NCBI GenBank assembly: GCA_951406725.2
Contig: OX597832.1
Span: forward strand, 64,728,001 to 64,792,000
Length of the DNA: 64,000 nucleotides
Reading direction: 5' to 3'
Origin: Octopus vulgaris
Lineage: Eukaryota
Made by a program: the position numbers and the translations under genes. Below the pieces are notes generated by a model. That model was given only the letters and a program-made list of their open reading frames with translations. It was not told the origin of the DNA and did no database searches. Below, one piece after another: positions 1-64,000 of the stretch. The stretch's first letter is position 1. Every line of letters begins with the position of its first letter.

Positions 1-1049
1 ATATATATATATATATGAATATATATGCATAAAGTTACATATATGTGTGTGTGCGTGTGTATTTGTGCTTTGGGAATTTAGTAAAGCGTTATGACGATAG
101 ACGAGGTATCAACTGAGTGGATTTTGAGGAAATGGAAAATAATAAAGCACCAAATATGGAAAGTGAGAAAACCATGAAGAAATAATGGTAATCAGAATGA
201 CATACTGGAATAAATGATTGCGATGCTGTGTCAAAACTAGGAGACTAGGTGATAGATTATTTATACATATACTTCTCTCTCTCTCACACACAAACATATA
301 TGTACACACACACGCCGATATACAGATGTATATATATATATGTACACACACACATATATGAGTTCATCTATATACACATATATATACATACACACATAAA
401 AATATACTCACACACACACACAGTGTATGTATACAGAAAGATTGGGTGTAGCAGAGATTGACAAAGAGGAAAAGAGAGATGGTGAAGTGAATAAGAGATT
501 CTGTCGCCTATCAATGAAGACAGATTTGAGATAAATGTTAAAAGTGACAATACAAACAGAGCACAAGATTCATTTAACTATTTTCTTATTATCAATATTT
601 TTCTTTCTCTTTTTCTTTCGTAAAATGAACAATTGCTTAAAACGTATTGTATTATTTGGTTTTTCATAACAACATCAGCAATATTAACTGCAACAGGAGT
701 AAAAGCACAAGAACACCATAAAAAAATACAAACAAACATATCCGAGAGCAATAATAGCCATGACAATAGAAGCGTCGACTAACTTCACAAAAATTTCCAT
801 TTGAAAAATGAGATACAAATCTGTGTAATTTATTCAGTGTAAAGTAGACATTGGTATTCAGGTAAGTAAAATATGCTGACAGTTATTTTGTTTTCATTAA
901 CGCATTGTTTTCTATAAGTATTTTTGTCTGTAATTTACAATGCTTTGTAATTATAAGGAAGTTCGCATATTCTTCTTAAAATTACTATTTGTAAAATAAA
1001 TAACAAAGATGATAACAAAGTAATTATACTTTAGACATTCTCTTTCCAT

Positions 1050-2200
1050 TAGTCTCCCTTTCCATCATTGAGCGACGTGAGATTTCTATTGAGCATGGTT
1101 GCAAGCCTCGTCACGAACTTGCTTACAGAGTAGCAAATATATATATACATATCAGGACCTGCAGAGCCTTGTTTAAACCAGGTTTTGACAGGTCTGCCAT
1201 GCCTCCTGCACAGAACACTTCGGCTTCCAGTCGGAAGAGGATCTCTAGTCTGTTCATAGTAATGCATAACATGTGGCCAAGCATCCATTTTTGTCTGTTG
1301 AAGAGAATACTCAGTAAGTTACTCACCCAGGTCCTTTCCAAGTCTTCTTCATTCCTGAAGTTTCGCACCAAAAATTTCTTCGCCTTTGGAAATTATCTGA
1401 AGTCCCACATATAAAGCTAAATTTTTCCTCACATCTTACAGAAGTCAAGGCCCCAATGATGATAAATGTTTCGAATTTGATGTCTTCATTGGTAGAAGAG
1501 TTTCACGATACAGGTTCGAGGTTCTTGAAGACAGATGGAGGTTTACCATTTCTCTTCTAATCAATTTTCGAGTTTTCATCGCGCGTACTATTTCTTTGGC
1601 AGTAATAGAACTGGCGACGAAACGCGAGCGAATCAATGCCCTTCAGACTCTGCCTCCCCAGTGTTACTGAGACTGGTTGTAATGCCTTGTATTACTCTTT
1701 ATACAAGGTGCGTTTCTAACATATCTTTGAGGTCTTCGATGTAAGCAGAACATATGTAATCATACAGAGCCATCAGTTTATTTCAGCACTATTTTGGAGC
1801 ACAAAGATGGCGTTAAGTCAACGGCCAACATCATTAAAGATATACGTAAGTATCTGACACTTGATTGCTTTTCCTCGTCTACTGAATCTCTATCAGCATC
1901 TGCGCTTGTACATTCCGCACCAGTTCTGTTCATTACCTCACTTGATTATCGATTCTGAAGCCATAAACACATTCCTTTATGTCCGGATCCGATTGATAGA
2001 GCACACTTACTACCACACATTGTTTATTGTTTCATTTTTCTCCTCTTTTCAGGACATGGAAGGTCGCTTTTCTTTTTAAAACACATAGGCACAAAACCTA
2101 TAGCCATCATTTTCCTGTGGTTGCAATCGTCGGGCAGGTAAGTATTTCCTTCTGTCACAGGCCTTAACCATGCTTTCTTTGCCTTGCTTTGACTCCTGAT
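1050..2200 (-). mobile_element. Heavily decayed RTE-clade LINE fragment (RT to C-terminal part)
   Basis: Frameshifted minus-strand peptides resemble RTE ORF motifs in the expected order, ending in 'ILFNRQKWMLGHM' and 'RRHGRPVKTWFKQ' (cf. W.GHV.R...RGRP..TW). Many stops; boundaries approximate. Confidence 0.5.
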
Positions 2201-2690
2201 GTTGACAGATAAAAACACTTCTGAATGTTTCTTTTTTTTTTCTGCCTATTCAAATCAAAGTTTTCTTCTCCTGTTAGTCGTCTATATTTATGTTTGAGCA
2301 GCTGATAGTTTAATTTGTTTAATGCTTCAAACTATTTCGGAACTATTTTTCGTTTGCCATGAATTGTATGAGATATTTATTTACGTTATAGAAGCTATTA
2401 CTGCTGCAACTGCTATAGTGAAGAGTAGTTACTGCTAATTCCGAGGAAGACATACTACACGTAGCTATTTATATATTTTTGGCAAAAGCTAAGTATATTA
2501 AAAAACGAAGCTTTAGCCACCCCAGTTAATGGGATGTATCACCAAACAATCGGAATGCCTTCCATTAGTAACACTAATCTATTTTGTTCCATAATATGAT
2601 ATGGCTAGATATAATTTTTCTGTGGAATATACGTCATTCGTTTGTACATAGAATAACAAGAGTAAAACTAAGACGCTTCTTATATATATT

Positions 2691-2866
2691 TTCTATTATA
2701 GGCACAAGGCCTGACATTTTAGAGGAGCGAGCCAATTACATCAGGCCCTGTGCTCAAATGGATGAAAGTTAAAGTCAACTCGGCGTTTGAACTCGAACGT
2801 AAGATCGGAAGTAATGTCGCTGAACATTCTATCCGACGTGTTAACGACTGTAGCAGCTAGCCGCCT
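2691..2866 (-). mobile_element. tRNA-derived SINE, family B (Meta/MESC-like domain), diverged
   Basis: Reverse complement aligns by eye to the copy at 46574-46789 (ggcggc.agct head, gagttcaaa B-box, gccttgtgcct tail). Confidence 0.75.
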
Positions 2867-2933
2867 GAATAACTATAGATCTTTCTGAATTTGTCTCAAA
2901 GCTTGATATTGATTACACCAACATCAGTTCTTG

Positions 2934-3068
2934 ATTGGTTCTTACTTTATCGACCCTGAAAGGGTGGCAGATAAATTCGACTTCGGCAAAGAACTCGGAA
3001 AGTAAAGAGCCGGAAGAAATGCGGCAAAGCATTTCGTTCGGAAGGGTATCGATTTTGGAAGCTCGCCA
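2934..3068 (-). mobile_element. SINE family B, diverged partial copy
   Basis: tttatcgaccctgaaagg...aaatgcggcaaagcatttcg...agctcgcc matches the family reverse complement. Confidence 0.7.
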
Positions 3069-3095
3069 ATTTTACCATAATAATAATAAACACTG

Positions 3096-3154
<59 letters not shown>
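3096..3154. repeat. (AAT)n microsatellite
   Basis: Direct reading; source of the poly-I and poly-L ORFs. Confidence 0.95.
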
Positions 3155-3159
<5 letters not shown>

Positions 3160-4300
3160 CAACACTGATATTTATCTCAGGGGGTTCAATGCGTTCTGGT
3201 GAGTAACAGGACGAAATAGAAGAAGCATGAACAATTGTATTGGGGAAGGTTACAGGGGCGAGATCATAATCACAAGAATATCGATAGAATAACTGAATTG
3301 ATCTACACCAGTGGATGGATGATAACAATAAAACATTTAGAAAAAAGAAATAGAGAAAGATTACTATACCTTAGGTACCTTAGATAAGGGCACAAATGTC
3401 AAAAGGTTCCCTGTAAATAGAAAAGAAAGAAAAAAGGTCAAATATTTTTACAACCTTTTGAATTTGAGGAACGTGTAACTAGCTTACTAAAAATTGTTTT
3501 TCTCATCTCATTGTGCACGAATTACAGTGAACATTACTAACAGTTCTCTGATGTATTTGATACTCCTGCCAGCACAGAGCAGCGCAAGGATGAAAATAGA
3601 AAACAACAAATTTTAACAATATTCTGTTCCTCTATTCGATAGAAAAGTTTTATGTTAGTTTTCAACATGTTATTTGGTATCTAAAAAGGGTTAAAATACA
3701 AAGCAGGTTGGAATGAAAAAAAAAAAAAAACCAAAGACACAACAAAAAATCTGTAATAAAACCTATATAGAGAACAAAACCGAAACATAAAAAAAACAAC
3801 ATGGCGTTGTACAAAATGGCAGCATTTCCCAAATAAAAGCTTTGGTGTTCCACGACGAATGACATCAAACAAAACCGAAATAAACGCAACAAATATGAAG
3901 AAGAAAAAAAAGAAAGAATCAACTGCACCTAAATGTAGTGCATGTTATGTAATATATGCTACAGCGCAGTGGATATACGTTGTAATTGGATGCACAGTAA
4001 AATGGAGTATAAAAACAAATATGGAAGTAGAGAAAGAAGACCGGAGCAAAGTTGAAAAATAAAGGAATATAGAAAATGAATGAGCAGACTGTGGCACGCT
4101 TTCGTTTTCACTACGACCTCCTCTCTTTTTTCTCTCTTTTACATTCTTCTCTTTCTTTCTCTTTTTGTCTTCATCTATGACATACTTCACACACATGCGC
4201 GCGTGCGGTTACGCTCACGCATACTCTCATACTGTTGCATTGCTGTGTACAATTACAACCAAAAATACTTTATACGGGTGGACAGGTACGCTCGCAAATT

Positions 4301-4684
4301 GGGAAATTTGAGTGTCTGGTTAAGAAGCTCGATTTGCAGCGAAGCAATTTCACGTTCAAACTCAATGTGCGGTACCATGGCAGTCTACTACAGTAGCAGC
4401 GGTCTAATCAATGCCTTGAGAGTAAATTGGGTTGGCGGAAACTGTATGAAAGCCCGTTGTATATACAGTAATCACTCGACTATCGTTCCAAAACCCCAGC
4501 GCGATAGGTGAAAACCCGCGAAGTAGAAACAGTACTCTACTGAATGTTTTTTTAAAATTATTTTTATAACTTGTATATATTTATTTTATTAAAAAATACA
4601 AAACAACACCACGGAAGAATCGACATAAACTTAAATAATTAACTGCGATAGGTGAACCGCGATATGGCAAAGGGCTTACTGTAA

Positions 4685-4749
<65 letters not shown>

Positions 4750-4750
4750 T

Positions 4751-4790
<40 letters not shown>

Positions 4791-4966
4791 GTATAGGGGG
4801 GTCTAATGTTGGTTTGTGGGGATGTGGGTATTTATTTCATCTCACCGGCGGTTCTGCATAAAAGAGCGATAAAATAAGCACCACACTTAAGTACTGGGGG
4901 TGATTTGTTTAACAAAAATCTTTAATTGTGGTGCAACAGCATGCCCAAAATCCAGTGACTGAAACC
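4301..4966 (+). mobile_element. SINE family A (CORE-like), diverged, interrupted by a MITE and (CA)n
   Basis: Head tggttaagaagctcg...cggaaactgtatgaaagcccgttgtata and tail aagtactggggg...cagcatg...gactgaaac, collinear with the intact copy at 61664-62092. Confidence 0.65.
4466..4681. mobile_element. Tigger/pogo-like MITE
   Basis: Imperfect TIRs cagtaatcactcgactatcg / cgatatggcaaagggcttactg, TA on both sides (4464-65, 4682-83), internal repeat gcgataggtgaa(a)ccgcga. Confidence 0.75.
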
Positions 4967-5040
4967 ATCATTTACCTGTTAGCGGCATTGTATCTTTGCG
5001 CGCGTGTGTGAGTTTGTGTGAGCACATATGCGTGGTCTTG

Positions 5041-5448
5041 TACTCTTTTACTCGTTTCAGACACTTGACTGTGGTCATGCTGAAGCACCACCTGAAAGGG
5101 TGTTAGTCGAAGAAATCGACCCCAGGACTTATTCTTCGTAGGCCTAGTACTTATTATATCGTACTCTTTTGCCGCACCGCTAAGTTACGGGGACGTAAAC
5201 ACACCAACGTCGGTATCAAGCAATAGTGGGAGGACAGATACAGACATAAAGACATACTGAAATATATACATATATAAATAAAGGTATATACGACGGGCTT
5301 CTTTCAGTTTCCATCTACTAAATCCACTCACAAGGCTTTGGTCGGCCCGTGACCATAGTAAAATTCACTTGTCTAAGGTGCCACACAGTGGGACTGAACC
5401 CGGAACCATGTGGTTGGGAAGCAAGCTTCTTACCACACAGCCGCGCCT
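5041..5448 (-). mobile_element. SINE family A, near full length
   Basis: Collinear with 61664-62092: tRNA-like head, B-box ggttcagtccc, CORE-like ggcacctt.g.caagtg, (gagtaaaa) tail. Confidence 0.9.
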
Positions 5449-5883
5449 ACTGTGTGAGTTTTATTTGCAGATACGTGTTACGTTTGATTCTTCGACAGAA
5501 GTGATTTTGAGTATGTATGTTTGTATATCTTTCTGTGAGCGTGTGACTATGTGTGTATTTCTGTGTTCTTAAATGTCTATACAAGCGAAGAGACAATAGA
5601 TGGTGAAAGTGAAACCAAATTACCAAATGCAACGTTTGAAACAGCACATTTTCTAAGCATCAACTCTTTCACATTTTTTTAAAGTACTATCTAGCTGCAA
5701 CTTGTGGGCCTAAACATGTTATACACTACGTTGTCAACAGACTTAGTTAGAAACAGCCGTCTAATAACCTTTAAATCTCACCCGAAATGTAAAGTATAAC
5801 CTCCTGCAAAAATGTCGGCCCTTGATGTAATTGCTGGGCCGAAGCAAAGTGAAATAGCTGACCAATTGAACTGAGCAAGAGAC

Positions 5884-5930
<47 letters not shown>

Positions 5931-6696
5931 AGAGAGTGAGTGAGAGTGGTTATCCTCTATATTTGTAGTTGTGTATATATATATGTGTGTGTGCGTGTAT
6001 GTGTGTGTCTGTGTATGTAAGTATGTATATATATATATATATATGCACAGTGTGTATGCGTATATATGTGTGTATGTATATATATATATATATAAATGCA
6101 TATAATGTGTATACATATATACACATAATGCGTGTGCATATACAATATATATATATGATATACATCTATATAAAATATAATACATATATATATATATATA
6201 CAAACGCACACACAAAACACTATTGTTTTATATATACACAGGCACGCGCGCGCATATACATACGTACAAAATGTCTGAAACGCAATAAGAATAATTTCTT
6301 TATGTAAATGACTTTCATAAAAAAAAGAAAGAAACCTCAACGAATATGGAAAAATATTCAAATTCAGAATGTTGTATCTGTGAAATATTTCTAATATTTT
6401 CTTTCTTTTTACTGTTTTGCTTGTACCCGTCAGTTAATTTTAGAATCTGTTATCTTCTGCTGTGTTTTCCTAGGAAAAACTATTTCGCAAAAGGTTTTGC
6501 TACGAAAGAAATTGAATTTCAATATTAACTTTCATCTTTCAATCGTGACAGCTCTCAGTTAATTCAGCGACTCGTTTTTAAGACACTTTTTTCTCTTTCT
6601 CACTCATTCTTTCGTCATCTTCGATGGTCCATAATAATTTGATGCACTCATGTTCCTTCATAAAAGTAAACACATATTCATGTACAATAATAAAAA

Positions 6697-7121
6697 TGGT
6701 TTCAGATTTCGACACAAGGACAGTACATTCGAGAGAGGGATTATGTCGATTACATCGACTCCCATGCTCAGCTTTTACTTAGTTTATCGATCCACAAAGG
6801 TTGCGAACCAAAGACGACCTCGGTGGAATTTGATCCCAGAATGGACGAAATACCCCTGAGGATTTTGGCTGGCGTGCTAACGATTCAGCCAGCTGACAGC
6901 CTTAAATAATAATCGTCTGTACATTAGGCACAGCGCCTGAAATTTGGGTGAAGGGGATTTTTCAGTCGATTACGTCGATCTCAGTGCTTGACTGCTACGT
7001 ACTTTATGGAACCCGAATATAGGAAAGACAATGTCGACTTCGGCGGAATTTGAACTCAAAATGCAAAGATCAGCAAAATGCCGCGAAGCATTTTCTCTGG
7101 CGTGCTAACAATTCTGCCTTA
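6697..7121 (-). mobile_element. Two tandem SINE family B copies (6697-6903, 6915-7121)
   Basis: Each has gtcgacctcggcggaatttgaactc-like and ggcgtgctaac(g/a)attc.gcc segments. Confidence 0.8.
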
Positions 7122-7276
7122 TATAATAATTATAGCGATGATAATAATAAACAGGAAAAATATCTTTACTGACCATATTACTTGTAAAAAGAGGGGACAA
7201 CATATCTTTGTAGCGTACATAAAAAAACGAACACAAAAAAATCCAGCGAATGATCACTGACATTGCAATTTTTAGT

Positions 7277-7620
7277 TATTTATTTGTTTCAGTCATTTGA
7301 CTGCGGCCATGCTGGAGCACTGCCTTTAGTCGAGCAAATCAACCCCAGGACATATTCTTTGTAAGCTTAGTACTTATTCTATCGGATCACTTTTTGCCGA
7401 ACCACTAAGTTAGGGGGACGTAAACATACCAGCATCGGTTGTCAAGCGATGTTGAGGGGACCAACACAGACACACAACACACACACACATACATTTATAT
7501 ATATAACGGGCTTCTTTCAGTTTCCGCCTACCAAATCCAGTCACAAGGCTTTGATCGGCCTGAGGTTATTGTAGAAGACACTTGCCCGAGGTACCACGCA
7601 GTGGGACTGAACCCGGAACC
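7277..7620 (-). mobile_element. SINE family A, 5'-truncated
   Basis: tttcagtcatttgactgcggccatgctggagcac...gtgggactgaacccggaacc. Confidence 0.9.
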
Positions 7621-7851
7621 AAAAATTACATTCCACACTTAGCGATTTAATCGATTATTATTTACCATTCTCAGTTAGTTGACATTGTTATCCTGTTTTG
7701 AAAATCTGGCGTTTCAATGTAATTATGTAAACATCTGCGTAGCCATTACTACAGATAATACTACTGTGTCTAAAGGCAACACATGTAACGAATATGTTAT
7801 TTATGATATTATAGGAATACACTGAATCTCTTGTCTTATTCTTCTCGCGAA

Positions 7852-7894
<43 letters not shown>

Positions 7895-7897
<3 letters not shown>

Positions 7898-8083
7898 TTC
7901 TACTATGGGAATCAGGCCTAAAATTTCGGTGAGGAAGTTGACTAGCCCAGAGCTCGACTGACACTTAATTTATCGACTCCGAAGGATAAAAGGCAAAGTC
8001 GACCTCGGTGGAATTTGAACTCAGAACGTAGAGACGGGCGAAATAGCGCTAAGCATTTTGTCCAGCGTGCTAAGGATTCTGCC
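7895..8083 (-). mobile_element. SINE family B
   Basis: aaggcaaagtcgacctcggtggaatttgaactcagaacgtag...gctaagcattttgtccagcgtgctaa. Confidence 0.85.
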
Positions 8084-9387
8084 ATATATATATATATATA
8101 TATATACATACATATCATTTATGCATACAGAAGGAAGCGACAGCCTTCTTTTTATTTCTATATACCAAAATACATATACGATTTTCTCAACCCAAGGTTA
8201 TAACAGAGGACATGGGCACCAACTGCCGGTCATTTCAAATACGTCCTAAATTATCTGGTTTACAGGCGATGTATGTATGTATGCATACAAGCGCATTCAT
8301 ATATCTACATACACATACACACCTATATATGCGTGTTTTAATATCGAGATTTATATATATATATATAAAAGATTCAACGTTAACCTTAAGTATTCCTCAG
8401 TAACGTTACGTAAACTAAGATATTTACAAGATCTTTACTAAATTGACAATAACTTCGAAGTTTCAGTTTGTTCCAATTCGTTGTATTGTAACTGTTCGAG
8501 AAGGCGAGCAAATCGAGACTTCGGACTCACAGTAATCTTTTATGTTTTTTAATAACTTCAATAATAAAGTTCAAAAACACAAAGAAACAAATGCCTCTAT
8601 CTGTCTATATATCATTGCTTTTACTATATTGCATTGAAAACATTAACTCATTGAAGTCTCGAAATTCGAATTGATATAAAACTGTTCATACATTCAGAGA
8701 GAAAATAACCGAATACGTACTAGAAATAAGTTGCTAGGAAATCAAAAATTCTCCAGGCGTTTATACACACTCACACACACACATACACACACACACACAC
8801 GCACATACACACACACGCACACACACAGGCACACAAGTGTGTGTGTGCGTGTGGAAATGATAACAAGTTAAGTTTGTCGTTATAGCCATAGATAAATAAT
8901 GTAACAATAGAGGGATAACGTTTTGTAAATATCGATAAAGGCGTTAAAATTTTATACGTTGAAGAACCAGAAAAAAGCAACCAAAGTTTTGCGTTTACGA
9001 GTGTGTGTGTGTGTCTATACATACACACACAAACACACACACACATATATATACACTTACATGAATATCTACTCTATGTAAACACATACACAAGTATGCA
9101 TATAACATACATACACACATACATCCGTGTGTGTATGTGTGTATTTATATATACTGTTGTCAATAGAATGCATACATACATACATACATACATATATATA
9201 TATATATACACTGTTGTCAATTGTGGAACACGACTGTTACTATAGAAACCGGACGACTGCGTAACGCATGGAAGTACGCCTTTATTTCAATATTGTAAAA
9301 ATTTTAAATAATAAAATGCGAAAGCCAGACTAAGTTGGAATTTCATTGATTAATATATTCTTCTATACACAATGATACAAACTCGGA

Positions 9388-9487
<100 letters not shown>

Positions 9488-9516
9488 CATACATACATAT
9501 ATACATTTATACATCA

Positions 9517-9564
<48 letters not shown>

Positions 9565-9754
9565 GAATTTTAGGTTTATTTAAATAAACTTGTGACATAT
9601 CTTAATACCATCCTCAGTGGGGCATACCAAAGTGGATATAAGCTTGCTTTCAATTCTTTGAATATATATTCGTAAGCAATTTGTTTAGACGTGAAATTTC
9701 GACTAAAAATTATCAGCATTATTATTATTGTTATTATCATCATCTATAATAATA

Positions 9755-9970
9755 ATCCTTTCTACTAAATGCATAATGCCAGTAATTTCAAGGAAGGGGG
9801 TAATTCGATATTATCGACCCCCAGTACTCAACTGGTATATATTTTATCGATCCTGAATGAAACGAAAGTCAGAGTCGACCTCGGCAGTATTCGAACTCAG
9901 AACGTAAAGACGAACGAAACGCCGCTCAGCCTTTCTTTCGGTGTGCTAACGATTCCGCTAGTTCGCCGCC
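9755..9970 (-). mobile_element. SINE family B, next to (TAC)n/(AAT)n
   Basis: tcgacccccagtact...agtcgacctcggcagtattcgaactcagaacgtaaag...gttcgccgcc. Confidence 0.85.
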
Positions 9971-9984
9971 GTACTACTACTACG

Positions 9985-10031
<47 letters not shown>

Positions 10032-10037
10032 AGCTGC

Positions 10038-10075
<38 letters not shown>

Positions 10076-11789
10076 GATCAACTCAGACAATCAAATAAAA
10101 GTGATTTATTTTCATATATATTTACATAACGGTAGTGTGGAAGAAAACGAGAGAAGTGACATTAATATTTTACATCCTCACTTAGAAATGTATCGACGTA
10201 GATACACGTAATTCTTTCGATAAAATATTTTTTTGTTACCATGATTACCGCCATTTTTATTCATGGTCTCTTAATTTGAACATTATATTTTCCTAATCAA
10301 ATATATTATAAAGCCTGAGAGGTCTAACATACATTTTTAACTATATTATTGTTTTTACTATATTATTGTTTTTATCATAGCTATACTGTGAACGCATCCT
10401 CCTCAATGACATCCCGTAACGTTTCAATCCGGTTCATATAGACCTATCATTAATGGCATTCCATTCATAAACAACCCATAATTTTCTTGTGTATTAATAG
10501 TCTAGCTTAATTAAGTAAATTGTTATTTACTTAGAAATGGCTACGCATTATTTGTGGGATATTTGTCTGGTGTTTGAAACTAATCGAGCACCATCACAGT
10601 GTCGCATTTGTTTGACAAGACAGGACTGCGTTAGCATCTTGGTTTACATATTTTCGAGCAGCTTTATATAATCTTTTCTAAGTATTTTGTATATTTGCTG
10701 TTCCATTCTCAGCAACTGTTTTCAAGAGCCCTTCGTGAAGATCCTAGCTCCATTGCTGCTTCTCTTTTCCCAGGACTGACAGAAAGTTGTTATGCTGGAA
10801 CTCACTTGCTAAACTTGTATATATAACACCTGATGAAAATCATGTTCACTGCCCCATATATATGCATCAAAAGTGTGACATTTGAAGTATACATGCTGCT
10901 GAAACTATGTCGTATTGGGCGTTTAATTCTCTAATTTACGTACGCATGCGTGTGCACTCACACACACAAACGAGACCAAGATATTCAGTCGTTTCAAAAA
11001 TTTGCGCAAAATAGTTTAAAACATAAGGGTTTCTTCTAATTATATTTCTGTGGAAATCTGAATTCCTAACTGAAATTTGATAAAAAAAATCCTCCGCCCC
11101 CACTACACACAAAATATTGTTGTTTGTTTTCCTTATTTCTTCATAGAATTTATTTCTTCCTTCACATCAATTACATTCCTTTACTTGAAATTGTGCTAAA
11201 AAAAATATTGGATGCAAACCCATTTTTCATTAAGTTTAGCTATAATATTTTCTACCTTTTCTTTTATTTATGTCAAAAAGAAAAAAAACAAATAAAATAG
11301 AAAAAAATGTAATTAGGTAATGCAGAATTTTCATTTTAAGTCTGACGACTTCCTCTAAAGAAAGTAATCAAACATGATATTGCCAATAATACTTTGAGTT
11401 CTTCAGAAGTTCTGATAAACAAAATTAGACGTTCCATATTTCACTAAACGCAAAATTGGAGAAAAGGACGTCAGAATAATTTCTATTGTACTCTCTTTCT
11501 TTCCCTATCTATCTCCCCTTCTCTCTGTGACCCGAGGCATTGAAGTTTTTCTTCTATTCATTCTACCCCCTTATCATTCACCACGTACTCCAAAACACTA
11601 ATTTTCTCACGCCATTTCTCCTTCCTGGTCGATCATTTTCTCAACTCTCTCTCTCTTTCTCTCTCAATATCGATATTAACCCCATCCCTCCCTTAACTTC
11701 AAAGATTCCATGGCTTAATTCCCTCATAAACAAATGAGCAATAATGCTTTTTCCTCACCGTTTGACACAACGCTATCGTCTGAGACTTT

Positions 11790-12232
11790 AAATAATCCCT
11801 TTATCTATGCAAATGATTTTATTGGACGAACACTCACATGAAATAACCGTTATAAAGGCCGACGCCATCATCAGTGTGTCTCTCTGTATTCCAAATACTA
11901 CCCAAACATAAAATATATTAAGGGATTAAGCAAAACGGAGTCAGCAAATAAAATCTCACGGATTCTGAAACTCTAGATTTAACAATGCAAAAAAGTTTCT
12001 TCCCTCCTACCCCAAGAAGACAACGAGGTTCTAAGAACAGACAGGTTTTTGAAATGTATCGCACCATAACATTGATGTGGAGGACTTATGACTCAATCAA
12101 TTATCCCTGTAGTAACGGTGTATTTCTGTGATAAATATGTAGGAAATAGCCCCTACCGCTAAGCTGTAAAGTATTTATAACAGATAATTATGAATTGCCA
12201 TTTTGGTTTATGCAGTATGACTGCCGGTAAGT
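11790..12232 (+). promoter_or_regulatory. Candidate Pol II core promoter and first exon
   Basis: TAATCC at about 11793, octamer ATGCAAAT 11808-11815, inverted CCAAT 11821-25, TATAAA 11851-56, Inr-like TCAGT 11871-75, GGATTA about 11922, donor CCG|GTAAGT at 12227, all in repeat-free DNA. Motif-only evidence. Confidence 0.3.
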
Positions 12233-12702
12233 TCTCCTGATGAAACAATTCTATAATGGAATTCAGATTTATATAAATCTAAGAAAATCCAAATCTTCCG
12301 GGCTTTTGCAGACTATCAGATATTTTCCTTCTGTGCACATTCATTATAAATGATATTTATGTAATTATTTAGCCCAATTAGCCAAATTAATAACAATTAG
12401 ACGCAATTAGCAAGCCAGAGATCAATATTTACACAATTTGAAGGCTTTCCTTATTTTATAAATACGTTAAAATATCAATTATTGTTAGATATAATTATAT
12501 TGTATTTTTTATCATTTAGATTATTATTTCTATTTACAGAATATCATTTTGCATCTTGGCTAAATTCATTCCAATGTCACATGTTCACTGTCAGCAATAC
12601 TTTCTTTTGACTTCTACGGTAACCCTTATATTTGGATATCACGAGAGTTATTGCAGAAGATATTAGTTAAGCTTTATGGAAACACAAAATTATACTCTAT
12701 AT

Positions 12703-12945
12703 CAGTGGTTCCCAAACATTTTAGGACTGCTACCCACTTGGCATTCTGTCCACTTTCATAGCGCCCCCTCAACTCAACACTACAAACACAGACCAGTTCA
12801 TGCAGCAAATTCAAGACAACAGTATTTCACAAATAATACTTAACCTAATTATGTTGTTTTTTTACACCCATCGCCTTTTTTTGGTCACCCCCAAGTCTTT
12901 TCACTGCCCCCAGGGAAGCTGTACTTTCCACTTTGGGTGCCGCTG
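12703..12945. mobile_element. hAT (Charlie-like) MITE
   Basis: TIRs cagtggttcccaaa / tttgggtgccgctg; 8-bp TSD ctctatat / ttctatat (7/8 match). Confidence 0.8.
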
Positions 12946-13632
12946 TTCTATATCCTTATTTTAAGAGAGCTGGTGTGATTATTTTGTGATGACGGATCAT
13001 CTAGTTGTATTTGTAAGAAGTTCCTTTTTAGAGAGGTACATGATTTTTGTCGTCTAGTCCAGCATCAGTGCTGATCGATGAAACCTCCGATCAGAGTCAT
13101 TTAACAAATAAGCACCAACTTATTTATATTTCATGGATTTAGGAATCTGGCATAATATAATACAATCCATTTACGTAAAAATAAATAAACAACCGGTAGT
13201 GACTAGAGAGAAATTCTAGTAGGTTCAGTGACAAGAATGAAGCTCCCTCTAAGTTTAAGGAGAAATTAATAACGCCATTCTTTTATGTGTGAACCAGATC
13301 AACATAAGCCGACCGGTTCTGCATTTTAGCAAGCTTTGGAAAATGAAAGGAAATAATGAGTTGGTGCTGGATGTATTTGAATTGGCAATGCACAGGGCTG
13401 TAATTATAATCTATACACCAGCCAGATCGACGTTCTTAGGAAATGGTTTCCGAGCTGCGTGCCGTTGATAAAATCTAGGTGAGTTGTGAAAATAAAACAA
13501 ATCTCAATTTTAAACAATATAGGGTTGTGAAATATATTTGAAATATGATGAATTTAAATTTGCGAGATATTGACTCGTGACACGATAGTTGTTCAGTGTT
13601 TAAAAGTTCTGTGAGGGTTTTCTAACAAAACA

Positions 13633-13851
13633 TGCAAGGGTGGTGAACATTTCCTGGCTTTAAGGGTATCACGAAAGGCCTGGGTGGAGGCCCAACCTTC
13701 CGAGTTATTTTACAGGAATTAGGGAAACTGAGGGACTGCTGCAATATGTGTGTGAATCTGAGAGGGTAACATGTTGAATGAAATCATAATTAACGCATCC
13801 TCTTGTATTTAATTTTACCCCAAACTAGGAAGTTTTCTGTACTCTTTCGTA
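13633..13851 (+). mobile_element. Mariner-derived MITE
   Basis: Degenerate TIRs (caagggtggtgaacatttcctggcttt / aaactaggaagttttctgtactctttcgta). Internal remnant of the transposase C-terminus 'KLRDCCNMCVNLRG*HVE*' (cf. KCI...GDYVE). Related end at 32568. Confidence 0.7.
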
Positions 13852-14506
13852 ATAAGTGGATAGGGAAAAGTTTTCGTAAAAAGCGAATCACTAACGTGAA
13901 AAGTATGCTGAGCTCTGATCAAGAGATTCTATGAATTTACCATAAGAGCCGAGCGTACCCCAAATGCATTTACTAAGATTCGTAGAATGACATTTACTTC
14001 TAAACTTAAAAGAAGAAGAATAATTAAGTAATCTATGTATCAAAATTGTAATAGCACGTGTGATCTTCTGCAATTAACCCTCAATGATAGACTATATTCT
14101 TCGTTAAACACTAATTTAGTTAGGGAGAGATAATTCTGTTTTTAAAATTGCAAGGGCGTTTATTGACTCGTTTGTAGTGCTCATGGTTAAATAAATTAGT
14201 ACTAATTCTACTCCCAGAATTTAGCATTGAACCAACATAATTAGCAGTATAATATCAATATTATTACTATGTGTTATCTTAAAGGTACTATCACTCAATA
14301 CTTCAAAAACTAGTTCAGGAAAATTTAAGCTACCGGTTCTACTCATGTCTCCTAACTTTGAGTTGAGATGTTGTCTAATTTTACATTTGTTATGTGCTGC
14401 AATAATTTCATCCAAATTTCTGGTGGTTGAACAGGAAAATTTTACTCTATGGCGATTAAATAATTAAATAATTGATCGAGTGCAACAATTTTTGAGAAAT
14501 ATTAGT

Positions 14507-14562
<56 letters not shown>

Positions 14563-14818
14563 ACACACATACTCACACGCATATACAAGCAAGCCAGTTA
14601 ACACTCACACAAACATTTAGATATTGTATAATTACTTACTGGAGGCAATTTGTATTAGTTAATCAGCGCACTGTGAAAAACTACACAGCTCATTAGAGAT
14701 CTATATGGCTACTATTTACGTCACTATTTGTCACAGACATCGTCAAGTAGTAGAATATCTACTACCAACTCAAAATAGCAACAATAATAATGTATTCAAT
14801 ATTTCACTTATAGAATAG

Positions 14819-15020
14819 GAGGTGAGTTGGTAGAATTCTTTGCATGCCGGGAAAAATGCCTAGCGCCATTTCGTCCGTCTTTATGTTCTGAATTCAAATA
14901 ATGACGACTTTGCCTTTCATTTTTCGAAAAGATAAGTACCAGTGTAGTGTTGAGGGTCGATGTAATCGATTTACCCCCGACCCTGTCGAATTGCGGGCCT
15001 TGTAGCAAAATTTGAACCAA
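14819..15020 (+). mobile_element. SINE family B, diverged
   Basis: gacgactttgcctttcat...gataagtaccag...ggtcgatgtaatcga...ggccttgt. Confidence 0.8.
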
Positions 15021-15115
15021 TGTTTCATTCATAGTTAACCGCCTTTTTTAAAAACTTGTTCTCACTAGGAGAAATATAATCAGGCTTGAGGAGAAAAAGA
15101 TTTCAGATTAACAGT

Positions 15116-15485
15116 TTTTATCCTTTACTCGTTTTAGTCATTAGACTACAGCCATGCTGGAGCACCGCCTTGAAGTTTTAGTCGAATGAATCGAACAAGA
15201 GTACTCATTTGTTTTTAGCCTGGTACTTTTGCCGAACCGCTAAGTTATGGGGACGTAAACATACTAACACCGGTTGTCAATCATTGATGGGTTGGGACAA
15301 ACACAGTCAAAGTGACACACAGACACACACGCACACATATATATGCGACGGGCTTTTTTCAGTTTCCGTCTACCGAATCCACTCAAGGGGTTTTGGTCGC
15401 CCCTAGGCTATAGTAGAAGATGCCAAGCTGTGGGACTGAACCTGGAACCATGTGTTTGTAGAGCAAGCTTCTTACTACTCAGCCA
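15116..15485 (-). mobile_element. SINE family A
   Basis: gccatgctggagcaccgcc...ttttgccgaaccgctaagt...gtgggactgaacctggaaccatgtg. Confidence 0.88.
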
Positions 15486-16000
15486 AAGAAGAAAAAGGGT
15501 AAAAGGTGAAAATCACACCAAAAATAAGAAGATATTGTGAAGTCTTTGGTTTACCTCCAGGAATTATGAGACTGAAACTCTTGGTCAATCCGTATTCTCT
15601 CGACTTAGAATTATAAAGGACCACATCGACTTCTTTTAATAAGAACTCCGAATTTAAAGGGGTTTAACTGAAATAATACTATATATTTACGTAGCTTTCT
15701 ACTCTGACTCCTCTGATTGCTATTATCAGCTGATCAGCCCGTCATGTAAGGGACCCCTCGTTGGCTCACAGAAACAGTGGCGTGCGTCAAAACAGTCATT
15801 TTTCACTCAAATAGTAACCTAGTTCCGTTGGAAGACTGGACAGTTAGGGAAATATGGTATTGGAAGGTGCAATCACGGCTTTAATTCCTATGATGGTAGA
15901 TCCATCTGAATATGGCAGGAATTTAGTTTAAACAACGGCATCAACAACGACAAAAACAACAGCATAGATTATGTTCATATTTTCCTCCACCCCTTCTTTT

Positions 16001-16110
16001 TCTTCTTCTTCTTCTTCTTCTTCTTCTTCTTCTTCTTCTTCTTCTTCTTCTTCTTCTTCTTCTTTTTCATCATCATCATCATCATCGTCATCATCATAAT
16101 CATCATCATC
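16001..16110. repeat. (TTC)n followed by (CAT)n microsatellite
   Basis: Direct reading. Confidence 0.95.
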
Positions 16111-16547
16111 ACAGAATCATGGTTAACAATTATGGTTCTGTGTTTTTATTTTTACCCTCCTGCCTATCATTGAATTAATGATACGTTTTCTTTTATACGA
16201 TTATTGTACGACATTTTGGAATGTGGGTTGGCAACTTCGCTTCTGCTTTTGCTTTTCATAAACATCAAAGAGTAAAAAAACCTCTCTCACTCTCTCTCTC
16301 TCTCTCTCTCACTCTCTCTCTCTCACACACGCACACACACACACACACACAAACACACATATATTTTTTCCCTCTGTGTGTTATCATTGTCTTTGCAATT
16401 ATATCGAATTAGATTGGCGTCAGATAGAGTTCTGCAGCTTCAGATGCTTTGAGAATAATTTGGCATCCAATAAAATGGAATGTGTTACATAAATTGAGAA
16501 GTAATGTCTATTGCACAATCGGATTTTCCACTATTTATATTTCAATA

Positions 16548-16588
<41 letters not shown>

Positions 16589-16956
16589 TATAATTATATG
16601 TATTTATATATATAATTATATATATTTATATTTATACATATATATATTTAAATATATATATATATATTTATATATATAAACATTTATATATATATATGTA
16701 TGTGTGTGTGTGTTCTTAAATATGTATATATAATATACACATATGTATATATATATATATATTCTTAAATATTTATATATATATATATAAATGTATGTGT
16801 GTGAGTGTATGTATGTTTTTATGTATATGTATATGTGTGTATATATATATACGTATGTATAAGTGTATACAAGTAAGTATAGCTTTATAAACGTATAAAT
16901 ACACTCATACGTACATACTCAGACATACATATATAAAGATGCATATATGTGTATGC

Positions 16957-17030
<74 letters not shown>

Positions 17031-17680
17031 ATATATACGTGCGCGCACACATGCATAAATATAAATATATTAAAAATATATGTATGCCTAGTTCTATACA
17101 CATATAGTGATACACATGTTCACATCTATGTACGTATACATACATACATACATACATACATACATACATACATACATACATACATGCATACAAATATATA
17201 CATACGCATGCACACCTAATTACAATTCTCTCAATAATGTATAATATACACGACTATACTTATTATTGGGACTATTGTAAATTTCCATTTCACATTGATC
17301 TGTAGCTGTTTCCTGGCTGGGAATGCCTGTCTTTACCAGCCTCAAATTAAACTCAATTTTATGCGGAATATTTCAGTATTCATTACTCACAATAAAATTG
17401 TTGCTGTACAAACCTATTGAATTCTCTTTTTCTATGAGATAAATATACTTAGTACACACACACACGCTCACGCAGCAAGCGGTGAACGTATAATCGAGAA
17501 ACCTTTGTTCTTTTCTCCCCCTTTTTCTCTTCTTATCTCCCCTTTCCGTAGAAAAGCGTATGCTGGAAACGTTAAGCACTTCCTTCTTTCCAAGACAAAA
17601 TAATACACCCATTTATTTTTTTTTACCTCGTCTTCCTGTTTATTTTTTTATATCTTTATTCTTTATATATATACATATTT

Positions 17681-18193
17681 ATTTTATCCATCATTTCAGT
17701 CATTTTGACTGCGGCCATGCCGGAGCACAATCTTTAAGGGTTTCGGTCGAAGAATTCGACCCCAGGAATTATTCTATATGTGCTTAGTACTTATCCTATC
17801 GGTACCTTTTGCCGAACCGCTAAATAACGGTGGACATAAACATACCAGTATCGGTTGTCAAGCGATGTCGTGGTGGTGGTGAAAGTGGGGGGACAGACAC
17901 AAACACATACTTACATAATTATATACACATATATATTATGTCATATGTAACCAAACATACGTTTGTTTTCGAAGTGTTGAAATGTATTGTAAAACAAATA
18001 AAAAGATAACTTTTGTTTTTCAACACGTAAATACTTAACAATCTATATAAAGGATAAAATACTTTTAAGAGCAGAAAAATTTGTCGGCAAATTTTTCTGC
18101 TCTTAAAAATATTTTATCCTTTATATAGATTGTTAAGTATTTTTGAAAAAATAAGTTGGGAAGCAAGCTTCATACCACACTGACACACTTGCG
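17681..18193 (-). mobile_element. SINE family A with its middle replaced by a palindromic insert
   Basis: Tail half at 17681-17935; head resumes at about 18155 (gttgggaagcaagcttcataccacac); the B-box/CORE segment is missing. Confidence 0.8.
18029..18142. repeat. 114-bp near-perfect palindrome
   Basis: Arms symmetric about 18085/18086 with 2 mismatched pairs; weaker symmetry extends to about 18008-18157. Confidence 0.9.
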
Positions 18194-18213
18194 TGTATAT
18201 ATATATATATATA

Positions 18214-18427
18214 AACTGACAGTAACTCATATATCCGAAAATGAAGCACAGATTAAAGAAGTAGAGCAGTAAATTACGTTTTAGGAAGCTAAATGTTATG
18301 GTCAGTCATAGTGACCACTGGTCTCGTACCTATAAAGCACTTAGCAGTCTAGTCTGACGAGTCGCCTATACTGATCAGCACTTACCTATGGTCGCTCTAT
18401 GACCGACCATAACTTTTAACTTCCTAA
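18214..18427 (-). mobile_element. Penelope-like pLTR remnant in (TA)n, with inverted repeat and decayed hammerhead
   Basis: IR ttaggaagctaaatgttatggtcagtcatagtgacca / tggtcgctctatgaccgaccataacttttaacttcctaa. Minus strand reads ctgctaa-gtgc..gtac-gagac-cagtg-gtc (degenerate CUGANGA/GAAAC/GUC). 67-nt one-sided tail; (TA)n on both sides. Confidence 0.55.
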
Positions 18428-18589
18428 TATATATATATATATATATATATAATGTCGTCGTCAGGTGCGAGCGAGTATGTCCTCATTTTGTTAATTGTTT
18501 TAAGTTCCTTTGTTTTTGCTTGCGAGGGAACATAGACGTCGCCTCACCCCTCCCACTCGAGGCTCACCATCAGCAGTTCACAACGCATT

Positions 18590-18722
18590 TTCATCTGGGT
18601 AGATGGGGCAATACAACAAAAAATGCTTTGGTCAAGAGTACAAGACGCCGCCTGGGCCAGGACTCGAAGCCAAGAATTTATGATCGTTAGCCTGACACCC
18701 TAACCACTAAGCCACGTACCTC
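18590..18722 (-). mobile_element. SINE family C head (tRNA-derived)
   Basis: Reverse complement gtggcttagtggttagggtg (A-box)...cttcgagtcctgg (B-box). Similar degenerate copy at 39425-39520. Confidence 0.65.
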
Positions 18723-18984
18723 TTACGTATTCATCTATAGTATTGATTAATCTGATGTTTTTCGATGATAAACAATAATATATAGATATATATATGTATG
18801 TATATATACATACATATATATATATATATATAAATATATACACATGCATACATATGTATGAGTATGCATATATATTTTGCGCACTCAAGTACTCATATTG
18901 CGAGAGAGAGAGAGAGAGAGAGGGAGAAAGTGTGGGACAGGGTGAGGTGGCAGACGTGTATGCGTATGTGCGTGTGTGTCTGAG

Positions 18985-19026
<42 letters not shown>

Positions 19027-19714
19027 ATAAAAGTGACTTAGGAAGTGATAACGCAGTAAGCGAATATTTTGTTGAGATGAGAGAAATATGTATACATTTA
19101 TGGATTGCAGAGGAAAAAAATATCTGTATCTATATTCTGCAGTGAATCAACATAGACACAATCCCAGACAAAAATCACACACATTTATGTGTCCATACAT
19201 TCGCTCATAGACTAGGAATTACGGTGAAATGTGATCGTGCTAAACACATTACATTAAGAATATATTAGGTTAAATAAACGACGATCAAGAACAAACGTAG
19301 TAATTTGTTTAGTGTTGGTTCTGTTGGTAAAGTTCAGTTTGTTTCAGATCTGAGACCCACTTCACACAGGCGCCAGATCAGTGAATTAGCCTACCTTAAC
19401 ACGATATGTCCAATTATACACTTCTCTTTATTTGAACACGCCACCCTTCACTGGTTTAGAAACAACCGATTGCGGTACGCCGCAGATTTTCTATGTAAGT
19501 GTATTTATATACAAATGTGTGTGTGTGTGTGTGTGAATATTGTAATATGTATTTTCATTTCCTCCAGGACCAAGAATAGACAATATAAAGAAACGATAAG
19601 AATGGCAAAAGACTAGATTGTTTTTCCAACAAGGAAAGACAGAAGGGGCGGTCTCAGCGGAGAATACATACGTGCAGTATAGCTGGGGAAAAGTGAAAAA
19701 ATCCTATGGGATTA

Positions 19715-19753
<39 letters not shown>

Positions 19754-19774
19754 CACTTATAATTATAATTATCT

Positions 19775-19923
19775 TTTTTTCTACTGTAGGTACAAAGCAT
19801 GAAATTTGGTGGGAGGAGGAGCCAGTCGATTGCATCGAAACCAGTGTATAACTGGTACATATTTCATCGACCCCTAAAAAAATTAAAGGCAAAATCGATC
19901 TCGGCGGCATTTGAACTCAGAAC
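19775..19923 (-). mobile_element. SINE family B lacking its head
   Basis: actggtacatatttcatcgacccc...aaaggcaaaatcgatctcggcggcatttgaactcagaac. Confidence 0.8.
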
Positions 19924-20089
19924 TTGTCTCCTTAATTCAATATAGGTACAAGGAATTTCGGCTGAACACCTCTATTTATCTATAAGCGTAGTAGAGGGCT
20001 AAAGCAATGTGGAGTGTACAATATATTAATATATTAAAAGCTGATAGGTAATAGATTGTAGGTGTTAATGGTATATATACATATATACA

Positions 20090-20571
20090 TATATATATAT
20101 ATAAAACTCTAGTTGTGTGAGTGTCTGTCCCCTTCGATTTAGATTCCTGCAGTTTAACCAAATTCGGGTATCTTATAGTCGTGATTCATATCGAGCCCGT
20201 CTGACTACTAGCGCGCGTCAACGATGAGTCTACGATTTTAAAAATAATTTAACATCATTTTTTATTCCATTTTAATGCATAAAATGCATCGTATGTCGAT
20301 GGCGGCGGAGTTGGCGTCCACGCTCACAGCTGCACCTGTTTGCTTCTCCCCTTCCCTCCCTCGTGAAGCTGTGGGGAAGGGAGTGTAAAGAAATCAACGT
20401 CGTAATGCGTTGTGAAGGAAACCAGCGTTCTTTTAGAACAACGACTTCATGGCTTGAAGACACCAAAACAAAAATGGCTAAGAAAGCCCGAATTTATAAG
20501 GGAAGTAACTCTCTAAAAATGCTTATATAGTTATTTCCCTTACAAACCCGAGCAACGCCGGGCGATACTAG
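20090..20571 (+). mobile_element. Non-autonomous Helitron
   Basis: 3' GC hairpin cccgagcaacgccggg (20547-62) followed by terminal CTAG (20568-71) then T. The 5' end (tatatataaaac...gtgtgagtgtctgtc) merges into (TA)n. No TIR or TSD. Confidence 0.7.
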
Positions 20572-20586
20572 TATATATATATATAA

Positions 20587-20635
<49 letters not shown>

Positions 20636-20673
20636 CATATATACACTCAAAATATAAATAATATATATGTATA

Positions 20674-20706
<33 letters not shown>

Positions 20707-22328
20707 GCATATATACAAACATACATGTACATGCCTACATATATATTTATATATACAGGCATATATGGGTACAGGACGTCAAACAACGTGAACAAAAGGA
20801 GAAACGAGAACATAAAAACAAAAGCATGGAATATATATATATGTATATATATGATGGATTCTCTTTTCGTGAATGACAAATGAGGGCTCAGTAAAGTAAA
20901 GCGTTAATCATGTTCTATGAATATGAATCTTGCTGAGATTCTCTTCAGGGACACACACTCATATACATACATACATAAACTGATACAATTGAAATGAGAG
21001 AAAATTCAACCAGCCAATACACAGATGCGAAGCCGCTTAGATTTGTTCAGGGCGTTCAGCGACCCCAATACATACCTCTGCCTGATATTCGAGTCCGGGT
21101 CTACAGATAGTGTTCGCTGGGATCCTCATTGTTCGACTATCGTCCCCCAATCGTTCAGTAGGAAAATTACGAAGAATATTTGATATCAGATGCGACCTGT
21201 CTTTCATTTGAAATCCATAATTCTAATGTCGATTAGAACTGATGTCTATTTTCTCTTCAATCCCTATGTTATTACAGTTTTTTTTAAACACACAACCGCC
21301 AATCTTTGACAATATTCATTACCTTCCCTTTATTGCTTCTAAGGACAGTTATTATACTACTGTGTCATGGTGTGAGTTGCTTGTCTATGATCTGGTGTCT
21401 CTTCTCCTTCTCTTACTCTTGCCATTTCTCTTGAATGAACCTCTCTGCACGTCGTTAGACGTTGGGTGACGCTATTGGTAACATACCCGTTGGCTTTCTA
21501 ATCGTCATATCTGGCGCTCATGACGAGGCGAGTTGTTTTTGTTTTCTTTCTACTTTCTTCGACTATCAAGACCAAAGGTCCTCTAAATATTCCTAGCTTC
21601 TGAAGCCTACCGCTTTTCACCCTTTGCTTTCTATGTTCCTCCGAGCAGTAATTTTTCATGTGATACTACTGCTACTCATATAGCAGAGTTTTCAGCTCTG
21701 CACCACTACTCTGGTGATTATGTCAATCAGCATGTGTGTAGCTCCACCACTCACTCTTGTGCCGCCTTGGTTCAACAGACTCGGTAAACGATTCAATATA
21801 TGCTATGCGGGTCGATAGATCGATGGAAATCGACATTGTTCCAGATGTCAGTCAGACGCTTTTCTATGTGGGCATATACTCCATACTACTTCATAGAATT
21901 TACCAAGGTAGAAGTAAGCTGTTTGATGTATTTCTCAAGCAAGACGCACTTAAATTTGTAACTCACAACTTTCATACCGGTACTCTTTCTGAAAAGCAGC
22001 TCATGCCGAGGATTTCCCCCGTCACTAGCATCCTACTATAGTTCAGGTTATTCAATTAGTTCTATTAAGGTAAAATATCTTTTTCTAGATTTTCTGTTGT
22101 TCTAAGTTTAAATTTCTTTTGGGTTCTTAAATCTCCCGAAAATATCTCTAGGAACGTCATCACAATCATTTCATTGGGAGACATGTAAACAAATATTCGT
22201 TTTTCAAATAGCTTGAGGCTAAATAGTCAAAAATTGATGTTTATTTCTTCGCATACATAGTAAATGTAACAAGTGATTTCACAACCCTATGGTTTCACGA
22301 TCCGACAGCCAAACACACACACACACAA

Positions 22329-22390
<62 letters not shown>

Positions 22391-24069
22391 TTTAGTTAGA
22401 CTGTATGTAAGTATCTCTGCGTTTTGTGGTTGATTAAACAATCGGAGTAAACAGTATTTCTTTCGTCACAAGAATATATACGCCTGTATGTGATGTGTGC
22501 GCATTTGTATGATTTTATCAGTACGAACCCGATACATATATACATATATATAATATATATATATAATATATATGTGTGTGTGTGTGTGAGGGAGTGTGAG
22601 AAGAGACAGAAAGAGAGAGATGGATGACTACACTATTCTCCTACAGAATTTCTCACACATTCCTTTTATCTATTCCCTCAGTGCTCTCTCTGTCTCTCTC
22701 TCTCTCTCCCTCTCTCTCCATATATTTACGAATCTTTTGTTTTTTGAATGAATATATGTATAATTATATGTTCATTGGAAATGCATATCTTGTTATTTAT
22801 GTTTATATTATAAAAATTGTATATATTTACATATAAAAGTTATAAATACATCTGCATCTCTCACTCCCATTATACTCCCTAAAGCGCGAGTATTTATATG
22901 TGTGTGTATGTGTGAATATATCGGTATATACACACAGATTTGGTACGCAAATATCTGATCTCTTGTTTACATGAGGTCTTAAAAAAATGGAGCCAGTTTG
23001 GCGACTGCGTCCACAATAGCCCTTTCTCATATCGAATTACCATAATTTTTTGCTTCCTACTCCCGAAACCTCACTAGGAATCTAAGAATCCCCCACCCAT
23101 CCGGATCAACAAGGATGGTAAACGTTTGTGATGTTTGGCCAGACTTCTGAGACTGAGGCCCCGTGTGGCACTTTGTTGTTGTTAAGCGAGATGGCATGTG
23201 AGATGACTCTGGAGACAGATTATCGTCTCCATTCATAAAAGACTTCAGATACTACCAGCTCTTTCATCCATATAGCCGTATGCGTGTCTCTGTGTGTGTG
23301 TGTGTGTGTGTTTTATATATAAGTGAATTTGAACTTGGATAATGTAGCAAAATAAAGCATTTTGCTAACAGCTAGGAGCAATAAAATTTATCATATTATT
23401 TCTAAATTTTTCGTGTTTTGTGGTCTTTATTTGTGTGCGTATGTGTCTGCACACACATACACACACACATACACACACATACACATATATATATATATAA
23501 TATATAAAATATACATATTTATAGAAATACGAATTTTGATAAACTACATAATAACTCGTAATTATTTCTTTGTTATTTTGAATACATGATTTATATTCAA
23601 AACTTCTTTATATAGCAATTATATATTATACATCTGCACATATATGTATATAGGTGTGTATACATGCGTGTGATGCCTTTGTATGTTATCGAAAACATGA
23701 ACAATGATAGGGAAATATATAGGGAATTTCCTCTGAATTTACTTCTCCCCGTGATTTTAACAGAAATCTATTGAGCAGACAGCTTTAATGAATACATAGA
23801 AACCAATACCGATATTGGAATATAATTTCGTAACAAAGTGATGAAAATATGGAAAAAACTGCGTGTTGTGAGTGTGAGAGAGAAATAGAGAACGAAGGGA
23901 GACAGAGAAAGAAAGAAATAGGGAGAATGATGAAGAGAAAGATAATAAATGTTTGTTGGATCAAATGGAATTAGCAACAGATTTGTTTTCGAGAGATTTC
24001 ATACGCCTGGTGAGACTTAACAGAGCTTCAAACCTTTCTGAAAATCAATGAATGTGCGTTAGTACAACG

Positions 24070-24329
24070 AGACCTTTTACTACTTGTGTTGAGACTCATA
24101 GCATTTATTTCAGTTTTAATTAAGTTTTAAAGTGATGAAATATTTAGTAAAACAACTGTGTGAATATTAAGGTGGTGTTTGGAACAAATTAAGGTCCCCC
24201 AAATTAAGGTCCCCACAAATTAAGGTGAAATTTTGATGGTAGGTTTTGAAGTAAAACACTTAAAAAAAAAGAAAGTTTGTATCATAGAACTGGGAGTGGA
24301 CTCAGACAAGTTGGAACCAATAGGGTTAA
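24070..24329. mobile_element. piggyBac-like MITE remnant
   Basis: Right end ...aatagggTTAA; left end degenerate (ccttttactac). Contains a local 3x tandem of caaattaaggt(cccc) at 24185-24226. Confidence 0.45.
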
Positions 24330-24442
24330 ATAGGAACCATATTCTGTATCTTATCTGCTATTAGAATCTATCTGTTGCTGTAGCATGGCAGTATTAAGAC
24401 TTTCGCTTCTCAGCTAAATCGTTTCGAGTTCCTATTCTCTTC

Positions 24443-24595
24443 GCGTGGATGTGTGGTAAGAAGTTTGCTTTCCAAGCGCATGGTTCCGGGCTCAATCTCA
24501 TTGTGTGGCACCTTGGGCTAATGTTTTCCAATATAACCTCATGCTAACCAAAACCTTCTGAATGGATTTGGTAGACGGCGACTGAAAGAAGCCCG

Positions 24596-24637
<42 letters not shown>

Positions 24638-24788
24638 GGGAGGGGTCTCACCGCCACTTGGCAACCTTGTTGGTGCGTTTATTTCATGGTTGTTCGGCAA
24701 AACACGCTGATGGGGTCGAAGCGTACGACTAAAATTCTTCAAGGTGGTACCCCAGCATGGCCGCAGTTTAAGTGATGAAACAAATAAC
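24443..24788 (+). mobile_element. SINE family A
   Basis: gtgtggtaagaagtttgc...ggcaccttgggc...gaaagaagcccgtc(TA)n...cccagcatggccgcagt. Confidence 0.88.
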
Positions 24789-25546
24789 AGGACAGAAGAA
24801 CTTCTAATATTGCCAGGAGTCGGCAAAAGAGCTGAGGTTAAATTTAACTGATAACCCGTGGAAACGATCGGAGTTACTGAATCTGAACATCGTCCGTTGC
24901 TCAGTTTAGATAACAACAATTGGCCCTTGGGGGACTTTCGCACTGCTCACTCTTTCATAATCGTTCGGGGTATGGCGTTCGTTCAGAGATGAACATTGAA
25001 ACATAGTTTGACTACTCTCGTATGATCTAAAACTATGTCATATATGTCGTTCCTGTTTTGAATTTTATTTCATGTTATGCGGCATAACTCGAACGTGTAT
25101 TTGGAAACGTGTTTCAGATAATTAGCTGCAAAATATATATATATATAAAACAAAACAAAACAAGAAACGACGTTACCTGACCGTTTCCTAAGGAACATGA
25201 CCGAGCAATATCGTAAAGAAGATAATTCGATAATTTAAAAGGTTGCTATTGGAAACTACTCTGTCTACAAATCTAGAGCTTCATACTTTTCTACAACGCT
25301 AAAAAAACTGTATGTCGATATATATATATATATATATTTTTTATATTACATCCAATTTAGAAATATAGCATTCCGCTCTAATTATTCTGTTTCCTCACCT
25401 CTTTGCAACGTAAATTGGTTGACGCATTTTAATTGTCTCACATTTCTTTCTTTCATTACTTGAATGGTTGATTGTCTGGGTTTGGTATCATATTAATTAA
25501 GCTTGTGTGTGTATATATATATGCAATATTGTATATATGTATGTAC

Positions 25547-25602
<56 letters not shown>

Positions 25603-25613
25603 TCATTTATTTT

Positions 25614-25647
<34 letters not shown>

Positions 25648-25988
25648 CATAAATGATCTATGTGCGTGTGTGTATATAAGTGTGGGTCTATGAACGTGTA
25701 CAGATGCATATGTGTGTATATATGTGCGTGTGTATTCGCCATATGTCTCAACATTAAAACGTTTTCAAATCTATTGGACTTCCTCGTAAAAAAGAAAAAA
25801 AAAGAAAAATGTAACTAAAAGCCAAAACCATTATTTATGTATTAGTAGTTATTGGTGTGTGCATAAGATCTTCACTTTGCAGCTGCAAAATTTCGAGCCC
25901 AATCCCATGACTTTTACTATATAGTTCCGTGCTAGAAGTTGTATGTATGTGTCTGTGAGTGTGTGTATAATATATGTGCATGCTATAC

Positions 25989-26041
<53 letters not shown>

Positions 26042-26159
26042 TATATATATATGTGTGTGTGTGTTTGTATGTGTGTGTGTGTGTGTGTGTGTGTTTTTGT
26101 ATTATATGTCTATACGGATATATGTCATGTGTATCGGTTCGTGTGTGCATATATCACAA

Positions 26160-26327
26160 CACTCCTTCACAACAGGTGTTGTTTTGTTATCGGGAGCAAG
26201 TGCCCCCGATGAGTGTCAGGCTTAAGAAAAAGTAGGCACTGGAGTCGAATTGATGAACTTAACCTTTCAAGACGGTGCACCACAATACCATAGCCACTGT
26301 CCAGTTACTGAACCAAGTAAAATAAAT
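26160..26327 (+). mobile_element. SINE family A 3' fragment, diverged
   Basis: actggagtcga...gacggtgcacc...actgaaccaagtaaaa. Confidence 0.55.
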
Positions 26328-26657
26328 ATACTTATATATGTATATTTATATAAGTTTAAATAAGTATATTTATACATGAATATATAATTTCAATGATATT
26401 CACTTAATTTTCTTTGTATGCGAGTTGGTGACACTGAGAATGTGGTGATTTCAACAAAGAAAACAAACTATTATGTGTTTAATCATATGGAGAAATAGAA
26501 GCAATCACGAATAGGATAATTTACAACCTCACAAAGAATCAGACAAATTGGAAATCACACATAAGGACTTATGCATATACAGAACAACACACTTGTATAT
26601 ATTGACTCTAACGTTTCTACACAAATTGAAACAAGCACACACACACACACGCGCGCA

Positions 26658-26708
<51 letters not shown>

Positions 26709-27679
26709 GCACACGCGCGTAGAGAAGCCTTAGAGGATGCCCTGTTGTAAATAAGCATCTCCAATAACTTCTACTTGGTTGCTTTAAGGTTTAGACTGAA
26801 TAACAGCTTGACGGTGAGAATTCCGGATGGCAGCCATTTTAAAACTCTCAAAGGACCCTGGCAAACACTTCCAATTAGATGTGCTGTATTGAAAGAACAG
26901 ATCAATCAATGATACAAATAAATAGAGATGTGATCCGTGCCAACCGATCAAATTAAACGACGTATTTCTCCTTATTTCAATGGTTTAGATAGGTAGCCAT
27001 CTTCGTGTGTATGTGCAGGTGTGTGTGTACATGTATCTCTCTGTCTGCTCTTCTCTTTCTCTCAGTGCTTCTGTGTGTATATGCATGATTCAACTCCGCA
27101 GTAGTATGGGATGCTAACAATGTAAGTCGTTTAAACCCCGTGGGCTTTCCATTTTTACTAGGAAATGTTCTGATCTGTCTAATTAGACCTGACATTCCTC
27201 GACCATCAACCTGTTGCCGAATTCAAAAGAACAACCGACATCTTGTATGTTTTCTTTGTTTAAGCTATCTCCACTTGATTCAGCTTTGGAATGTTTTAAC
27301 ACACACACATACATACATGTATACTTACATATACAGAAAAGAGTGTGTGACGTGTTTCTAGTGTCATCTGGTTTGTAAAACTGAGTGCGTATACATTATG
27401 CATCTTGACAGTCTTACAGAATTAACGCTAATATAAACTGGTTAGATTGTCTATCAATCACTTTATCTTTCTACCTATGTATTCTCATATATGCGTCAAA
27501 CTATACATAAATATCTATCTTTATATATGTAAGGATACAATTATGCGTCCAATTATACTGAATTTATACAAAGGATAACTACACAGATTTAAGTAAGTGT
27601 CTGTCCATTAGTTTGATAAGCATGAAATGTTTGGAGTGACTTACACAAATTTCTGTTCACTGAAAGCATAAAAAAAATT

Positions 27680-27990
27680 GCAACTACGTGATTTCAGCTT
27701 TCGTCCTATTACGGTATGACTTCTGCTATTGACTTCTGCTCTATAACCCCAGGTAATCAATGACTTGTGAATGTATTTGGAAGATAGAAACAGTCTGGGA
27801 GCTCGCCACACACACATATATGCATGCGTGTGTTAGTTTTAAGATTGGTGTTGGTTTACGTTCCGTAACATAGCGGTTCATTAAAAGAAACAGACAGAAT
27901 TCGTACCGAACTTAAAATAAAAAGTGCTTTGTCTAATTGCTTGGCTAAAACCCTTCAGTGCAGTGCCCCAGCATGGCTGCAGCCCAGTGT
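27680..27990 (+). mobile_element. SINE family A, diverged
   Basis: cttgtgaatgtatttggaagatagaaac...tagcggttca...cccagcatggctgcag. Confidence 0.6.
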
Positions 27991-28077
27991 AAGAGCCGTA
28001 TATGGGAAATGCGTATCTATGCGTATTGTTTCTGTATAAGTGCAAAAGAATCATCTTGGAATATGCTTGTGTGCATC

Positions 28078-28934
28078 TAGGAAGTTTGATCAGTAAGAAT
28101 CCGGACTGTTGCCATATTAACGAAGCTAAAGCACGCAGATTGAAGCTGCTCGGCAAGGATTGATATTGAACTCTGCTGTGCAAACGCACAAAGTTTTAAT
28201 GTTCAAGAGCACTTCTGCTGTTTACAGCAATGTTTGGAAGGAAGGTGTGTGGCGTGTGATCGTCGCATTGACCATGATAGAGAAAGTTGTCATGGCGATA
28301 CCTGCTCAGAGGCTTACGCAAAGTTGCAGAAATTGTATAGAGAGGAGTGTATGGAGAGGAGCCGCACATAAGTGTCCGAGTGGTTTAGACTTTTCTGAGA
28401 TGGCCGAAAAATGTCGATATTGACAACCAGCAGTACTGAGAGAAACATCGCAGATGTGCTTTGCAGCTTGTTAGGGGAAATCGTCGAATCACCATCCGTG
28501 AGTTATCGGAGGATATCTAGATTAGCTACGGTTCAGTTCAGTCCATTATCACTGAAGATTTGGGTATGAGACACGTGTCTGCCAATTTCGTGCAAAAACT
28601 GCTTTCATCTGACCAAAAGAACGGGCGGGTTTCAGTTGCACAAGATCTCTTTGATTGTGTCGAGAACGATGAAAATATTTTGAAAATGTTGCGTAGGTCT
28701 CTTAGAAGGCATGGCAAAACATTTGGCAAAGTTTGATGCAGATTCTCTGCTCAACTTTATCTGTCATTGTCAATGCGACGATCACACGCTACACACCTTC
28801 CTTTCACGCACTGCTGTAAACAGAGAAAGTAAGCTAGGACGTTAAAACTCACATCACTGTGCAAGGTTAATCGGTGCGAAGCGGCTTCACTTTGCATGCT
28901 TTAGCTTCATTACTATGGCAATAGTCCGAATACT
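28078..28934 (+). mobile_element. Fold-back mariner derivative carrying a transposase N-terminal pseudogene
   Basis: Plus strand gives 'VRGNRRITIRELSEDI*ISYGSVQSIITEDLGMRHVSANFVQKLLSSDQK' (mariner HTH plus WVPxxL-equivalent linker). The right part is the inverted 5' end and reads 'MTDKVEQRICIKLCQ' on minus. Inverted arms about 190 bp. Confidence 0.85.
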
Positions 28935-30939
28935 AAACAGTGCTTATCTATGTATGTATAGTTTTGAACCTCGAAATATTTCTGAGCAAATGCTGAATGG
29001 CGTTAAAAACTAATTGGGATCTTCATTCATGTCATGATTAAATATAACACCAAGCAATATCAATTTTCCATTTGCTTGGAACTGATGTTCATTTTATGGT
29101 ATTTGGATGTATGTCAACAAATCTGATATATTTTTCCCTATCCTTCTCCGTAATTTCTAATACATTTCATTAAGATAAGTATATTCAAAGTCATTATTGA
29201 CGTGTTGGGTGCAACAGAAATAATAATTTCATTTTATTGCCTTGTGGTCTCCTGGAGCTCTTTCACAAATTCATAATGTTTATAACTATGATTGTGGCGT
29301 TATTTAGGCAAACTTTATGTACATAAACACCAGGCCAGGAATTTCTATTGCTGTTGTCAAACACCCAGTACGAACCACCATCCGGCACTTAATTTCACAT
29401 TTTGTAAGCGACATCTATAATTTTAAACAACTGTTGTTTCGTAAGAAATTACGCCATGCGTATATGTTTGTATCTGTGTGTGTGTGGATGTAACGTCGAT
29501 ATTTTTAAATTCGTTACATGAAAGACTGATCTCATTGTAGACAGATTCAAGAAGGAATACGGGCAGTTACAATAAAATAATGAGAACTTCTGTTCGATGT
29601 GGAAAAATAAAAGTAGGAAGATAGGTGGATGCCGAAAGTATGAGTACGAAATAAACTGGGAGTATACTACTCATTAAAGAAAGGAAAATGAAATATTATA
29701 TGTTGAAGATGAGAATATGTCAGAAGTTTATTTCGAGTTTCATGTTTCCGATTTTCTGGAGTCATATACAGACTAAGATTTTCTTAAGATTTCTGGTGCG
29801 CGCCCCCGCACACAATATACATATATAACATTCAGGTAGTTAAGTTTTTACTTCACCTTTAAAAAGACAAATCAGACCATACAAGCAAAATTTTACGATA
29901 ATCATTTAAAACTTAAAAACCAACCATGCATAACTTCCTACTTACTTAGATAATGTAGTTACAAACACACATACACACATACACACACAAACGCACACGC
30001 ACGTTTACTTTTTAAAGCGCGACAACTCAGTAAAGCAGACTATATATATTTTATTCAGTATGCTATCGAAATAAACTGAAACACACACACATATATATAT
30101 ATGTATATATGTGTGTGTGTATATGTATATACATTTTGTGTGCATGTGTGTGGGTGCGTGTGTGAATCTGTGCGTGTGTGCATTTCGGTTTTAACACTGT
30201 ATGTGCCTAAGTACTTAAACACATTTGATGGTATAAAATTCTTTAAAATCACCAACAGTTATTAGCTAACACGGTAGTAAAAGCAAAGCAAAACAAAAAA
30301 CAAAGAAAAAACCCGAAATCGACTACATCGAAGCAAATAAAACTTGTGTTTTTGTAGTTTCTTTTTGTTTTTTGCTATATTCACAGCTAATCCGAGTTGC
30401 TATAATATCAACCATTGGTGTAAACCAATAGAAACGAAAAATATAAAAAAAAAGAGAGAAAGAAAAAATACGCACAAAATATCAAAAAAGAAAAAAAAGA
30501 CGCAACTATTCTGTAAAGGGCTACATAATAATGATAATAATAATAATAATAACAAAAAGTAAGCATAATGTAATTGCTATTGGTCTTTTTCATCGTTTAT
30601 TTATTAGCTGTCATCACCAGTTACTGGAAACGTTCACACGAATTTTTTCTCTCGCTTGAGGTCACGCAGACTGAAGTACATTTTTAAAGAACCGATTAGG
30701 TAATCGTTCCAACATTTCATCACATATGATGTTGTAACGAAACTAGCTAAAAAAGAATAAAGGTAATATTGAAATGGGAAAGCAAGCGTGAGTGAGTCGA
30801 TTCGGTAAAACAGGAATTTAGAAGCTTTCATACGTGAAGACTTTTCTCTATATAACCTCGTTACTAAACTGACAATCGGAGTTCAAATTCAGCAGAAATC
30901 TTGATACCAATATCGTTTTTATCTCTTCATCAGGTTCTT

Positions 30940-30979
<40 letters not shown>

Positions 30980-31000
30980 TGTGTGTATGTGTGTGTGTGT

Positions 31001-31041
<41 letters not shown>

Positions 31042-31058
31042 TGTATATGTATATTCTT

Positions 31059-31430
31059 TATTCGTTTTGTTTCAGTCATTTGACTGCGGCCATGATGACG
31101 CACCGCCTTTAGTCAAATAAATCGACCCCGCAGTACTTATTCTTTGTAAGCCTAATACTTATTCTGTTCGGTCTCTGTTGCCTAACTGCTAATTTACGAG
31201 GACGTAAACACATCAACATTGTTTATCACGATGGTGGGGGAAACAGGCACACACACTCCCACACATATTTACGACGGGCTTCTTTCAGTTTCCGTCTACC
31301 AAATCCACTCACAATGCTTTGGTCGGACCGAGACTATGGTAGAAGTCACCTGCCCAAAGTGTCATTCGGTGAGACTGAACCCGGAACCATGTGGTTGGGA
31401 AACGAGCTTCTTACCGTACACCTACGACTG
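31059..31430 (-). mobile_element. SINE family A
   Basis: Collinear with 61664-62092. Confidence 0.9.
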
Positions 31431-31449
31431 CGTCAATATATATATGTCA

Positions 31450-31657
31450 GTGTTTGTTTTCAATCACCATTTGTCAACCAGTGTTGGTGTATTTACGTCC
31501 CTACAACCTAGCCATTGGGCAAAAGAGGGTGACAGGTTAAATGCTAGCATAAGAAATTAAAAGCACTGTGTTCGATCTATACGACTAAAGATTTTCCAAG
31601 GCAGTACTCCAGGATGGCCGCAGTCTAATGAGTGAAACGAGTAAAAGATAAAAAGAT
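31450..31657 (+). mobile_element. SINE family A 3' half, inverted relative to its neighbour
   Basis: tttacgtccc...gcaaaagag...ggatggccgcagtctaatgagtgaaacgagtaaaagataaa. Confidence 0.8.
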
Positions 31658-31667
31658 GTTTACATAA

Positions 31668-31717
<50 letters not shown>

Positions 31718-31729
31718 TATATAGAAGGA

Positions 31730-31778
31730 GCTTCTACAGGACTAGTACTGTTTCATTCAAGAGAAATCTTCAGGAAGC
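31730..31778 (-). ncRNA. Type I hammerhead ribozyme, identical inverted copy
   Basis: Exact reverse complement of 31790-31838. Confidence 0.78.
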
Positions 31779-31789
31779 CTGAAGATTTT

Positions 31790-31838
31790 GCTTCCTGAAG
31801 ATTTCTCTTGAATGAAACAGTACTAGTCCTGTAGAAGC
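31790..31838 (+). ncRNA. Type I hammerhead ribozyme
   Basis: gcttc (stem I) CTGAAGA t-ttc-tctt-gaa-t (stem II) GAAA cag-tactagtc-ctg (stem III) TA gaagc (stem I'). GUA triplet, predicted cleavage after A31833. Confidence 0.8.
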
Positions 31839-31922
31839 TCCTTCTATATAATAAATTAATTTTACTCTGCTATGTATTGAGTACCTTACTTACTGTGGTT
31901 AACCCCGAATCAACCCGGGACC

Positions 31923-31970
<48 letters not shown>

Positions 31971-32455
31971 AGTGTGTGTGCACGCGCGCTAAGATGGACC
32001 TATCGCAATGTTCACAGACAAAAGGGATGTCTGTGAGGTTGTCAATTGGTATACATGAGATCAGGAAAAGCCATTCTGAAGAAAATCACGCCATGGAAAC
32101 TTACTTAAACGATAGGAGCCAAGATAGAAATGGAGGGGGCAATCAAGTAAAAAATAATTGCAACCAACGATGTGTAACCACATAGCATAATGTGGTCAAT
32201 ATAGGTGATTATACATTATGTTACAAAGTTCTACATGCACGAATGAATTCTAAACAATAGCTGAAATTTAATCAAAAGCTCTCCGTCTCAACCTATCATA
32301 CAATCTATTTATTATTCTGTAGAAGCCAGCTAACCATAGAAAATTTTAGCGGTAACTGTATGAAACCGGAATGAACTCAAATATACCACTGTCTAATCAT
32401 GGCTTTGCTGCCCGAAACTTCGAAGTCACTTTCAACGCTATACTTTTTAAAGACA

Positions 32456-32502
<47 letters not shown>

Positions 32503-32509
32503 AGACACA

Positions 32510-32567
<58 letters not shown>

Positions 32568-32569
<2 letters not shown>

Positions 32570-32640
32570 CGAGGGGAAGATGAAAAGTTATTGGCTTTAA
32601 GAGCGTCGGGAAGGGCCTGTTTGGAGGCCCAATTTTACCC
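32568..32640 (+). mobile_element. Mariner-MITE left end, same family as 13633
   Basis: tacgaggggaagatgaaaagttattggctttaag...ggcctg.ttggaggccca. Confidence 0.65.
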
Positions 32641-33099
32641 AACGTCAGGAACCCCACAATATCCGCGCGCGTGTGTATCGCAATTTTTTAAAATTAAAAA
32701 ATCTTGGTATTCCTTTTTCAAATGTAATCATCTATAGAACATTAGTGAGAAGAGATCGATATAAATATAAAACGAAGCATAGGTTTATAGTTTAATATGT
32801 GAAAAGGCAATAATTTGGATTAAGATGAATTATATTTAGATTTGTGTGTCGTCACCCGCACCGACAGGCACGTAACTGTGTATAGCTGTATAATTAAATG
32901 TACTCGAGGACAGTAGATCCTATATTCATATCTATTAGACTTAATTTGACGTCTATTAAAATCTACGAATATAAATTACATTGTTTTCTGCTTCTTTAAA
33001 TGCCTGAGTGCAAATATATTTACTTTTCTCGGGCAAAATGGCATTGCGCATTCACTGACATTAAGTTTCTAAATTTATTACACTCATCACATTACAGGA

Positions 33100-34220
33100 C
33101 ACACATTGACATCTAAGTACCCATCTCATGACGTTGGTCTCTATCGAGTCGACGGTTTAGGTATCTCCCATGGATGTGACGGCTATGGATGTGATAACCC
33201 TAATCCTCGACAGATTTAGAAAACAACTTATTTCTACCTTCAGTCAATTAGGCCTTAAAATTACAATAGCTACTAATCTGTCTACAGTTGATTTGCTTTT
33301 TATGATTCCATAGACCTGAACTCCTCCCCTTATGAAACTTTCCATAAACCTGATGAGAAACTCGCCTATATACACAAACAATGTTGTCACCCACCTGTAA
33401 TATTTAAAAATCTGATAGCTAATATTAGTAACAGTGTCTAACCTCTCTTCCTTTAAAGAAATTTTCGAGAAAGCAGCCCCCTGCTATAATAATTCCCTAG
33501 CCAATAGTCAAAGATAAATTGATATATAATCCCTCTCATATTAATCAGAATAATAATGATAGACCTAGTGGCATAAAAGATAAAGTGATAGATAACCCCT
33601 CTAATATTAATCAGAATAGTAATTGTAAACCTAAAAATAGACTGAGGAAAAATATTTGGTTCGCCCCACCCTTTGGTCTTAATGTAAAAGCTAAAATAGG
33701 TAAAATATACCTGTCCTTCCTTGGCAAACATTTTCCAGCAACTCACAGATACAGGAAAATATATAACAGGTCTTCCGTGAAATTATTATATAGCTGCTAC
33801 CGCAATATGAAGCGTGTCACTACATGCGGTCAACAGCAAGACCTAAATGTCTAGACCCAGTATCCTGTTCATTTTACCAGCAATGTATGATTAAATCTGT
33901 CGCATATGAGGAAAAAGTTACTGCAACGCTACATGAAAATACAACCGATATGAAGATCTATATTGGACTGCGTAATGAATAATTTCAAAATCGCTATGCT
34001 AATCACATAGCTTCCATCCGACATAAGGACAAAAGCAAAGCTAGCCACGTATGGAGTTTAAAATCTAACGCAACACCACTTTCAATTAAGCGGAAAATAA
34101 TCGAAAAATCCACACTATGTAAATGGATCAAATAAATGTGAATTATTCTTAGCTGAAAGAGCTCAGATCCTTTTCAGATTTAAGTTCTCTAACTCACTAC
34201 TGAGTTCTAGATTTGAAATA
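33100..34220 (+). mobile_element. Decayed Penelope-like retroelement (RT C-half, thumb, GIY-YIG), probably Naiad-type
   Basis: GLYRVDGL at 33136-59 (YRDD mutated), LGLKITIATNL, HKPDEKLAYIHKQCCHPP, RKNIWFAPPFGLNVKAKIGK...KHFP...LYSC, YIG at 33959-67, NRYANH, NKCELFLAE. Stops and frameshifts throughout. Confidence 0.9.
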
Positions 34221-35073
34221 TAATCAATCCAATCTCTGGGTTACCTGACAACAAAAGACCAGCGATAAACATGAGCCCACCGATATTCACTGCAAATTAA
34301 CAAACTTTCATGTTTGGCAAAAATATCGTCATTTTCCAGTTATTTATGTCAATGCATTTTTGCCAAAAACTATCTCTAGGAGATGGATTAGATATTGTGG
34401 ATTAAAGCAGTTGAAGATAATTGAGTTGAGTGAAGGAGTTCATTGCAGAAATGTTAATAGTTCTTGCGTAGATAAGCATAGATAGCACCACCATCACCAC
34501 CACCATCTACTCCTCCTGTATTACTACATTGACTACCATTTTGAAAGATTGCCAGAATAATTAAAGTATCGGAAGGCATTGATATCTCATTGGTTGGATT
34601 TTAATCCCGTCTAAGGTAACTTTGATTTTCTTACTTCCGGGGTCGATAATATACGGAACTAGTCATCAAGTCCTAGGCTGGAACTAATCAATAACGACAT
34701 CCGTCCCCCTCTCTCTCTCCTTCAGTACTGTCAACTTCTATTTCATCTTTCGTTGTTTCCAAACTAAAAACCCATAAAGCTGCATTGACGGAGTTGTCAG
34801 AGCTTGAGTTAGGTTTGTTTCTTCTCAGTGCCTTTTGAGTTCAAACCGGGCCATCTGTCATTGAACTAAAACACCTAACCGCTTCACACAGACTTCTGTC
34901 GGGAGATGCATGTGAGGGATAATATTTGGAACTGAATAAAAAAAAAAAGAAAAGAAAAGAATTGCGAAATCGAGCGCATTGCAACATTGTTTATGGAAGC
35001 TGAGTAATATCCGCTGTTTGTTGTGATCGGAATGTGTTTACTGTATAACTACCTTGTGTAATGTAACAAGAAT

Positions 35074-35381
35074 GGGTATGAGACGGTTTGGCACAGCTAT
35101 TTTGGCGCAGCTGATTCGACGCTGAGTCAACAGCAGATGTTTTAAGTTGTCTCTTGTCCTTTCTTCCCCCCGCATGTTTGGGAGCACATTTATCAGTATG
35201 TCCATGGGGAGATAGAAGCATTCTCTTTCACTTGCGTTCAATAAATAATTTGTAATGTTTCCCCCTCTCTCGAATATTTCGCGCGCGAATGTTTGTGTGT
35301 GTTGCCTTTACTACCTAAATGTTCCCTCGCATAAAAAGAAAGGTTCAATGCCGAGTCAGCCGTGCCAAATCGCTAGCATCC
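35074..35381. mobile_element. Putative MITE with degenerate TIRs and subterminal repeats
   Basis: cggtttggcacagct at left vs agccgtgccaaatcg at right; repeated ttggc(a/g)cagct. No clear TSD. Confidence 0.4.
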
Positions 35382-36182
35382 AAAATATAGCGCTCAATTG
35401 TCTCAATCCAAACAAGAATGTAGTTGATAATATTAGGAAGGATATGACTGAATCAAGTTTAGGTTTTCATAAGTTTGTCTCGCATTCATCGTACACAGCT
35501 AATTAAACTCAATCCTTATTCTTTAAATGACTGCAACGGTTCCTATCTACAGTGGTGGTGGCATGTTTAGTGATTGTGATGATAGTGGGGATATTGACAT
35601 TGATATTTTTTATGCTGTAGTTGTTATAATTACAACTAATCTAGTCCCAAGTCCATCAATTTTAAGAGGAACATCGAGGTCAATACTTGACTCATGTTCC
35701 ATTTGATCGGCTCCGGAAAGATGAAAGGCAAAGGTGACACTGGTACTATTCAAACTCAGTATTTATATAGTTATATACCCCAAGGCATCTGCTAGATGCT
35801 CTAATGATTCTGCTAATCCAACAATTAATAGACTTAACCAATGTAGGAACACGGCGTAAAATTTGGGAGAAAAAGTTAATCGAGTAATTTGAACCCAATA
35901 TGTGACGGATCTTTTTATCGATCCCTCGGTAAATTATGAGGCTTTACTGATCCTGCCAATGTACCTCCAACATGAAATAATTTCTGGGAACTCGGATAGC
36001 AATTTGCAAAAGGGAGCGCAACATCGTATTTTGATCGACTTTACCAAAATAACAGCGTCAAAGACTAGTAACTGTAAACTATGAACAATGAACTTGGAAG
36101 TTGAGTCACAACAAATACTGTCAAGCAATATCAGACACTGCAACAACCCTGCTAAGTTGCTCCCTTCTCTCTCTCTCCCTCA

Positions 36183-36243
<61 letters not shown>

Positions 36244-36639
36244 TATATTCACTCGCTTAAAGATGTCTTCCTGAAGAAATATTCCTAAAAATAGAGATTA
36301 AAAATATTTATATTCGATTCAGATTTTGTAACTCTGAAATTATGTCAGGTGGCCACAGTCGAAGCCTTACTTAGAAAATTCAATATCCAGAATTTATAAA
36401 ATTGATTTTGCTTGCTTCGAATGAAACATGTGTTGAAAGTAATTTAATTATGATACATCTGGGTTTTATTTTGTATTTTATTCTATATACGCCTTCCTCT
36501 CAAGGATTGACTTAGGCGATTGTGTTTTGACGTCCGAACTTCCATTGGATTTACTGATGTGTTACAACGTGTTGGCATTCAATGACATATTATTAATTGA
36601 CGTCCTAACTACGTAGATATATATATTTTGACGGCTTTA

Positions 36640-36995
36640 TGAACCATCGCAATAGTATCTTCCTACCTACAGTCTTATACACAAGTGGGATATGGGCTAT
36701 TAGGAAAAGCAGAGAGCATATGACTGTCTACACAGCAACAGGTCAAAAGAATATCCATGCGTGGAAGAGTATTACGAGAGCATATTCGAAATGAAAATAA
36801 TCGAGAGCGGAGTGAGCCATGGGTAGTGTAAGCACACTTTTCTTTTTGGACTGGACATGTTGTAAGGTTCACAGACAATAGGTGAACCTGTGCACTCACC
36901 GAATGGGACCCAAGAGATCGGAAAAGGAAAATTAGTGGGCCTCCACGATGGAAACGATTGGCTCAATAAAAACAGAATTTGAAACGCATTGTGAC
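36640..36995 (+). mobile_element. RTE-clade LINE 3' fragment
   Basis: 'LREHIRNENNRERS...FWTGHVVRFTDNR*TCALTEWDPRDRKRKISGPPRW' matches the RTE C-terminal W.GHV.R..DNRW....EW.PR..KR..GRP..RW. Confidence 0.85.
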
Positions 36996-37585
36996 AAGCG
37001 GTATATATATATATTCTTGTGTTGCATTAGTTATATATTTGTGAAATAAAATCAGTGTGTATATTAATTTATATCCTGATATTACTGATACAAAGTTTCA
37101 TCCTAAAACCCAGTATATGGAGCTAAGAATTATACATGCAAACAAATACGGGCATAGACAATTACACACAGTTGCACTTTGTGCTTCGTTAAAACTGAAA
37201 AAGGCATGTTCCTACACATGAATATAGATACATGCATTTTACCCACATGAACATCTAGACATGCGCAATTGCATGTTTACGTAGATATACATATCTGCAA
37301 TAGTCAATGAACAAATGAGAATTATTTCAATTATACTTGAATCACGAAAAATTGAGAAAAGATTTATTCTGTCGGGTTTCTAATGTATCCTATAGAACAT
37401 ATTATTTTCACGTTTGTGTTCGCTTAGTTCTGATATAAAAATCTATATTAATATAAAATTGTTTGAGTATATATATAAGAATAAGTGCATATATACACAT
37501 GCACACATACCTGTAAATACATATGCATTCGCGTATGTATAAGAATACACATACTTAAAAACGTAATATTTGTATATATGTATAC

Positions 37586-37640
<55 letters not shown>

Positions 37641-37884
37641 GGCTGTGTATGTGTGTATATAGAAGATGGATGTGTATGTGTGTATTTTATGTTTTCTTTG
37701 ATATCAAAAAGCGGATATATTGTTCCCATCCAACTACGGATCCTGGCAAATTACGTATTCCCTCCAACTCCAACCTTCACTCACAACTACCGAATCAAAG
37801 ACAGATAAAAAAGGAAAGACCAATAAACAATAAATCACCCTCAACGAACAACAATCGTTAAATACACACACACGTACATATATA

Positions 37885-37966
<82 letters not shown>

Positions 37967-38074
37967 ACTTGTTTTTGAACATTATTTCTATTATGTTAAA
38001 TGAAAGATTTTGTAAATATCAAATAAATATTTTAAGCCGGGAGAGAGAAAAATTTTGCTTTTAAAAGTATAAAT

Positions 38075-38110
<36 letters not shown>

Positions 38111-38760
38111 CGAGCGCGCACACTCACTAGCACACACACACGGATAGATGCATAGTATGTGCGTGTGTGTGCGTGTGTGTGTGTGTTAGTGTGTTCCATC
38201 AAGGCGTTTCTATTTTTGTAGTATATGCGATAATGGTCGATTTCTTATTTTAATTTTATATTTTTCCTACTTTATTATTTATTTATTGTATTAAAATTTT
38301 CAGTTCTTTGTATTATATTTTAAACCTTATTTACTTATGTTTAAATGTATTTTGTAAAAAAAAAAACCCAACAAAATTGTATTTCGAGCTTGTTGTTGTT
38401 GTTGTGTGCGTTTTTTGAAAATCCTTTCTCAAAATAAAATAAAGTTATGTTTTGTTATTGTTATTCTTTCAACTTGACATCTTTCATCCTTTTGTAGTGC
38501 ACCATCAAATTAATTCCTCAGTCATCATCATCATCATCATCATCATAACGTGTTTATCTTCATAATGATGATTGTAATTATAACCGTGAAACCATCGCCA
38601 TCATCATTTTACTCATCATCGTTGTCATCGCCATTATCCTCGTCTGTGTTGTATTCGATATGTTTTCTTTTCATCGTTTCTATCTTCTTTCAGTATCGTC
38701 GTCTTTACCATGTTCACTTTCATCTTCAACGTTCATCATCATTACCACCATAACGTATTG

Positions 38761-38803
<43 letters not shown>

Positions 38804-39660
38804 TATAAGGAGAGAGAGAGAGAGAAATAGAAAGTGAGGGGAACAGTGAATTTGGGTAAAAGCAAAAGTTTCGGTGCAAGAAGAATGCAGTAATTTTGGG
38901 GAAATATAGAAAGCGGGAGAGAAGAAATTCAAGGGACACGGTTCCAAAGCGAGTTTCCTAACCAAATAGTCAATATCTGTTAATAATACGAGACAAATTC
39001 CGTGAGAAAATAATGAACAATATAAATGTTCATGTACAAAGCGAAAGAATGGACATAGTAAGGAAAACAGGGTTCATAGCTTTGTTCAATCAGCCATGGC
39101 GCAGAATCACAGATAGAAATAAATTTCCATTTGTTTTCATTCGTTGAATTATTAGTAAATGTTGGGTGAAACATGTCTTCAAGAACATAAATAAATGAGA
39201 GGTGGATGAAAATTGAACCTACTTTTCTTGGTTTGAAAAACAAAGGGGGTAATTCATAATAGCACATTTTTTGCGAAGTGTCTTTGAGTGTTACGCCGAG
39301 AACGATCTTAAATAGGGAACACAATCGAAGACCAAACCTGAGATATAATTAAAGCCTGTTAGTTTAACGCTAAGTGAGAAAGAAAGGAACACGGAAATAA
39401 ACAGGGAGAGAAAGTAAAAAAGGTTTAGTGGACTTGCTGAAGAACACAGAACAGTGCCTGTACTTGTAAGCAAACTCACGACTTCAGGATTCTGAAATTA
39501 ACATCCTAACCACTAAGCCTTGAAAACGAACATTCGACAAATTTATAGTCGTAAAGTATGTATTATTTAAACGTACTCAATAAATAGGAGAAACATTTTA
39601 ATATTACCCTGAAGTTTAAATAACGATATGCTTAGAGGAGATACACATATAATTAATAGA

Positions 39661-39698
<38 letters not shown>

Positions 39699-40642
39699 AT
39701 TTCTAATATTGACAGAAGGCGATATATAGATTTGGTAAGTGTGAGAAAAAATATTCGAATTAATCGATCACAATATCTATCTACTTGCTTACTTTATCGA
39801 TTGCTGAAAGATGAAAAAGAGAAATCACCAACAGCAAATACATAGATATTTATAATAAGATACGGTTTATCGGGATACAAGGTAAAATATTGATTTATTT
39901 TGTGTGTGTGTGTGTGTGTGCGTGAGAACAAAGCCTTAAAAGTTGCTCATGTTGCTGGTTAGCTCAATGTTCCACTCGTGACCATTCGGCCTTAATTTTT
40001 ACTCGTCTCGACTAATTTTGATCGAAGTAAAGATGTGAGTGGAGGGACATTTATTTGCTATTTCCATCTGATCGAATGACATCGCTGTAATAGTTGTTGT
40101 TTGGTACCAGATCGGTCCTGATCGAACAAATTCAAAATCAAAGGCCTTCCAGTCGTGACAAACCCGTGTTTGACGCAGTGAATAAATAGCCAGACACAGG
40201 ACCACGTTACATAATGTGCCCATTTCTAAGAACGAATGTGATTGAAAGGGTTTTCAAAGATGGGTCATCAAGGACTACATTACTTCCTGTGTCATACCTG
40301 TTTGAAACAAGATTTGACTCCTATTTCTCTTGGATCGATTACCATCGCAGACCCTATCATGGAGTTATCAAACATGCTGTAACCATTGATTGCTTAGTCC
40401 AATGTGTTTGATCTCCCACTAATTACAGTTTGTCATCTTCAAATAAGATTTGATTCCTATTTCTAACAGTTTGGCCAACATACAGGTGTTTTCTATCTCT
40501 CCCTCACCAATCCCTCTCTCGTTGGCTCAGGTCATAATCCTTAATTGCAAACAGTATAATTCAATCGACGTCTCTATATTACTGGTATTGATATATTAAT
40601 TATTATTTGTACCGCTATGCCTAATCGAAACCTGATACGTAC

Positions 40643-40744
<102 letters not shown>

Positions 40745-40885
40745 TATTAATGACGTGGAATATAAGAATACTAGTAATATACAGGTGTTGATTGTATTAT
40801 TTTTTTACCTGTTAATAATTATATATATATATATACATTTGTGTGCATGTGTGTGTGCATGTTATGCTAAATGTATACTTAATAT

Positions 40886-40920
<35 letters not shown>

Positions 40921-40921
40921 A

Positions 40922-40960
<39 letters not shown>

Positions 40961-43554
40961 CATTGAAATGAGTATTAGGTTCCAGTTTAATCTTTTAGCA
41001 TTAAGGTGTCTTCATATTTCCTCAATAGAATTTTATGTTGAGTTCGCAACAAAAGCTTCCGTATATCCAACATTTAAATATCACATGTAAACCTTCCCAG
41101 TCTCTCCATCAAGAATGAAGTGATGGTAACAATGCCGGCATTGTTCGTGCGTTTTACTGCATGTCACAAAGTCCCATAGGAAATACTTTTATCATTGATC
41201 GAAATATCATCGCCATATTAAAAAATTATACATCGTGTAAGTCCCGATAGATTTCATGATTTATTTTGTATCGATTTATTGGCTCGTATGTTGTTATAAG
41301 TAAAGTTTCTATAGTTATTGTTATATAGAATACTACAAGTAATGAGAAGCCTAACAATAGCCGAATGCAGAGTCATTCTCACAATAGAATCCCATAAATA
41401 ATGTGAAAATAACTGAGCGTGCTTTACTTAAGCTTGAAACATTAATGGACTAAAGTATTAAGGTAAAGTATTGTTCCAAACTGAATATAAAAGACTAATA
41501 AGGCAATATGAAAAGCCCTCAACAAAAAAGATTAAATGTTCAACATAACCATGTGTTTAATGTAACGGGTTTGAAGTAAAAGTAGATTTTATTTACTTAT
41601 CCAGAAGTAGTGTTACATAATACTGCAGTGATGTGTTATGTAACATTACTTGTATAAATACATATAGATGACTGCATATGTATACATATCTATACACATT
41701 TGTGAAGAATAGAAGAAAAGAGCAAAAGTATTTTATGTAGATTATATAATTTAGTGGTAATCAATGGCTGATGCATTTCATCCTTATTGGGTTTCTGTAT
41801 AAATGACTCTCTTCGTGTGTATGAAAGTACACATATACATAGGTGTGTGTGTGTGTGGGGGGGTGTGTTTTTGTGTGAGTGTACATTGAAGTGTCTTAAA
41901 AACAAAATTTACTATGTTGTTAGTGACACCTCGAATTCTGCAAATGAGTTACACTTTAAACTCAGACATACACATCTCTCTCGTGCTGCTTGTGTTTGTG
42001 TGTATGTGTTTGTGTGTGCGTGTGTGTGTCTGTATGTGTGTGTGTGTGTTTCCAGAGACTTGTTAGATAACCTTCGTGGTCGTGTATCGTTCAAGGTGCT
42101 GCTGAATGAATATTCCTAGATAGAGTTGATGCGTGTAAATGCGTCTGTAAACACAGGCCTCTAGTATTGACATCCAACGCATACGAAAGAATCTTAATAT
42201 ACTCTACACTGTATATACAGTCCTTTTTTTTTAATTTCTGTCCATTACAAACAACACATAGACGCATATTTATGTAGCTTATATAATTTACAGGTATTGA
42301 AGTTCAACTTCAATATAAATTACAATGACCTGTACTATCGTATAGTGCAAAGAAATTGTTTTCACTGTTATCATACACAAATATACATACATGTACGTGC
42401 GTGTGTGTCAATGCGTACGCATGCGCGTACATATATATACATATATATATATATATATATGGGGGGGGGGCATACACAGGAGAGAGAGAGGTATATTATA
42501 AGTCAAAGCTGGAGGCCCAGGGATCAAAATTATTCCTACTTGTTGGAAATCGTTATTTTTGACCCAGTATTTGCATAGAACTTCAAATAGCAAAAGAGAC
42601 GAATTTTATATTGAATAGGAACACTTTGCCGTTTTTACTTAGTTTATACACATATGAAGCTTCTGTGTTTAGGTTTTATGTCCCTATGCTTACGTGTATA
42701 TAACAATATAATTGTATTTCTACACATATGTATAGACCAATTTGTATATGCACATGTATATACATTTGCTTTCCATGTACATGTACGTGTATATAGTTAC
42801 ATACGAGTACATGTTTGCATATCAATATTCACATGTGTATTTAAAAGTATATATACAAGCAGATACACTTGTATATCGATAACCATTCATATATATATGT
42901 GTGTGTGTGTGTATGTGTGTGTGTGTGTGTGTGTGTCTGTATGTGTGCAATTGAATATATGTATATATATTTATATATGGAGGCATAGCTGATTGCATGT
43001 ATATATGCGCACGTACGTATATTTTTCTACAGACATAAGTGGTACGCGTGGCATCGTTTCAGGTAGCGGATCACAGACATTCAAGAAGATATATAAGCAG
43101 AAAATAACACGGATTTCACACATAACCACTCAAGACAGCTCCAAATATATTCGCCTGATACACACACACACAGAGTTATATATATATATATACACACACA
43201 CTGAAATATACGCGCGTGCCTTATATAGGTTATCACAATACATTTATGAACAATAATAAAGGCGTACAGTACCGAGACAATTAATCTTTAAAACCATATA
43301 TGTGTATCTACAGTTCAGTATAAATAAACAGTTATATACAATTCTGTGAATATACTTATGTGCGTCTATGTATTTATGCCTGTAGGGTCTGTAAAAGGAC
43401 ACAAGTACTATAAACGATGATAGCCACAGTTGAATTAGACATATATATATATATGTGTGTGTGTAAATTTGTTATACAGGGATGATAAATTAGCACTGCA
43501 GATTCTGCTATTTTGCGAATAAGGCGTGGTGTTACATTATTATTATCATTATTC

Positions 43555-43665
<111 letters not shown>

Positions 43666-46573
43666 GGTTTGAGTGTATATTCGTAAGGGGAAATGTCTAC
43701 TACATCATCTTTACTTTGACTGCAGGTACTCTTAATTTTATTTGTACAAATGTAAACTTCTCTCTCTCTCTCTGTATAATAATGATTTAAAATATTATTG
43801 GTTTGCTTCCCGCGCGTTTATTGCTCCCGTTATATATTTTGTCATTCCTATCTTTTATATTCTTTCAGTAGAGCATACTAAAGCTATTTATCATTAACCT
43901 TCGGAGACAGTTATTTATTCACGATAATATATATACAGCAACTAATTCGTTCTTTTCCCGTTCTATACAGATTTATATAGCAACAGCTCAGGATGTCAAC
44001 AACTGCTATATATTTTGTGAATACACGCACAGACTGTCTGTAGTTCAACTGCAGGTAATATGAAGAATAATCAACGAAACTACGAAACGTATCACGAAGT
44101 GTCCTCCTGTATAGCATTGTAGAATGGTCTCAAAATAAAATGTGTCAGAGCATCACCAGTCAGAACACGAAAAAGTCTCTACAAGATAGCTCGACAAGGT
44201 AGAATTGGCAGCCAGCTCTCCCTCATATGCATGTATATATGTATATATACACATGAACCAATGAGAATCAATTCTACGTGAAGAGTAGATATGGCAGAAC
44301 ATCCGAATCTCCCACAAATAACATTCTCTCTGCCCCCCTTCTCTCTCTCTCTCACACACACACACATACACACCATATGTATATTAGGCCACTTACCAAC
44401 CAGACTATATAGAACAACTTTCTAATTCGATCCCCAACACGTTCTTTTTTTTTTTGTGTGTGTATACATATTATTTAATCGACATAAGGTACAAATGACT
44501 CGTGGGTCCAGACTTTCATTTGCACTTATCATGCAAGCCTAAGTGCCAATGCACTAAAACCATTAAACACACACACATGAATATGTGTGTTTTGATTTAT
44601 CTATACACTAACCGGGAAGATATCTTCCTTCTATCTAGAACTGAATGAAACCAGCAGGCAAATCACTGTATAATCAAACGTAACTGTTCTCTCTCTTTCA
44701 GCCTGATACTGTTTCCGGATATTGTCTGGAATGCCTTCCAGTGCATGTATATAAGAATAAAGTGTATTCTTTCATATCATTCAACAGATTTACTTGACCG
44801 CTACGCGCATAACGAACGTTTGTTACAGATACATACATTCATTTCATACACGTGAATACACGAATACCCTATTTTATGCTGTTCACAGTACTTTTATTAC
44901 TTGTTTATAAACCCAATCGGTTTTTTTCATGTCTACACGTATTTGCTTATCCTCTCTCTCTCCCTCACTCTCTCTCTCGCTCTTTCTCTCACACACACAT
45001 GTCCAGAATAGTTTCGAATATCTGGCATAGTATGTATGTAGAAGTGCTTAGCGCTGTTACACAATCAGGAATATCTATGCTTCTCTAGCTACAACTAATC
45101 TAATATATTTAGAAACGATGTAAAATATTATTGTACTTGTTGAATTTGGTTTGATAATATATAAAATGTGATAGTTACTAGCAATACGCCAAAGCAATAA
45201 ATATTTTCCTTTGCCGACCCATTCTACATTATCCGCTGAGATTGTTAGAGCTCTACACACATGACGTACGTACACAAAGTGATTTACTTGCACGTCTACA
45301 CTATTACATATAAATATTGTGTTTATGTTCGTTATATAACATGTGGAAGTGTGTGCAAGGATAAATTATATGAATTTCGTATGTAGGCATTATGTATTAT
45401 AAATGTCCTATCTTTATACACACCTGTATATAGAGCTTGTTAATATACGTGTGAGAATGTATGGGTTTGTATTGTTATAAATTTACGGACGGGTTGTGTA
45501 GATCTTTCAATTCCACATTGGTTCCACGCAATTCTATCAAAGAAGTTTCAATCACATTTCAAAATGGCGTTTGTGTCGTAACATTTAACATGAAGTGTTT
45601 TAATGGCGATATTCATAGAGAAAAATATACAGAGAACGAAGATATTGTGTTTGTAGAAATATCAGGAAATCATAAATTGAAATAAATTGTCAGTCTATTA
45701 GATTCACTCTATTTTGTTGATTCAGTATAGAATACGAAAATAGATTGTTACATTATTTCTCCAAGATTTTAAAAGTTTCTTCTGCTATGTGTTCTTGCTT
45801 GTCATTGAATTATCGATACATCAATAGCGGGCGGCATATGATTGGTGTTGGTGATTATTGAGATGTTATTGCTAACTTTCATTCAATTTGTTTTTCTGAA
45901 TCATCAGCAACCAAAAAGAGATGGCGGTGGCACCGTGATTTTAATGCCTCTATGCTCTGATATTACTTCTCTTCCATAAAAGATATTTGGCGATTATCAT
46001 TAAAACTAACAGAAATGTCAGTAAAGAATAGAAGACGTTAATGTACTTTGGGTGTAATCGTAGAACTGTACACAGAGACCGTCAGGATGGCTACTACTGG
46101 GTCTTTCTTGCTAGAAATATCAGCGATATCTTTAACTCACACCCTTTGTTTTAAAGAAGGGTCACATTGGATACTGCAAATCAATCTGTTTTTAACAATT
46201 GGGATATTCACAACCGGAACACTGTTGGTATTTGATTGATTTACTCCAACAGGCTTGATAAAGTCAACAACATTTTGAATTGCCAGAGCACATTTTAACG
46301 CCTTGTACTTAATATTTTTATGGATTGACTTTGACATTACTTATTACCTATTCAGTTTTGAATTCCCTCTCTATATAAGGAGATATAGTTTGTTCTTGTA
46401 CGTGAAATTGCAATACTGAAAATGTATAAAGTATTTTGTTAGTTTTCATCTTTGTCAAACATTTTTGTTGTTTCCTTATACAAGAAACTCAACTCGAAGC
46501 CTCAGTCGAAAGCTTTTAGTAAAAATAAAAAGAAAAGAAAAAAGAAACAACACGAATATATTTCTCTATTTAA

Positions 46574-46789
46574 GGCGGCGAGCTGGCAGATTCGTTAGCA
46601 CGCCGGGCAAAATGCTTAGCGGTAATTCATCTGTCTTTACGTTCTTAGTTCAAATTCCGCCGAGGTCGACTGTGCCTTTCATCCTGTCGGGGTTGGTAAA
46701 TTAAGTACCAGTTGCGTACTGGAGTCGATCTAATCGACTGGCCCCTTCACCCAAAATTTCGGGCCTCGTACCTAGATTAGAAAAGAGTC
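46574..46789 (+). mobile_element. SINE family B, full length with TSD
   Basis: ggcggcgagctggcag head, gttcaaattcc B-box, Meta-like gaggtcgactgtgcctttcatcc...aagtaccag; 12-bp direct repeat tatttctctatt at 46559-70 and 46790-801. Confidence 0.92.
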
Positions 46790-48138
46790 TATTTCTCTAT
46801 TATCTCATTTCTTGGGAAAATAATGTCCACGGAATCCACCACTTTTAAGACAAATATTCTCTAATTACTACTAGCTGTGTAATTAAGACTTTCGTAAAAG
46901 GTCTTGTTTTTGCTTCAATCTCATTGTATGGCAACTTGAGAAGGATTCGTGTTTTACTATGGTTTTGTTGACCATAACACTTCCTAGACATTTAGTTGAC
47001 AGATATTGTAAAATTCACAGAGAAAAACCATCTCCTTAACTAAGTAAATATCAATAAAACCAAACCGTTTGATTATTGTATTAATTCCTATGTATTCTCT
47101 TCCAAAAGAACCGCCATGTAATTAAATGAACCTTTTCTTAGTTATTGGTTATTGCTTCATAAGTTCCCATAATCATTGTATTAATATTTGGATGTTGTTC
47201 AAAGAGAAAATTATTCATCTCTCCATTGTATCTCTTTTGATCTTATTGATATTATATATGTGACATCAGCATCAAATTTTGAAATATCTGCTTGAAAAAT
47301 AATCGCAAACATGACCGCCGTTGGTAAACAAACGACAGATGTGACACAATATTAGTCAAATTATTACATAACATTCCAATAATCATTTTTTTCCTTTCTT
47401 TTCATATCAATGAAAAAAGTACAATAATTTTTCATCCGATAAAAAAGCACAATAAAATTAAGAGTTTTCTGATGAATAATTAGCGTCTTGCAAATAATTA
47501 ATAACCTACAATTTCGGCCAATCATTGACAATTTTGAGGTTAGCCAACAGTACATGATATCGACTAATATATAGTAATTACTAAATTATTAAATAATGTG
47601 TGGTGTAAATATATAATATAAAAAAATAGTAAATGCTAAGTGTTGACAAAAGGATCAGATATAAAGGTGCATATAAGATTACTCTTGTTATTTTGTTTAA
47701 TTTGGCCGTCACTGACGACCACCCTGTCCTAATCTGTGTATCGAGACGTGATAAATATTACATCGGTTTCCGAAGAACGAAAAAAATGAAAGACTTGAAA
47801 TAAACTTGGTGCGAACTGACGAAAAATGATAATAAATGAGATGGTGCAAAGTACATTGTCCAGTTCTGCCATCTCATACGCATACGGGGGGGGGGAGCGA
47901 GAGGGGAAGAGAGGAAGAAAGAGAGCGAGAAGGGAAGAGAGACAGAAAGAGAGCGAGACGGGGAAGAGAGAAAGAAAGAGGGAGAGAACATTTCCCAGGC
48001 GTTTCTTCTAAATCATCGTCACTACTTCCCAATATTCTCATTCCTGCCGACATAGCAGATTCTGCTCCTCTGAGGAGGATCAATAAGGAGGGGAATTTTA
48101 CAAGCTAATGAATAACTTTACTTTTACATATATACTAC

Positions 48139-48175
<37 letters not shown>

Positions 48176-48178
<3 letters not shown>

Positions 48179-48470
48179 AATTTATAAATGAGGGTGAAAA
48201 ATCGATATTAATTTAATAATACCATTAATTTAACACCGAGTGGCTTAGCACAAAAAACTACGGAGAAAATACAAATTTATACATAAATTATTAGAGAGTT
48301 AACCACTATGTGGATAACTGTAGTGCTAAAATTAGCTCCGAAGCAACCACAGAAGATCAGTTTCCAACTAGAATCAACATACATTTAACGGAAGGAAAGT
48401 GAAATATAACGAACAAAATAGATTTTTTAGCACTAGAGTTATCTACATAGTGGTTAACTCTCTAATAATT

Positions 48471-48478
<8 letters not shown>
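48176..48478 (-). mobile_element. (TA)n-embedded element with 54-bp inverted repeat, probable Penelope-like terminus
   Basis: Arms 48278-48331 and 48425-48478 (2 mismatches), 93-nt spacer, 102-nt one-sided tail, (TA)n on both sides. No hammerhead core seen. Confidence 0.55.
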
Positions 48479-48538
<60 letters not shown>

Positions 48539-49182
48539 AGCGTGCACACATTTCTTTCATATTTACACACATACACATACATATTTCTTATATGCTCATG
48601 AATAGTAGTATGTGCGTGCGTCTACATACACGACACTCTACCCTGTCACTTGTTATTCAGAGAATGTTTCTCTCTGCCACACAAGTCACATCCACTATTA
48701 ACTTCTGGTGAGCATTCGCCTCCATAGCACAACACTACAAATGCAAATATGCTTATTTTATTTTACCACTGATATATGCATGAATCTCTTTTAATCCTTT
48801 ACGTTCTAATCATTTATGATACTCGTTTCTAAATCACATAAAAGATTAGCCTAACGAGAAAAATATTTAAAAAATAAAAACCTAAAACCTTTATCTGAGA
48901 TTTCAGATAGCATACATGTTGTACTAAATCTTCCCATGTTATTTCTGTTCTTGAGTGGATAATATTTTATAAGCGGAAAAACGGCAAAGGTAAAAGAAAA
49001 TTAAGTGCAAGAACAGTAAGAGGATGTGAAAAAATATATAAAATAAGGCAAGCGCTGAAAATAAAACTCTGATATACTGCTAATAATAACTATAGTAAAA
49101 ACTTAAAATAATCAAAATTTCCAGCAATGCACACACGTATATATATGAGAGAGAGAGAGAGATATAAAGAGATACATATCTT

Positions 49183-49228
<46 letters not shown>

Positions 49229-49830
49229 TATATAGATACAGAGATAAATACATACGGACAAACACACAGGCACACACACGCATACGTGGATACACATGTA
49301 TATACACAGAAATACACACACAAAAGCTCTCACACACACATATATATTTATGCATATACATAATAAATATACATACATATATGCGTACACACACATATAT
49401 ACAAGCAAAAACACACGCGCCTGTGCATATGTTTGCGTGTCCCCGGTGTATTCTACACTAGGGCGAGAGAACAAAATGAAAATAGTTTTTAAACTTTATG
49501 TAAAAAAATATGTAAACATCTAAGTTAATAGCAATTTTGACTTTTTATAGAGAAATATGTGTAAAAGAAAAAAAAATTAGGAAAGAAGGTTAAAAAGGCC
49601 GTAAAATGTTAAATTTCGGGTCCTATTCACAGTTATTTTGAGAAATTTTTAACACGAGTCAAATAAATAATAAAGAGAAAGTCCATAGTGTCTTTTTTTC
49701 CTCTTTAATTTTTCATGTTATATACTTATTGCGATAAAGTGAACGTGGAATATAAAATTGAAACTTGATTTAAATTGCAATATACATGCATACAAACACA
49801 CACATATATGTGTGTATATACGTATGTATG

Positions 49831-49881
<51 letters not shown>

Positions 49882-50461
49882 ATGTAAAATATATATGTAT
49901 GTATTATATATATATCGATATATATTTGTGTGTAATAAATCTATGGATGATGTGTGAGTGTGTGTACAAAATACGGTGAACTATTAAGTGATTTTATTGC
50001 TAAGAAGGAAAGAAAAAAAGTATTTCGATTCGAGATCCCGTAGTATCAGAAACGTATAAGAAAGCAAAATAAACTCGAGTTAAAAATATAAATTTAATTT
50101 TGTAGTCTGTCCCCTCACCATAAACATAAAATGAAATCAATGTGCAAATCGACGTGGTGGAAGCCATTAAGTTACGTAATTTTAACTCTGATGCTTCCTA
50201 AAGCCAACAACATATAATTTGACAAATGGCTCAAAGAATTGTAAAATGCTCCATTTATTTCATGTAATTTTACCTGTTTTTCCTCACATATAAGGATAAA
50301 GTTTCCTTTAGGTAATTATTATTATTATCATTATTAATATTGTTATTATCAATATTATTATTATTACTATTATTATTATTAGCTACGATTGATTTTACTG
50401 TCATTATTAATATTAAATACTTCTCTTACTACAACTATTATCATTGTTAATATAGGGTGTA

Positions 50462-51078
50462 CGGTATTTCGTCTGCAACTACGTTCTGAGTTGAAATTCC
50501 GCCTTGCTCGACTTTGCCTTTCATCCTTTCGGAGTCAATAAATTAAGTACCAGTTGCATACAGGTGTCGATATAATCGACTGGCCACCTCCTCCAAAACT
50601 TGTGCCTATAGTAGAAAGTATTATTATTATTATAAACGATTTCTTTTACTATTATTATGAAAATTTCCGTTACTACAACAATTATCATTATTATTATGGA
50701 GTGTAGGGCGGCGAGCTGGCAGAATCGTTAGCACGCCGGGTAAAATGCTTAGCGGTATTTCGTCTGCCGCTGCGTTCTGAGTTCAAATTTCGCCGAGGTC
50801 GACTTTGCCTTTCATCCTTTCGGGGTCGATTAAATAAGTACCAGTTATGCACTGGGGTCGATATAATCGACTTAATCCGTTTGTCTGTCCTTGTTCGTCC
50901 CCTCTGTGTTTAGCCCCTTGTGGGTAGTAAAGAAATAGATATTTCTTCCGACTTCACGTTCTTAGTGCAAATTGCGCTGAGGTCACCTTTACTTTTCATC
51001 CTTTAGTACTGGGTTCGATGTAATGACTAATCGCCCACCATAAAATTTCATGCCGTCTGCCTAGAAGAGAAGATTATC
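50462..51078 (+). mobile_element. Cluster of three SINE family B units (50462-50620 headless, 50707-50937 full, 50938-51078 headless)
   Basis: Repeated ggtatttcgtctgc...gttcaaatt...gcctttcatcctt blocks; the middle copy has a different 3' tail. Confidence 0.88.
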
Positions 51079-51251
51079 TTTATTATTTTGATGTGGTTTG
51101 ACAGAACCGTTCGATCATCGGAAAAATTGCTTTGCGATCTATATCTGTATTTATATATCTATCTAATCGTAGAGACTATTGTTGGTGTGCGTTTGAGAGA
51201 ATTGTATTATGTATTAAAGTGTACGGTATACTTGCCACGAGCTGTAGGAAA

Positions 51252-51288
51252 CGCCAACGTTTCGGACAAGGTTCTTCGTCAGAGAAAA
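51252..51288 (-). ncRNA. Minimal hammerhead-like motif (Penelope pLTR type), partly decayed
   Basis: Minus strand ttct-CTGACGA-a-gaac-ctt-gtcc-GAAAC-GTT-ggcg; palindromic AACGTT replaces stem III; stems I and II each have a mismatch. About 90 nt downstream it runs into GATA/TA repeats. Confidence 0.55.
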
Positions 51289-51816
51289 GCTGGTAGGAAA
51301 GAAATCTAATAGACACAGCAAAGTTCTAAATACACACACTTATCATTATGACTTCTGTAATGTATTAATTTCCTCTCAGTCTATATCTCTGTCTGTATAT
51401 CTGTCTGTTATTCTCTGAAGGTTAATATTACGTTTCTTTCTCCCCGCAGCTGTCTTTTGCGATCCGTATATCACTTTCCTCTTTATATATTTGTTTGTAT
51501 ATATCTCAACCGCTGTCGTTCTCCTTTTCTTCTTCTACACAGACGTAAACACGGATCTACTTCTGCTAACTTTTATGAATCTCTGTCTACTTAATTTTCT
51601 TCTATTTTTTTCATCGCTATCAATAACTACATAATTTTCTTATCAATATTACAAACACCGAAGCATATACTGTATTTGTCTCTTACTCCTCGACCTATCT
51701 TCTCCTCCCCTCTCCTGTCTCTATATCTTTATAACCCTTTTCATTATTTTTCTCTGTCTCTCTCTCTGTCTCTCTGTCTCTCTCTCTCTATATATATATC
51801 TATATATATCTATATA

Positions 51817-51886
<70 letters not shown>

Positions 51887-52062
51887 TATAGACTTGGTTT
51901 TCCTACTCTTTGCCTCTATTAATACAACATTACATCATCATCAATGTCGCACACCGAGGCATCAAGCAAAACATTAAGTTTCTACAAGCGAGACTTCGAT
52001 TTCCAAATAGATTCAACATAACAAGCAAAAGAGACATTATTACTGAAAGGGTGGAACGAGAA

Positions 52063-52145
<83 letters not shown>

Positions 52146-52576
52146 CATATATATATAGCGATCCGCCATTTTAGTCTTGATATAGTAATGTTTTATCAAA
52201 TCTCCCCAGCTAGAGGAATTAGAAAAGCGAGACATGTGTCATGCTTGCTTATTCCGAATAGAAATTTTAGATAAGAATCGGTCTTGCTGCCAGTTATTTC
52301 TATCCAAATTTTCCACCTGGTTGATACATCAAAGTGGAAATAAATACACCGTGACCAAACTTACTCTTTCTGCTCTCCTTTCTTTCTTTTTTTCTTTCAC
52401 TGTTTGTTCATTTGTTTATTTACTTCATAATTTCTTTCATGCACACATTCCTTTACTTTTCTTTCTTTCTTTACATCTTTTACTTTCCCTCTTATCTATT
52501 TCTTGCTTTCTTATAATTCATTTCATTATCTCTGTTTGATTCTCCTCTTTACTATTAATCTTACTATTATTCCTGC

Positions 52577-52624
<48 letters not shown>

Positions 52625-53061
52625 CATCATCCTCATGATCATAGTAGTAGTAGTAGTGGTAGTATCTGATTTCTGTTCTTAATATTTATATAACTTTCTT
52701 TCAAATTATATCATTCAAAGCTGGTAATAAATCCATTTCGTGTGATGCTCTGTAGTTTCAAATGATGGCCGCTGGATGAACATTATGATGATAATCATCA
52801 TCATGGTCAGAGTTATCATCATCATGATACACTTATTTTATCACAATCACTATCACCACCACCATCAATCATCATCGCAATACGTCCTGTTACGCTAAAT
52901 TCCATACTCCTCTACTTTCAATTTGTACACACCACTGAACTCTGCCATACAGGGTTCTCCTCAACTTTGCTTGCAGTAACGAGAGCAACTTCCTCTCAAA
53001 AACAATAAACAAATAATGAAACAGATTCCATAGATCCAACTAATGGAAATTTATTATTATT

Positions 53062-53190
53062 GCTAGTTCTGCTGAGGTCAACTTTGCTCTTCATCGTTTC
53101 TTTGTCAAAATGCGTCCTAGTTGAACATTGGCGTCGAAGTAATCGACTTTCCCCCTCTCCCGGAATTGGTCTCATACCAAAATTTGAAAC

Positions 53191-53192
<2 letters not shown>
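53062..53192 (+). mobile_element. SINE family B 3' part with (TAT)n tail
   Basis: gaggtcaactttgctcttcatc...gtcgaagtaatcgac...ccaaaatttgaaacc(att)n. Confidence 0.7.
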
Positions 53193-53241
<49 letters not shown>

Positions 53242-54304
53242 CATTATTATTATTATCAGCAAGACGCCCTTCAAATCATTAGTAATTCTTTTGTTTGTTA
53301 ACTCTTTACTATTTAATCAGAGTGCCATTGGACTGGTAGTGATGTATACTTTGGACCTGACGGTACCGAGATTTTCGCCATCTACTAAAAGTAAATTGCA
53401 TACGGCACAATATGGTATCTTTCTTCCCACCTTAACTTCATGATTATACGCCAAACACCCACGAAGTTCACTAATGTCAACGAGGACAAAAGCAAAGAGG
53501 AACCACCGCAGCAACACATTTGAGTAAGATTTGCAACAACCAACAGCAACAACATTAGTCGCGGTAAAAGCAAGCCCAACTCAAACAACACAACCACCAT
53601 CCGACCAAACTAATGTTTGGCACCCACATCAACTCATTTGTTTCCATCAACACAACTAACACCTCCACAACAGTCACAGACAACCAGCAACGCGAAATGG
53701 TCTGTTTAACAACAAACAATGCCACCAAAACTGCCATTTGCAACAGACAGAAGCAGTAGCAATGCTTAGAATGATCATTCACAAAACAGAGTACATTCAC
53801 AATCTTCGGCGCAAAATTCTGCAACATAGACTTGAAAGTTTAGTTTAAGCAGTAAGTGAAAGGGTTGGCACTTGTCGTTGGTGGCCTGAATGGTGTTGTG
53901 TAGTTATCCGTCATCCCGAATAAATCTCACCACGTGAATTCCACCGCACGGCATGCGAAGAAAACAGGACAAGTGTAGCCATAAAGCTATTAATCAAAAT
54001 GAATTAAGGGAAGCATAAAACATTCCCGACATTTTCTATCAAAGGGCGCCATTTTAATAGTGACAGTGGTTGGCAGAAGGTCAAGGAGGAAGGAAATATG
54101 CAAAAAGCGGGGCATCATCATCGTTATTATTGTATGAGGTTGATGGTTTTCAGAATCCTTAAAATATTTGTTCCGGTTGTTTAGGTTTTGATTTCAAATC
54201 TTACCAACATCAATTTGTCCTTCATTCCTCTAAAGTCGATAAAATAACAAACCTGTCAAATACTGGGGTTGAATTACTTGATATTTTTCCGGATTTCTAT
54301 CTAA

Positions 54305-54346
<42 letters not shown>

Positions 54347-55554
54347 ATTATTATTTGTTTGTTTGTTTTCAATACTTTGTTGACCGAACATTTTTGGACA
54401 AGAGCAGGATGTTTTGCTGCGATTAGAAAGATTGTACTGAACAGTTGATTGAATTTTTTCCCCTCCTTTTATGGAAACTCAGCAGGACGATTAGATGAAG
54501 AGAAAAAGCGAAGAATCGAAAATATAAAAAAAGAACAATAACAAAAACCCTCGAAAGAATCAAATATTAAAAGCAAAACACTAAAAAATACACAAAGCAC
54601 ACAAGTGAACAAAGAAATCCAATCAATGTTATTTTGCCTTTGCACGTCATTTTGCTAAGTTTAGAAAGTTCTGGAACTGTTGTATATAAGAAAACTATGA
54701 AAAATAGATTTACTATGTAAACAGACGAATATCATCTGGAGTTGGAACAGCAGCAGACATGTTTTTTTTTCTTTTTCTTCGCTTTAAATTCTATTTGTGG
54801 ACGTCTAAAGGATGACAACTCGGATCTCGAAATGGATAATATTACAGTGAATTACTCAGGAGGTCGATATGTTGTCAACCAGTCTAGGGGACGTATTTTG
54901 TCAGCTACAACTGCGTAATATCAATTGCCCAAGTCAAGTAATTCAAAGAAAAATGAAAAAAATAGTACTAATGCCTCAAACCAGTTAGTTGTAAATATAT
55001 TATCGATAGGGCAAAGATAAATTCATCGATCAAATTAACAAAAGATAATTTACGAGGAGCAATGACCGGGTTGTAGTCTCCAGCAGTGTCTGAGGCATGG
55101 AGTCAGAGCCTTCGTTAACGATCAAGGAACTAGAAATGGTGGACTAAACTACTTCTAATACCATCCCAGTCTTTTTAAACGATATAAAGTGAATCAAAAT
55201 AAATGTCGTTTGGTGCACATGGGAAGCATACGAGATTGTCATGGTTGGAATGTATATGATCATAGACCCACTCGTGTAGCGGGTATAAGAGGCGCAGGGT
55301 AGCGATGATAACGTTGATGTCTTACAAGTTTCGTTCTTTAGGGTGGACAGATATCATAAGCTCTCATTTACCTCCAAAATCTTTCGTGCACTGGCTCCAG
55401 GTGTCACACCCTTGCCCACTGCCGCACCTGCTGCCCTAAAGTTCATAATGATGAGGTGCTGATGCAACTAGAAAGGCGAGCGAGCTTTCGAGAGACCAAA
55501 AATAAAGGGCGGAGAACCTGAAGAAGACCAAAGACCAGTTGTCGGTAACTGACT

Positions 55555-55661
55555 TTTTGCCCTTTGGCTATAGAACACACTTGGTCAGGATACAAGGTAA
55601 CAGAACTGAACCCAAAACCAAATGCTTGCAAAGTGGGCTTCTTAACCACATAACCATGCCT
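55555..55661 (-). mobile_element. SINE family A head fragment, diverged
   Basis: gctatagaacacacttg...actgaacccaaaacca...cttcttaaccacataaccatgcct. Confidence 0.6.
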
Positions 55662-56527
55662 CTACAACATTTAAATGACTGACTTATGCCGATGAGTGTT
55701 TCAGGTTTTTCCTTGTATCCGTTTCTCCTCCTTAGAATGTCATCTAATAAAACCATACAGATAAATCTTCGCTCTAACATAGACGACCGACCAAAATCCT
55801 ATCGTATATCAAGGCTCTCAGACCCCTGTCAGCTCCATTGTTTCGATTGGAAGAGAATAGACCTACATTTTTTATATCTTCAATTGGAAAAATGATATTT
55901 CTCTCAAGAATCATAACTGGTTGTTGATTTTCCCATCCAGCCATCCGCACAAACACTTGCATACATAGACACGCATGTATGTGTACGTACATACAGCTGT
56001 GTATCTGCGTGCGATTATGTGAATATATTTCTACGCTTTCCTCATACATTCTTTTCTAAAACTTTTTATGTAGATTAAAATATAAACATATCAATTCATA
56101 CGATAGACACATTTACATACATGTAGCAAACACAACGATATATATTATACATAAATACATAATGATGTGTATATGTGTGTTTTCCATATACATAATTCCA
56201 CGCAAACGTATTTACACTTAACATACACGCACACACTTTCTCTGTATAATATGTATGTATGTATGCATGTATGCATGTATGTAAAGCAGACATACACACT
56301 TCAGACACCCAGTTATATTCTCCCTCGCTGTATCATTCTTCATATTTTGAATATTACAAGGGGAATGGTTTAGAAATTGATATTTATCGCAATGGCTCCA
56401 CAAAACCTCATCATAGACAGACACTAGAATGTCTCCTTTTTTAACGTTACGCACATGTATACATTCACGCACACATGCACACACACACATGTATATATAC
56501 ACGCATCTTTATAAATATAAATATGTA

Positions 56528-56558
<31 letters not shown>

Positions 56559-56801
56559 TTCTGCATATGTAAACATATGTACATAGGCATAAATATACTC
56601 TATATGCATATACATTCAGAAATAGGAATATATATATATATATATATATATGTCTTGTGTATTGAGCTCTCGTTAAATAAGATAATCCAGACATAAAACA
56701 CATATATGTAAGATTTTGTCTCGCCAGTGCTCTCCCGCTCTCTTTCCCTCCCTCCCTCCCCCTCTTTCTCACGTATATTCAGCTATTTCATGATGCATAT
56801 C

Positions 56802-56872
<71 letters not shown>

Positions 56873-56896
56873 GTATAGATACGTATATACATATAC

Positions 56897-57038
<142 letters not shown>

Positions 57039-59149
57039 ATACAGGGGTGAAGAAACTAGAATGATATACGATTAATATATTTCTAGTTTACAAGATTTGT
57101 TAGAGTCACTCTATTGTCTTAGCAATGAATGGTTGCAGCGTATTATATATATTACTCAATGTGGAATGGGATGTCTGGAATATGTAGGCAGGTTATTCAC
57201 AGACGTCCTGGGGCTAAGCTAAAACAAAGAAATTGCGGAGCCAACGATGATGCTTCTTTACAATCGTTCTTTTTAGTTAAAATAACAGCCAAGCTTTATT
57301 TCCTATCCAACCAATTTCTCATTAAAGCCTTCCTTTATTCCAGTCTAAAGAAAAGTTACGGAATCAAGATGTATGCCCTGTATCAATAATGAGCAAATAG
57401 TGGCCCTCGGGACTTTCAGAATGGCATGTCTGACGAAAAATATTTGTGTTTTAGTAGTGTGGCTTAACAGCTGGCGACATATGCCTACTGCGGTCCGCTT
57501 TTAGAAAGAGTTTACGTATAACTACTCTAAACAGCGGTTCCTTTTGCGAAAAATTATAGCCAAACTTTGTTTAACAATCTTTTAAATAAATCCATCTTTT
57601 CTTTCTCTTTCTTTTTTTCCGTTCTTCTAGAAATTGGTTTTGGCTATTAGCAATTATTTAACTTTTCATCAAATTACGACTGCTACGGCAGGTATTGATT
57701 TGGCACCACACACACACACACACACATACACACCCTTCTCTCTCTATATATATATAGATAGATATACACACACACGTATACATACATACATGCATACATA
57801 CATACATACATACATACATACATACATACATACATACTGTTATTTGCTCATACATACTCTTATACACCTATGCGGTAAGCAGGCCAATTTTCCGTGAAGC
57901 ATGCACTAACATTGTTTGTAAATCTACGTTATCGATTTTCTTCTTTTTCTTAAGCGTATATCTCACTTCGACCGTGAAATTTCTACAACTCAGGCTGATT
58001 GCATTTCAATTTGGAACGCTCGCAAAAGAACATTATTGATTTCATTTCCAGATACTAGCCTCTACCTTCGCATTTGTTGGTGAAAATAGAAACGTTGTTT
58101 ATTTGATATCATATGTTGATAAGATTGCCAAGATTATTACGGACGTGACTTTATAGGATTGACGACAAGTAGGAATCGAACTAAAATATAGAAATATGTA
58201 GTATATCTTTCGTCAGGAAGTGAATTCTATGGGCGCTGGTTTTAGTATTTGTTTTACGGAATTGTAACATGTTCCTTCCTACTTTATCCTTCGAGTCCTG
58301 ATGGCATCGTTTCAGTAGCGTCGTGAAATACATGTGTTAAACATTTAAATAATTTAAGACGAGCATAACTCATCCCAGTGCCGACCTCAGTCGATTTCGT
58401 CTGCTGAGAGAGAAAGAGGAGAGAGAGAGGGAGAGAGAGAGAGAAAGGGCGAGTAAAAGAGAAAGAGGAAGAGTGGAAGGGAAAGAGTGAGACAGAGAGG
58501 GTGGAGGGTAAGCGGAAGAGAGAAAGGAACTGCCAATGTATTGGGGTTTTATTTTTCGACCTGGAAACCATGAACGGCAATATTCCACACTAACCAATAA
58601 GTTTTATGTTGAATTTCTACTTTCCACTGTCTCTAAATTAAATATATTTCTAAAATTATTGTGGCTCTGTTTTGAATCCCTTTAGATGGGTCATGGGTCA
58701 AAGATCGGATGGAAAAGTATGTAAAGGGGTGTTGTCGATTCTGAAATCAATGAATAATGAACTTGAGCAGGTATTACGATTCACCTGGACAATGGACAGA
58801 GATACAAATTATAAAATTCTACTCAGTTTCCGTTCATAAAATTCCACTAAACGAAGCATTGCTTAACCCACGGGAGTAGCAAAATGTACTTGCTCGGAAT
58901 ATGATGCAGTGAGACCGATCATAGGACAGAAGGGTTAGGAAACATAGGAACCAACCATGCATCCTCAGCCGTTTGTGGGTTGGGGTGGGGAGAGAAAGTG
59001 AGTGAAAGAAAGAGACAGACTGACAGACAGACAGAAAGAAAGATACTTCCATGTGCCAAAGATACAACTTTTCTTTCAATCATTCAAAAATACACCACTA
59101 ATGATAATGACGTTGAAAGCCGGATGAAAATATAGGACAATATTACAAG

Positions 59150-59181
<32 letters not shown>

Positions 59182-59465
59182 TAGTAGTGCTTTGCAAGTG
59201 AATAACAGCTTCATTATTGAACAGAATTGTCTGAAGGGAAGTGTGTGCGTAAATTATGACGTCCTGCTGTTTCAGCAATTTGGCGTTTTACCTGGAAGTT
59301 CTTCAGATGTCTATTAGACAGTAGTTAGGTTTACATATATATTTGTGCCATAGATTGCTTTATTTTATATCACATAGAAGTTCCAACTAAACCGCTTCTT
59401 CAAAGAAAGTTTTACTGCTTTCTTAAGTTTCTAATTTAGAGCCTTCCTCCCTCCCTCTGTGTGTG

Positions 59466-59507
<42 letters not shown>

Positions 59508-59537
59508 TGAAACAAGTAAAAGAGTAAAAGAGTAAAG

Positions 59538-59592
<55 letters not shown>

Positions 59593-59658
59593 GTATATAT
59601 GTGTGTGAGTATATATACTTATATACTTATATATATATAAGCTACATATGTGGGTGTG

Positions 59659-59712
<54 letters not shown>

Positions 59713-60579
59713 GTATACATTCATACAAATGTATGTGTATACACACACACACACGCACAACTCATAATACCCATATGTACTTCTAGGTAAATACACACAT
59801 GCATACAGGTAAAAAGCCTATTTTTACATACACACACACGCACAAACCTACACATGTATGTGTGTGTGTGTGTGTGTGTGTAAAACTTTTACATATCTCA
59901 AACTCTGTATCTAAAGTATTATTGATTAATCAACTCCTACCTGGAGGTTATGTACCTTTGAAGAATTGCCAATAAGAAAAGTACTACCCTATTTTCTTTT
60001 ACTAGTGGTCAAGTTCAAGTAGAGTGATACCATTGTATAAAAACTAATATTAAAGCACAACAACACATAAAACACACATACACTGACCCACGACTTCATA
60101 AGAGCTAATGTACAAACAAGAATCTATACATAAAATTTTGCTCCATCAATTTATATATATGATATTATAGTATATCGATTTGAGGTTTAGAGGTGACCAC
60201 TATTATATTAGAAAAATATAATGCGGCAACAAGTAATCCAATGATAGCATTAGAGTGAAGGAGTGCGTCAATGCACTACAGGTTTTGTGCAAACTATATA
60301 TGAAGTTCCATCTGATGGACGTCTTTCGGGCAGACATTTTGAAGTATATGGTAAAGTAGTCATGTTTAAAAGTAAACTATAAATATTTCCTCGGACGTAC
60401 TGGTTATATAAGGTTCTTCATATTATCACCTGCAAAATACACATGTATGCATGTATGTATGCCTGTATCATATTAATGTTTGTTCTTATAATTTTTTATA
60501 GTTTACATTAAAGGATTACGCTGTACATTTAGTAGAGAAAAATTATTCTTTAATGACTACAAATATCTATCTATCAACC

Positions 60580-60632
<53 letters not shown>

Positions 60633-60727
60633 GTACACGTACATGCATATATATATATACACATACATACGCACACATACATACATACTCATATACACAT
60701 ACATACTTATGTATGCATACATATAAA

Positions 60728-60939
60728 AGGTGGTTGTCCACTCCTTATGCAGAGTTTGACCACCTGCTGTACCTTAACCTTAGAACAATCATGGCATCTG
60801 ATATGGCTTTTTGAACCAGACAATCTTTTCAAAAGACGCCTACGTAGATTGCATATCCGATTTGGACCACCAAGAGCTGCAGCTAAGTTCTGATCTTTGT
60901 GGATCTTAAAATCTCTTTTGAGGCCTCAGTTAGATTTGC

Positions 60940-60940
<1 letters not shown>
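60728..60940 (-). mobile_element. LINE (probably RTE) 3' end with decayed C2H2-like zinc-finger coding
   Basis: Minus strand 'SKSN*GLKRDFKIH...CNLRRRLLKRLSGSKSHIRCH', then a short 3' UTR ending ggacaaccacc next to simple repeats. Confidence 0.5.
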
Positions 60941-61007
<67 letters not shown>

Positions 61008-61663
61008 GTGTGTGTGTGTGTGTGTTTGTGTGTGTGTGTAAGAAGAGAAGAAAAGAAAATGGAGATAAGGAAATTAATAAATGTTTATCATTAATAAACT
61101 GGTCATCTTCACTTCTTACAGCTGTTTCATCTCAATATTTTAATTACAAATTTGTGCATTAACTTTATATTTATGTATAGTTTTATTATTGAGTATAGTT
61201 TTATTAGAGAGAAAAAGACGTACCTTTATATGTTATATGTGGGCATATCAGTTCATTTCAGTCTGCTGAAATGAATTGATAAGCCCACATCTAACATCCA
61301 AAGAAATTATACTCATATCACATGAGTGTATATTTAATGTACACATAGAGTTAAGTGATTTTCATTCTCCAAAAATACTAGGTTTTTATTGAACAAGTAT
61401 TTTCTTGGATGCAAACATCCCTTCACGAGGTTAAGATATCCTCTAATTATATATATAAATTAATATTTCGCTTGTGTATTACGAAGTGTCAGTCGAGTAC
61501 AAAAAGGTAATAAGAAATTGGGACGACGAAAGAATTAACGATTATTTGATGAACTTCATAAGCGGTTTCCGATATAAGGCGCAACACACTCACAGGTCAG
61601 TGTTCAACTTACTCTGTCGTTCTCTCTCCCTCCCTCTCATTCATTAATGTGTATATATATATA

Positions 61664-61881
61664 TACTCTTTACTCTTTTACTCTTTTGCTTGTATCAGTC
61701 ATTTGACTACGGCCATGCTGGAGCACCGCCTTTAGTCGAGCAACTCGACCCCGAGACTTATTCTTTGTAAGTCCAGTACTTATTCTATCGGTCTCTTTTG
61801 CCGAACCGCTAAGTGACGGGGACGTAAACACACTAGCATCGGTTGTCAAGCAATGCTAAGGGGACAAACACAGACACACAA

Positions 61882-61926
<45 letters not shown>

Positions 61927-62092
61927 TACGACAGGCTTCCTTCAGTTTCCGTCTACCAAATCCACTCACAAGGCATTGGTCGGCCCGGGGCTATAGCAGA
62001 AGACACTTGCCCAAGATGCCACGCAGTGGGACTGAACCCGGAACCATGTGGTTGGTTAGCAAGCTACTTACCACACAGCCACTCCTACGCCT
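61664..62092 (-). mobile_element. SINE family A (CORE-like), full length, low divergence
   Basis: Head ggcgtaggagtggctgtgtggtaag (A-box), ggttcagtccc (B-box), CORE-like atcttgggcaagtgtctt, internal (TA)n, (gagtaaaa)n tail. Resembles described octopus SINEs; exact family name not verified. Confidence 0.93.
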
Positions 62093-62751
62093 ATAAATAT
62101 ATGCATATTTATGAACATATATATGTACACACATTCTATATATAACCTTTTATGAATATACGAATATATGTAAGTATTATATACATTACAGTCTATATGT
62201 ATGTGTGAGTGTGCAAGTGCGCGTGTGTGTGTAGTTTTAAGTAGATATTTGGTGCGTGCTGTTTTACTAAGGACTATTTTTATACCAAACATACTGCAGT
62301 CTATTTTGGGGTCTTGTACTGTAGATGCAGGAAACGCAAAACACCGTACCCAAATGTTGTTTTAACCGTGTAAACTCTTACCGTTAATAAAGATTATCCA
62401 AACTTATCTCAACATCATAATATTTCTCATCGCTTCATTAACACCAGCGTTCACACATCATGTCAGTTATCTCAAGGAAGTATGTCCCATAACACATCTG
62501 GCATGTAATGACCCAGTCAGAATATGTTTTCTAACTGCAATCAATGATTACAGGATGTGCCACTTTAGTTTATATACACACATCTTCCACTCATCCATCT
62601 TTCACGGTCTGGTTGTCTTTATTTGAAGTTCTGTTAAAACGGCTTGCCTGTAATTGGGCTCGTTTGTATATGTGTATCTGTGTATGTGTGTGTGTGTGCG
62701 TGTGAAATAAATATGTGTAGAATAAGAGGTAGAGTAAGGTAAGTGGAAAAT

Positions 62752-62839
<88 letters not shown>

Positions 62840-62844
62840 GTATA

Positions 62845-62879
<35 letters not shown>

Positions 62880-62943
62880 GTATATCTATATATATATATA
62901 TATATATATACATATGTATATCTATATATATATATATATATAC

Positions 62944-63021
<78 letters not shown>

Positions 63022-63022
63022 C

Positions 63023-63053
<31 letters not shown>

Positions 63054-63058
63054 GTATA

Positions 63059-63093
<35 letters not shown>

Positions 63094-63100
63094 GTATATC

Positions 63101-63157
<57 letters not shown>
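62752..63157. repeat. Long compound (TA)n with recurring catatgtatatc interruptions
   Basis: About 400 bp; interruption every 32-40 bp. Confidence 0.95.
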
Positions 63158-63265
63158 TGGCCTGCTCGTTGAGCCAGCAGGGTGACGTCATTTGAAGGCT
63201 AAAACGATGCGAAGCGCATTGTGACCAGCGATGTGTAGCAACATCTGATAGCCTGGTCAGTCAAG

Positions 63266-63270
<5 letters not shown>
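63158..63270 (+). mobile_element. Probable SINE/LINE 3' fragment between (TA)n tracts
   Basis: GC-richer 110-bp island ending ggtcagtcaaggtgat; resembles a cephalopod retroposon tail from memory only. Confidence 0.4.
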
Positions 63271-63343
<73 letters not shown>

Positions 63344-64000
63344 CATGTGTACATAGTTACACATGTATTCTCTGCCTCTCTCGTTATCCATACGTAGGTC
63401 CAAATATTATACGTACAAACATACGTCAATGGTTGATGATTCATACATTTGTTATTTGTAGTTTCTTACACGAGAATTACAAATGTAACCAGGGAAGCAA
63501 TTTCGTGAAACACAGGAAGCTTGCACCACCACCACAAAGAAAAATCAAACTATTTTTCTCATAGTTGTGTGGCTCATCCTGTGCTAACTACACATCGCTG
63601 AGGAGTTTTCAAAGAAACAAAACGCACCTGTATTTCTTACATAGCTGTGAAAATTCAAGCGCACTCTCTGAAGCTTATCTTCGCGCAAGATTGAGTTCAT
63701 CCCCTTGTGTCACGTTTGAGGAATAAATTCTAAAACTATAGAATGTCATTTTATAGCGTTTATATTTTAACGCTTATAATTAACAGATATTTTTAGCTCG
63801 CCATATTTCATGTGTTCCCTATCCATGACTGGTCAACATGATAGATCAAACTGGTTGGGCTGGATTGCCCATGCAGGGATTGGATTGCCCACTGTAAGGC
63901 AACAGCCTCAGCATATTCTTTTCACCAACCACGGTCTGATGTGTAGACTGTGAATTTGAGCTGAAGACCATACTAGCTTGATGAATCGACTCTGCCACAC

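Follow-up and report, generated by a model that had tools for sequence, protein, structure and literature searches.

Paired hammerhead motifs in an octopus microsatellite and the copy ends of a young Penelope-like element family

Several hallmarks of the insertions left by Penelope-like elements (PLEs) are already in print: inverted 5' copies, tails and targeting of (TA)n have been described for the Hydra clade (PMC8557442), hammerhead pairs on opposite strands for other PLEs (PMC4209133), and two start sites of reverse transcription for the anole element Poseidon (PMC11167929), each in the portions of these papers that are drawn on here. In Schistosoma, dual hammerhead motifs lie on opposite strands at distances of 100-700 bp, and the circular-template model set out in the same portion of that paper predicts that cleaved and religated RNA serves as the template (PMC4209133). 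In vitro, as described in the part of the Poseidon study used here, uncleaved RNA was the dominant template and the hammerhead was inactive without protein (PMC11167929). With regard to promoters, the relevant passages of two further papers place a putative TATA box and an initiator in a rotifer pLTR (PMC3846280) and, in D. virilis, a TATA-less internal promoter, with upstream copies contributing the promoter (PMC2377424).

Here, we analysed a stretch of Octopus vulgaris DNA of 64,000 nucleotides (64 kb, hereafter the window), in which a sequence-only reading had picked out twin hammerhead ribozymes in a fold-back structure inside (TA)n. That this feature is a by-product of a PLE we regard as nearly certain, and we consider it probable that it is a two-armed, 5'-truncated insertion of a young Hydra-clade PLE in (TA)n, made by twin priming on one capped, uncleaved RNA. 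The source family matters in its own right, with thousands of young copies that record steps of PLE transposition, and it bears on the origin of inverted ends, on the template (sense or antisense, cleaved or uncleaved) and on the reason why tandems are needed.

The window locus and its source family

Element positions are numbered from +1, the A that opens the native stem I; the window arms begin at +2, and A+45, after which the cut is predicted, corresponds to position 31833. The perfect 67-bp inverted repeat named by the sequence-only reading was recovered as the longest perfect inverted repeat, with a loop of 11 nt between its arms (Table 1), and it folds at -115 kcal/mol (z ~ -22), a value that 0 of 200 shuffles equalled. 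The one-sided 69-nt tail and the (TA)n flanks, (AT)20 on each side, were likewise borne out. Two starts at +2 are joined in the window through a 10-nt templated insert plus a T, a similar junction insert is also found in L143, and the stub carries neither a TATA box nor an ORF. Because its junction has T, not GA, at +1, the window copy is assigned by class.

Table 1. Features of the fold-back locus, in positions of the window
Feature	Positions	Strand	Evidence
(AT)20 target microsatellite, left part	31672..31711	.	sequence
Left arm, inverted copy of element +2..+68, with priming site A at its outer end	31712..31778	-	67/67 identical to L040 unit
Type I hammerhead motif, left arm; minus-strand cut predicted after 31735	31730..31778	-	descriptor
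Junction insert: 10-nt templated copy of +7..+16, then T replacing A(+1)	31779..31789	+	sequence
Right arm, element +2..+68	31790..31856	+	inverted-repeat and unit comparison
Type I hammerhead motif, right arm; predicted cut after A31833	31790..31838	+	descriptor
Predicted 8-bp hairpin over cleavage site and 3' strand of stem I; competes with hammerhead fold	31830..31848	+	folding, probability 0.70-0.92 once RNA passes +60
69-nt tail, element +69..+137, 5' UTR between priming sites A and B	31857..31925	+	unit comparison
Small predicted hairpin, its end 6 nt short of priming site B; putative role	31904..31919	+	folding
(AT)20 target microsatellite, right part; first 4 nt also element +138..+141	31926..31965	.	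sequence

A 29-mer of the motif, allowing for <=1 mismatch, has 7,917 matches in the 2.8-Gb genome, against 0 for the reversed control, and an older subfamily accounts for 2,336 further matches. Many of the 29-mer matches form back-to-back pairs, tens of bases to 10 kb apart. The window feature is one of 874 short fold-backs of its kind, with varied junctions. In tandem arrays the unit measures 5,193 nt and comprises the hammerhead, the tail, an ATG at +183, the ORF, a 3' region of ~2.9 kb that is rich in simple repeats, and then the next hammerhead. Copy number, constant ends and ORF linkage, by which the sequence-only reading proposed to trace the feature, were all recovered by pattern searches, as the matches counted above, the ends A and B treated below, and a PLE ORF within the tandem unit. 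The ORF-linked units carry the same end repeat as the window, which upholds the PLE origin and the inverted pLTR end suggested earlier, and the window's right arm plus tail is identical at 140/140 nt to the end repeat of the ORF-linked copy L040, in keeping with the young insertion that had been proposed; by its sequence, the window copy is a member of the youngest subfamily.

The ORF is open over 722 codons in copy L258, with RWR at 47, DKT at 125, CxCx5C at 576, a GIY-YIG-like stretch at 596 (by pattern), CxxC at 676 and CxH at 704, as well as YRDD. Scoring of 7,994 candidates yielded 765 relatives, the best 120 of them at ~38-52% identity. Pfam detected neither an RT nor an endonuclease domain in the ORF protein, a PDB sequence search did not recognise the ORF, and Pfam RVT_1 matched 2 of 24 aligned relatives; the best fold matches of the protein model (pLDDT 85.5) were telomerase RTs, along with other RTs. 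The family has the traits of the Hydra clade, namely a single ORF with RT and, at its C-terminus, a GIY-YIG-type domain (GIY-YIG by pattern), DKT, CxCX5C, CxxC and CxH, RWR as a conservative change from RWK, a hammerhead in the pLTR, partial tandem plus inverted organisation, and a one-sided tail. Its 5,193-nt unit exceeds the <3 kb of that clade, a length that the portion of PMC8557442 drawn on here gives as a tendency, not as defining. Insertion is into (TA)n, where nearly all of 178 arms end.

Several further observations concern the family as a whole. Between the RT and endonuclease regions, a C-run (e.g. L040:4037-4043) breaks the frame in 79 of 100 copies among the matches listed, with 166 matches in all; by hand count, again among the matches listed, the same short C-run occurs in 75 of 100 copies, and 21 of 100 are in frame, several with an interrupted run. 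We also compared runs X1, X9, X11 and X17, as contigs only and over part of the 5,193-nt unit; the longer C-run stands at full depth in contigs of runs X1, X9 and X11 (the kind of run being guessed) and at ~15% in X17. Slippage at the C-run may leave most progeny non-coding. A chimeric insertion with normal A and B ends (L034:1333-9901 / L035, G000:C1:40703485-40713759) has a different Hydra-type ORF, with 29-42% identity in three blocks, an Asn-rich linker and its own 3' sequence, and this foreign ORF part is joined to the distal 2 kb of the source family's 3' region and its hammerhead. Finally, ~2.9 kb of cryptic (TA/CA/TG) simple repeats are carried within the element's 3' region (L040:460-3370), and as these repeats belong to the element, many apparent microsatellite tracts in the genome may be PLE 3' regions.

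Whether the fold-back is a dedicated mini-element, as the sequence-only reading had it, can be judged from the junctions. The 874 copies with constant outer ends, and the same perfect palindrome at 11 of 56 sampled junctions, are what a self-propagating non-autonomous element, MITE-like or retrozyme-like and copied as a unit, might leave, but the other junctions differ from one another and, with respect to the tail, exist as either mirror form, where a MITE would have one shared junction copied as a unit, and the window junction matches 0 of the 56. Moreover, the window feature has no promoter and no tandem unit, such as the tandem direct hammerhead units of a retrozyme, and subfamily variants track those of the long elements. 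We hold such an element to be highly unlikely, and the notion of a dedicated mini-element is given up in favour of a PLE by-product.

A second proposal was that the window copy acts as a regulatory device. A 67-bp duplex would form in any read-through RNA, and in the read-through RNA of the stub the predicted hammerhead stem probabilities are <1e-23, so that the mutual masking of the two ribozymes anticipated earlier holds in folding. A selected device, either a self-masking ribozyme switch or an ADAR/Dicer dsRNA substrate in a host intron, nevertheless seems to us very unlikely indeed, and the switch fell away on several grounds: the copy does not differ from the youngest subfamily and has hundreds of counterparts, it is without the element's TATA box, no Pfam-detectable host exon was found in the 109 of 439 window frames scanned, and across +16..+61 of 112 stub arms no more than 2 single A>G changes were counted. 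The host is an animal known for heavy A-to-I editing, and its hundreds of perfect hairpins of 60-70 bp probably supply dsRNA incidentally, but incidental dsRNA does not equal function. As it has neither promoter nor ORF, and its ribozymes are masked in read-through RNA, the window stub is most likely inert debris of a known kind.

The surroundings of the locus hold other repeats as well. A degenerate fragment of another Hydra-type PLE ORF lies at window 33501-33854 (+), with 34% identity over 95 aa to the thumb region, and the sequence at 31270-31430 and 31535-31660 is repeat-like and, we presume, of a kind with octopus SINEs, which it resembles. Similar sequence adjoins other insertions (L165, L180, L283), and its presence beside several of them suggests that (TA)n targets are often SINE-associated.

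The hammerhead motif

A type I hammerhead descriptor, run on both strands of the 64-kb window, matched exactly twice, once in each arm, in agreement with the complete hammerhead that had been claimed per arm. The motif is made up of CUGAAGA, a 12-nt stem II region opening with U.U, GAAA, a 4-bp stem III with an 8-nt loop, UA and a 5-bp stem I, and it has the conserved core of CUGANGA, GAAA and UH along with three stems. The U.U opening of stem II, noted before and seen again by the descriptor, is followed by 3 bp in the right arm and stands where a G10.1-C11.1 pair would close the stem. A stem I of 5 bp is correct for both window arms, which start one base short; the native stem I has 6 bp, with A+1 pairing to U+51. 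Rfam hammerhead models, to which the sequence-only reading had pointed, gave no match at E<=1 in 29000-35000, and the Rfam matches on the window were generic miRNA-hairpin matches only, below their gathering scores.

Folding places the motif under competition from its own downstream sequence. The monomer hammerhead (31790-31840) is a weak fold (z 0.0), and the predicted stem I probability falls from 0.999 for +1..+51 to 0.29 for +1..+72 and 0.02 for +1..+141, because in the longer RNA an 8-bp hairpin forms over the cut site. Dimerization through a palindromic stem III, as proposed, is weakly favoured by the window variant, which is near-palindromic (self-dimer -15.2 kcal/mol, vs -12.8 for the commoner variant); on the other side, the commoner loop III variant is less palindromic, so that the palindrome is kept only loosely, and a monomer can close the 4-bp stem III by itself.

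Across 30 promoter-anchored loci, recurrent variants occur only at N7, loop II and loop III (3/13 free vs 0/38 constrained positions, p 0.014). In the same loci the 5' UTR beyond the motif is nearly as invariant (4/86 positions, p 0.31), with no compensatory change, and for these two reasons selection on the hammerhead is suggested rather than demonstrated. Variation taken from one pattern search was dropped as evidence of constraint, since the pattern itself fixed most stem positions. The predicted hammerhead may be capable of self-cleavage.

Copy ends and the template RNA

At the 5' edge of the hammerhead, the joints of the 874 fold-backs fall within 25 nt, and in a sample of 56 stubs the start lies precisely at +1 for 25 A arms and 25 B arms, with 1 stub reaching upstream. 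A 4-nt palindrome at +1..+4 confounds this pile-up, and 4-nt microhomology is found at 15 of the 56 junctions; copies joined straight to (TA)n are free of the palindrome confound and are thus usable for locating the 5' boundary. Such (TA)n joints lie within 6 nt of +2 at 56 loci, vs 2 loci at -9..-22. None of the 56 retains >2 native bases upstream of +1 (by eye), and in 53 of them an inverted partner is absent within 300 nt. The base at -1 in the 33 loci that retain A(+1) is G in 24, T in 4, A in 4 and C in 1, where the element itself has T and the target offers T or A. In a hand tally of 66 loci among the matches listed, G precedes 15 of 19 starts at +1 vs 1 of 34 at +3..+12 (Fisher p 9e-9, leaving out 13 starts at +2). 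An untemplated G of this kind has been read as a copied cap in L1 and SVA, in the portion of PMC4859970 drawn on here. Seven of the 56 stem I-edge (TA)n loci read G-T-GCTTCC, and among copies with native upstream DNA T is found at +1 in 2 of ~2,380 (non-A in 4 vs A in 2,376), which suggests that the T at +1 in the G-T-GCTTCC copies is a miscopied modified cap-adjacent base.

Longer copies carry TATAAAT at -29, upstream of the first base of stem I, and the spacing from TATA to +1 is held in 29 of 30 promoter-anchored loci, with 7 of 20 spacer positions varying between subfamilies. One G-started copy runs unbroken for 1,317 nt into the ORF. At the loose ends of contigs, the consensus letters at +1 differ from the cap-G prediction in 3 of 4 runs (1-3 contigs each, agreement 0.67-1), and a joint with the predicted letter was seen in run X17 only. 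Judging from the copy ends, transcription likely starts at +1 and the template RNA likely bears a cap. A literature search with few subscription papers found no prior report of a cap, TATA and start-site footprint at stem I in PLEs. As separate observations, L145, L292 and L293 start at the stem I edge, enter the ORF and end at non-standard sites, with -1 occupied by G in L145 and L292, and with a further G-started unit following in tandem in L293; and in the coral element Hydra-2_Amil a TATA-like run is seen by eye ~31-33 nt upstream of stem I, in the part of the supplement of PMC8557442 drawn on, which hints that this distance between promoter and hammerhead may be common to the clade.

The boundary at +1 might instead be a splice junction or another processed RNA end, its G stemming from an upstream exon or from general terminal addition by RT. 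In every subfamily seen, a pyrimidine-rich stretch and then TAG lie just before +3 and resemble a 3' splice site, and an intron of D. virilis Penelope ends at helix I, according to the part of PMC4209133 used here, but no constant leader of >1-2 nt is present among the 56 junctions, G is nearly absent at the other truncation points of the tally, and the TATA box sits at the canonical distance. Such an origin of the boundary is, in our estimate, quite improbable.

At the other extremity, a tally of 178 arms from contig C1 showed that 3' ends cluster at +66..72 (site A, in the window +68) and +136..141 (site B, in the window +137), both of which end in AT-rich letters common to the target. Among 77 divergent pairs, the script scored 74 as A+B, 0 as A+A and 0 as B+B; inspection of the remaining 3 found 2 to be A+B and 1 (L145) to join B with an arm that runs into the ORF, for an A+B total of 76/77. 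The use of site B requires RNA extending beyond the AATAAA of the window. By eye, the longer arm of 21 long pairs is B in 8 and A in 5, the two being equal in 1, undecided in 6, for which collinear chaining broke down within simple repeats, and not covered in 1. The 56 loci with (TA)n at the 5' end have A as their 3' end in 28, B in 23 and another end in 5. That either arm can be longer, and that (TA)n-joined copies have either 3' end, fits independent priming from both DNA ends.

These same counts bear on self-priming, in which, from the same PLE source, the inverted arm would arise when a single cDNA or an antisense transcript snaps back on itself at short palindromes. Antisense-template self-priming has been proposed for the head-to-head repeats of rotifer Penelope with junction palindromes, in the passages of PMC3846280 drawn on, and here too many junctions fall on short palindromes and the arms nearly always match. 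Against it stand not only the arm lengths and the two 3' ends just given, but also the extra G found on both arms in L131, L145 and L156 and the position of the G mark on the sense strand, and we consider self-priming improbable.

The preferred reading, twin priming, raises the question of how many RNAs were copied. In a set of 46 pairs for which an exact 29-mer was the sole criterion of choice, both arms stop at or below +1 in 24 and both continue upstream in 21, and 1 pair (L121) is mixed, vs 23 mixed pairs expected if the arms were independent; similarly, the +34 subfamily variant is common to both arms in 26 pairs and discordant in 1. Concordance of the arms in origin and in variant points to one RNA likely copied twice, and it could also result if source loci were active one at a time or if the arms underwent conversion later.

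Most of these copies appear to derive from uncleaved RNA, given that 11 fold-backs join near the cut site vs 874 near +1. A hand tally of (TA)n junctions found ~32 loci at +37..+51, of which 5 fall precisely on +46 and 7 are ambiguous within +44..46; 5' ends are thus modestly enriched at the cut site, and some cleaved RNA may be used; by these sequence counts, cleaved RNA would be at most a minor template for short copies. In L249 (G000:C2:62516257-62516307) and L208, arms start exactly at the predicted cut (+46) with a short (TA)n spacer to the partner, making the two candidate copies of ribozyme-cleaved RNA. Single-G deletions at +46 and +49 occur in 11 and 18 of 112 stub arms (e.g. L004, L022, L141), never in both arms, and 0 of 42 long arms have them; loss of +46 on its own occurs in 1 of 53 copies without an inverted partner. 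Being confined to stub arms and never found in both, they were rejected for now as the mark of an RT crossing the ribozyme nick; they are probably hairpin read errors, and a biological cause may exist. Such one-arm deletions would also suit a palindrome made by long-read assembly, to which we give a vanishingly small chance, as contigs of run X17 break at +1, site A and site B and show the fold-back letters, and the arms have different fixed outer ends that read folding would not produce.

The steps of twin priming may then be set out as follows. Driven by the TATA box that an upstream tandem unit carries in its 3' end, Pol II would start at +1, to give an mRNA that begins with the hammerhead. 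The RT-GIY-YIG protein, probably a dimer, would cut both (TA)n strands, after which short AT-rich matches would let one DNA end prime at A and its counterpart at B, with the B cDNA displacing the A cDNA or following it. Both cDNAs would run off the cap, after 68 and 137 nt, and their ends would be joined head to head by microhomology or by end joining with a templated insert, which in the window would yield the 11-nt loop. Read-through RNAs from upstream would give rise to the long inverted copies and the promoter-bearing tandems. Tentatively, and with more doubt than belief, we further suggest that the hammerhead, lying at the very start of the mRNA, is a cap-removal switch that is held off by a built-in hairpin while transcription runs normally and would, on firing, remove the capped first 45 nt; that a dimeric RT-endonuclease takes up a single RNA and uses two obligate, non-interchangeable start sites on it, one for each DNA end; and that capped monomers yield promoterless stubs, with read-through RNAs alone rebuilding tandems. 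If true, this model would account at once for the tail of PLEs, for their inverted 5' end and for why partial tandems are needed. The cap-type G at stem I, the rule of one A and one B end, and the shared origin of the arms make sharp predictions for an in vitro PLE assay and for 5' end mapping.

Comparison with known systems

The source family is closest to the Hydra clade, including Hydra-1_Obim, as presented in the portion of PMC8557442 drawn on here, with which it shares a single ORF of ~710 aa with RT and a C-terminal endonuclease, the motifs DKT, CxCx5C, CxxC and CxH, the (TA)n target, a type I hammerhead in the end repeat, partial tandems, an inverted 5'-truncated copy and a one-sided tail; the U.U at the opening of stem II is likewise common to the window motif and Hydra-1_aJap (File S2 of the same paper). 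It differs from Hydra-1_Obim in both protein and hammerhead, judged by eye, has RWR where the clade has RWK, and reaches 5.2 kb vs <3 kb because of the ~2.9-kb 3' region rich in simple repeats. The tail has 69 nt here vs 30-40 there, and thousands of young copies are present. The start site, the cap mark and the A/B pairing seen here are not described for the Hydra clade in that portion of PMC8557442.

Like anole Poseidon in vitro (PMC11167929, in part), the family has two internal RT start sites that bound the tail, with both DNA strands probably cut and extended. The Poseidon start sites are located within the ORF, are used equally on the two strands and show no target homology; in the present family their place is the 5' UTR, 76 of 77 pairs have one of each, on opposite sides, and the sites end in AT-rich letters that match (TA)n. 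In LINE-1 twin priming, as outlined in the passages of PMC4859970 drawn on, inversions come without duplication and priming is from the poly(A) tail, whereas here both primers are internal, so that the same 5' segment is copied twice, head to head.

Placement in a pLTR, low predicted stability and a palindromic stem/loop III are features that the motif has in common with the minimal type I hammerheads of metazoan PLEs, in the part of PMC4209133 drawn on. Unlike those, its stem III has 4 bp with an 8-nt loop and can close as a monomer, it has no G10.1-C11.1 pair, and a downstream hairpin is predicted to block the fold. The circular-template model of the same paper may account for long copies, but it cannot explain stubs that end at +1 with a G. 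Animal non-LTR retrozymes, finally, are also non-coding, with a type I hammerhead, and derive from PLE end repeats, according to the part of the preprint used here (bioRxiv 10.64898/2026.07.22.740005); they are tandem direct repeats with a hammerhead per unit, whereas the window holds a head-to-head pair and no repeat unit.
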